UHGV virus genome: UHGV-0382740
Source: a virus
Reading direction: 5' to 3' (one strand)
DNA: 40,093 nt
The first letter of the stretch is position 1. Each line of letters begins with the position of its first letter. Positions 1-40,093 of this stretch are shown piece by piece. The position numbers and the translations under genes were made by a program. Below the pieces are notes generated by a model. The model was not told where the DNA came from. It saw nothing but the letters and a program-made list of their open reading frames with translations, and ran no database searches.

Positions 1-12
1 CAGGGAGAAATG

Positions 13-3000
13 TTAATATGCCAATCCTAATTGTCTGCCAGTTTTTTTTCGATACTCTCCCGCTCCTGACTTCCACAGATCAACTACATCATCCTTATTC
101 ACCCCTGGCTTTGCAAGTATCGCCCTAAGAAGGTCATTCTGTTCTCTTAACAGACGGTTCTGTTCTGCATTTGCCGTGTATACTGCATTTGCAATGCCGT
201 CCGTTATCTGATCCTTATTCGCTACGGCTGATCTTCCGCCAATACGCCCCACCATTTCTGGACCAGATTCATTTGCTATAAATAATTGTCCTCTATTCGG
301 GAATCCCCCCGCTGCAAATTTCTGTACCGGCACAATTTCAACGCTAGTTCCCTGGCCAATCCCAACAGCATCAGCTATGCCATCCCCAATGCCGCCAAAG
401 AAGTCATTAACTTTCTGTTTAAGCCAACCACCCATGGATAATATACCGTTCCACACACCTTTTAAGATGTTCTTGCCTATATCAATCATCTTACTAGGTA
501 GTTTGTTAAACCAGTCAATGATAGCATTCAGTATTTTAGGCACTTCTGTTCCTACCCATCCGATTGCATCTGTAGCCCATTGCACTATGGTGTCTTTGAA
601 CTTAATAATTGCATCATATATTTTTCCAGGAAGTTCCGTAAAGAATGCCACAATGTTTCCAATAATCTCCGTGACTTTCTCACTAAAGGTATTCCATGTT
701 TCAGTTGCCCACTGGACAACATTGTCTTTAAATTTAATGATAGCCTCATATATTTTTCCAGGTAATTCTGTAAAAAAGTTAACCACAGATTCAATGATTT
801 TAGGTACTTCCTCTTTTACTGTGGTGATCATGTTATTTACCCAGTCAACAATAGTACCTATAGCATATCCAATGGCATACCCGATTTTATATGGCAGCCC
901 ATCAAACCATTTTACGATATCGTTGATTATCCGGCTTATGGAAGTAGGGACACCCTTAAACCAGTCAATTAACCCATTCCATTTTTCAATGGAATAGCTA
1001 GATACCGTATCCCAAACCCCAGCAAACCAAGCTGGAATACCCTCGAAAAACGGAACTACCGTTCCTGTCCACCATGTAGGTATTGTATCTGTGAAAAACT
1101 GTACAATCTTGTCCCAATTTAAAATAATGGCTACTACTGCTGCTATAACAGCAGCAACTATTGCTGCACCTACGGCTATTGCAGCTGCGCTTGCCGCCGA
1201 TAAACCTGTCACAAATGAACCTATAGCCCCTAACGCGGTTCCTATTGCAGATGCAAAAGCAGCTAGTTTAGGAAAACATGCTGCAAAAGCTTCACCTAAT
1301 GTACCTGCCCCACCAGCCACCAGTTTGAGCATCTCAACCAGTTTAGAACCCGCTATTGCCGATGCAATCGCTTTTATACCTGTAACCAGTTTATTACCGG
1401 TTAGAAATGCCACAAAACTTTTGATAACGCTTACGGCCGTGTTCAGTCCCTTAAAGGCCAGCATTGCCGTTGCAATCGCTCCGATTCCATATCCTATCGC
1501 TCTGGCTGTTTCTGGGTCAATCTTTCCGATAGCTGTCGCCAGGGCATCAATTCCGCCCGGCACTACAACATTTATGAAATCTGCCCCCAGCGCTGCCATG
1601 TCCTCGTAAAAGTCCAGCAGCCCCTCCCCAACGGCCTGTGCAAATGGCTCCAAGACAGACCACAGGTTCCGCAATGCCTCATTGATGGCCGTCCAGTTTA
1701 TCGTAGTGAGGAAGGAATTGGTTATGTCAATAAATCGCGGGAATCCCTCTCCCAATGCCCAGTTTCCAAGCGGTTTAAGGAAGTAGTCCCAGAAGTCTTT
1801 AAGACCTGTCCAGGCAAAGTTGCCAAGCTGTGACAGCCCTTCATCCCACAGTCTCTTTAATGCTTCCACTGTTGGGTCTGCGGCAGCCATCAGGTCATTA
1901 AGGATATCACGGATTCTCTGTGCTGCGGCCTCTATCTCTGGGTTTACAGTCACATCTCCGAATAGTTCTCCTGACATACTTCCGAAATCAGGAATATCAC
2001 CACCTGCGCCACCAGAGCCGCTCCCACTGGAACCACGGCTGGAACTGAGGTTGTTTAATTCATCAAAACCGGCAAGCTGCTTATTCATCTCCTTTGCAGA
2101 CTTGGCTGCATCAGACATGTTCCCGGCAACCGCGCCAGAGGAACCAACTGCATTAGACATAGCATCAGCCGCATCTGTTACTGGATCTCCGCCTCCCGAA
2201 GCATCACCAAACAGAGCCGCTGTGAATGCCTTGAAATAGCTCGCAAGCACCTGGAGTTTAGCAATAATGGTATTGATTACTTGGATAACAGGAGTAAATG
2301 CATTGATTAATCCCTGACCGATGGTAGCCTTTAACGATTCAAACCGCAATGTAAGAACTCGCACCTGGTTAGCCCATGAATCGCTCGTCCTAGCAAAATC
2401 TCCAGACGCATCCGACAGCTGCGCCATAACAAATTGATACCGGAGCATAACTTTTTCCTGCTCGGTCATCTTCGCCGTGGTTTTACCAAAGCCATTGTTT
2501 AAGGCATACTGGTCTAAGGCTGTCTGGGTCATAACAACGCCGAGATCCTTGAGCGATTCTGTTTCACCCGTGAAAATGCTCTTGAGTTTTAAATAGGCAA
2601 CATCCTGTGATAAGTTGTAAAATGATGCTACGTCACCTGTAAGACCCGTAATGGCCGCTGACATGTCATATCCGGCCTTTCCAGTAATTCCAAAGGATTT
2701 CGCCATAGCTCCATATGTACCCATGTATTTCTTGGCCATTGTTTCCGACAAGCCGAATGATTTTGCTGCATCTTGTGCAAACTCATTTACCTTGCCGGAC
2801 ATGGATCCAAAGGTGACATCCACCACATTTTGGACTTCCGCAAGGTCCGAACCAAGGTCAATGCACGACTTTCCAAACGCAACAATGGCACCGATACTCA
2901 GTACCGATGCCAATATGGCCCCAACCTTTTTCCATGAGTTTGCTATCCTGGCTGTCTGCCGCGCAATCCGGTCCGTAACCTGTGCCGTCTTGGCCTGCAC

Positions 3001-3096
3001 TTTTTCCATCTGCTCCTGATATGGCTTCGTGTAAGCTTCTATGATAACTTTAAGCTTTTCAAGTGTTATTCCGCTTCCGTCCGTTATCCTCACCAC
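13..3096 (-). CDS. Tail tape measure protein, 1027 aa, complete with TAA stop at 13..15.
   Basis: It is very long and Ala/Gly-rich, with predicted transmembrane-like hydrophobic stretches and a Gly/Ser-rich linker. It has 44-aa internal tandem repeats (FFTELPGKIY...). It sits directly downstream of the G/GT chaperone pair. Confidence 0.85.
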   Translation of the reverse strand: MVRITDGSGITLEKLKVIIEAYTKPYQEQMEKVQAKTAQVTDRIARQTARIANSWKKVGAILASVLSIGAIVAFGKSCIDLGSDLAEVQNVVDVTFGSMSGKVNEFAQDAAKSFGLSETMAKKYMGTYGAMAKSFGITGKAGYDMSAAITGLTGDVASFYNLSQDVAYLKLKSIFTGETESLKDLGVVMTQTALDQYALNNGFGKTTAKMTEQEKVMLRYQFVMAQLSDASGDFARTSDSWANQVRVLTLRFESLKATIGQGLINAFTPVIQVINTIIAKLQVLASYFKAFTAALFGDASGGGDPVTDAADAMSNAVGSSGAVAGNMSDAAKSAKEMNKQLAGFDELNNLSSSRGSSGSGSGGAGGDIPDFGSMSGELFGDVTVNPEIEAAAQRIRDILNDLMAAADPTVEALKRLWDEGLSQLGNFAWTGLKDFWDYFLKPLGNWALGEGFPRFIDITNSFLTTINWTAINEALRNLWSVLEPFAQAVGEGLLDFYEDMAALGADFINVVVPGGIDALATAIGKIDPETARAIGYGIGAIATAMLAFKGLNTAVSVIKSFVAFLTGNKLVTGIKAIASAIAGSKLVEMLKLVAGGAGTLGEAFAACFPKLAAFASAIGTALGAIGSFVTGLSAASAAAIAVGAAIVAAVIAAVVAIILNWDKIVQFFTDTIPTWWTGTVVPFFEGIPAWFAGVWDTVSSYSIEKWNGLIDWFKGVPTSISRIINDIVKWFDGLPYKIGYAIGYAIGTIVDWVNNMITTVKEEVPKIIESVVNFFTELPGKIYEAIIKFKDNVVQWATETWNTFSEKVTEIIGNIVAFFTELPGKIYDAIIKFKDTIVQWATDAIGWVGTEVPKILNAIIDWFNKLPSKMIDIGKNILKGVWNGILSMGGWLKQKVNDFFGGIGDGIADAVGIGQGTSVEIVPVQKFAAGGFPNRGQLFIANESGPEMVGRIGGRSAVANKDQITDGIANAVYTANAEQNRLLREQNDLLRAILAKPGVNKDDVVDLWKSGAGEYRKKTGRQLGLAY
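579..860. repeat. About 132-bp tandem repeat inside the tape measure gene, about 2.5 copies.
   Basis: tgtctttgaacttaataattgcatcatatatttttccagg at 591..630 recurs as tgtctttaaatttaatgatagcctcatatatttttccagg at 723..762. The protein repeat is FFTELPGKIY(E/D)AIIKFKD. Confidence 0.7.
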
Positions 3097-3113
3097 CTTC
3101 CTGCGCTATATTT

Positions 3114-3566
3114 TCAGCTTAACCCCCGCCGCCTGCGCATCTCATTGTATCTTGCGGCATACTCCCTGCGTGATTCCCTGGCCCGTTCCAACTCCTCCGC
3201 CTTCTGCCGCTCTTCAAACGTTTTTTTCTCATCTGCAAACAATTCCGGGTATGCATCCCACACATGCGGCAGAGTTATTTCATTTTTATCATCAAACAGC
3301 TTCTGCATATGTATTCCCAAGAGATCCGCAAGCTGGAAGCGTGAGGATATTTCCTCCTTCACTCGCCGCTGTTCTTTCCGGGCGTATGACTCCATCAAGT
3401 CCCGGACCTCTCCAAGCGAATACTCCCAGAACTCCCCCGGTCTTATCCCGCAGTCTAGTGCTAAAGGATAAAGATCATAAATGAGATCGGATATGGTTAC
3501 ATCTCGTCCTTGAGATCCTCCCTCTTGTCCATCACACTCTCCCTCTGGTTCTCCGTAAAAAAACCA
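3114..3566 (-). CDS. Tail assembly chaperone -1 frameshift extension, gpT-like. It would be made as a G-T fusion.
   Basis: The -1 frame is open without stops from the T7 slippery site (plus 3557..3563) to the annotated 3114..3398 ORF. This is the canonical G/GT arrangement upstream of the tape measure gene. Confidence 0.55.
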   Translation of the reverse strand, partial: WFFYGEPEGECDGQEGGSQGRDVTISDLIYDLYPLALDCGIRPGEFWEYSLGEVRDLMESYARKEQRRVKEEISSRFQLADLLGIHMQKLFDDKNEITLPHVWDAYPELFADEKKTFEERQKAEELERARESRREYAARYNEMRRRRGLS

Positions 3567-3931
3567 CTCACCAGCATAATTTCCATGATGACATCAACCA
3601 TGAGGTCCATTTGGGTGCCGCCTTCATCCGCATACTGGTCATACAGGGCCTGTACATCCTTATATTTAACACCATGTTTCCAGGGCGTCATGGCCGCCTG
3701 AATCACAGTAAGCATGATTCCCAACTGTGGCAATCCACCACTCTGCATAATCAATGTCACCAGATTACAGCGGAATTTTTCTTCCAATTTACAAATCTGC
3801 TGGGTGGTAAGCTTAAGTTTGTAATCTTCTCCACCAACAGTCCAATATGCAAATGCCTTTCTTCTATTTTTAAGTTCTTCAACTGTTTCAACCTTTTTCT
3901 CGTTCTCTTCGTCCATTCCAAATTGTCCCAT
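3497..3931 (-). CDS. Tail assembly chaperone, gpG-like, 144 aa.
   Basis: Small acidic ORF between the major tail protein and the tape measure gene. It has an A7/U7 slippery run near its 3' end. Confidence 0.6.
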   Translation of the reverse strand: MGQFGMDEENEKKVETVEELKNRRKAFAYWTVGGEDYKLKLTTQQICKLEEKFRCNLVTLIMQSGGLPQLGIMLTVIQAAMTPWKHGVKYKDVQALYDQYADEGGTQMDLMVDVIMEIMLVSGFFTENQRESVMDKREDLKDEM

Positions 3932-3949
3932 ATTCCATTATCCTCCTTA

Positions 3950-4360
3950 TTATGTAGGGTCCGTCACGGTCAAATCGCTCTGTAATGATATTGCAAGATT
4001 AAATTCAATCACACCGTTTACTCCGCCACCAGTTCTTTTTACGGATACCTGTCCGTCAAATTCTGTTGTGGTACCGTCAATCAGTGTTTCCTGGAATGAC
4101 AATACCTCTCCTGCATCCTGTGCTGCCCTCATGACACGGTACGGGCAGTCAGCTTTGGAATTATCATACTTAAATTTGTATGTAATATCGCCAGCATCAC
4201 CAATACCATTTTCATACTGCTTATTTTTGTCAGTCAGACAGGTATTCTCTACCTTCTCTGGTTCAATACCCATTTCCGGAATTTCTTTAAGCCCTGGAAG
4301 GTCTGTAAATGTAGAGCCTCCTGACTTCTTATATCCCAATTTTGCGCCATTAGCTAACAT
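3950..4360 (-). CDS. Major tail tube protein, 136 aa.
   Basis: Position immediately upstream of the G/GT chaperones. It is small and Gly/Thr-rich, as tail tube proteins are. Confidence 0.55.
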   Translation of the reverse strand: MLANGAKLGYKKSGGSTFTDLPGLKEIPEMGIEPEKVENTCLTDKNKQYENGIGDAGDITYKFKYDNSKADCPYRVMRAAQDAGEVLSFQETLIDGTTTEFDGQVSVKRTGGGVNGVIEFNLAISLQSDLTVTDPT

Positions 4361-4374
4361 CCAATTCTCCTTTC

Positions 4375-4734
4375 TTACATGTTGTGATAGACCTCTTTGG
4401 TATCTACATCAATCACCATTTCATACCTCATCTGTTTGTGCTTTCTACCACTCGGATCATCCACATCCTGGCTTCCTGTACGCAACAGGCCCAGCTTTTC
4501 AATTGCGGCATCTACAGCTACGGCTGCAGCAGTTGTACTTTTTCTGTGCCATATATCTATCCTATACCTGATATACGCCTTCTGCTCCCTCATATCTGTA
4601 TACTCGACAACCTTGTTGTCCTCTTCCATATACTGAATGGATAAGTCCTTCTCCCAGTCCTTAGGATAACAGTCCGTCACATTGTCTGTGACCGTAAGCA
4701 GCGCAGCATATACCTCATCCTTAACATTGATCAT
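4375..4734 (-). CDS. Tail terminator or tail completion protein, 119 aa.
   Basis: Synteny between the head-tail joining genes and the major tail protein. ATGA overlap with the upstream gene. Confidence 0.4.
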   Translation of the reverse strand: MINVKDEVYAALLTVTDNVTDCYPKDWEKDLSIQYMEEDNKVVEYTDMREQKAYIRYRIDIWHRKSTTAAAVAVDAAIEKLGLLRTGSQDVDDPSGRKHKQMRYEMVIDVDTKEVYHNM

Positions 4735-5255
4735 TACTTACACGCCTTTCTTAATTCTCGTTTCAGGGCATTCTCCAGCCTCTCCACTACCTTGTCCTCA
4801 TTATCCTTTAAGGCAGGATACATAAATGGCTGCGCCGGTTGGCCTGTACACTGGTAAAACCGTCCATCTGGAGTATCCAAATAAAACCAGTGATATTCTT
4901 CAGCTGCTTCTTTGTCCACCTGGCTCTCATGTATCCACCAGGGAGACATTGTGTACGCTGGATTGGAGACAGGGGATATCCCTGAATGGTTTGCGGCACC
5001 TTTGGGGCCGGTACCCATCTCAACATACATAGCGTAGGCTTTATTGGTGTAAATGGTCCCAATTATCCTGTCATCCATGCTCTCTGTCATTGACTTGATG
5101 CTATTTCTCAATTCTCCATGTCGGACGGGACATAACAGCTTGGCTTCTGCTTGTATGCGTTTGGACTGCTGCCCCACAAGCCGCTCCATTTGCTGATCAC
5201 AAACCTGCTCCAATGCTGCAAACTTTCTTTCCAACTCTTTTTGACCTTGAATCAT
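4734..5255 (-). CDS. HK97 gp10-like head-tail joining or tail-component protein, 173 aa.
   Basis: Synteny and size. Translationally coupled to neighbours. Confidence 0.4.
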   Translation of the reverse strand: MIQGQKELERKFAALEQVCDQQMERLVGQQSKRIQAEAKLLCPVRHGELRNSIKSMTESMDDRIIGTIYTNKAYAMYVEMGTGPKGAANHSGISPVSNPAYTMSPWWIHESQVDKEAAEEYHWFYLDTPDGRFYQCTGQPAQPFMYPALKDNEDKVVERLENALKRELRKACK

Positions 5256-5623
5256 AACTTTTCCACCTCCAGCGTCAGGAACCGGTAAGGGTATATAGCA
5301 ACTACCCTATAATCCGGCTCCGCCTCTCCAGAGACATACAGGCATATCCCATCATTGGCCGTAATGATCGGGCCATCAGCAATTGCATAGCTTACTTTAC
5401 CGGATCCCGGTACTTCCTGATAGGTTCCTTGGATTCTAAGGTTACGGATATTAGGCAATCGCTGCCCATACATCTCAGCCTGTACTTTTCCGCCTGCCGA
5501 CCACTCCTCGGCCTGGAAGGATACAGCCGGTCCATACTCCGTATATGCGCTTCCCTCACTGTCCTTTTTAGGTATTGCTGCCCGGTGATGGTACGTCCCC
5601 AGCCTGCTCCGTCTTAGCCTCAT
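5252..5623 (-). CDS. Head-tail adaptor or head closure protein, 123 aa.
   Basis: Synteny downstream of the gp6-like connector. Confidence 0.45.
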   Translation of the reverse strand: MRLRRSRLGTYHHRAAIPKKDSEGSAYTEYGPAVSFQAEEWSAGGKVQAEMYGQRLPNIRNLRIQGTYQEVPGSGKVSYAIADGPIITANDGICLYVSGEAEPDYRVVAIYPYRFLTLEVEKL

Positions 5624-5918
5624 ACGTCCTGCCTCCTATCCGTGCCAACCTGTACCTGTCCAGTGTGTCATAAATGTGCTTTGGGGCGTTATCAAAGCTG
5701 TATGATTCCCCTCCGCCACTCCTGCTGGACTCGCCCTCGGTCCCCATCCGGTTAAGGGCTATCACGGCCAAGTCACGTACGGCCTTTTCCAGACCTGTTA
5801 CTATCTTTGTACGTCCAGTATAGGACAGCACAAAAGCCGTGGCGTCATCCAGCAAAAGAGAGAGTAATACCTCATCACTCTCCCCTGTCAGTTTTTTCAG
5901 TATTTCGATGTCAGTCAT
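5568..5918 (-). CDS. gp6-like head-tail connector protein, 116 aa.
   Basis: N-terminus MTDIEILKKLTGESDEVLLSLLLDDATAFVLSYTGR is typical of the gp6/gp15 connector family. It lies after the capsid gene. Confidence 0.55.
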   Translation of the reverse strand: MTDIEILKKLTGESDEVLLSLLLDDATAFVLSYTGRTKIVTGLEKAVRDLAVIALNRMGTEGESSRSGGGESYSFDNAPKHIYDTLDRYRLARIGGRTYEAKTEQAGDVPSPGSNT

Positions 5919-6159
5919 CCATGGTCACATCCTTAAGGACCGCCAGCAATTCCGCCTTGGTCAGGGATCCGGCCCCTTCTATCCCCTTTTTCTTTGCCAG
6001 GGACTTTAATTCAGCAACGGACATTTTATCAGGAGATTTATCCTCCGACCCTACCGTTTCCGTGGCTGTACTTCCGATTTCCTGGAACCCCAAGGCTTTC
6101 AGCTTGTCCGCCTGTTCACCATCTGCAACCCGCTCCACATTATCCTTAATCAGCCTCAT
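5911..6159 (-). CDS. Small protein with a Rho-N/SAP-like (HeH) motif, 82 aa.
   Basis: C-terminal SVAELKSLAKKKGIEGAGSLTKAELLAVL resembles Rho N-terminal/SAP DNA-binding helices. It sits between the capsid and connector genes. Confidence 0.35.
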   Translation of the reverse strand: MRLIKDNVERVADGEQADKLKALGFQEIGSTATETVGSEDKSPDKMSVAELKSLAKKKGIEGAGSLTKAELLAVLKDVTMDD

Positions 6160-6170
6160 AAGCTACCTCC

Positions 6171-7112
6171 TTATCCCTCAGATGGGGCAGCATCTTTGAT
6201 ACTCAGATAGATGCTGTCCAGTTTATTATCCAGCACCCAGATGTCGTGGAACCTCCGGTAATCCATCTGCCATGCATTCAGTTTCTGGTTGATGGTAGGG
6301 TCAAAGATACGCATGATATCCTGCTTAGTGACTGCAATGGGTGTTGTGCGCGGGCAGACAAAAAAGTTGATATCCTTCGCTGTGGTTCCTTTCACATAGC
6401 CACCCTTTTCCTGCCCTGAGGTCTTACCATCGTAGATAGTAATTGCCGTATACATACGATTGGACGGGGTGGAGATAATCGGTACCTCATCAACAGAAGG
6501 AACCGCAGTCTCAATTCCCCCTTTTGAAAACGTGGTACTTGTAATCTTCCCAGACAGCTCCATTTCCAATTCTATGATCATATCAGGTGTGGCATGGATT
6601 ACAAGCGGGCCATTGTACAGTTCCCGGATTGCCTTGATCCCTTCCTTGATTTTCCGAAGGGCCGATGTCCCGGTGGCTCCCGGTGTATAACCATAGGACA
6701 CCATGCCAGCCTTCTTCGCCGTGATTGTCTCTGTTGCAATCTTACTGATACGGTATGCATCAATCTCGGGAACCACAAACGTCCGCTGGAATTCTCCCAT
6801 GACTGCGGCTGCTGTGGTCACAAAGTTGTTCTCGTTAATGTCGACAGGATCAATCTGGAACTTGCGGCCCCTATCCTGGGTCATCTTCCTGGTTTCATAC
6901 TCCAAGGTAACTCCACCCTGCTGGTATCCATTGTCCCGATCATAGTCACCCAAGCCCTGGACGCTCATCTTCGGGATCTTTACCTCTGCACCTCCGTTAT
7001 AAATCACCTGTCCAGCATTTGCATCCATCCATCCTGTAACGGCCTCCCGGATTGCTACCTTATCCAAAGTGTTCTGAAAAAGTGTTGCTGTTGCTAATGT
7101 GTTAATTGCCAT
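6171..7112 (-). CDS. Major capsid protein, 313 aa.
   Basis: Size and position after the scaffold gene. Strong RBS. Confidence 0.7.
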   Translation of the reverse strand: MAINTLATATLFQNTLDKVAIREAVTGWMDANAGQVIYNGGAEVKIPKMSVQGLGDYDRDNGYQQGGVTLEYETRKMTQDRGRKFQIDPVDINENNFVTTAAAVMGEFQRTFVVPEIDAYRISKIATETITAKKAGMVSYGYTPGATGTSALRKIKEGIKAIRELYNGPLVIHATPDMIIELEMELSGKITSTTFSKGGIETAVPSVDEVPIISTPSNRMYTAITIYDGKTSGQEKGGYVKGTTAKDINFFVCPRTTPIAVTKQDIMRIFDPTINQKLNAWQMDYRRFHDIWVLDNKLDSIYLSIKDAAPSEG

Positions 7113-7131
7113 AGTCTTCTATCATCCTTTC

Positions 7132-7773
7132 TTATATGCTTCCCATCATCAGGTTTTCTACCTGTTTTGCAAGATCATCATCTCCACCTGTTGGTGCTTT
7201 CTTCGGCGGCGTACCGCCCTTCAGCTTCTCTTCCACAGCAGCCTGTACGGCCTCCTGGAAGGCTTTCTCTACAGCAACCATGGATTTATTACATGATTCC
7301 GCATCCGTGTAATTCAACACTTCTGCAAGCCCTACAGGTAGTTTCTTTTCAGCCAGCGTATTCTTTGCCTCGGCCATCAGCTCCCGGCGGGTTATGTCCG
7401 CTTCACGGGCTGCCAATGCTTTCTCATGTTTCTGTTGCAAGTATAAGGCTTTCTCTTCTTTCGTCATCTTTGCCAGCTTTTCAGCCTCGGATAGTTTATC
7501 ATCCGTAAGAACCTTCCACTTCTCCTGTGCTTTTGCAAGTGCTGTCTCAATGCCCTTTTGCATCCTACGATCAAACTCAGCTTGGTGACCATCCTTTAAT
7601 ATGTCATCAAATGATGGGGGATCTGCCTTCCCTCTTTCTTCCCCGGATGTTCCACTGTTCTCACCTTCAGCTCCGTCACCATTGCCGCCTTCGGCCCCAG
7701 CGCCGTCTCCACTTGCTGCAAAAAGTTGCAGGTTCATTGGCACTCGTTCCCTGCTATGTGATTCTTTTCTCAT
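7132..7773 (-). CDS. Scaffolding protein, 213 aa.
   Basis: Acidic, charged, helical protein with a Gly/Ala/Glu-rich N-terminus, located between the minor head protein and the capsid gene. Confidence 0.6.
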   Translation of the reverse strand: MRKESHSRERVPMNLQLFAASGDGAGAEGGNGDGAEGENSGTSGEERGKADPPSFDDILKDGHQAEFDRRMQKGIETALAKAQEKWKVLTDDKLSEAEKLAKMTKEEKALYLQQKHEKALAAREADITRRELMAEAKNTLAEKKLPVGLAEVLNYTDAESCNKSMVAVEKAFQEAVQAAVEEKLKGGTPPKKAPTGGDDDLAKQVENLMMGSI

Positions 7774-7915
7774 TAATTACTCCTTTCCGCCCCAGCCTGT
7801 TCATTCGCCCAAGCCGTTGCATAAAAATAACACCCAGGAAAGTCCCGCGTGTATATTCTCTATAATCGTCATTTTACTATTTCCCATTTTGTAGAGTGCT
7901 TTTCCTACGTTCATC

Positions 7916-9001
7916 TCACTTCTTTTTCATCCTTTTCAGTTCCTTTTCCTTTTCCTCAGCTTCTTTGTTTCCCTTGACATATTTATTATGCCACTGTTCG
8001 TATGTCATGTTAGCGGGTACTGTCTCTGCCCTACCAGTGGCTGGATTCCTGGCCCTTCGCTGCATCTGAGACAATTCATCATCCGAGATATCACAGATGG
8101 TTGTGGACCGGCACCATGGATGCATAGGCGGGCAATTAAAGCCGGGCTGCTGCTCAGACACCTTAAACCGTTTACCATCCAATTTCCGGCATACGGTTGA
8201 TGTCTTAAGATCCAGGGTTGCCACATAGATATATGTCTCAATGCCGCAATCCTCATAGGACTGCATTTCCATCTGGTTTGCCAAGTTGCAGGATTCAGTC
8301 CGTACCAATCTCCGGGCATTGCTGGCCCCCTGGGCATACTTGTTGGATATGATATCGGCCACCTCACTGTCAGTCCGACCTGTCACCATGTTGATCAGCA
8401 ACTCCTGCTTTAGGTCCTGCGCAAGCGCCCTGGTATTATGCCAGATACGGTCTGAGTAATTGGAACCAGACCATTTGCTGTTAATCACCCGGTCTATTGC
8501 CTTGTGATCTATCACGGCGAAAGAAAAACCCAGCCCCACCCGTTGCTGGATATCAAAGATGCTCTTATAATATGCCTCGTTGGCAAGGTCTACATAATGG
8601 CTTGTGCTCCTGACCTTCTCCTGCTTATAAATCTGCTGCATGGTCAGGTCAATCTGGTTCTGGAGTTGCTGGAGCCGTTCAAGCCGTGCCTGGAATGCTG
8701 GGCTTTCCAGTTCTGCAAGGATCTCTGCCGCTGTCTGTCCCCTTCCTGGCGCCCTTAATGCCTGTTTCAATTCATCCAGGGAGGTCTTGTCCTTTAAGTC
8801 ATTTAGCAGCCTGTAAGCCTCCGCATCCGTTAGATGATGCTTGCGCTTGTACCGTTCAAATATCTTATCCAACTCATGACTGATGTACCCTGATGCTTTT
8901 TGATACAGCTTTGCGATATCGTCCGCCGTATCCTCCGCAGACTGCATGTAATCAAACATCCTCTGGGCCTTCCGGCGCTCCCAGTATGACAGGCTACTCA
9001 T
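7916..9001 (-). CDS. Minor head protein or head morphogenesis protein (SPP1 gp7 / Mu F-like), 361 aa.
   Basis: The C-terminal region (VINSKWSGSNYSDRIWHNT...VRTESCNLANQ...YIYVATLDLKTSTVCRKLDGKRF) matches the Mu F / gp7 family. It lies downstream of the portal gene. Confidence 0.7.
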   Translation of the reverse strand: MSSLSYWERRKAQRMFDYMQSAEDTADDIAKLYQKASGYISHELDKIFERYKRKHHLTDAEAYRLLNDLKDKTSLDELKQALRAPGRGQTAAEILAELESPAFQARLERLQQLQNQIDLTMQQIYKQEKVRSTSHYVDLANEAYYKSIFDIQQRVGLGFSFAVIDHKAIDRVINSKWSGSNYSDRIWHNTRALAQDLKQELLINMVTGRTDSEVADIISNKYAQGASNARRLVRTESCNLANQMEMQSYEDCGIETYIYVATLDLKTSTVCRKLDGKRFKVSEQQPGFNCPPMHPWCRSTTICDISDDELSQMQRRARNPATGRAETVPANMTYEQWHNKYVKGNKEAEEKEKELKRMKKK

Positions 9002-10412
9002 CTACACCACCCGGCTTCTTGTGTACATCCGGTTCATCCTCATCTCCAGTTGGCGGAGTATTACTCCCAAGACCAAACATGGCCCGCTGCTGCTTTAACG
9101 CCTCTTCGGCTTCCTTTTCCACCGCAGCAACCTCCGCATCCACATCATCTACAAACGGTACCTGAGACAGCAAAGTCCTTTTGCTTATCTTTCCCCACAG
9201 ATTGGAGGTAATCTGACTGATTTCCAGAAGGTTTTTAGGAAGCGCACGGGTAAATGTTGGGGTGATGCCGGATATATCAATATTTATCGCTCGGCTCTTA
9301 CTCAACCATCCCGAAAACAGACGCATCCGCTTGCGTAGCCCTTTTTTGTAATATCGTGTCTTAATCTTGGTTATGTTCTCCATACCCAGCAACTTAAACT
9401 CCATTGCAACTCCAGATACATTCCCACCAAAGGATTCATCTGTCATACATGGAATGTGTGAGAATTTATGTATATCCTGCTCTACAGCTTTTTTTAATAT
9501 TTCCACTCCCGTCTCATCGAATGTCCGAGTCAGATATTCCGCTTTTGCATCCTTAGGCAGTTCCAGTAGCTTATCATCCTTAAGCCGTTGTGCTGCGGTT
9601 TTTCCATCAGTATCCTTCGTATCCTCATCTCCAAGCAGGGCACCATAGAGGGCCAGGATAGAATCTATAAACTGCTCCTTATCGGTGATACGGTCGCTCA
9701 TCAGTGCGTTGTATGCATCTATCAAAGGTATTTGTAGTTCAAAGTCGCCTATCGCAAGTTTATTATTCCTATATTCGATTACGGGTACCTCGTCAAAATA
9801 ATGCGGTTCTGGTTCCTCCAGAAGGGACTGAGGCCCCTCAATATCGCGGATATTCAGCACATATTTATAATGCCTGGTTAGCACTGTTGCAACATAGACC
9901 ATCTGATGTCTGTCACTATCATCCTTCCTCGCATAATAATAGACCGCAAATAGTTCCTTCTGCTCAATGGTGTCATCATAGACCATAAATGTGTTTTCAG
10001 GCTCCAACGTCTTGATTGTCAGGTCAGTATCGCCTTCTTCTGGATACACATATTCATAGCACCGCCCATATATAGACAGGTCAAGTCCGTTATCACCATC
10101 CGCCTCATCGGCTCCGGCAACTTCAAATGCATCCATCAGCGGTTTGATGTCCTGCTGGCTTTTGTAGCTTACGGGATTTCCGATAAAATAAGAACTGGCT
10201 GTGTCTGAAATATCCTTTGCATGGTTACAGACCAGCTTTGTCTTTCTCTTCTCACCCAGTATCTTGTGTTGTCCTTCATAATATTGTTTCAGTTTCTTTA
10301 ATCTACGCACTTCCTTCTGGTGTTTCATGATTAGGGTGCGGATAGCCTGCTTATCCGGGTTAAGCTCATCCCATCCATCGCGCGGCATTGTGTATGTATA
10401 TATGGTAACCAC
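8994..10412 (-). CDS. Portal protein, 472 aa.
   Basis: Size, acidic C-terminus, position directly after the large terminase gene and overlapping it. Confidence 0.8.
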   Translation of the reverse strand: MVTIYTYTMPRDGWDELNPDKQAIRTLIMKHQKEVRRLKKLKQYYEGQHKILGEKRKTKLVCNHAKDISDTASSYFIGNPVSYKSQQDIKPLMDAFEVAGADEADGDNGLDLSIYGRCYEYVYPEEGDTDLTIKTLEPENTFMVYDDTIEQKELFAVYYYARKDDSDRHQMVYVATVLTRHYKYVLNIRDIEGPQSLLEEPEPHYFDEVPVIEYRNNKLAIGDFELQIPLIDAYNALMSDRITDKEQFIDSILALYGALLGDEDTKDTDGKTAAQRLKDDKLLELPKDAKAEYLTRTFDETGVEILKKAVEQDIHKFSHIPCMTDESFGGNVSGVAMEFKLLGMENITKIKTRYYKKGLRKRMRLFSGWLSKSRAINIDISGITPTFTRALPKNLLEISQITSNLWGKISKRTLLSQVPFVDDVDAEVAAVEKEAEEALKQQRAMFGLGSNTPPTGDEDEPDVHKKPGGVDE

Positions 10413-10416
10413 CTCC

Positions 10417-11706
10417 TCAATGTAAACCGTAATCGGATTTCTTCCTGACCTTTGCCTTCCTGTTTGTCATTACATCTTCCAGCGCATACCGTACTGCATC
10501 AATGGTATGGTTATCCTTGTCCGGATAACTGCCTTTGAAGTTCCCATTCTTATCCTGCTCCAACTCATACCCGGTGAATTCCCTTGCGGCATTCGGGCAA
10601 CGATGCTGGTCAATGATGATTTCATTGACTTCATCTGCCAGGAACTCCATTCCAAAGTCCACTGAGCCTGGCCCCTTCCTTGCTCCTACTACCCGTAATC
10701 CCAATTCATTCAATGCATCAATTGCCCTGGGGTCCTCGCTGTCCGCTGTTACCACTTTATTAAGCGGATTATACTTTATAATCTTGCCAGCCAGCCTGGT
10801 ATTCCCCATCCGGGTTCCGTACACTTCACCAAACAGAAAAAGACGCTTTCGCGTCCTGTCATAATGCATTTTTTCATATGCTGCCGGGTCAGCGCCGAAA
10901 CCAAAATCCAACCCCTGATAAATCCGGTCGAACCGCGCCATTTCTTCCTCTGTGATGGGCCTGACTGTCACATTATCAAATACCTGCCCGCCTGTACCTG
11001 TGGCAATTCCAAGATATTCATGTTCGTATGCCTTCGGCTTTGTCTCCTTCAACGATTCTGCTTCGATAAAGAACTGTTCTCCCAGCCATTCAGGTGGTAC
11101 TGACCTGTAATCGCTATGGTGGACGATTGTATCTTCCCTACTCTGAAGGATATCTTGGTTCACCCAGTTATTCAAAGATTTAGGCGGATTCCAGGAATAG
11201 AAAACAAAATACTCTGAACCGCCACGCATCAGCGACTGAAGTATTGTTCGTTCCTCTTCCTCGCCGTCAAACTCCGCCCGCTCTTCGAACCAGATATACT
11301 TAAAATATCCATTCGCCAGCTTCACGGATTTTATCTTCTGCGGGTCATCCGCTCCACGGAAGATTATCTTATTACCAAACGGTATGTATGTCAGGCTTAA
11401 CGGGGAATATCTTATCTTCCAGTCATCCGCAACACCAAGTACATTAATTGCCCAGATAAGCTGCTGGAATACTGACTCCTCCAGAAACCGCCCGACCTTA
11501 CGCATTGCAATGGCATTTGCCTGCGGGTCCTGCATCATCCCAAGAGGGATTTCCACACTGATGAACGATGACTTAGTAGAGCCACGGCCGCCAGCCAGCT
11601 TATAATGGGTATGCCGATGTTCTGCAATATCCCGGTGAAGTCCATAGAAGGAAGGGGCTATCAGGTCAGATAGCCTAACTTGTGTCCGGCTTTGGGATGT
11701 CATCAA
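10417..11706 (-). CDS. Terminase large subunit, 429 aa.
   Basis: N-terminal ATPase and C-terminal nuclease architecture, between the small terminase and portal genes. Confidence 0.8.
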   Translation of the reverse strand: MMTSQSRTQVRLSDLIAPSFYGLHRDIAEHRHTHYKLAGGRGSTKSSFISVEIPLGMMQDPQANAIAMRKVGRFLEESVFQQLIWAINVLGVADDWKIRYSPLSLTYIPFGNKIIFRGADDPQKIKSVKLANGYFKYIWFEERAEFDGEEEERTILQSLMRGGSEYFVFYSWNPPKSLNNWVNQDILQSREDTIVHHSDYRSVPPEWLGEQFFIEAESLKETKPKAYEHEYLGIATGTGGQVFDNVTVRPITEEEMARFDRIYQGLDFGFGADPAAYEKMHYDRTRKRLFLFGEVYGTRMGNTRLAGKIIKYNPLNKVVTADSEDPRAIDALNELGLRVVGARKGPGSVDFGMEFLADEVNEIIIDQHRCPNAAREFTGYELEQDKNGNFKGSYPDKDNHTIDAVRYALEDVMTNRKAKVRKKSDYGLH

Positions 11707-12127
11707 TTATCATCACCCCTCCTATCTGCCCGCTGTGCTCAATGTCCTGCTTATCCCGCCACCTATCCGGTCTCCGGTTCTTCAGCCAGAATATCTGTGC
11801 TGTGGTATCTGGCACAACCTCCTTGACCGTGACTGTGACCTTATCTCCATCGGCCGTTTCCTCTGTCTTGGTTTCCTTGTATGAATATCCAAGTGCTCTC
11901 TTAAGCAGTGCATTCTCAACCTGGATGTCAACAATCTCTTTTCCCTTTTTTAAGGCCTCCGATATATCCGGATACTTCTTTTTCCACTCATATAACGTTG
12001 ATGTGGTAATTCCGGCGTTCTCTGCTATCTGCTCATCAATTAAACCGTCTCTCGCCCAAGCTTCCAATTTCAGCAAGCCTTCCGGTGTTAACCAGTATTC
12101 AAATTTTCCTTTCGCCATCAGGCTCAC
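11675..12127 (-). CDS. Terminase small subunit, 150 aa.
   Basis: HTH-containing small protein (AENAGITTSTLYEWKKKYPDISEALKKG) overlapping the large terminase start. Confidence 0.7.
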   Translation of the reverse strand: MSLMAKGKFEYWLTPEGLLKLEAWARDGLIDEQIAENAGITTSTLYEWKKKYPDISEALKKGKEIVDIQVENALLKRALGYSYKETKTEETADGDKVTVTVKEVVPDTTAQIFWLKNRRPDRWRDKQDIEHSGQIGGVMIIDDIPKPDTS

Positions 12128-12151
12128 CTCCTTTACTCGCTTTATGCTACG

Positions 12152-12373
12152 CTACTCCCCCATCATCTTCACTGTTTTATCCAATGCCAACATCATGTTG
12201 CAGTTCAGTGTTATTTCCGATGCCCATATGGCCATCAAACGGTAATCCGCAGCAGTTATTTTCTCCTGCATGGTGCGTTCCCATATTGCCTTAGTAAGGT
12301 CAAGGTTCCTGTCAGTAATCACAATCCTCGCTGGCTTAACTCCCAGCAATGATTTCATTGCTTTCTCTTCCAT
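12152..12373 (-). CDS. Hypothetical protein, 73 aa.
   Basis: ORF with RBS upstream of the small terminase gene. Confidence 0.3.
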   Translation of the reverse strand: MEEKAMKSLLGVKPARIVITDRNLDLTKAIWERTMQEKITAADYRLMAIWASEITLNCNMMLALDKTVKMMGE

Positions 12374-12415
12374 GTCTATTCCTCCTTGATAATATATTAA
12401 AGGACACCTGATTTC

Positions 12416-12691
12416 TCAGATGCCCTTTATAACTACCCTCAGTTTATTCAGCTCCTCGATCATAGAATTGGGAACGATGCTATACCCAACCAGCCGTATT
12501 GCTCTGGGCGAATCTTGTCCCACCTCTATCATTCCTTTAGCTTCCAGGTGCATCAGATTCGTTGCCACAGATGATGTGGATTTTAGCCCCACAGCCTTTC
12601 CTATTTCCCGGATTGTGGGTGCACACATGTGCTCCTGTGTGTAATCAAGGATGTATTGATATATCTGTGTTTCTCGCTCTGTCAGTTTCAT
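12416..12691 (-). CDS. LexA-N-terminal-like winged-helix DNA-binding protein, 91 aa, with no peptidase domain.
   Basis: MKLTERETQIYQYILDYTQEHMCAPTIREIGKAVGLKSTSSVATNLMHLEAKGMIE aligns with the LexA DNA-binding domain. Confidence 0.5.
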   Translation of the reverse strand: MKLTERETQIYQYILDYTQEHMCAPTIREIGKAVGLKSTSSVATNLMHLEAKGMIEVGQDSPRAIRLVGYSIVPNSMIEELNKLRVVIKGI

Positions 12692-12964
12692 GATGATCCC
12701 CCTTTTCTTATGGTATTATAATTTATTGAGTTATATATGCATATGGTAATTTTATCCAACAATGAATGGAGGAGGTCCCGGGCACCCTAAGTTTCAGGTG
12801 CCGGGGAAAAATGAAAAATGGATACACCAAAATAAGCAAAACGCAGCTACCAGGATATAATGCCCAGCAGCCGCGTTTTGTTTAGTAGGGGGAAAGGCCG
12901 TAGGCACTTGCCTTTTGGCCTAATTATATTATAAAACGGAATTGGCGGAAAAAACGGAAAATCG

Positions 12965-13375
12965 CTATTTTACGCCTAGTTTTTTTAAATACGCATCCCT
13001 TATACATTTACGAGGAAAATCCTCATTCTGCGGCATTCCAATTTTCTTTGCAATTGCCTTCCATGTTAGCCGATCCATATACCATAGTTTAAATACAGTC
13101 CGTGTCTGCCCATCTTCTATTGCTTCCAACCATGCCTTAATTTCTTCGGCCTCCTTTTTTTTTCTCTTGAGCAGATTCTCCTTCCTTGTATACTTTTCAC
13201 GATCAAACCCAACAATACTTTGAGGTTTTGGATATCCATCCCGATAATCGAGGATAGTGCTATTCCCCATTCCTGCATCTGTACTTATCATCTCTGACAG
13301 TTCAAATTCCAGACAGATAATATCCCACCTAAGTTTATTACGATAATTATCTAACCTCTTTTTTGTAATCTTCAA
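12965..13375 (-). CDS. Putative late-gene activator, sigma-70 region-4 / ArpU-like, 136 aa.
   Basis: C-terminal HTH (LTWKAIAKKIGMPQNEDFPRKCIRDAYLKKLG). Its position just upstream of the packaging module is typical for late activators. Confidence 0.45.
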   Translation of the reverse strand: MKITKKRLDNYRNKLRWDIICLEFELSEMISTDAGMGNSTILDYRDGYPKPQSIVGFDREKYTRKENLLKRKKKEAEEIKAWLEAIEDGQTRTVFKLWYMDRLTWKAIAKKIGMPQNEDFPRKCIRDAYLKKLGVK

Positions 13376-13388
13376 TTTCTAACTCCTC

Positions 13389-14134
13389 CTATACAGCCAC
13401 GCGCTCCCTGACGCTCCTAAGGGTATGTGGCGTTGACTGTGCATAATACTGCGATGTAACTGCCGGGCTGGCATGTCCCAGGACCTCCTGGATGGTTCCT
13501 ATATCCACACCCTTGTTTTTGAGGTTCATCCCCAGGGTTTTCCTCATTTTATGTGGATACACCCTACAGGTAAGACCGGCCCTTCTTCCTATGGCCTTCA
13601 TTATGCTCCGGTATGAGCATGTGGTCATCTTACCATAGGGTTTTCTGGTACGGGTGAACATATATGGACTATCATCTGTCCGCGTTTCTAGGTACATCTT
13701 ATAGTAATGTCTGGCATCATCATCCAGATAAAGGGTCCGATATTTCCCGCCCTTCTCGCCCCGGATCCAGATGTCTCCTGTTTCCAGATTAACCTGCTCT
13801 AAGGTGATCTCTGCAATCTCTCCCACCCTGGCACCAGTGCTGCGGAATACTTCGATGATAGTCCTTCGCGCCGTTCATACTGAGCCAAATACCACTCTAT
13901 ATCCGTTTCATCCACCTGGTCCAATGATTTATTATTAATGACCGTAATCAGCCGCTTAATTGCTCCCAGGTATCCTTCCATTGTACCGCGCTTAAGATTC
14001 CGTTTTTTAATCATAAAAAGCTGGATGAGGTACTTATTACGTTCTGCTATGCTGTCTTTCTGCTCTATATCTGCCAGGACAATATCGTCTGGCGGCGCTT
14101 TTTTCAACAGCGCAATTAATTCCCTTACCGTCAT
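13389..14134 (-). pseudogene. Small tyrosine recombinase (XerD/Rci-like) split by a frameshift into two ORFs: 13799..14134 (N-terminal SAM-like domain) and 13389..13826 (catalytic domain).
   Basis: The downstream frame reads RRTIIEVFRSTGARVGEIAEITLEQVNLETGDIWIRGEKGGKYRTLYL (box I, RxxE), then HKMRKT...LGHASPAVTSQYY (HxxR...Y). The reading frame changes within 13802..13874, and no slippery heptamer is present. Confidence 0.6.
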
Positions 14135-14156
14135 TGCTGTCTCCTTCCGAAAAATT

Positions 14157-14498
14157 CTAATTCTCCTGATCCAAGTTTAGTAATGCTAATATCTTCTCAA
14201 CAACGAACTTTGGAATATAAACAACTCCATTTTCTTCATTGGTGTCCAAATAATACGTCAAATCGGAAATAACTTGCGGGATTTTTTCTAGGGTATTAAT
14301 CGCTTCTTCGATAGCATAATCTTCAGGGTCTGGATATACATACCGACACCCATAAGACCACGTTGGAGCACCAACCATCTCTGCATAATCCTGTAATGGA
14401 TTTTGCATACCCTTTAGCAATTCTATTGCATCTTTCGGTTTCATATTTTCCTTTCTCCGGTCTCCCGGAAATGCTAATTTACGTTCTGTCCAGCCCAT
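14157..14498 (-). CDS. Hypothetical protein, 113 aa.
   Basis: ORF coupled to the upstream gene. No recognisable motifs. Confidence 0.3.
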   Translation of the reverse strand: MGWTERKLAFPGDRRKENMKPKDAIELLKGMQNPLQDYAEMVGAPTWSYGCRYVYPDPEDYAIEEAINTLEKIPQVISDLTYYLDTNEENGVVYIPKFVVEKILALLNLDQEN

Positions 14499-15151
14499 TG
14501 CTCTGCCATTGCATGGGCTATCCCAGGAAACGTCTTTGCTCTATTTTTAGCATCCTCTCCGCGTTTTGCTGCCCCGTATTTGCTCCTGTCTTTTCTACCG
14601 GTTCCGGCCGGCACATATGGCCCTATCGGAGTAACAATATCTGTTGGCACTAACGGTGGAAGCCCCCGCAACCACAACCTCGTTTTTTTTGTGTAGCGAT
14701 GTCCGAACTGCCAAGGTTGAATTTCCTGGCTATGTGGGGGCATGCGGAACACTGTACTTGACACTGGGTTTTCCACAGCTATCTTCGGACAGTCAGCATT
14801 CAGGAAGTGCAGAAAAAACTCTTTTGCCGCCAGCCCCTTTTTATATCGTTCCTGGTCAAGCTGTCCCTTTCTAGGATATAAGCGGCAAGCCCCTGCATTG
14901 CTTAAATATGTACACGGCGGAAAAGCAATAATCATATCCCACTGTATTTTCAGCAACTCCAAGGCATCCACCTGTAAATGCCACTCTGGATGCCCACCAG
15001 AACAGGATTCTATATCACAACTGTAAGCTTCATGTCCTAACCTTCGTAACTCATTCGTTACCGACTGCGATTCCTCACATGCTACTAAAATTTTCATATC
15101 TGAAAGGAGAAACCCGGATTTTATGCGGCCGCAACTCCGTCCTCCTTTCAT
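14474..15151 (-). CDS. Minimal C5-cytosine-methyltransferase-fold protein, 225 aa. It has PC and ENV motifs, but no canonical FxGxGG SAM loop and no target-recognition domain.
   Basis: FPPCTYLSNAG corresponds to motif IV (PCQ...S.AG). KIAVENPVSS corresponds to motif VI (ENV). TKKTRLWL corresponds to motif VIII. The motif I position reads ILVACEESQSV. Confidence 0.6.
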   Translation of the reverse strand: MKGGRSCGRIKSGFLLSDMKILVACEESQSVTNELRRLGHEAYSCDIESCSGGHPEWHLQVDALELLKIQWDMIIAFPPCTYLSNAGACRLYPRKGQLDQERYKKGLAAKEFFLHFLNADCPKIAVENPVSSTVFRMPPHSQEIQPWQFGHRYTKKTRLWLRGLPPLVPTDIVTPIGPYVPAGTGRKDRSKYGAAKRGEDAKNRAKTFPGIAHAMAEQWAGQNVN

Positions 15152-15161
15152 CGTTTAAATG

Positions 15162-15377
15162 TTAATACTGCTGATTATCATTTAACGGACAAATTCCAAT
15201 TACAGAACAAGATATACTGTCACACCATATCGGACATTTTTGGCAATAAGTTCCGTTAAAATCCTTAGGCACAACAACCGATATTGTCATTATCTTTTCA
15301 TCTTCTGTGATTTTTGAAATTTTACATTCATTACTTTTATCTGTTTCATACAAACCACCATTTTTTATAAATTTCAT
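15162..15377 (-). CDS. Small Cys-rich protein, 71 aa.
   Basis: CQKCPIWCDSISCSVIGICP cluster, ferredoxin- or zinc-ribbon-like. Confidence 0.3.
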   Translation of the reverse strand: MKFIKNGGLYETDKSNECKISKITEDEKIMTISVVVPKDFNGTYCQKCPIWCDSISCSVIGICPLNDNQQY

Positions 15378-15586
15378 ATTTTCTACCTCTGGAAAACTTA
15401 ATATCTCTTAAAAGTATCATCATAATCAAAGCAGTAGCAACTTGGGTGATTAACATCCACCTGTTCTCTTATATCAACATTACAAATTACCATTCCTTCT
15501 GTTTCTTTCTCACATTCACAATATATGCAATATTTACATATATATCTTTCTTCTGTCTTCTGGTATCATTCTTTATCCTCCAGATA

Positions 15587-15757
15587 CTAATCTTCAAAAC
15601 ATTTTTTTGTTTCCACTGGAACATCAAAAACACTTATCTTATTGCAATACCACTGCCCCCTATGGAATGCTTGTAGATTGCAGTGCCTACAATTTTCGCA
15701 GCTTTTTTCCCGTTTCTTTGTTTCAATAATCCCCAACAGCTCTTTGTTTTTAATCAT
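15587..15757 (-). CDS. Small Cys-rich ORF, 56 aa. It is not in the supplied track because it is under 60 aa.
   Basis: Manually translated as MIKNKELLGIIETKKREKSCENCRHCNLQAFHRGQWYCNKISVFDVPVETKKCFED. It has a CxxCxxC motif. Confidence 0.25.
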   Translation of the reverse strand: MIKNKELLGIIETKKREKSCENCRHCNLQAFHRGQWYCNKISVFDVPVETKKCFED

Positions 15758-15806
15758 ACCAATACCTCAAAATTCTAATTTTCATCGTTTAATACAATAT
15801 TTCCTT

Positions 15807-16532
15807 TCAGTCATTTATCCAGCCTATCCCCTGGCTAAGTAATTGGCAGGCTATCGTACAGTCTTCCATAACCTCCAGGTCCATCCTTCCACGGTTCGGG
15901 TCTAACTCGTCCAGATATACTCCCCCGATACAACTATGCCCTATCTCCCTCTCCTGCCTAGCCCGGCGTTCAAATACCTCCGGGAAATCAATCCGAATCT
16001 TATTCCAGTATCCCATGCCGCCTTTTACGCAACCAATGCAGTTGTTGTTTGGATACCCCATGTCATACATTACTGGGCGTTTCAGCCCCAGTTTATCGGC
16101 TATCCCGTGGCACTCTGCTTTTGTCAATCCATTCTCAATCAACGGGAACTCATGGTCGTAGTCAGAAAGCGCTTTAACAACTGCGTCTGCTCTGTGCATC
16201 TCATTCACATCATAACCCCACACATATGTATGATGGTCTGGATTCGCTGCCTCCCAGTCTCTGCGTACCTGTTTTTTCAACCATTTAGTGCAGGGTGCTC
16301 CAAAAGCTGTGTTTATGCATCTGGTATTTTCAATTACATCATCCACATCTTTGTATTTATCTGATTGTATAGGCTCAATCTTTCTTCCCAAAATCGCCTC
16401 GCAATCCTTCAAAAATCTCAGACTATCAGGATGTTGATTTTCGACATGAGTGTAAATAATTTTATCAATATCCTTAGCCAAGTAACACGCCACAAAAGAC
16501 GATACTCCGGTGCTAAACCAACATACTTTCAT
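15807..16532 (-). CDS. PP-loop ATP-pyrophosphatase / PAPS-reductase-like protein, 241 aa.
   Basis: The N-terminus MKVCWFSTGVSSFVA resembles a divergent SGGxDS PP-loop. Cys pairs (RCINTAFGAPC, CIGC) resemble the APS/PAPS reductase Fe-S ligands. Confidence 0.5.
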   Translation of the reverse strand: MKVCWFSTGVSSFVACYLAKDIDKIIYTHVENQHPDSLRFLKDCEAILGRKIEPIQSDKYKDVDDVIENTRCINTAFGAPCTKWLKKQVRRDWEAANPDHHTYVWGYDVNEMHRADAVVKALSDYDHEFPLIENGLTKAECHGIADKLGLKRPVMYDMGYPNNNCIGCVKGGMGYWNKIRIDFPEVFERRARQEREIGHSCIGGVYLDELDPNRGRMDLEVMEDCTIACQLLSQGIGWIND

Positions 16533-16683
16533 AGGTACCTCCTAAAATGAATAATTACTATTATCGCTCACCAGCGCTAATGTATTGACTGGTAAATCCT
16601 GTAATTTTACCATTCAGAAAGTGATCACTTTACCCGGCCAGGACTGTTTTACTTTCTATTTCTTTAATTGCTTAAATAGCGAT

Positions 16684-17088
16684 TTAGATGAATACTGCAT
16701 TTCCTACTTTCGCATGTACAAAATCAGCATCCAGCATTTCTTTCCACTGTTCTTTACTGACTTTCATATCAGCAAAAACTGTATAGTTACTTTCACACCA
16801 TTCACAAAGCTCGTCCAGTGTTTCAAAAACTGGGCTTACCGGGCTACCTTCCGTTGTGGTTTCCCAAAGCTGAAAACCTTCTCCTTTTGGTGGACCTAGA
16901 AACGGCTCAAAATCTGGGCAACCATAACTTGTTAAAGCAATTCCCTTTAAGGTCGCAAACCGTTTACAGTTATCGCAACCTCCCGCGCTATAATCACTGT
17001 CATGACAATAATTGGAATAATATCCATACCATATTGTATTAAGGGGCCAATCAAAATTTAATGGCACCCGTTTCAATGCTCTTCCCAT
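16684..17088 (-). CDS. Hypothetical Cys-containing protein, 134 aa.
   Basis: ORF with RBS. CHDSDYSAGGCDNCK motif. Confidence 0.3.
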   Translation of the reverse strand: MGRALKRVPLNFDWPLNTIWYGYYSNYCHDSDYSAGGCDNCKRFATLKGIALTSYGCPDFEPFLGPPKGEGFQLWETTTEGSPVSPVFETLDELCEWCESNYTVFADMKVSKEQWKEMLDADFVHAKVGNAVFI

Positions 17089-17438
17089 GCTTTCCCTCCT
17101 CGCTCCCCATAATCATGTTCTTTTTCCTCTTCCCAGATTACCTTAATAACCTCCACTTTATCGAGCGGAATGCAGAATGATCCTTGAGCATCCCACTCTC
17201 CAGCCTTCCACTGCTGTTCAAACTCTTCCAAACTATCAGCCAGCAAAAATCCGGCTTCCTCTTCTGTCTGGTACATAGTTCGCATCATTGCATCGTCCGA
17301 TTCATCCGGCCAGCTGAACAGATGATACATCTCGTAGTTGTCATAATCCCATAACGTTAACGCTACTACATACCCATCTATCGGCCATCCAGTGCTGTTT
17401 ACCCGTCCTTCAACGAGTTTTGGTCTATATCCCTTCAT
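17073..17438 (-). CDS. Hypothetical highly acidic protein, 121 aa.
   Basis: Strongly Asp/Glu-rich early-region ORF. Confidence 0.3.
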   Translation of the reverse strand: MKGYRPKLVEGRVNSTGWPIDGYVVALTLWDYDNYEMYHLFSWPDESDDAMMRTMYQTEEEAGFLLADSLEEFEQQWKAGEWDAQGSFCIPLDKVEVIKVIWEEEKEHDYGERGGKAWEEH

Positions 17439-17779
17439 CCCTCTGCCTCCTTATATGGATCCGGTGCTGGATGCCATGCAATCACATCAAGAAGTCCTTC
17501 ATCATCAACCTTCCACCATTCTTCTCTAACATCATCATAATATCCAACTTCAACATATCCACGTCTAACCGTAACGTGTACTATCTCTCCACACGGAGGA
17601 AGGTCCCTTTCAACCGGAACCCACTTATTCTCTGTTTTTGCGGTTGGAATTTTTCTTATATCCTCGATTATGTACTCTTCTCCCTCATATCTTGCAATAA
17701 GCAGTTTTTTTACATCATCCGAATCAATTAGTCTTCCCATTCTGCTTCCTCCTCTAAATCTGTGTTTAGTCCATCTCAT
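17435..17779 (-). CDS. Hypothetical protein, 114 aa.
   Basis: ORF overlapping neighbours in an operon. Confidence 0.3.
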   Translation of the reverse strand: MRWTKHRFRGGSRMGRLIDSDDVKKLLIARYEGEEYIIEDIRKIPTAKTENKWVPVERDLPPCGEIVHVTVRRGYVEVGYYDDVREEWWKVDDEGLLDVIAWHPAPDPYKEAEG

Positions 17780-17996
17780 CTCTTATCTCTCTTAAGGTAT
17801 CCAGCGCGCTATCCAGATCATTGATTGCATCCTGGAAATCTGGTATTACTGATTTTAAGCTGTCCTTCGTTATTTTCCGATATCCAAACAGTTTATCCGC
17901 TTCGGCTGCAAATTCCGGCCCTATCTTGTCCGACATGATTCTTATGCAATCTTCCCATGTCTGGATGTTTTCCCATTGTCCGTCAATTTGTATCAC
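17766..17996 (-). CDS. Hypothetical protein, 76 aa.
   Basis: ORF in the early operon. Confidence 0.25.
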   Translation of the reverse strand: MIQIDGQWENIQTWEDCIRIMSDKIGPEFAAEADKLFGYRKITKDSLKSVIPDFQDAINDLDSALDTLREIRDEMD

Positions 17997-18182
17997 CTTT
18001 CATTCACTCCTTTTCTAAATGGGCATTTTGATTACTTGGACGTCTGGAATGATCCGGGCATATTTCCGTCCTATCATAGGCTGGACGTAGATATGCTTGT
18101 GTCATGGGCGATGGATGTTTTTCCATGTCTTTTATTGCTGCCATCCTTTGACGTTCAGATTTTTCTGCACATTGATCATCTT

Positions 18183-18971
18183 TCATTCCGATGCTTCTCC
18201 CTTATGTATCTCTGCCAGGATCTCCCCAACAGCCTTTGCAAATTCACGTTTTAGGGCTGGGATGTTGTCAATCAACTCACCATTAGTTACCTTACGCTTG
18301 ATTCCTGTCCTTTTCCTATATTCGGACTCGTAATCCTCATAATTGACCTTATTTTTTCTTAATCTGGCCTTCACCACAACGTATGTGGCGCATCCAAAAT
18401 TTGTTGTATCTCCTCTGGCATCAATAAGCGGCTGTATAATTTCCTGTCTGGTCTTTCCCATCTCCGCCTCCTGGGCCATCCGGCGCCGCTCCATCTCCTT
18501 ACGGCTGTCCTCCTCCAGGTTAGAGAGGATAGGCTCAAACAATGATCGCAGTTTTTCATCTTCGGATATCACCTCCAGGCATGAGGCTTTCTCAGCCCCT
18601 GTAGCGTACTTATAATCCTTAATGGCCTGTTCCGATACAAAGCCATATACGTCACGCATTTTCCGATATATTCGGGTCAGAACATTGTTGAAATCTGAAT
18701 ACAGTTCCGGGTAGTCCTTAACCATCCTATCCACCCTGCGGCGTATCTCAATCTTCCAGGTATATGCTTCCGATATGGTTTCCTGTTTTCTGGGCTTATC
18801 ATCATCCCTTTCCAGAAGCTTAATAATTTTCTCCTGATTGTTCTGTACTGCCCGGAACTTAGCTTCCATAACGGTTATCATATCCGCTCTCAGTTCCGCA
18901 AATTTTCGGTCTATGTAAGACCGATCTAAAAACAATGCACTCCTCTCATTTGGTTTCCCCATATCAATCAT
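18183..18971 (-). CDS. Hypothetical protein, 262 aa.
   Basis: Large ORF translationally coupled to the DnaC-like gene. Confidence 0.35.
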   Translation of the reverse strand: MIDMGKPNERSALFLDRSYIDRKFAELRADMITVMEAKFRAVQNNQEKIIKLLERDDDKPRKQETISEAYTWKIEIRRRVDRMVKDYPELYSDFNNVLTRIYRKMRDVYGFVSEQAIKDYKYATGAEKASCLEVISEDEKLRSLFEPILSNLEEDSRKEMERRRMAQEAEMGKTRQEIIQPLIDARGDTTNFGCATYVVVKARLRKNKVNYEDYESEYRKRTGIKRKVTNGELIDNIPALKREFAKAVGEILAEIHKGEASE

Positions 18972-19819
18972 CTTCCTCTCATTCCGTCTATAAGCGCCTT
19001 CCTGTTCTGCTCCGCTATCAAGTCCCTAACCGATTCTTCTGGGAATGGCAGCTGGAAGGTACGCTCCTTAATTCTGTTTGTTATCCTGTCATCGTATCTC
19101 AAATCCTGTAGGCACAGATTACTGGTGTATATGGTAATCAGCTTGTCCTGATATCGGCCATTAATAATGCTATAAAATCGCTCTCCAATCCAGTCCTTTG
19201 GCAGCTCAGTGCCAAAATCATCTATCACCAGGACCTGGACCGTGGACAATGCCCTTAGTAGGTCGCTCTCACTTCTGTCTTTGTCATCCCATGTGGCCTT
19301 TATCTCGTTGATAATCTGCATGGAACCAGCAAACTTAACCTGCATCCTGTATGTACTGACCATCTCGTTTGCTATGCTTGCGGCCATCCGTGTCTTGCCT
19401 GACCCTTTAGTCCCGGAATATAAGTACAGCCCCATCCCGTCCTTACGCATACCTTCCAGGTTGTCCAGGTAATATTTTATGGCAGCGCATGTATTAGCAA
19501 TCGCCTTTCTGCTGCCCTCATTGCGGTATACATCCAGCCTGAAGGACCGTATATCCAGCGTCTTGAATGCCTCAGGGATGTTTGCGAACTCCAGCTTACG
19601 TTCCATAATCTGGCGCTCTACCAATCCACATCCACATCTCCGGCCATACTCAATGCCATTGTTATCTCGCCAGTATATCCAGCCGCTCCCATGACATACG
19701 GGGCAGATATCAGAAACCGGTAAATCCTTCTCCGGCTCCTTCGAGGTAGTCAGCATCGTACTTCTGCGTTCCCCCTGTATGCGGTTGACCATTTCCTGCA
19801 ACGGGTCCACCATTTCCAC
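18968..19819 (-). CDS. DnaC/IstB-like helicase loader ATPase, 283 aa.
   Basis: Walker A (GTKGSGKTRMA), Walker B (LVIDDFG), and an N-terminal Cys4 zinc finger. Confidence 0.75.
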   Translation of the reverse strand: MEMVDPLQEMVNRIQGERRSTMLTTSKEPEKDLPVSDICPVCHGSGWIYWRDNNGIEYGRRCGCGLVERQIMERKLEFANIPEAFKTLDIRSFRLDVYRNEGSRKAIANTCAAIKYYLDNLEGMRKDGMGLYLYSGTKGSGKTRMAASIANEMVSTYRMQVKFAGSMQIINEIKATWDDKDRSESDLLRALSTVQVLVIDDFGTELPKDWIGERFYSIINGRYQDKLITIYTSNLCLQDLRYDDRITNRIKERTFQLPFPEESVRDLIAEQNRKALIDGMRGR

Positions 19820-20498
19820 CTCCTACATAATTTGCATCCAGATAATCCACATATCCGCTGTTGAAGAACGTGCTTCCGTTCTGCGGTTTTCTCCAGGACG
19901 CATCCCGCCTAAGGTCATCCTTGTACCGTTCAATTGACCTCATAAGCTCATCCTTCCCAACCTTTAGAAGCTTCTGTTTCTGGGTATCGGATACTTGCCC
20001 TTTCCCCTTCTTGCATGGATACAATTTCCACAGGGTTTCAAACAAGGCAGATGCCTGCTGTTTCCTGTCATCGGATGCACTATATATATTATCTTCTTTC
20101 TTTATTTCTTTATTTCTTTCTTCTATTGTTGTCGTTCGTTTGTCGTTAGAATGTCGCTCGCCTGTCGCCTGGGTGTCATCCTGCCTGTCATCTGACTGAT
20201 ACAAATCATAGTTTTTTATTGTAAATACGCTATATTTGTTTGTCGCCTTGCTTGTCACTTCGCCTGTCGTTTTTAGGTGGGAAATTCCGGTCCTAACCTC
20301 CCGTTCTGTAAGCCCTGTCTCATATGCAAGGTTCTTGATAGACGATACAAAGGAACCACGCGGAACCGTTGTGCCCATGAATTTTCCATCCTTCCAGTTG
20401 GCCTTAAGGAGCATATGGATGAACAGCACCTTCGTGTTGATATCCTGATACCATCCCCAATCCAGAAACTTACGAAACAGTTTGATGTGTCCATCCAT
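19710..20498 (-). CDS. Replisome organiser / DnaD-like replication initiator, 262 aa.
   Basis: The N-terminal domain (IKLFRKFLDWGWYQDINTKVLFIHMLLKANW) is typical of phage replisome organisers. Iterons are embedded in its linker region. Confidence 0.6.
   Translation of the reverse strand: MDGHIKLFRKFLDWGWYQDINTKVLFIHMLLKANWKDGKFMGTTVPRGSFVSSIKNLAYETGLTEREVRTGISHLKTTGEVTSKATNKYSVFTIKNYDLYQSDDRQDDTQATGERHSNDKRTTTIEERNKEIKKEDNIYSASDDRKQQASALFETLWKLYPCKKGKGQVSDTQKQKLLKVGKDELMRSIERYKDDLRRDASWRKPQNGSTFFNSGYVDYLDANYVGGGNGGPVAGNGQPHTGGTQKYDADYLEGAGEGFTGF
20086..20195. repeat. Putative origin of replication: six 11-bp-spaced TGTC(G) iterons at 20130..20189, plus an adjacent polypyrimidine AT-rich tract at 20086..20127.
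   Basis: TGTC recurs at 20130, 20141, 20152, 20163, 20174 and 20186. Confidence 0.5.
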
Positions 20499-20512
20499 AC
20501 ATGATTCCCTCC

Positions 20513-20902
20513 TTAAAGCTCCTCTATCGTCACTTCAATGCGAGGCACCCCGGATGTGTATTCAAACTCGTGTGTGGTGTTCTTCATATGGGACGGGTCA
20601 TCATCACTCAGAACTCCGCATTTCACCAGGGCATCCTCAATCACCTTGTCCGCAAAGGAAAAGACATTCATCACGTCACGCCTACGTCCTTTTGCTGGCT
20701 CATAGAAACTGTAATGGAGGATGACCGGACCATTGGCCTTATACCGCTTCAAATCCCTCCTGATGGCATTGCTGGCAACCATCATATAATCACGTTTAAG
20801 CCGGCCGCCTGCATGTGGGTTCCTCCCAAGCTCCGCTATGTACTCATTCAGACCCGGAAATGTCCTGTCCTTGTAATAAGTTCCTGAAATAATGAATTTC
20901 AT
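20513..20902 (-). CDS. RusA-like Holliday junction resolvase, 129 aa.
   Basis: DVMNVFSFADKVIEDALVKCGVLSDDDPSHM resembles the RusA catalytic acidic motif. Size and synteny fit. Confidence 0.55.
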   Translation of the reverse strand: MKFIISGTYYKDRTFPGLNEYIAELGRNPHAGGRLKRDYMMVASNAIRRDLKRYKANGPVILHYSFYEPAKGRRRDVMNVFSFADKVIEDALVKCGVLSDDDPSHMKNTTHEFEYTSGVPRIEVTIEEL

Positions 20903-21186
20903 AGATAGCTCTCCCCATATCTTCTCCGAAAATTTTCACGGTTCCCAATATATGCCTCATAGGCAAGCTGCCCCATCATCTTCGACATCTTCTCAGCCTT
21001 TGGGTTCCCATGGATTTTCTCAGTATTCCTACCCAAGGTATGACAGTCTGCACAGCAAGGGACTATCAATCCATCTTCATCCGCTAACTTCCTGCGGCCA
21101 TTCCCATAAATGAGATGATGTTCTATATTTGTTGGCTTACCACAAAAAATGCAAATGTTATTATACTCCGTCACAATCCCTGGCAC
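20899..21186 (-). CDS. HNH endonuclease, 95 aa.
   Basis: CIFCGKPTNIEHHLIYGNG...CCADCH is an HNH zinc motif. Confidence 0.6.
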   Translation of the reverse strand: MPGIVTEYNNICIFCGKPTNIEHHLIYGNGRRKLADEDGLIVPCCADCHTLGRNTEKIHGNPKAEKMSKMMGQLAYEAYIGNRENFRRRYGESYL

Positions 21187-21187
21187 T

Positions 21188-21985
21188 TTACACCTCCGTC
21201 ATAAGCTCAGAATAATGGATGGGGTGTGTGAGCACCTTTGTATGCTTACAGTAATCACACATCTCACACCGCAAAGGCTCAAACTCACCGGCCTTCAATG
21301 CATTGATTTTTGCAACATTGCTCTGCACCTCAATTAATTTTTCCTGCAGGTGTGCATCATCAATCCCAATGATTTCTATATCAGGCTCCTTCTCTTTACT
21401 TGCCACGGCAATGAAGAACGGCAATGTCTTGCCTGTGTTCTGGCGGACAATCTCCTGATACACGGCGCCTTGGATGTCATAACCCCAGTACTGAACAAAA
21501 TCCATGTATCCTACATCACGTACCCAGAATGTATCGCGGATGGACTTCATGACTTTCAGGTCCACGATGCATACATCCGGGATGAAGCTGTCCAGTTTGA
21601 CCTTCCAGAGCGTCCCACCTATCTCCCCGGTCATGATGACCTGCTTCTGGCCCCCCATGTACTTCATGAAATATTCATCCCGTTCTATCCGGTTGATGAT
21701 TTCCTCCGCATGACGGTATTCCGTCTTTAGCACACCCTGTTTCGTGAAGATTTCTGGATTCTGGGCCTTAAAGAGGTTGAGTGTCCCCTCAAAGTGGGCA
21801 TCCACATACGCCCCGACCATAAGTGCCACGGTCTTCTCCATCTCCCATTCCCCACGTAATTTCGCAAGGGCCTGGGCCTCGCATGGGATTTTACCCATGC
21901 TGCCACAGAATTCCTTATATTGGCTGACCGACATGTAAGCCTGGTTGGCCTCCTGGCTGTAATAGTTCTCTGCTGTCAATATCAT
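21188..21985 (-). CDS. PD-(D/E)XK (Cas4/RecB-like) exonuclease with a C-terminal Cys cluster, 265 aa.
   Basis: DLKVMK matches the D-x-K motif. CEMCDYC at the C-terminus is Fe-S-like, as in Cas4. Confidence 0.6.
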   Translation of the reverse strand: MILTAENYYSQEANQAYMSVSQYKEFCGSMGKIPCEAQALAKLRGEWEMEKTVALMVGAYVDAHFEGTLNLFKAQNPEIFTKQGVLKTEYRHAEEIINRIERDEYFMKYMGGQKQVIMTGEIGGTLWKVKLDSFIPDVCIVDLKVMKSIRDTFWVRDVGYMDFVQYWGYDIQGAVYQEIVRQNTGKTLPFFIAVASKEKEPDIEIIGIDDAHLQEKLIEVQSNVAKINALKAGEFEPLRCEMCDYCKHTKVLTHPIHYSELMTEV

Positions 21986-22632
21986 TTAAAGCGCTCCTCT
22001 CCTTCTGGTGGTATGAAGGGGTCAACCATGGCAGGCTTATCCCCTTTCGTCATGTCATCTGCTTCCCCTTCAACGTGACACCCCATAAGGGCATTCGGAA
22101 TATATACCCTGGCAAAGAAGGCAGCCGCACGATAGGCAAGCATCTGCTTAGGCATGGTCTTCCATTTGCTCCCGGGCTTTCCGTACCATTCCTCAGCCTT
22201 CGCCATCTGTATGGTCACCTCTGTCCCGTTGATGATTTCCCCTGTCTTCCTGTCCTCCGCCTGGATATAGCATCCCCAGGTATCTGTATATGGTTCACCC
22301 GTGTATACAGGACGTGCGTCTTTGAATTCATGGCAGGCCCTTATCATGCTCATGCAGGCCTGTCCGCTCCACGATGGTTTCCCTTTCACTACATACAGGT
22401 TCTGCATCACGAACATGGGGTTGACATTCATCCTGTTCGCCATGTCAACAGCAATTGTACAATCCATTGGCTTCCCTTGATATGCTGCCGGAACAAGGGA
22501 TGAAGACGCGAACATCTTCCCTATGTCATATAATTTCTGGAAACTCTGTGAGTTTGAAAACGGTGTTGCCACCTCATGCTTCTGGTCATTCACCACTATT
22601 TCTTCCATTGTCATCCTCCTACAATTCCACAA
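21982..22632 (-). CDS. RecT/Redbeta-like single-strand annealing protein, 216 aa.
   Basis: Synteny between the ATPase and the exonuclease. Weak RecT-like conserved stretches. Confidence 0.5.
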   Translation of the reverse strand: MWNCRRMTMEEIVVNDQKHEVATPFSNSQSFQKLYDIGKMFASSSLVPAAYQGKPMDCTIAVDMANRMNVNPMFVMQNLYVVKGKPSWSGQACMSMIRACHEFKDARPVYTGEPYTDTWGCYIQAEDRKTGEIINGTEVTIQMAKAEEWYGKPGSKWKTMPKQMLAYRAAAFFARVYIPNALMGCHVEGEADDMTKGDKPAMVDPFIPPEGEERFK

Positions 22633-24058
22633 CAGTCAAATCCGCATCATCAGTTGTGCGTGTTGCGATAAACTGCAGCCCCTTGTCCTTACACTTGCGG
22701 TAAAGTTCATTCCGCATGTCGGTTGACAGCTTTTCCACCCCGTCAATCAGTATGATTTGCAGACCATTCGGTTTCTGTATTGCCACATCAATGCACAGGT
22801 CCAGTTTTTCTCCATCAGACAGGTTACTGATGGGAAGCCCGTGAATTAACGGGATTCCATTCTTGACCGTAAGCCCATCAATCGGTATCCTGGCCTCCTG
22901 CAGGATTTCCCCAGGAAGGGACCTGGCCTTCTCAATCCTATCCGTCAGGGACTTTGCTTCTTCTGACAGCTTCGACACCTCCCCCTGGAGGGATTCCATG
23001 CGGCGGTATTCATTCAGGTGGCCTTTCATCTGCTCAGCATACTCTGCCTTTTCCATCAGCTCCGTGGTACTTCCGGGCTCCTTAGTGGCATACTCTTCGT
23101 ACTGTGACAGCTCTGCATCATATTTTGATACATTGGCTTTATATGTCTGTTCAGCCAAATCAATCTTGTCCTGTTTCTTTTCCCCAAGACCGGACAGCTC
23201 TTTTTTGCAAGAGCGTATCTGTTCCTCCAGTGAGGCAATCTGTTCCTTGAGCCCAGTCTCACGCCGTGCAAACTCCTTCTCGATGGCAGATATCTCAATT
23301 TCCCGGTCAGCTTCATAAGCCCTCAGTTTGTTGCTCCTGTTCTCCAGCATCCTTTTTGCCTTGTCTATGGTCTCATTATCCTTACGGATTTTTTCAATCT
23401 CCCGGTAGAGCTCCCCAACATTCTCGCGTTCCCAGCGGTCCGCCTCGTATCCTGCCGGGATTGTATCGGAAATATCCGCGATGAAAGCCCTCTTATTCCT
23501 TATGTCCCGGTTAATATCCTGCCGGTGCTGGAAGTACCATCCATTTTCCGCCTGGATGTCGTTGAGTACCTGGAGAATGTTCTGGTCATAGGAAACCCAG
23601 TCAGGTATCTCACCAAACCATTCCCGTATCTTGTTCATGTCCCATGGGTACTCAATCATATCCAGAATGATGGCGTTCTGCTGTTTCCTATCCATCTCCA
23701 TGAATTCAACCGGAGAAAGCTGAAGGGGGGTAAAGATGTCCCGCAGAAAAGTCTCCGGGCTTCCTACCTCATAGCCGTCTTTCTTCACACTCTTATAATC
23801 TGCCTGTGCGGTACGGGCTTTACGGTTAATCCGTATACCATCGTCAGTCTCAATGAGGATTTCCCCCTCAGTTTCTCCGTCCCTTACTATGTAGTCACGG
23901 CCAGATTTGTTCGTGAGACCGTACCGGATTGCGTCAATCACGGAAGTCTTACCAGCTCCATTCCTTCCATCCAGTTCAACGCTCTGTCCATTGGCCTCGT
24001 ACTCCTTTATCCCAAATAAGTTCTTAATCTTGATTTTTGATATCCTCATGCTTGCCAT
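22619..24058 (-). CDS. SbcC/SMC-like AAA ATPase, 479 aa.
   Basis: N-terminal Walker A (GRNGAGKTSVIDAIRYGL), a long coiled coil, and C-terminal LQIILIDGVEKL (Walker B / D-loop). Confidence 0.7.
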   Translation of the reverse strand: MASMRISKIKIKNLFGIKEYEANGQSVELDGRNGAGKTSVIDAIRYGLTNKSGRDYIVRDGETEGEILIETDDGIRINRKARTAQADYKSVKKDGYEVGSPETFLRDIFTPLQLSPVEFMEMDRKQQNAIILDMIEYPWDMNKIREWFGEIPDWVSYDQNILQVLNDIQAENGWYFQHRQDINRDIRNKRAFIADISDTIPAGYEADRWERENVGELYREIEKIRKDNETIDKAKRMLENRSNKLRAYEADREIEISAIEKEFARRETGLKEQIASLEEQIRSCKKELSGLGEKKQDKIDLAEQTYKANVSKYDAELSQYEEYATKEPGSTTELMEKAEYAEQMKGHLNEYRRMESLQGEVSKLSEEAKSLTDRIEKARSLPGEILQEARIPIDGLTVKNGIPLIHGLPISNLSDGEKLDLCIDVAIQKPNGLQIILIDGVEKLSTDMRNELYRKCKDKGLQFIATRTTDDADLTVVEL

Positions 24059-24169
24059 TCCTCCGGTTCTCCTTTATAATAAGGTTGTGATGTTTTATCA
24101 TACTGGCCGACCGGAGTTCGCACCTCCCTCGGCCTTTTTCTTGCCTTTCCGTTTCCCCACCCATAGGGA

Positions 24170-24478
24170 TTAAGCCCCAGGGCTGCTGCCGCACGGTTTG
24201 TCCCATTTCTGTGTCTGCTCATCCTGCACCTCCACCATGTTGTAATTAATATAGGTAATAACCTTACCATTTTGGCTTTTACCCTTGGTGATACTAACGG
24301 CATACCCAGCCTTGACCAGATATTTTGCCATATCAAGCTGCTCCTGTGAGTTGAGTTTGCTCCCGGGTATTAATATCTTCACTATGCTCACCCCCTTCAT
24401 ATAGGTATGTACCCGGTCCAGGTAAGGACCAGAAGCGTAACCGTCACTGCCAGCATGACCGCCAGGGCCATCCTCCAA
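24170..24478 (-). CDS. Hypothetical protein. The real start is probably internal, near VKILIPGSK.
   Basis: Its composition is more protein-like than that of the overlapping 24046..24336 frame. Confidence 0.3.
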   Translation of the reverse strand: MEDGPGGHAGSDGYASGPYLDRVHTYMKGVSIVKILIPGSKLNSQEQLDMAKYLVKAGYAVSITKGKSQNGKVITYINYNMVEVQDEQTQKWDKPCGSSPGA

Positions 24479-24648
24479 TGCTCTGACTCCATCTGCTTCC
24501 TCCGCTCCTCATCCAGCCCTCCGGCCAGCCAGATGTTGGCCTGTGTAAGTTCTGTGGTTAGATCATGATTATTCCGGGCCGGGTCTGTCGTGAGGGGCAT
24601 GTACTGGATATCTGCTTTACTCATTAGCATTTGCCCCCTTCTCTCCAT
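24397..24648 (-). CDS. Small membrane protein, 83 aa.
   Basis: C-terminal hydrophobic helix (LAVMLAVTVTLLVLTW). Confidence 0.3.
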   Translation of the reverse strand: MERRGQMLMSKADIQYMPLTTDPARNNHDLTTELTQANIWLAGGLDEERRKQMESEHWRMALAVMLAVTVTLLVLTWTGYIPI

Positions 24649-24814
24649 TTAAAAAAAGATCAAGATCCTCCATGTTGATCAGCTTTTTAGATCCAGCCGG
24701 TATCCACTTCACCAGGTTATGGTCTAACCAATATGATACTGTATAATAAGTAAAACCAAATTTCTTGCATACCTCAGTAATAGTGCAATAATTTGGTACC
24801 TGTATCGTTACCAT
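24617..24814 (-). CDS. Small HTH DNA-binding protein, excisionase- or MerR-like, 65 aa.
   Basis: CTITEVCKKFGFTYYTVSYWLDHNLV is an HTH. Confidence 0.4.
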   Translation of the reverse strand: MVTIQVPNYCTITEVCKKFGFTYYTVSYWLDHNLVKWIPAGSKKLINMEDLDLFLNGEKGANANE

Positions 24815-24900
24815 AAATCACCCCTCCTTTCCATCCCCTCCCTATTGACATCTTATGTTGAAGGGAGTACAATTACAGCACGCAGAGCAAACATACGTTC

Positions 24901-25089
24901 TTATTCTTTCAAAAAATAATCAAGCGGAACACCAAAGTAATCAGCAAGGATTTGAAGCTTATCAACTTTTGGTTTGCTTACGCCTCGTTTCCAATCGGAT
25001 AAAGATGATTGGGCGATACCTGTAGCAAGAGACACTTTGTAAGATGTGAGATTTCTTTCAGAAAGCAATCTCTCAAATTTTTCATACAA
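24901..25089 (-). CDS. Cro-like XRE-family regulator, 62 aa.
   Basis: HTH (LTSYKVSLATGIAQSSLSDWKRG), divergent from the CI-like gene. Confidence 0.6.
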   Translation of the reverse strand: MYEKFERLLSERNLTSYKVSLATGIAQSSLSDWKRGVSKPKVDKLQILADYFGVPLDYFLKE

Positions 25090-25319
25090 AAAAATACACC
25101 ACCTTTCCTTTTAGTATTGTATTTACTTCGGAGATATGATATACTTTATTTGTCGAATGAAGTATATCAATTTAATAAAGCATCTTTCATACGAAGCGTT
25201 TTTTATTTTTGATTCGTTCTTCCGAAGCATGTCTATACTATAGCACTTACGGCAGAATCAGTCAAGGTTTTTTAAAACGTTTCTGCGAAGTATTGCTTTT
25301 TTGTGAAAGGTGAATAAAA
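25090..25319. promoter_or_regulatory. Lysis/lysogeny switch region with candidate operators.
   Basis: 10-bp inverted repeat TGATATACTT at 25137..25146, matched by AAGTATATCA at 25160..25169. Four copies of a CGAAG(Y) motif at 25126 (inverted), 25192, 25223 and 25286. Candidate -35 TTGATT and -10 TATACT for the CI-like gene. Confidence 0.45.
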
Positions 25320-25655
25320 ATGTATGAAATATTTGAGCAACTTTTACAGAAATACAATATCACTGCATACAAATTTTGCAAAGAGACTGGCATATCTCAA
25401 TCCACTATCAGCACATGGAAAAGCAAAAAAAATTTAGTCAGCCCAGAGATAGGCAAAAGAGTAGCTGATTATTTTGGGGTGTCCCTTGACTATTTAATGA
25501 CCGGAAAAGAGGAGCCAGAAGAAAAGAAAAATCCTTATAGCGATTTGAAGGGCATATACCTGTCCTACGCCAAGGAAGCCCAAGACAGCGGAATCGACCC
25601 GGACGATATTCGTCTCGCTCTTGATACTATAAGGAGGTTAAGGGGAGAGAAATAG
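25320..25655 (+). CDS. CI-like XRE-family repressor, 111 aa.
   Basis: N-terminal HTH (ITAYKFCKETGISQSTISTWKSKKN). Paired with an ImmA-like peptidase. Confidence 0.6.
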   Translation: MYEIFEQLLQKYNITAYKFCKETGISQSTISTWKSKKNLVSPEIGKRVADYFGVSLDYLMTGKEEPEEKKNPYSDLKGIYLSYAKEAQDSGIDPDDIRLALDTIRRLRGEK

Positions 25656-25657
25656 GA

Positions 25658-26347
25658 TTGGATCTGAATTACAAATTTGAACTATACAAAAATGTTATAC
25701 GGATCAAACGTTTTATGGGATTCAAAGATTTCCAATGTGGAATAAACCTTGTAAAAACATTTGAATCTACTGGTGTAAAAATGGAAGCGCTACCTTTTAG
25801 AACACCTGGTTTGCGTGGTATGGCAGCAATTGGAAAAAAGCCACATCCAGATGTAATACTACTAAACAGCGCACGAACATTCAGAGAGCAAAATTTTGAT
25901 TGTGGACATGAAGCAATGCATCTAGCATTGCATCGGCATACAGGACGATCTACATTCAATTGTTTTAATGAAGTGGCGGCACCCAATCAGGATCCGTTCC
26001 TTGAATGGCAAGCAAATGAAGGAGCAGCGGAATTTCTTATGCCATTTAGGGAGTTTATACCAATGCTATACGATCTAGTCGGAAAACATCCTGATCAGGT
26101 AGCTATAGAAGATTTTGTCAATATAGCTTGTGATACATACCTTGTTCCTAAAGCAGCAGTGAAATATAGGATAGAAAACCTAAAATACGAAATCCTACAA
26201 TACTATGCTGGAATAAAGCTGGAAGATATAAAAATTTTGTCAAAAAAACAGCAAGAAAAACAAGGATTGCGTTCGGAATCTTTCATTGATATATTTGATC
26301 ATATAAATGAAAAAAGCCACCCCTGTAGGCGCAGGAATGACTTTTAA
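25658..26347 (+). CDS. ImmA/IrrE-family metallopeptidase (anti-repressor protease), 229 aa.
   Basis: HEAMH is an HExxH motif. Position immediately downstream of the repressor. Confidence 0.65.
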   Translation: MDLNYKFELYKNVIRIKRFMGFKDFQCGINLVKTFESTGVKMEALPFRTPGLRGMAAIGKKPHPDVILLNSARTFREQNFDCGHEAMHLALHRHTGRSTFNCFNEVAAPNQDPFLEWQANEGAAEFLMPFREFIPMLYDLVGKHPDQVAIEDFVNIACDTYLVPKAAVKYRIENLKYEILQYYAGIKLEDIKILSKKQQEKQGLRSESFIDIFDHINEKSHPCRRRNDF

Positions 26348-26472
26348 CATAATTCTCTTACTGGGTTTGCTTCCAAAAGATATATTTTGCTTCGCAACCA
26401 AATTATATCATCTCTGGAGCATCCTGGCAAGGGGTGTATTTTTTATGCCGATTTTCAAGGAGGAATGATATA

Positions 26473-27864
26473 ATGGCAACCGCAGTACCCTATAAAGACA
26501 AGGATGGAAACATCATCTCCTATCAGATTCAGGTCTTCCGTGGCCGCGACAATGCTGGTAAGAAGCTTAAACCATACACAGAGAGCTGGAAAGTACCTCA
26601 GACATATAAATCTGAGAAGGCAATCAAAAAAGCCCTAGAAAAGGAAATGGGAGCGTTTGAGGCCAAATGTAGAGAAGGCCGAGTATCGATGGAAAACAGT
26701 ACGCTATCAGAATACTGTCGGCGCTATATTGAACTTAAAAGCGGAAACAAGAAAAAATCTGTTGCTTTCTATGAATCCCTCATGCCAAGAATAGATGCTG
26801 AGATAGGTTCCATCCGGCTGGATAAGCTGAAAGCAAAACATCTGGATGACTTTTACATCAAGCTCCAAAAACCGGAATCACGTAAGGATGTCAAGGCTGT
26901 CGCCAATGACAAACTTCTTGCTGAACGTAACCGCCAGAAACTCACGAACAAGGCCCTGGCCGATGCTGCCGGAATCTGTTCTAACACAGTCACTCTTGCA
27001 ATTCAAAAACATAATCTGAATATCGAGACCGCCCGGAAACTATCAGCTGCTCTTGGAAAGGATATTTCAGAGTTATTTGATATCATCTCGCCTGGTGGAG
27101 AAGATGGATTATCCGCTAAAACAATCCACCACTACCACACCTTTTTACATTCTGTATTAGAGATGGCCCGCACAAAGGAAAACCTTGCTTTTAATGCCGC
27201 TTCTGCTGCCACAGCCCCCTCAGTTATTCACAAAGAAGCTGAATTTTTTGAGATTGACGAAATCATTCAAATTAGACAAGCTTTGGAGAGGTATCCCTTT
27301 AAATATCGTATTATGATCTGCCTGCTGGCTGATACTGGAATACGGCGTGGCGAACTTTTTGGCATCCGCTGGTCAGTAATCTCTTTCGACCGGAATGAGA
27401 TTCTAATAAACAGAAACATTCAACGGATAAAGAATCTTGGACTATTCGCAGATACACCCAAAGGACGCCGCTCACGCACTATCCACATATCAGATGAGAT
27501 GGCAGCCTTGCTACAGGAATATAAAACTTATCAAGAAAAGGAGAGGGAATATATTGAAATCCCAGATTACAATATGGAGGGATATTTATTCATTCAGGAA
27601 AATGGTACCGTGATGGATCCTAACAGCCTAAACATCTGGACCAAGAAATTTGAGAAGGCTGAAGGGTTACCGCACGTTTACCCTCATAAGTTCCGGCATT
27701 CCCAGGCCAGCATCCTGTTGTACTCAGGAATAGATATTGTAACCGTTGCTGCACGTCTGGGGCATAACCAAACCAGTACCACGACTGATATATATGGGCA
27801 CGTCCTTCAAAAGGCAGATCATCATGCTTCCGATATGATTGCCCAGGCCCTATATGGGAAATAA
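26473..27864 (+). CDS. Tyrosine integrase, 464 aa from the ATG at 26473 with an AAGGAGG RBS.
   Basis: C-terminal HKFRHSQASILLYSGIDIVTVAARLGHNQTSTTTDIYGHV (HxxR...Y) and box I RRGELFGIRW. There is an internal HTH-like insert, LTNKALADAAGICSNTVTLAIQKHNL. Confidence 0.85.
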   Translation: MATAVPYKDKDGNIISYQIQVFRGRDNAGKKLKPYTESWKVPQTYKSEKAIKKALEKEMGAFEAKCREGRVSMENSTLSEYCRRYIELKSGNKKKSVAFYESLMPRIDAEIGSIRLDKLKAKHLDDFYIKLQKPESRKDVKAVANDKLLAERNRQKLTNKALADAAGICSNTVTLAIQKHNLNIETARKLSAALGKDISELFDIISPGGEDGLSAKTIHHYHTFLHSVLEMARTKENLAFNAASAATAPSVIHKEAEFFEIDEIIQIRQALERYPFKYRIMICLLADTGIRRGELFGIRWSVISFDRNEILINRNIQRIKNLGLFADTPKGRRSRTIHISDEMAALLQEYKTYQEKEREYIEIPDYNMEGYLFIQENGTVMDPNSLNIWTKKFEKAEGLPHVYPHKFRHSQASILLYSGIDIVTVAARLGHNQTSTTTDIYGHVLQKADHHASDMIAQALYGK

Positions 27865-28030
27865 ATCAAAAAATTTATGGACTATTTATGGACACGATTT
27901 AAAAAAGTCCATAAAAAATACGTGAATGGGTAAAATTTACAAAACACAAGGAGACCGAAAACCCGCATAAAACCTAGCTTTTTCAGAAATAGTGAATCTA
28001 CACGAAAGCTATAAAACAAAAATATGGGAA

Positions 28031-28073
28031 CTACGGACCGTAGTGTCGGGAGTTCGAATCTTCTCTGGCGCAT
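28031..28073 (+). tRNA. 3' fragment of a tRNA (variable arm, T-arm, acceptor 3' strand). Probable att core overlap, not a complete gene.
   Basis: GGGAGTTCGAATCTTCT is a T-stem-loop with a TTCGAAT loop, followed by the acceptor strand CTGGCGC plus A, then an intrinsic terminator. No matching 5' half was found. Confidence 0.4.
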
Positions 28074-28081
28074 GAATAAAA

Positions 28082-28118
28082 CCCTGTAAGCATAAGGCTT
28101 ACGGGGTTTTTGTTATAT
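28082..28118 (+). terminator. Rho-independent terminator downstream of the tRNA fragment.
   Basis: Stem CCCTGTAAGC / GCTTACGGGG followed by TTTTTGTT. Confidence 0.6.
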
Positions 28119-28186
28119 CACAGATAATTTATAAAAATAGAATTTATGGACTTTTTATGGACTCGACTTTCTTACGATTGATATAA

Positions 28187-28218
28187 AAAGCGGGACCGCA
28201 TATCTGGTGCCCGCTTTT
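28187..28218 (-). terminator. Hairpin terminator after the small ORF (may act bidirectionally).
   Basis: AAAAGCGGG...CCCGCTTTT. Confidence 0.4.
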
Positions 28219-28224
28219 CTAAAC

Positions 28225-28380
28225 TCATCCTCTTTGCTTACTGTCAATCAGGCTTTTGTAATAGGCCCAGTTGAGGGTTATTGCTACTGCCTGAGCCACC
28301 TTCTCATCGACTTCATCATGTTCACCTATTTCTCTCATGCAAATAGAAACAAACTTATCCTCATCTATTGGATATGCCAT
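28225..28380 (-). CDS. Small conserved protein, 51 aa. Paralog of the ORF at 37251..37391.
   Basis: Manual translation: MAYPIDEDKFVSICMREIGEHDEVDEKVAQAVAITLNWAYYKSLIDSKQRG. RBS GGAGGAAG. Confidence 0.4.
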   Translation of the reverse strand: MAYPIDEDKFVSICMREIGEHDEVDEKVAQAVAITLNWAYYKSLIDSKQRG

Positions 28381-28521
28381 AACTACTTCCTCCTTTGTAT
28401 TTATACAGAAACACCTATAAGAATATTAAGGATTTTCGTGTATCCATATCCATTACTCCTCTAATGTACACCATAGTTTTCGTCTCCTTTCAAGTTATCT
28501 TTAATTGGAGAACGCACCAAT

Positions 28522-28761
28522 TTACTTTTCCCTTCGCTTTGTCCCGATATCGGGACACTTTTTAAATTTCACTGCTGAATCGAATAAATCTACAATTCCA
28601 ATATGTAACCCTTCTGCTATCATCTCGGCCTCATGGAGGGTCATTGATACCTCTCCATTCTCTATCCTACTCAAAGCCGACTTTGATAATCCAGTCATGA
28701 TTTCCATCTGCCGAAGGGATAATTTCCTCTCTTCTCTTATATTTTTCAGCAGTATCTTCAT
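28522..28761 (-). CDS. XRE-family HTH regulator, 79 aa.
   Basis: LSLRQMEIMTGLSKSALSRIENGE is an HTH. Confidence 0.55.
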   Translation of the reverse strand: MKILLKNIREERKLSLRQMEIMTGLSKSALSRIENGEVSMTLHEAEMIAEGLHIGIVDLFDSAVKFKKCPDIGTKRREK

Positions 28762-28867
28762 AATTACGAATATACCACTTTTTTATCGTTTTGTGTTTGG
28801 AAATAAGTACCAGCACTGGAAACAAACAGCCAGTGCTATAATCAAAGAAAAAAAGGGGATTTTTACA

Positions 28868-29158
28868 ATGGATGTCAAACCAAATCTATGCTTCGGACAA
28901 TTGGAAACAAAATGGTCGTGGAAGAACAAGCGCTACGGGAGAATCTGGAAATGTACCTGCGAGTGTGGCGGGTACTGTTATGTAAAGGAGGAGGCCCTGG
29001 TGATGGGGATCGTGAAAGACTGCGGGGGTATCTGCCATCAAAAAGTAGTACCAAGCGCAATAATGGAAAGCTATGCGTATGCAAGGGGAGAAACAGTTAC
29101 TCCCGAAGAGATGGAAAGAGTATTAAAAAGAGTTGAAAAATACAGAAAACGTACATAA
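28868..29158 (+). CDS. Small Cys-rich zinc-finger-like protein, 96 aa. Start at the ATG at 28868.
   Basis: CTCECGGYC...CGGICH. Divergent from the XRE gene. The promoter region contains an 8-bp inverted repeat (28812..28837) overlapping a TATAAT box. Confidence 0.35.
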   Translation: MDVKPNLCFGQLETKWSWKNKRYGRIWKCTCECGGYCYVKEEALVMGIVKDCGGICHQKVVPSAIMESYAYARGETVTPEEMERVLKRVEKYRKRT

Positions 29159-29298
29159 ACAGAGCAACAAGCCTTGCCCGAATGGGAAGAAAAATTGATA
29201 GTCAATGAAATAATTAGAATCAGAGAAAGAGACATGAGTAACGGCGAGGAATGATCCCCGCCGTCTTTTTATATACCCACCCAATCCGCCCTACCTTA

Positions 29299-30042
29299 TT
29301 AAAACTCCCCTATACGCTGCTCCCCGTCAGGTGCCACATACATTGCACACTCCAGTGGATGACCGTATTCAGGCTCAAAATAGTACCACTTGCCCCCGAT
29401 CTGGTGCCAGTCCGTCAGGGCGTATCCATCCGAATTAAAATAGTACTTATGATGATTGATGATCTGCCAGCAGGACTTATGATAATCCGTGGTGCTGTAT
29501 GCATACCACCAGCCGTTAAGATCATGGTGCCAGCCAATCTCATACGTGGGTGCCATCTTAGCCGCCACATCCCGTTTAAACTGCTCCCAGGCATCCGGGT
29601 GATTCACAAACCACTTGGGGCATACCTTCCGAGTTACGTCATAGTGCCTGATCAGACCGCCATGCAGTGGATCCAGGCCCCAGCGCTTGCAGATATCTGC
29701 GCACAACTCCACGTAGGCTGCGTAGGTGGCATCATTAAATTTGCCGGTGCTGTCTGGATGGCATGCCTCAATGCTGATCGTGTACGCATTGGCAGAGTTG
29801 GTGCACCAGCTTACCTCCTCTTCCGGGATCATCTGGATCACCTCGCCCTGAAGCCCAATGATGTAATGGGCGCTGGCCTTGGTGGTGTGGGTAGTCCGCA
29901 GGTTCTCAAAGTAATTCCGGTTGGCCTGGGCCGAGGTTCCGGGGTTGCCTATGTAATGGCAGGCCACAGCAATTGTGCTGCCGCGCCTGGTTCCTGGTCT
30001 GTTATAATTACTCACCGTTAAATACTGCTTGTCTATGATCAT
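29299..30042 (-). CDS. Endolysin: N-acetylmuramoyl-L-alanine amidase (Amidase_2/PGRP) with C-terminal cell-wall-binding repeats. Start at MIIDKQ (30040..30042).
   Basis: PGRP-like core (HYIIG..GEVIQMIPEE.VSWCTNSANAYTISIE). C-terminal GW/YY repeats of the choline-binding/CW_binding type. GGAGG RBS. Confidence 0.8.
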   Translation of the reverse strand: MIIDKQYLTVSNYNRPGTRRGSTIAVACHYIGNPGTSAQANRNYFENLRTTHTTKASAHYIIGLQGEVIQMIPEEEVSWCTNSANAYTISIEACHPDSTGKFNDATYAAYVELCADICKRWGLDPLHGGLIRHYDVTRKVCPKWFVNHPDAWEQFKRDVAAKMAPTYEIGWHHDLNGWWYAYSTTDYHKSCWQIINHHKYYFNSDGYALTDWHQIGGKWYYFEPEYGHPLECAMYVAPDGEQRIGEF

Positions 30043-30144
30043 GTCGTTCCTCCAATCAAAATAAGGCCCAGGGGATGCCTGGGCCTGTCCATCATGTAAC
30101 AATCCGCTTAACCCTGCGGCGGGAGATGTATGGACCACCCCCTC

Positions 30145-30360
30145 TCAGACACCAGTCTTACCATCCAATTCCGGTAATCCTGCCACAGATGTAGCAAGTG
30201 ATAATACACCCGCCAGGACAGATGCGGATGCAACCATAGGCCAATTGACATCACCCATAACTGTTGCTGCACCAACTGTTGCCACAAAAGTCTGCGCCAT
30301 AGTTTTAACCGCCCTAACACCAGCAGCTCTTGCCCATTCTTTTATATCATATTTTCTCAT
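30145..30360 (-). CDS. Holin, 71 aa.
   Basis: Two hydrophobic helices. Immediately upstream of the endolysin gene. Confidence 0.55.
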   Translation of the reverse strand: MRKYDIKEWARAAGVRAVKTMAQTFVATVGAATVMGDVNWPMVASASVLAGVLSLATSVAGLPELDGKTGV

Positions 30361-30362
30361 TA

Positions 30363-30623
30363 CTATTTCTCCCTTTCATTTTCAATGACTTTCAACCTGG
30401 TTTCATGATCCGCAAGCCTCTCATCCTGCTCATCGTTCTTTTCCCAAATGCGCCGGTGTGATTCGTGGTTATGTAATTCAAGGCTGGAAAAATCCTCGCC
30501 TAATGCATCCAGCTTCACAATCAGTTTCGTGATTGCTGTGTTTAGTTTGATCACAGGTGCACCAATAGCAATCGCTGTCGTAATCATTCCCACAACAATT
30601 GCTACAACCTCATATTTATCCAC
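30363..30623 (-). CDS. Membrane protein with an N-terminal transmembrane helix and a charged coiled C-terminus. Possible lysis accessory protein, 86 aa, with a GTG start.
   Basis: Location in the lysis cassette and an XhlA-like size. Confidence 0.3.
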   Translation of the reverse strand: MDKYEVVAIVVGMITTAIAIGAPVIKLNTAITKLIVKLDALGEDFSSLELHNHESHRRIWEKNDEQDERLADHETRLKVIENEREK

Positions 30624-30793
30624 AGCATGTACCTCGCTTTTCCTTATTCTGTGGTGTTTGTCTCACCGGTAATCTCCTTGTAATCTGCCTCAGATAATTT
30701 ACCGGCCGCCACCAGGGCCTTAAGCCGGTCAATGTCCCACAGCCTCGGGTAATATTTCTGTGCTAATCCTTTCACATCCATGGTCTCACCTCC

Positions 30794-31204
30794 TTATAAA
30801 TCGATACCGGCCATTATAGCCACAAAATCAACATCAGCCCTAAGTTTGTCCACCTGCGCCCCTACGCCCGGCTGTTCGAGTGTCAGCATTGCCACACGGC
30901 CATATACAGCTGCTGTTGTAACGGTACCGTCCTCCTCATACTGCTCCGGGGTAATAAGATAGTGATCATCAATGGACTTGGGGTTGCCCAACACGGTATA
31001 GCCATCATATACGGCCAGGATGCTGCCATCCTCATTGATGGTCTTAATCTGCTCCGTGGCAGCCGTGTCCTCAAAAACGGCCACGATATCCTCCACTGGT
31101 TCCGCTGCCAGGAAAATAAGTTGCAGTGTGCTGGGTGTGGAGGATGTGCCACCGATAACAAGCGGATACTCCTTACCATTTTTTAATCTGATTTTTTCAT
31201 TCAT
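30794..31204 (-). CDS. Hypothetical protein, possibly a tail-fibre assembly or accessory protein, 136 aa.
   Basis: Position between the tail fibre genes and the lysis genes. Confidence 0.3.
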   Translation of the reverse strand: MNEKIRLKNGKEYPLVIGGTSSTPSTLQLIFLAAEPVEDIVAVFEDTAATEQIKTINEDGSILAVYDGYTVLGNPKSIDDHYLITPEQYEEDGTVTTAAVYGRVAMLTLEQPGVGAQVDKLRADVDFVAIMAGIDL

Positions 31205-31307
31205 AATTTTTCCTTTCCGCCCAGCCGGACATACCGGACGCCGGGCAATAAAATAAGCCCCAATAGGGACCTGATTAACAAGTTTCGTTCGTATTCAAAA
31301 TAGCAAT

Positions 31308-31541
31308 TTGACTGATGTTTCCAATACAGCTGCTACGGCAAATAACAAAGTCATCCTGAATGGTGTTAAGAACATTAATGGGTTTACAACTGTCTATTCT
31401 GACCGCACTGATCGGGCAATCCAGTTGCAATACGCATCCGGAGAGATTGCATCAATAGCCTTTAATAATACGGGAATTTGGTATGACTTTTACAATGGAA
31501 CCACTTGGAACCAGGTTTGGAAACTTAATAAGCCGACATAA
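31308..31541 (+). other. Inverted, promoterless tail-fibre C-terminal cassette (alternative C-terminus).
   Basis: Plus-strand ORF with a TTG start and no RBS. It encodes a domain homologous to the C-terminus of the convergent fibre gene (NTG...Y...TW.NQ pattern). It begins at a 13-bp inverted repeat. Confidence 0.5.
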
Positions 31542-31549
31542 TGATCATT

Positions 31550-32215
31550 TTACCATCCCTCCGAAACAACTTTAGATTGATTGGTTGCCCAGTTGTCAGT
31601 TGTCCGGTACATGGTAAGTTGCCCCGTATTCTCAATTTGGAGGCGATACCGTATACTCTCTCCAATGTTTAGTGTCATGGCTGCCCACTGGTTATTATTG
31701 GACAATTCCACATACCATCCTTCTGTTCCTTTGGTTCTTACCGTGGATCCAGCAAGGGGGCCATCATAACCGCTGGAAAAATTTTCCTCAAGCGAGGATA
31801 CGCGATTATTTGTACTTCCCAAATTGCTATTTATGTCATCTTTTACAGATTTCAAGTACGCACTGGAAGGGACCTTATCTGTAGCAGTGGATTCCGTTTG
31901 TGCGATATTTGCTTTTGCAAATAATTTCGTCATAACCTTATCTGCGACAGCATCAATCAACGCCTGAACAGTTGAATTACTACCGGCGGCCACTACCATC
32001 CCCTGTGTATCTTTGGCCGGTACCCCCGCTGCAGATCCCGGATATCCCTGCCCATGTAACTGCCAATAAGCTGTATTGGTCGGTACATTTCCCTTGGTAC
32101 TTTTCAAAGCTACATAGCTACTCCCATTGTATGTAACAAGATCAAGAATCTCGTAAGTTGTATTTGCATTGTATGCCCCTTTGGGGACTACCATTACTTT
32201 TCCTAAATCCTCCAT
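31550..32215 (-). CDS. Tail fibre protein, 221 aa.
   Basis: Location in the fibre cluster. Contains the 13-bp inverted repeat partner at codons DINSNLG. Confidence 0.5.
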   Translation of the reverse strand: MEDLGKVMVVPKGAYNANTTYEILDLVTYNGSSYVALKSTKGNVPTNTAYWQLHGQGYPGSAAGVPAKDTQGMVVAAGSNSTVQALIDAVADKVMTKLFAKANIAQTESTATDKVPSSAYLKSVKDDINSNLGSTNNRVSSLEENFSSGYDGPLAGSTVRTKGTEGWYVELSNNNQWAAMTLNIGESIRYRLQIENTGQLTMYRTTDNWATNQSKVVSEGW

Positions 32216-32409
32216 TAAGTCACCTCACTTTTAAGATGTCCATCAGATCCCAACGTGAATTTAAGGTTGGCATCCTGGTGGGCCTGTAAATGCCCTGTAC
32301 TGGCATTTATTTGTAAATATGTTGTGTCAAAGCGGTTATTATTTACATAGGTCTTTACCTTACCCCATAAATAGACTACCCCATTCTTATCAATACTCTT
32401 TGCGGCCAT
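32215..32409 (-). CDS. Tail-fibre N-terminal module, 64 aa. Paralogous to the N-terminus of the next fibre gene.
   Basis: MAAKSIDKNGVVYLWGKVK aligns with MGKSLDQNGVLYLWNKIK in the neighbouring gene. TAATG overlap with the downstream ORF. Confidence 0.4.
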   Translation of the reverse strand: MAAKSIDKNGVVYLWGKVKTYVNNNRFDTTYLQINASTGHLQAHQDANLKFTLGSDGHLKSEVT

Positions 32410-32424
32410 ACACGACCACCACCT

Positions 32425-33189
32425 TTACACGCAAATGGAATCAAGTTCAGCATTAGTGATATAGTCAATATTAAATATCTCACCCAAACTATCCCATTGT
32501 GTACCATCCCAAGCTACATTAGCACCAGCAGCCCCATATTTTGATGCCGCTTTTATATTATAGACATCTCCCGCTATTTGTCCGGTTGTAGGTAGGGCCG
32601 CCTCATTATCTACTGATCCTTTATATTTGTACATCCCAGCAATATCTGATTTTAAAGCATATGTAGACGCTGCTCCAAAAGCTGAAAGCTTTGTAAAATC
32701 AGCTTTGCTCATAAGGCCATCTTTTGACGCTGTGGCCACAGTATAGGTAGTATTGGGCGGGGATTGCCACGTCCCATCACCGCGCAGATACTTAGTCTGA
32801 GCACCAATAGCTGGCTGCGGAACGAGACCATGTGCTCCCGCAGTATCCGCTGAGGCTCCCTTCATATCACTATAAGTTGTGTCACTAAACTTGGCGTTTG
32901 CTGGTACATCAATGGCAACAGTGTGTCCCCCAACCGTTGCAACATTTCCTCCATTTGCGGGCATGGATGTAGGCTTGTTCTTTATAAATGCATCAGATGC
33001 TGTGTCTGTCACACTCCAGTCACTTTGCACATTTACCTCAGCCCCGGAGGCAACACCGCTAAGTTTGTTCTTTTCGGCAGTGCTATAGTCGTTGGTTGAC
33101 AACCCCTTGCCTGCTTCCTTTGTAACAAATATGCTCTTAATTTTATTCCACAAATATAGAACACCGTTTTGGTCTAATGACTTTCCCAC
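32425..33189 (-). CDS. Tail fibre protein, 254 aa.
   Basis: Contains a DGLMSKADFTKL motif, recalled as the conserved DGLMSxxDKxKL phage tail-fibre repeat. Gly/Ala/Thr-rich. Confidence 0.6.
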   Translation of the reverse strand: MGKSLDQNGVLYLWNKIKSIFVTKEAGKGLSTNDYSTAEKNKLSGVASGAEVNVQSDWSVTDTASDAFIKNKPTSMPANGGNVATVGGHTVAIDVPANAKFSDTTYSDMKGASADTAGAHGLVPQPAIGAQTKYLRGDGTWQSPPNTTYTVATASKDGLMSKADFTKLSAFGAASTYALKSDIAGMYKYKGSVDNEAALPTTGQIAGDVYNIKAASKYGAAGANVAWDGTQWDSLGEIFNIDYITNAELDSICV

Positions 33190-33202
33190 TCTCTTATCTC
33201 CT

Positions 33203-33700
33203 TTACTTTAAAATTTCTTCCAGTTCTAAGTTACTTAGTGGAGTAGGGATATTCCGCCACACCTCCAATAATTCCGCGTCTGTTGCTAACCCCTCATCAA
33301 GATCCACCCAAACATATCCGTCTGGACCTCGGGCAAGCATTTGTCCCTCTTCGCCTCCAGACGGAAGCAACCGCGAATATGCCGGTTCCTCTGGTGTCAC
33401 ATAGTCCCCAGGTTTTTCCCGATCAGTAACCACAAGAATGATTTTTTGTACAGTCTTTCCGCTGTTCATATCAGCATAATAAACATACACATCAATATCA
33501 TCAGCATATTGTAACAGGTAATCTGGAATAAGGACCTGCATATCTTGGATATATTGGGTGATCGCTTTACCATGCTGGCAAAAATGTATTTCAGTTCCGT
33601 TTGGTATCTCTAGTCCCCTGATCTCTAATATTTGTCCATAATCGTATCGGGTAAGCCCATATACAATACAAGGACTATCTTTATAATCTGCAACTATCAT
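33203..33700 (-). CDS. Hypothetical tail-associated protein, 165 aa.
   Basis: ORF within the tail module. Confidence 0.3.
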   Translation of the reverse strand: MIVADYKDSPCIVYGLTRYDYGQILEIRGLEIPNGTEIHFCQHGKAITQYIQDMQVLIPDYLLQYADDIDVYVYYADMNSGKTVQKIILVVTDREKPGDYVTPEEPAYSRLLPSGGEEGQMLARGPDGYVWVDLDEGLATDAELLEVWRNIPTPLSNLELEEILK

Positions 33701-33712
33701 ATGTCCCCTCCA

Positions 33713-34534
33713 TCATCCTATTTGCACTGTGAGATGACCTGTCCCCGTATTAACGGCAAAAGAAGTCTCAGATATATGTGTCATGTTTTCGGCATGTTGG
33801 GCAGCGGCCTGTGCAGCGGCACAATACGCTTTGGCATTATCAGATGTATCCCCTTCCTCTACGCCACCTACTGCATACCTTTTAGATTTATCAGCAAAAT
33901 ACTTAGCGTTGTTTCCATCAAATCCCGTTCCGCCGATTGCCCATCCTTGTGCCGTGCTGGCAGCCTGCTCCGCCACTCCTTTAGCGGTCTGTGCATCTAG
34001 GGTGTATTGACGGATAGTTGACATGATGGTCGGTTCAAGCTTTGCCAGTGTAATCTTTCCATCTGGGATATCGGCGCTTATGTTCTTGCCATTAACAGTA
34101 AATTGTATCCTATCAGTATTCGTAAAGGTATATGTATCAATAAATTTTGATAGAGACACCTTTTGCTTAGTTCCATCAGCTAATTCCAGGACAAAATTAT
34201 TCCCCTCCAAATAACAATTAAGTGCTATTTTTTCAACAGCGGAATCATGTGTCACTTTAGATCCATCAAGCCTCGTAAACGTCATGACTCCTGTGGTATC
34301 ATTCATTTCAAAATTCACAAACACATTTGTCAAATCTGATGCATCCGCCTTATCCTGCGCCAGGATAAGGATACGATTATCCATCTCATTGATACCATCC
34401 TCAATATGATTCAGATGGACCTCATTAATGGGTGATTCTATGCTTGGCTTATTCCTCCAAGTAAATGGATAATAGTACTTAGACAGTGCCGTTGCTGCTC
34501 TGCTCATCCTGCTCAGTAATCCCATCCTGATCAC
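33713..34534 (-). CDS. BppU-like baseplate or tail fibre N-terminal domain protein, 273 aa.
   Basis: Architecture and position after the Tal-like gene. Confidence 0.4.
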   Translation of the reverse strand: MIRMGLLSRMSRAATALSKYYYPFTWRNKPSIESPINEVHLNHIEDGINEMDNRILILAQDKADASDLTNVFVNFEMNDTTGVMTFTRLDGSKVTHDSAVEKIALNCYLEGNNFVLELADGTKQKVSLSKFIDTYTFTNTDRIQFTVNGKNISADIPDGKITLAKLEPTIMSTIRQYTLDAQTAKGVAEQAASTAQGWAIGGTGFDGNNAKYFADKSKRYAVGGVEEGDTSDNAKAYCAAAQAAAQHAENMTHISETSFAVNTGTGHLTVQIG

Positions 34535-34709
34535 TTCCTTTCTTCGATTTCAGATATTCTTCCAGTGGCTTTCCTGATTCCAGTATAGTGGCTGCCGTAG
34601 CCAGTTTCCTTGCTGCCTCGATCCCGGTAAGGCTAAGGCTGTTTAAAAAACTCATCACTGACTGTATATCCTTCTGACTGTGTACGATCATTCCTTCATT
34701 ATTTGGCAT
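34479..34709 (-). CDS. Hypothetical protein, 76 aa.
   Basis: ORF overlapping neighbours. Confidence 0.25.
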   Translation of the reverse strand: MPNNEGMIVHSQKDIQSVMSFLNSLSLTGIEAARKLATAATILESGKPLEEYLKSKKGSDQDGITEQDEQSSNGTV

Positions 34710-36780
34710 GTAATACCTCCTTCAATTTACTGATCTGTTCTTGCTGTGCTTGGATAGCCCCGGCCAGCAAGGCAACATAGCTTGTGTATGGTAGGGCATA
34801 GTAACCATCCAGCATGGTATACAGTGGCAAGTCTGATTCTATTTCCGCTACATCCTGTGCTACAAAGCCCATGTCTTTCTCATTGGCCCCCAGCATATAA
34901 AATGTCATTGGTCTTAACGCCATTGTGACAGCAAGCGCTGCCTCAGAGGATATAGGGTTGATATCGCTTTTCATCCGGCGGTCACTCCACCACTCCCCGG
35001 CCCTGCTACTATATATCTGGGTACACTGGATATCATCTGCATATATGTCACCAGACACTATATCCCGCATCTCAGACGATCCATTAACTGTCAGGCGGTC
35101 AATATTGGCATTTTGGGCGGACATTGTACTGACGCCAATGGAGCTGGAGTTTGTTGTCCCGGATATATCTGCCATTATCAGCTTAATATTTTTGGCTACC
35201 AATCCTCCAGATGCATCCCAAGTCAAATTACCATTGGCCGCACCACCAGAGCCATCCGCGTTCACATAAAAGTTGCTGCCCTTAAAGACAAAATGCCCAG
35301 CCTCCATAGTAATGCAGGATCCTGCCTTATTGACTTCCAGATTAATGGATGCTATCAGATCCCCACGGCTTACCTTGGCTTCAATTTGTCCGGCCAGGAC
35401 GCTTATGCTGCCAGCCAGTTCCACTTCCTGATCTGTTGCCCGCTTTACTTCTGCGGTTATCTTGTCGGACACCACTTTAAGCTGAGCTGTGGTCTGCTTT
35501 TCCAGGTCCATCACCGTGGCAGATACCTCATCCACACTCCGTACTATGACGGCCGTCTTACCCTTAAGCTGTATGATCTCATTCTGAATGCCAAAACTCT
35601 GCCCTTGTGTTTTGGTCCCCTTGGCCTCCACGGTATCCATCATTGCTTGTATGCCGCTCATGGTCCTGGTAAGCACAAAAGTAGCTATCTCCATGTCTGT
35701 GGTGATAGCTCTCAGACCATCCCCTACCTCGATCCACGGCATAGCGTAGGATGCTATCTTAGCTGGCCGGTATGTCTTGCCCGCGATTGTGTCATATATG
35801 GACCATGCCAACCGGGTAAGATCTGCGCTCCCAAGTCCATAGGCCAGGAAATTCCCTTCCACCACATAGGTATTTCCACCGGAGCCAACCACAGCGCCTA
35901 TATCCCCCTCTTCCTGCCGGACCTGTACCCGGTCTATCCCATCAATAAGATAGTCCTCATAGGTAATGGATTTATAATATTCCAGTTCCTCCGCCGCTGC
36001 CCATCCAGATTGTGGATACAGGTCATCACCAGGGTACAGGGTATCAGATGGATACAGGCCGGTATCTTGTAGGCTTACATATACTAATGTCCCCGTACGG
36101 TCAAAATGCCCAAACACGCCATTAATCTCACAGATGGCTTTAAGCACATCCCGGCCACATAATGATTCGGGGCTGATAGTCTTACCAACCACCAACCCGT
36201 CATTGATAAGTGCTGTCTGCTCCTGCGGAACCCCTATCTCATCACACAGACTATCCCTCAATTCCTTGACTGTATGGGTGGCATCGTCCGTGGGATACAT
36301 GGCATGATACCAATCTGACACATCCACATCAAACTTGACCATCCTGTCATAGGCCGTGATTTTCCGTTTCCTACGGTCTGCTTGCCGGATCACACTGTCC
36401 ACCACATAGATTCCATAGGCCATCTTATAATCACCTATATTCAGTGTGGCAGTAAACTCTCGTCCCTCAATCTCATCCTCAACATCGGCAACAGTGATCA
36501 CAAACTTGGCTGCCTCACAGCTTCCCCAGATGATGTTATTTCCAGACGATAAGTTTTCGGTAAGGTTTAAAGTCTCCGCGCATATCCGGTCCATTCCAAT
36601 AGTTAGCCATGCTGCTCCAGCATCAGCAGGATACAGATCGTACGCAGGATATAGGTCATTTGATGGATACAACGAATCTACTCCGCCATCAAAAAAAGAC
36701 AGTTCCAGATGTTTCACTGTCTCTGCCCTGTTATTGTCTGACCGGCACCGCTGCTTTATAATCTCCGGTACATCCAGCAC
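34699..36780 (-). CDS. Tail-associated (Tal-like) tail tip or fibre protein with a C-terminal intramolecular chaperone (peptidase S74) domain, 693 aa.
   Basis: The C-terminus SDRRMKSDINPIS..ALAVTMALRPMTFYM....GFVAQDV matches the S74 auto-cleaving chaperone signature. Its size and position are Tal-like. Confidence 0.6.
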   Translation of the reverse strand: MLDVPEIIKQRCRSDNNRAETVKHLELSFFDGGVDSLYPSNDLYPAYDLYPADAGAAWLTIGMDRICAETLNLTENLSSGNNIIWGSCEAAKFVITVADVEDEIEGREFTATLNIGDYKMAYGIYVVDSVIRQADRRKRKITAYDRMVKFDVDVSDWYHAMYPTDDATHTVKELRDSLCDEIGVPQEQTALINDGLVVGKTISPESLCGRDVLKAICEINGVFGHFDRTGTLVYVSLQDTGLYPSDTLYPGDDLYPQSGWAAAEELEYYKSITYEDYLIDGIDRVQVRQEEGDIGAVVGSGGNTYVVEGNFLAYGLGSADLTRLAWSIYDTIAGKTYRPAKIASYAMPWIEVGDGLRAITTDMEIATFVLTRTMSGIQAMMDTVEAKGTKTQGQSFGIQNEIIQLKGKTAVIVRSVDEVSATVMDLEKQTTAQLKVVSDKITAEVKRATDQEVELAGSISVLAGQIEAKVSRGDLIASINLEVNKAGSCITMEAGHFVFKGSNFYVNADGSGGAANGNLTWDASGGLVAKNIKLIMADISGTTNSSSIGVSTMSAQNANIDRLTVNGSSEMRDIVSGDIYADDIQCTQIYSSRAGEWWSDRRMKSDINPISSEAALAVTMALRPMTFYMLGANEKDMGFVAQDVAEIESDLPLYTMLDGYYALPYTSYVALLAGAIQAQQEQISKLKEVLHAK

Positions 36781-36792
36781 CTTACCACCTCC

Positions 36793-37191
36793 TTAATACT
36801 CGATCATCGCTATACGGATGGGGTTATATCGTATATCATTGTCGCTAACATCATAATATGGAAACTGGATGTCTGGCACGTAAAATGTACCCGTTACATA
36901 CTCGTTCTGCTCATCATTCCAGTACTCTACTTCCATGGTCACGCGGTCTGGGAAATAAGATTGCATGTCTATTTTATCCATTAAGTGCATAAAGGGGGTT
37001 GTCCACTCAATCTTCGTCCTGGTGTGCGGTAATACATTTCGGTGTAGAGCGCCGTACCCATCCTGATAGGAATCCTCATCCTGCCGCTGATCCGGGGTTG
37101 CGTTATATGATGCATGAGCTATGTAGTCCATGGGAAATATACGACCATCAAATTTCAACAGCCATCCTTTGTATGCAGGCATACGCACCAC
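36793..37191 (-). CDS. Tail-associated protein, possibly a truncated Dit-like distal tail protein, 132 aa.
   Basis: Immediately precedes the Tal-like gene. Strong RBS AAAGGAGGTG. Confidence 0.35.
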   Translation of the reverse strand: MVRMPAYKGWLLKFDGRIFPMDYIAHASYNATPDQRQDEDSYQDGYGALHRNVLPHTRTKIEWTTPFMHLMDKIDMQSYFPDRVTMEVEYWNDEQNEYVTGTFYVPDIQFPYYDVSDNDIRYNPIRIAMIEY

Positions 37192-37212
37192 CTCCTTTCT
37201 TGAAGAATATGT

Positions 37213-37242
37213 ATAAAAAGAACGCCCCGGAGGACGTTCTGA
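37213..37242 (-). terminator. Intrinsic terminator after the small ORF.
   Basis: RNA stem GAACGUCC/GGGCGUUC (8 bp, one G-U pair) followed by UUUUUAU. Confidence 0.55.
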
Positions 37243-37250
37243 TTATTTTG

Positions 37251-37391
37251 CTATGCTGTTTGTTTTTTATGGTTTGCCCAGTTTAAGGCTATAGCAACTG
37301 CACGCGCTACCTTTATATCTGTCTCATCATACTCTTTCAGTTCTTTTTTGCAGATTTCAACAAACTCATCCTCATTAATCGGATATGACAT
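37251..37391 (-). CDS. Small conserved protein, 46 aa. Paralog of 28225..28380.
   Basis: Manual translation: MSYPINEDEFVEICKKELKEYDETDIKVARAVAIALNWANHKKQTA. Its RBS lies inside the 3' end of the antirepressor gene. Confidence 0.4.
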   Translation of the reverse strand: MSYPINEDEFVEICKKELKEYDETDIKVARAVAIALNWANHKKQTA

Positions 37392-37392
37392 A

Positions 37393-38160
37393 TTAGGCCA
37401 CCTCCTGGCTTATATTCATCTGTGCATTGCAATCAGAAATCTGCTCTGCCAGAATCAAAGGAGGTTCATAACCACCAATAATACTTACTGCAATATCACA
37501 TTGGCTTCTTTTGATAGCCTTATATGTACTAACCCCAAACTGCCGATACAACTCACGGTAAATGTCTCTGTAAAGCCTTTGCCTTAGTGAGTGGTCTTTA
37601 TATGCATTGCTGTTTTTACCACCCAGGCACTGTACCCCTTTTTTCTTTACAGCATTGGTAATCCTATCTTCTTCGATTCCAAGAATGGGCATGTCCTGCT
37701 TAAACTGCTGTAAATCCTGGTTGACAGCTTCTACTTTTTCATCCACTTCGAGTATTGCCTGATTCTGGAGGCGTAGCTGTTCCGTGGCAGATAGTTTCTT
37801 GGGCATTTCGTAGTAACCAGTTTTACGGAGGGTGGGGAGGACTTCCATAGCGAGCCATCGCTGATATCTCTGCGCCCTCTCATTGTTGGCTTTCATGCCA
37901 AGGAGATAGTACAGGCTTTCAGGGATATAATCATCTTTCGCACATTCGTGTGCGAAACCCAACTCCTTACAATACCCATTTAATCTTGACCACATTACAG
38001 AAGTATACTCTTTGCCATTTTTCACTTCTGTTCTAAACCACCCAAAACCCATTGCGGTATCTTCTGCACTAACTGAAATGCTCCCATCAGGATTCATAAG
38101 TGTCCGCACCTGCAATCCCAGTTCTTCATTCTCAAATACCATAACTTCATTCTTTTTCAT
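37393..38160 (-). CDS. Phage antirepressor with a Bro-N domain and a KilA-C-like C-terminus, 255 aa.
   Basis: MVFENEELGLQVRTLMNPDGSISVSAEDTAMGFGW is a Bro-N motif. Confidence 0.7.
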   Translation of the reverse strand: MKKNEVMVFENEELGLQVRTLMNPDGSISVSAEDTAMGFGWFRTEVKNGKEYTSVMWSRLNGYCKELGFAHECAKDDYIPESLYYLLGMKANNERAQRYQRWLAMEVLPTLRKTGYYEMPKKLSATEQLRLQNQAILEVDEKVEAVNQDLQQFKQDMPILGIEEDRITNAVKKKGVQCLGGKNSNAYKDHSLRQRLYRDIYRELYRQFGVSTYKAIKRSQCDIAVSIIGGYEPPLILAEQISDCNAQMNISQEVA

Positions 38161-38268
38161 GAAATAAATTTTCCTCCTTGAAAATCCAAGTGGAATCCTT
38201 TATAATTGAATACATGGATTCCTGTTGTTAACGGGTTCTGCATTGGAGTAAACACGCACTCGCCAAAG

Positions 38269-38493
38269 TTATCGTGTTTGCTCTTTTTTTGTTTCTTCAT
38301 CTTGCAATATTTCAGTTACTCGTATCCCCAACCCTTTGGAAATTTTCCCTAGTGATTGTAATGTTGGACTGGAATTTCCTCTAATATAATTGGAAATTGA
38401 TGCTGCCGAAACTCCGCTGAGTCTAGCAAGCGCTCTAACGCCTGTTTCCTTTTCTGCCATTATAATCAATAATTTCCGATTATCAAGACGCAT
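38269..38493 (-). CDS. XRE-family HTH regulator, Cro-like, 74 aa.
   Basis: GVRALARLSGVSAASISNYIRG is an HTH. Confidence 0.55.
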   Translation of the reverse strand: MRLDNRKLLIIMAEKETGVRALARLSGVSAASISNYIRGNSSPTLQSLGKISKGLGIRVTEILQDEETKKEQTR

Positions 38494-38621
38494 TGTTCTT
38501 CCTCCTTTCCTTTGTTTATTTTTTCATAACATGTTTATTATATGTTTACCTTTGCGTATTGTCAAGTACTTTGTTTACTTTTTCATAACAATGAAGTATA
38601 CTTAAGCCAGGAGGTGTAATT

Positions 38622-39167
38622 ATGTTTGGAACACGTTTAAAAGAACTTCGTACTGCTCATGGATATACATTAAGACAACTTGGTAAGGAGCTTGATATTT
38701 CATATTCATCACTCAGCAATTATGAGAATGGGGTTCAGCAACCAAATTATGAAACACTGGAAAAAATAGCTACATTTTTTAATGTGCGCTTGGATTATCT
38801 TACTGGGAAATCAGATATTCCTTCCTTTAATGGTCTCGTTTTTAATGATGACATAAAAAGTATACAGGAATCATATAATAATGCACCATTGATGATACAG
38901 GAAAAGCTTTCGCTTATCCTTGATAACTTATATCTTATCTGTAATGAACTGATGAGATCCCCTAATAGCACACAATGTATGGAACGTTTCCAAGATATAA
39001 TGAAAAATCTTCTTTCCATACAGACCATAGCCCAAAAGTCATCATTTGTAGATTCAGCAATGCCAGACTTATCAGACATTGAAAATGCTTATAAAAACTA
39101 TCAGTCCGAAAAAAATAATCTTGTCAGTAACCTTGATCTGTTTTTTGAGAGTCTAAGAAAGCACTAG
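38622..39167 (+). CDS. XRE-family repressor-like protein, 181 aa.
   Basis: N-terminal HTH (YTLRQLGKELDISYSSLSNYENG), divergent from the Cro-like gene. Confidence 0.55.
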   Translation: MFGTRLKELRTAHGYTLRQLGKELDISYSSLSNYENGVQQPNYETLEKIATFFNVRLDYLTGKSDIPSFNGLVFNDDIKSIQESYNNAPLMIQEKLSLILDNLYLICNELMRSPNSTQCMERFQDIMKNLLSIQTIAQKSSFVDSAMPDLSDIENAYKNYQSEKNNLVSNLDLFFESLRKH

Positions 39168-39214
39168 TTATGTCCAAGTTTTCTTATTCGGAGCATATCA
39201 TATCTGAATCCATA

Positions 39215-39237
39215 TGTAAACAATGCTATTGTTTACA
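39215..39237. promoter_or_regulatory. Perfect 10-bp inverted repeat, TGTAAACAAT gct ATTGTTTACA. Candidate operator.
   Basis: Read directly from the sequence. Confidence 0.4.
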
Positions 39238-39288
39238 CAATTCCGTCTGTTTATTTGCAATTTTTTACTGTCATTTTTATTAACAAAA

Positions 39289-39338
39289 GTTATTAAAAGT
39301 TATTAATAGCTATTAAAAGTTGTTAAAAGTTATTAGAC
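39289..39338. repeat. Five tandem 10-bp repeats (GTTATTAAAA and variants).
   Basis: gttattaaaa, gttattaata, gctattaaaa, gttgttaaaa, gttattagac. Confidence 0.6.
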
Positions 39339-39366
39339 GGTTTTAGATAGTAACAAAGCATATAAG

Positions 39367-39468
39367 TTGTCTGAAAATTATGTTTTATGGTATACTGTAT
39401 TTTTTTCAGAAACATTTATAAATCTCTTCCGAGCATAACAAAAGCACCCGGTCCCCAGGTGCTTTTTC
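39367..39468 (+). ncRNA. Candidate small RNA, about 65 nt: a sigma-A-like promoter followed by an intrinsic terminator with no ORF.
   Basis: -35 TTGTCT at 39367..39372, an 18-nt spacer, extended -10 TGgTATACT ending at 39396, and a terminator hairpin GCACCCGG/CCAGGTGC plus T5 at 39443..39467. Confidence 0.35.
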
Positions 39469-40050
39469 CTATACCTTAAATTTCTTTCCACATTTCAAAC
39501 ATGTAACCTCGATCTTTTTTGCGCCGATACTCCCGGCCAACGCTCCGCCGATCACACCAAAGGCCAGCGTACCGACCACAGCCTTTCCCATGCCAAAGCC
39601 TTTTTTGTTGGCTGAAAGGGATGTGGATCCGCAACGCGGGCATCTCGCTTGGTTATTATCAGCCTGACTTGCTATGACCTGCTTATTAATAGACTCCGAT
39701 TTAGATTTTTCAATGACAATAGGCTCGTATGATATTTTATACTTAATAGCATCAGTTAATGTATGTTGAATATCACATTTACACCGCTCTGTCATTATCT
39801 TATGTAAATGCTCAAGATCTTCTCCATATCTGCTATTTGATAATAATGTGTATTTTTTAGGGGCTTTCATATGCCGATTTCCAATAACTATTATGTATTT
39901 GTCCAATGTCATTTCCCAATAGAGCAAGATATAATCTTCGATTTTCCCATATGGGCAGTAACCAAAATTACGTTTATCTTTTAACTCCAAGTTTCCATAT
40001 TTATAACAAATAGAATCCCCATTATCAAAGCGAATCTGCAACTCTTCCAT
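39469..40050 (-). CDS. Hypothetical protein with two C-terminal CxxC zinc-ribbon motifs flanking a Gly-zipper transmembrane segment, 193 aa.
   Basis: CPRCGS...GKAVVGTLAFGVIGGALAGSIG...CLKCGK. Own GGGAGG RBS and an upstream TATACT box. Confidence 0.35.
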   Translation of the reverse strand: MEELQIRFDNGDSICYKYGNLELKDKRNFGYCPYGKIEDYILLYWEMTLDKYIIVIGNRHMKAPKKYTLLSNSRYGEDLEHLHKIMTERCKCDIQHTLTDAIKYKISYEPIVIEKSKSESINKQVIASQADNNQARCPRCGSTSLSANKKGFGMGKAVVGTLAFGVIGGALAGSIGAKKIEVTCLKCGKKFKV

Positions 40051-40093
40051 CTAATCAACCTCCCTGCACCTCATATACAGAGTATACCAGATA

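Follow-up and report, generated by a model that had tools for sequence, protein, structure and literature searches.

The locus examined here raises the question of whether a small protein with the fold of the C5-cytosine methyltransferases and a nearby protein related to PAPS reductases act together in a pathway for DNA modification, or whether the 2 genes are independent of each other. An earlier note on positions 14157-16532 had proposed that they belong to a module for a novel DNA modification, together with 2 small Cys-rich proteins encoded between them, and that this module could not be matched to a described system.

Genomic setting of the two genes

The window, by which we refer to the complete stretch of 40,093 nucleotides (UHGV-0382740), represents a siphovirus-type prophage of the gut bacterium Enterocloster citroniae, and the 5 proteins described here correspond to the records EHE99265-69 from E. 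citroniae WAL-17108. The annotated prophage genes include those for an integrase, RecT, an exonuclease, RusA, DnaD, DnaC, and a sigma-like regulator, as well as TerS/TerL, portal, capsid, and tape measure genes. Both genes of interest are located in the variable early ("nin-like") region, which is flanked by replication and recombination genes on one side and by the late regulator and terminase genes on the other. It was also noted that a second tyrosine recombinase was not closely related to the intact tyrosine recombinase in L002.

All 5 genes are located on the minus strand. A hypothetical phage protein is encoded at 14157..14498 by an ORF of 113 amino acids (EHE99265.1, "Phage protein"), the public homologs of which are 90 to 95 amino acids long with a start at 14444; family searches with this protein gave no match. 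The adjacent ORF of 225 amino acids at 14474..15151 (EHE99266.1) encodes the protein with the C5-cytosine methyltransferase fold, here called the mini-methyltransferase, which belongs to PHROG 757 and is probably translated as a product of 207 amino acids from M19 (15097). It is followed by an ORF for a Cys-rich protein of 71 amino acids (YCQKCPIWCDSISCSVIGIC) at 15162..15377 (EHE99267.1) and another for a zinc-ribbon-like, Cys-rich protein of 56 amino acids (CENCRHC...YC...KC) at 15587..15757 (EHE99268.1). The last gene, at 15807..16532 (EHE99269.1), encodes a protein of 241 amino acids of the PptA family, a PAPS-reductase/SspD-like protein of the PP-loop type. Promoter and terminator scans of positions 13300-17200 identified nothing above the shuffled expectation, and the operon boundaries are not given by these scans.

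The cluster of the 71-amino acid protein contained 20 members, of which every member with a named source was from E. citroniae, and family searches gave no match. The cluster of the 56-amino acid protein contained 5 members and was likewise lineage-restricted, and the sole family hint was its weak similarity (E 0.008) to the zinc ribbon of L37ae. Both ORFs were missing from all 286 related loci checked. They are confined to this prophage lineage and probably represent lineage-specific fillers.

A small member of a large phage protein family

The mini-methyltransferase matched the PHROG 757 profile over its full length (E 3.9e-54, residues 17-222 against profile positions 13-221 of 247) and is a typical member of this family, from which nothing sets the window protein apart. 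The family comprises 4,367 clusters at 50% identity and is present in phages of Flavobacterium, Vibrio, Cellulophaga, Pseudomonas, Ruegeria, Arthrobacter, Pelagibacter, and cyanobacteria, as well as in genomes of many phyla. The name "DNA methyltransferase" given to PHROG 757 is an annotation by remote homology. In the public records, the 225-amino acid protein is named DNA (cytosine-5-)-methyltransferase and the 241-amino acid protein PAPS reductase domain protein. Hence, the 2 proteins do have catalogued relatives (PHROG 757 and PHROG 424) and public names, and the latter has a solved homolog, PptA, contrary to the claim that no described system could be matched.

The mini-methyltransferase has the class I methyltransferase catalytic-domain fold with the topology of the C5-methyltransferases, and its best structural match was DNMT3B. 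The closest known systems include the canonical C5-cytosine methyltransferases (PF00145; M.HhaI, the prophage Dcm 3g7u, and DNMT3A/B) and a DNA cytosine C5-carboxymethyltransferase (PDB 8yf3, Cx-SAM complex). However, at about 205 amino acids it is smaller than the canonical enzymes, which contain at least 270 to 330 amino acids, and it falls under every Pfam, NCBIfam, and PDB sequence threshold. Searches of Pfam and NCBIfam gave no match at E <= 0.1, with PF00145 missing the protein, a single-sequence search of the PDB sequences was negative, and the family profile found no methyltransferase there. An hhalign comparison with M.HhaI alone gave a probability of 2.5%, and only a profile built from 13 canonical enzymes yielded a usable sequence alignment, but at 46% probability (E 2e-4) and with the N-terminal third of the protein outside the significant local match.

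Among 48 representatives with 41% to 57% identity to the window protein (mean column identity 37%), the catalytic Cys, the Glu of the ENP motif, and about 15 further positions were invariant. Invariant residues specific to the family are H40, Q124, K137, T139, and W142. No neighboring gene family was present in more than 15 of 80 loci, and the mini-methyltransferase has no conserved partner gene. A gene for a PF05869 Dam protein was located directly downstream in 8 of the 80 loci, which is the pattern expected for orphan methyltransferases of phages. In a search for fusions, the extra regions of the long family members P0316, P0317, P0313, P0320, P0377, and P0247 matched nothing, and P0359/P0511 was the sole informative fusion among the long members. 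The literature searched contained no demonstrated activity for any member of either the mini-methyltransferase or the PptA-like family, nor do we know of any such demonstration.

Two published cases were considered for comparison and rejected. Pseudomonas phage Boevelstad encodes a predicted methyltransferase, yet has no detectable modification motif (PMC11780129), but it does not provide a natural test of the family, its 150-amino acid protein being unrelated to the mini-methyltransferases. The methyltransferases of Sinorhizobium phages (PMC5537653) are enzymes of about 700 amino acids.

A cofactor site that is probably remodeled rather than lost

The motifs of the mini-methyltransferase, all encoded on the minus strand, were compared with those of the canonical enzymes. 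At the position of motif I, the FxGxG loop that binds SAM, the protein reads ACEESQ (15065..15082), with no glycine, at the junction of strand beta1 and helix A (strand 2-6 and helix 8-19 in the model). The pattern xCExS/Tx was observed in all 130 representatives having the N-terminus, with C7-E8 invariant and no Gly-rich loop. Motif II corresponds to S26-C27-D28 (15014..15022) at the end of strand beta2, where D28 was aligned to E40 of M.HhaI, which is the acidic residue of motif II and contacts the SAM ribose, and S-x-D was found in 132 of 133 sequences. Furthermore, D44 was aligned to D60 of M.HhaI, the motif III Asp that contacts the SAM adenine, and is conserved in most members. The catalytic cysteine of motif IV is part of P60-P61-C62 (14912..14920), which was aligned to the PC motif of M.HhaI and reads PPCT in 134 of 150 mini-methyltransferase representatives, and E109-N110-P111 (14765..14773) was aligned to the ENV of motif VI (ENP in 139 of 145).

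The C-terminal motifs are more divergent from those of the canonical enzymes. Only K137 and T139 are conserved in T136-K-K-T-R140 (14678..14692) at the position of motif VIII, where the family consensus is K-x-T-C-L-W and the arginines of QxRxR are not retained. Motif X, canonically F-G-N-x-V, was placed manually at F-P-G-I-A (14516..14530) by aligning RSKTFPGIA...QW with motif X of M.HhaI, the global hhalign alignment having stopped short of it; in this placement, the window protein has PG instead of GN, with Gly taking the place of the SAM-contacting Asn. The target-recognition domain (TRD) between motifs VIII and IX is reduced to just about 40 residues (145-185) of variable sequence, which do not qualify as a TRD, and the model confidence is low in the segment around residues 160-190, with means of 57, 49, and 59 for blocks of 10 residues and values below 50 for residues 176-184.

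These comparisons bear out the description in the earlier note of a TRD-poor protein with the C5-methyltransferase fold that keeps the nucleophile and the ENV equivalent, but not the Gly-rich loop. The assignment of TKKTR to motif VIII was correct with regard to position but not to the arginines, which the family does not conserve. The further claim that the nucleophile has been kept while the SAM site has gone is not supported in view of the invariant D28, the mostly retained Asp of motif III, and the invariant C7-E8; within the SAM-contact motifs, only the motif I glycines and the motif X Asn have been lost. Judged from the invariance of C7-E8, the cofactor site is probably remodeled rather than decayed. 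A degenerate third copy of the mini-methyltransferase in the phage lineage L165 has retained PPC and ENP and lacks C7, E8, and D28, and the disappearance of all 3 residues together suggests that they form a working cofactor site. To our knowledge, no active C5 DNA methyltransferase has previously been found to lack every glycine of motif I together with the Asn of motif X and the arginines of motif VIII, and it is for this reason that the use of SAM is only inferred.

A PAPS-reductase-like protein related to PptA

The 241-amino acid protein showed 40% identity over residues 3-231 (E 2.4e-49) to PptA from Vibrio phage vB_VhaP_VH-5 (PDB 21fy chain C; QGH73774.1). The S-x-G-x-x-S loop, the NNNC-x-GC block, and equivalents of C81, C225, and C229 are common to both, whereas C201 of the window protein is not shared. 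The phages also differ, in that VH-5 is a lytic member of the Autographiviridae and the window is a prophage of the Bacillota, with different hosts. In VH-5, the pptA gene is located directly after the gene for the phage RNA polymerase and upstream of the structural genes. A full-text literature search identified no paper on PptA, and papers on Dnd, BREX type 4, and Sinorhizobium meliloti prophages contained nothing about stand-alone phage homologs. A search of the PDB sequences with a concatenate of 7 neighboring window ORFs for relatives of the partner proteins in 21fy gave chance matches only.

The PP-loop-like motif S7-T-G9-V-S11-S12 (16497..16514, minus strand) follows strand beta1, and S7, G9, S11, and S12 are at least 95% conserved (S-x-G-x-S-S). 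The most conserved block of the family is N162-N-N-C165-I-G-C168 (16029..16049, minus strand). Five cysteines, C165, C168, C81, C225, and C229, are universally conserved and constitute a candidate Fe-S or metal site plus a tail cysteine, the C-terminal tail reading MEDCTIAC, with the conserved Cys (E-D-C225) in a flexible segment. The earlier view of a divergent enzyme of the PAPS-reductase/PP-loop type with conserved cysteines is thereby upheld. The non-canonical loop STGVSS is indeed present, but since such loops are usual in the PAPS-reductase family, it is unremarkable.

The protein has the PAPS/APS-reductase fold, is structurally closest to CysH/APR, and belongs to PHROG 424, in which it is named PAPS reductase, as in the public records. 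However, it is only 8% to 17% identical to CysH and APR (PF01507), lacks their ECGLH motif, and is encoded in a context of phage DNA metabolism. Of the profiles that the earlier note suggested, PF01507 gave no match even at E 0.1 and the DndC profile in PADLOC gave none; the best defense-system match in PADLOC was instead to SspD (E 2.4e-9, residues 11-196), at a weak 35 bits and with no curated cut-off for this profile. The superfamily fold is the same as in SspD, DndC, and BrxP, and the conserved cysteines are compatible with an Fe-S centre, but the PP-loop reads STGVSS rather than SGGxDS, without the second Gly and the Asp. Since SspD is a PP-loop enzyme of DNA phosphorothioation, a role in sulfur or adenylate chemistry on nucleic acids is plausible for the 241-amino acid protein. 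No SspA/B/C, DndA/D/E, or BREX partners were identified among the annotated prophage genes or near the homologs, and no cysteine desulfurase, SspB/C, or DndD/E in the prophage, in VH-5, or among the recurrent neighbors in 80 loci.

The two genes are usually found apart

In a conserved two-gene module, the genes would be expected to occur together more often than in the background and in a constant order. A gene for a mini-methyltransferase was located within 8 kb of a PptA-like gene in 4 of 80 loci, all from one lineage, as compared with 1 of 46 control loci (p = 0.65). Conversely, a PptA-like gene was present near the mini-methyltransferase gene in 1 of 160 loci, and a gene of any PAPS-superfamily type in 7 of 160 versus 2 of 46 control loci (Fisher p = 1.0), the control set being small, with many near-duplicates among its 46 loci. 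Gene order and spacing vary among lineages (the window, the L006 group, and L227), and the PAPS partners fall into 2 subfamilies, the PptA type and the PF01507 type. The nearest relatives of either gene lack the other: phage phiCs5676-1 contains a methyltransferase-like gene (88% identity) and no PAPS-reductase-like gene, and VH-5, from which PptA comes, lacks a mini-methyltransferase. Because each gene usually occurs without the other, the pair is not a dedicated two-enzyme module, and the claim of a module in the earlier note fails on the background-level co-occurrence, the variable order, and the absence of the small Cys-rich ORFs elsewhere.

In 3 of the 7 co-occurring pairs, the 2 genes were located within 600 nt of each other, which is significant under a uniform null (p = 0.012) but not under a null that restricts accessory genes to about 4 kb (p = 0.35). 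In the L165 lineage, a PAPS-reductase domain is fused to the degenerate mini-methyltransferase domain in a protein of 599 amino acids, next to a gene for a tandem mini-methyltransferase of 470 amino acids. Because of this fused lineage, it is possible that the 2 types of genes are occasionally coupled in function.

Interpretation of the locus

We favor, with modest confidence, the explanation that the locus contains 2 independent accessory genes in a shared insertion slot, one for a mini-methyltransferase that probably marks C5 and one for a PptA-family enzyme that acts without a partner. The mini-methyltransferase would flip a cytosine out of the DNA and attack C6 with Cys62, as do the canonical C5-methyltransferases, while an adenosine-containing cofactor, most simply SAM, would be held in the remodeled pocket of C7, E8, D28, and D44. 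Because a natural tandem-domain protein exists and DNMT3B was the best structural match, the protein may form a dimer that shows little sequence specificity, as does the DNMT3 catalytic domain with its small TRD. The likely outcome would be phage DNA broadly marked with a C5 group, probably methyl, that evades host restriction. The 241-amino acid protein, from the PAPS-reductase/SspD/DndC branch of the PP-loop proteins, is predicted to bind a nucleotide and to catalyze an Fe-S- or thiol-dependent adenylation or sulfur transfer on nucleic acid rather than to serve sulfate assimilation, and would require no phage-encoded partner, as must also hold in VH-5. The neighborhood would then be a slot for the insertion of anti-restriction and modification genes and not a dedicated pathway. 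If active as a methyltransferase, the protein would rank as the smallest C5 DNA methyltransferase known, binding SAM without a Gly-rich loop; it could provide a minimal scaffold for epigenome tools and would help to predict which restriction systems are evaded by gut phages.

It is unlikely that the mini-methyltransferase instead acts alone with a cofactor other than SAM or with none, having kept the covalent Cys-C6 chemistry for another reaction. Canonical C5-methyltransferases deprived of SAM promote the deamination of cytosine and can add exogenous aldehydes, so that the reaction could be a C-to-U deamination, the addition of an aldehyde to give 5-hydroxymethylcytosine, a transfer from another adenosyl cofactor, or a thiol or redox step involving C7 and C62. 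Such chemistry would fit the lack of motif I glycines in 130 of 130 representatives, the invariant Cys-Glu pair, the replaced Asn and arginines of motifs X and VIII, the 5 family-specific invariant residues, the position of the N-terminal third outside the significant alignment, and the failure of the family profiles to match any SAM methyltransferase in the PDB or Pfam. However, the invariant D28 and the mostly conserved motif III Asp are expected if an adenosine moiety is still bound, and a deaminase would be mutagenic, which is hard to square with a family that has spread through thousands of phages, both lytic and temperate, and has no partner gene for repair or immunity. Across many phyla, thousands of genomes of phages and prophages carry PHROG 757 proteins under the routine label of DNA methyltransferase; if this label does not hold, one of the commonest annotations of phage genes is mistaken and a new kind of DNA chemistry awaits discovery. 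We consider it very improbable that the protein is catalytically dead and regulates by binding DNA, diverts restriction or defense proteins as a decoy, or assists a host methyltransferase in the manner of DNMT3L. The missing TRD, the non-canonical SAM loop, and the degenerate copy in L165 would agree with this, but the invariant catalytic Cys, the Glu of ENP, and about 15 other invariant positions fit an enzyme and not a scaffold, and the lone degenerate copy is visibly unlike the window protein.

The annotation of the 241-amino acid protein as an assimilatory PAPS reductase (CysH), which as an auxiliary metabolic gene would boost the sulfur assimilation of the host, agrees with PHROG 424 and the public records, with the best structural matches to PAPS/APS reductases, and with a tail Cys that recalls that of CysH. 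We nevertheless find this function scarcely credible in view of the low identity to the CysH/APR structures, the missing PF01507 match and ECGLH motif, the closer profile match to SspD, and the location among genes for DNA metabolism and modification or, in VH-5, after the RNA polymerase gene; moreover, the depositors coined the name PptA rather than CysH. In viromics, genes labeled "phage PAPS reductase (cysH)" are routinely counted as auxiliary metabolic genes. With PptA as a solved homolog, a function for the 241-amino acid protein can probably be carried over to gut prophages from the publication on PptA, and what the depositors of 21fy evidently know of PptA could overturn the role predicted here.

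As opposed to the 2 independent genes favored here, a joint action in which Cys62 activates the flipped pyrimidine and the PP-loop enzyme supplies an adenylated or sulfur group, possibly with the help of the small Cys-rich proteins, to yield a non-methyl C5 or thio modification of the DNA, is distinctly unlikely. It could account for the lineage in which both domains are fused and for the 3 of 7 pairs within 600 nt. However, the co-occurrence is at background level in both directions, the order and spacing vary, the partners come from 2 PAPS subfamilies, the nearest relatives are unpaired, the small Cys-rich ORFs are conserved nowhere else, and the methyltransferase domain in the L165 fusion has itself lost C7, E8, and D28. 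Very doubtful, too, is a broader form of this proposal, according to which the "Cys-Glu loop" clade of PHROG 757 would be a new class of DNA enzymes directed at cytosine C5/C6, with another cofactor than SAM or none, and physically coupled in some phages to a PP-loop ATPase of the PAPS-reductase type for the formation of a non-methyl or sulfur-containing pyrimidine, with the window as the unfused version. The architecture of L165, in which tandem active domains are accompanied by a PP-loop enzyme with a fused degenerate domain that resembles DNMT3L, suggests how such a coupling could be arranged.

Location of the genes in the prophage

The annotation of the window showed a siphovirus-type prophage with genes on the minus strand and an integrase on the plus strand (26434-27864). 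The early genes (18968-24058) encode an SbcC-like ATPase, RecT, an exonuclease, RusA, and DnaD-like and DnaC-like loaders, and are followed by a stretch of small accessory genes (13389-18971), downstream of which are located a sigma-like regulator (12965-13375) and the genes for the small and large terminase subunits, the portal, the head proteins, and the tape-measure protein. The genes of interest occupy this variable region between the replication and the late genes, a common site in phages for methyltransferases and other accessory genes. An exact-sequence look-up identified the 5 ORFs of interest as EHE99265 to EHE99269 of Enterocloster ([Clostridium]) citroniae WAL-17108.

All ORFs and motifs listed in the earlier note were present in the window, although the motif given as ENV reads ENP. 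The 225-aa ORF of the mini-methyltransferase (14474-15151, minus strand) was also recovered, but its probable start is M19 (15097), giving a product of 207 aa, since nearly all homologues at 80% to 90% identity are 205 to 209 aa long and begin with MKILVACEESQ. Neither candidate ATG was preceded by a well-spaced ribosome-binding site.

The probable cofactor pocket of the mini-methyltransferase

A profile-profile alignment of 13 canonical C5 methyltransferases to the mini-methyltransferase family gave an E-value of 2e-4 over motifs III to VIII, and the global alignment matched ACEESQ to the FAGLGG loop, D28 to E40, and D44 to D60. Motifs were scored in 150 diverse family representatives, and motif I in the 130 that contained the N-terminus. 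It was x-C-E-x-S/T-x in 130 of 130, with no Gly-rich loop in any of them, while S-x-D was found in 132/133, PPCT in 134/150, and ENP in 139/145. Motifs VIII and X read K-x-T-C/L-L-W and F-P-G-I-A, whereas the canonical enzymes have Q-x-R-x-R and F-G-N-x-V. The slot of the target-recognition domain (TRD) is about 40 residues long, variable in sequence, and of low confidence in the structure model.

A methyltransferase fold with its nucleophile kept and its glycine loop gone, as previously proposed, was thereby confirmed and extends to the whole family. The accompanying claim that the SAM site has been lost goes too far. Because the ribose-binding acid and C7-E8 are invariant and the adenine-binding Asp is mostly kept, the pocket looks remodelled under selection rather than decayed. 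A candidate zinc knuckle, with the spacing C27-x4-C32-x3-H36-x3-H40 (SCDIESCSGGHPEWH; 14978-15019, residues 27-40), lies between strands beta2 and beta3, at the position where canonical enzymes contact the SAM adenine; it is kept in the "ACEESQ" subgroup and missing from the "ACEYSG" subgroup.

The remodelled pocket is further supported by a gene pair in locus L165 (L165:1150-4336, on a 53-kb Logan contig, SRR33675028; also P0359 in ENA). The first gene encodes a 470-aa protein of 2 tandem, fully typical mini-methyltransferase domains, and the next gene, which overlaps it by 26 nt, encodes a 599-aa protein in which a canonical PP-loop PAPS_reduct domain (SFSGGKDS) is joined to a third mini-methyltransferase domain. 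In this degenerate domain C7, E8, and D28 are all gone (VIGDTQQ, SCT), whereas PPC and ENP are kept. The concerted loss suggests that the 3 missing residues belong to a single functional unit. Dimerization of the stand-alone proteins is suggested by the tandem arrangement taken with the DNMT3B-like structure, and the pairing of typical tandem with degenerate fused domains recalls DNMT3A/DNMT3L.

Linkage between the two genes

We compared 80 viral loci around the PptA-like gene (15807-16532, minus strand), 80 viral and 80 bacterial-genome loci around the mini-methyltransferase, and 46 control loci around the RusA or sigma-like regulator of this prophage. At a distance of up to 8 kb, a mini-methyltransferase accompanied the PptA-like gene in 4 of 80 loci, all from one lineage with contigs of about 120 kb. 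Conversely, the loci centred on the mini-methyltransferase contained a PptA-like gene in 0/80 viral and 1/80 genomic cases. PF01507-type PAPS reductases were found near the mini-methyltransferase in 2/80 viral and 4/80 genomic loci. The controls contained a mini-methyltransferase in 1/46 and PAPS reductases in 2/46 (Fisher p = 0.65 and p = 1.0, respectively).

The order and spacing of the 2 gene types differ among the window, the L006 group of loci, and L227. In phiCs5676-1, whose methyltransferase-like gene is the closest phage relative (88% identity), the 9.2 kb examined around that gene contain no PAPS-like gene, the closest PptA-like relatives (84% to 92% identity) lack a mini-methyltransferase, and loci with an 80% to 85% identical late regulator contain neither gene. 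The 2 small Cys-rich ORFs (15162-15377 and 15587-15757, minus strand) were present in none of 286 related loci; their clusters have 20 and 5 members, all source-named ones from E. citroniae. The dedicated module postulated in the earlier note is therefore unsupported, given the background level of co-occurrence, the variable order, the single-gene relatives, and the lineage restriction of the Cys-rich ORFs.

Two observations nevertheless fit an occasional functional coupling of the 2 gene types and leave a module unlikely rather than refuted. The first is that they tend to be close when they co-occur, within 600 nt in 3 of 7 cases; the p-value is 0.012 for a uniform null but rises to 0.35 when accessory genes are restricted to about 4 kb. 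The second is the L165 architecture, a concrete and testable sign that mini-methyltransferases may be coupled to PP-loop enzymes. The fusion is a local event, however, since the nearest relatives of its PAPS domain (7 loci) occur singly and lack a mini-methyltransferase within 4 kb.

Both genes instead accompany ordinary methyltransferases more often than each other. In 18/80 PptA-like loci (L036-L046 and others), a PF00145 C5 methyltransferase of the canonical type, with about 506 aa, lies some 2 kb upstream, and in 8/80 mini-methyltransferase loci (L116 and others) the next gene downstream is a PF05869 Dam gene. These families recur beside homologues of both genes, consistent with an accessory region that commonly holds methyltransferases. 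Recurrent neighbour families reached at most 15/80 loci for the mini-methyltransferase and 25/80 for the PptA-like gene.

Proposed functions

From the fold, motifs, conservation, and gene linkage observed for both proteins, we infer substrates, cofactors, and biological roles for 2 independent accessory enzymes. The mini-methyltransferase is probably a dimeric, low-specificity, cytosine-C5-directed DNA modifier whose mechanism would follow that of canonical C5 methyltransferases, with Cys62 attacking C6 and Glu109 protonating N3. The pocket of C7, E8, D28, and D44 would bind a cofactor that contains adenosine, SAM being the simplest candidate. The role of the enzyme would be to shield phage DNA from restriction, which fits the downstream Dam genes. 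For the PptA-like protein, the probable function is that of a nucleotide-binding enzyme, dependent on Cys or Fe-S, that acts on nucleic acids by chemistry related to that of SspD/DndC and can do without a phage partner.

Although the earlier note could not match the locus to a described system, it does not represent a new one, since both genes belong to catalogued, automatically annotated families (in public records, "DNA (cytosine-5-)-methyltransferase" for the 225-aa and "PAPS reductase domain-containing protein" for the 241-aa protein), one with a solved homologue. Of interest is the family-level anomaly, namely thousands of phage "methyltransferases" with an invariant Cys-Glu in place of the SAM glycine loop and almost no TRD; the literature searched contained no tested member.

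Other genes of the accessory region

A second tyrosine recombinase is split into 2 reading frames on the minus strand (13799-14134 and 13389-13826), encoding an N-terminal SAM-like domain (111 aa) and a catalytic domain (145 aa). It is likely a frameshift or pseudogene, because a tblastn match spans the ORF boundary. In related phages, an intact integrase of 348 aa occupies a similar position, among early or accessory genes and near a methyltransferase-like or PptA-like gene.

Upstream of the PptA-like gene are 3 small minus-strand ORFs (16684-17088, 17073-17438, and 17435-17779), of which one matches phrog_17337, one matches DUF551-like phage proteins (phrog_15198/924), and one is Cys-rich without a family match; none is kept beside either gene. 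Within the prophage part of the window, GC content is lowest, at 0.366, in the interval 15001-16000, which takes in the 2 Cys-rich ORFs and the 209-nt gap between them; the remaining 1-kb windows between positions 1 and 25000 range over about 0.41-0.51. The low value would fit filler DNA that was acquired recently.

In the related locus L003 (L003:3745-5711), two paralogues of the PAPS-reductase family were seen in tandem, a PF01507-type PAPS reductase (367 aa) and, immediately after it, a PptA-like protein (236 aa); genes for a reverse transcriptase (RVT_1) and a DUF4317 protein precede the pair by about 1.5-3.7 kb.
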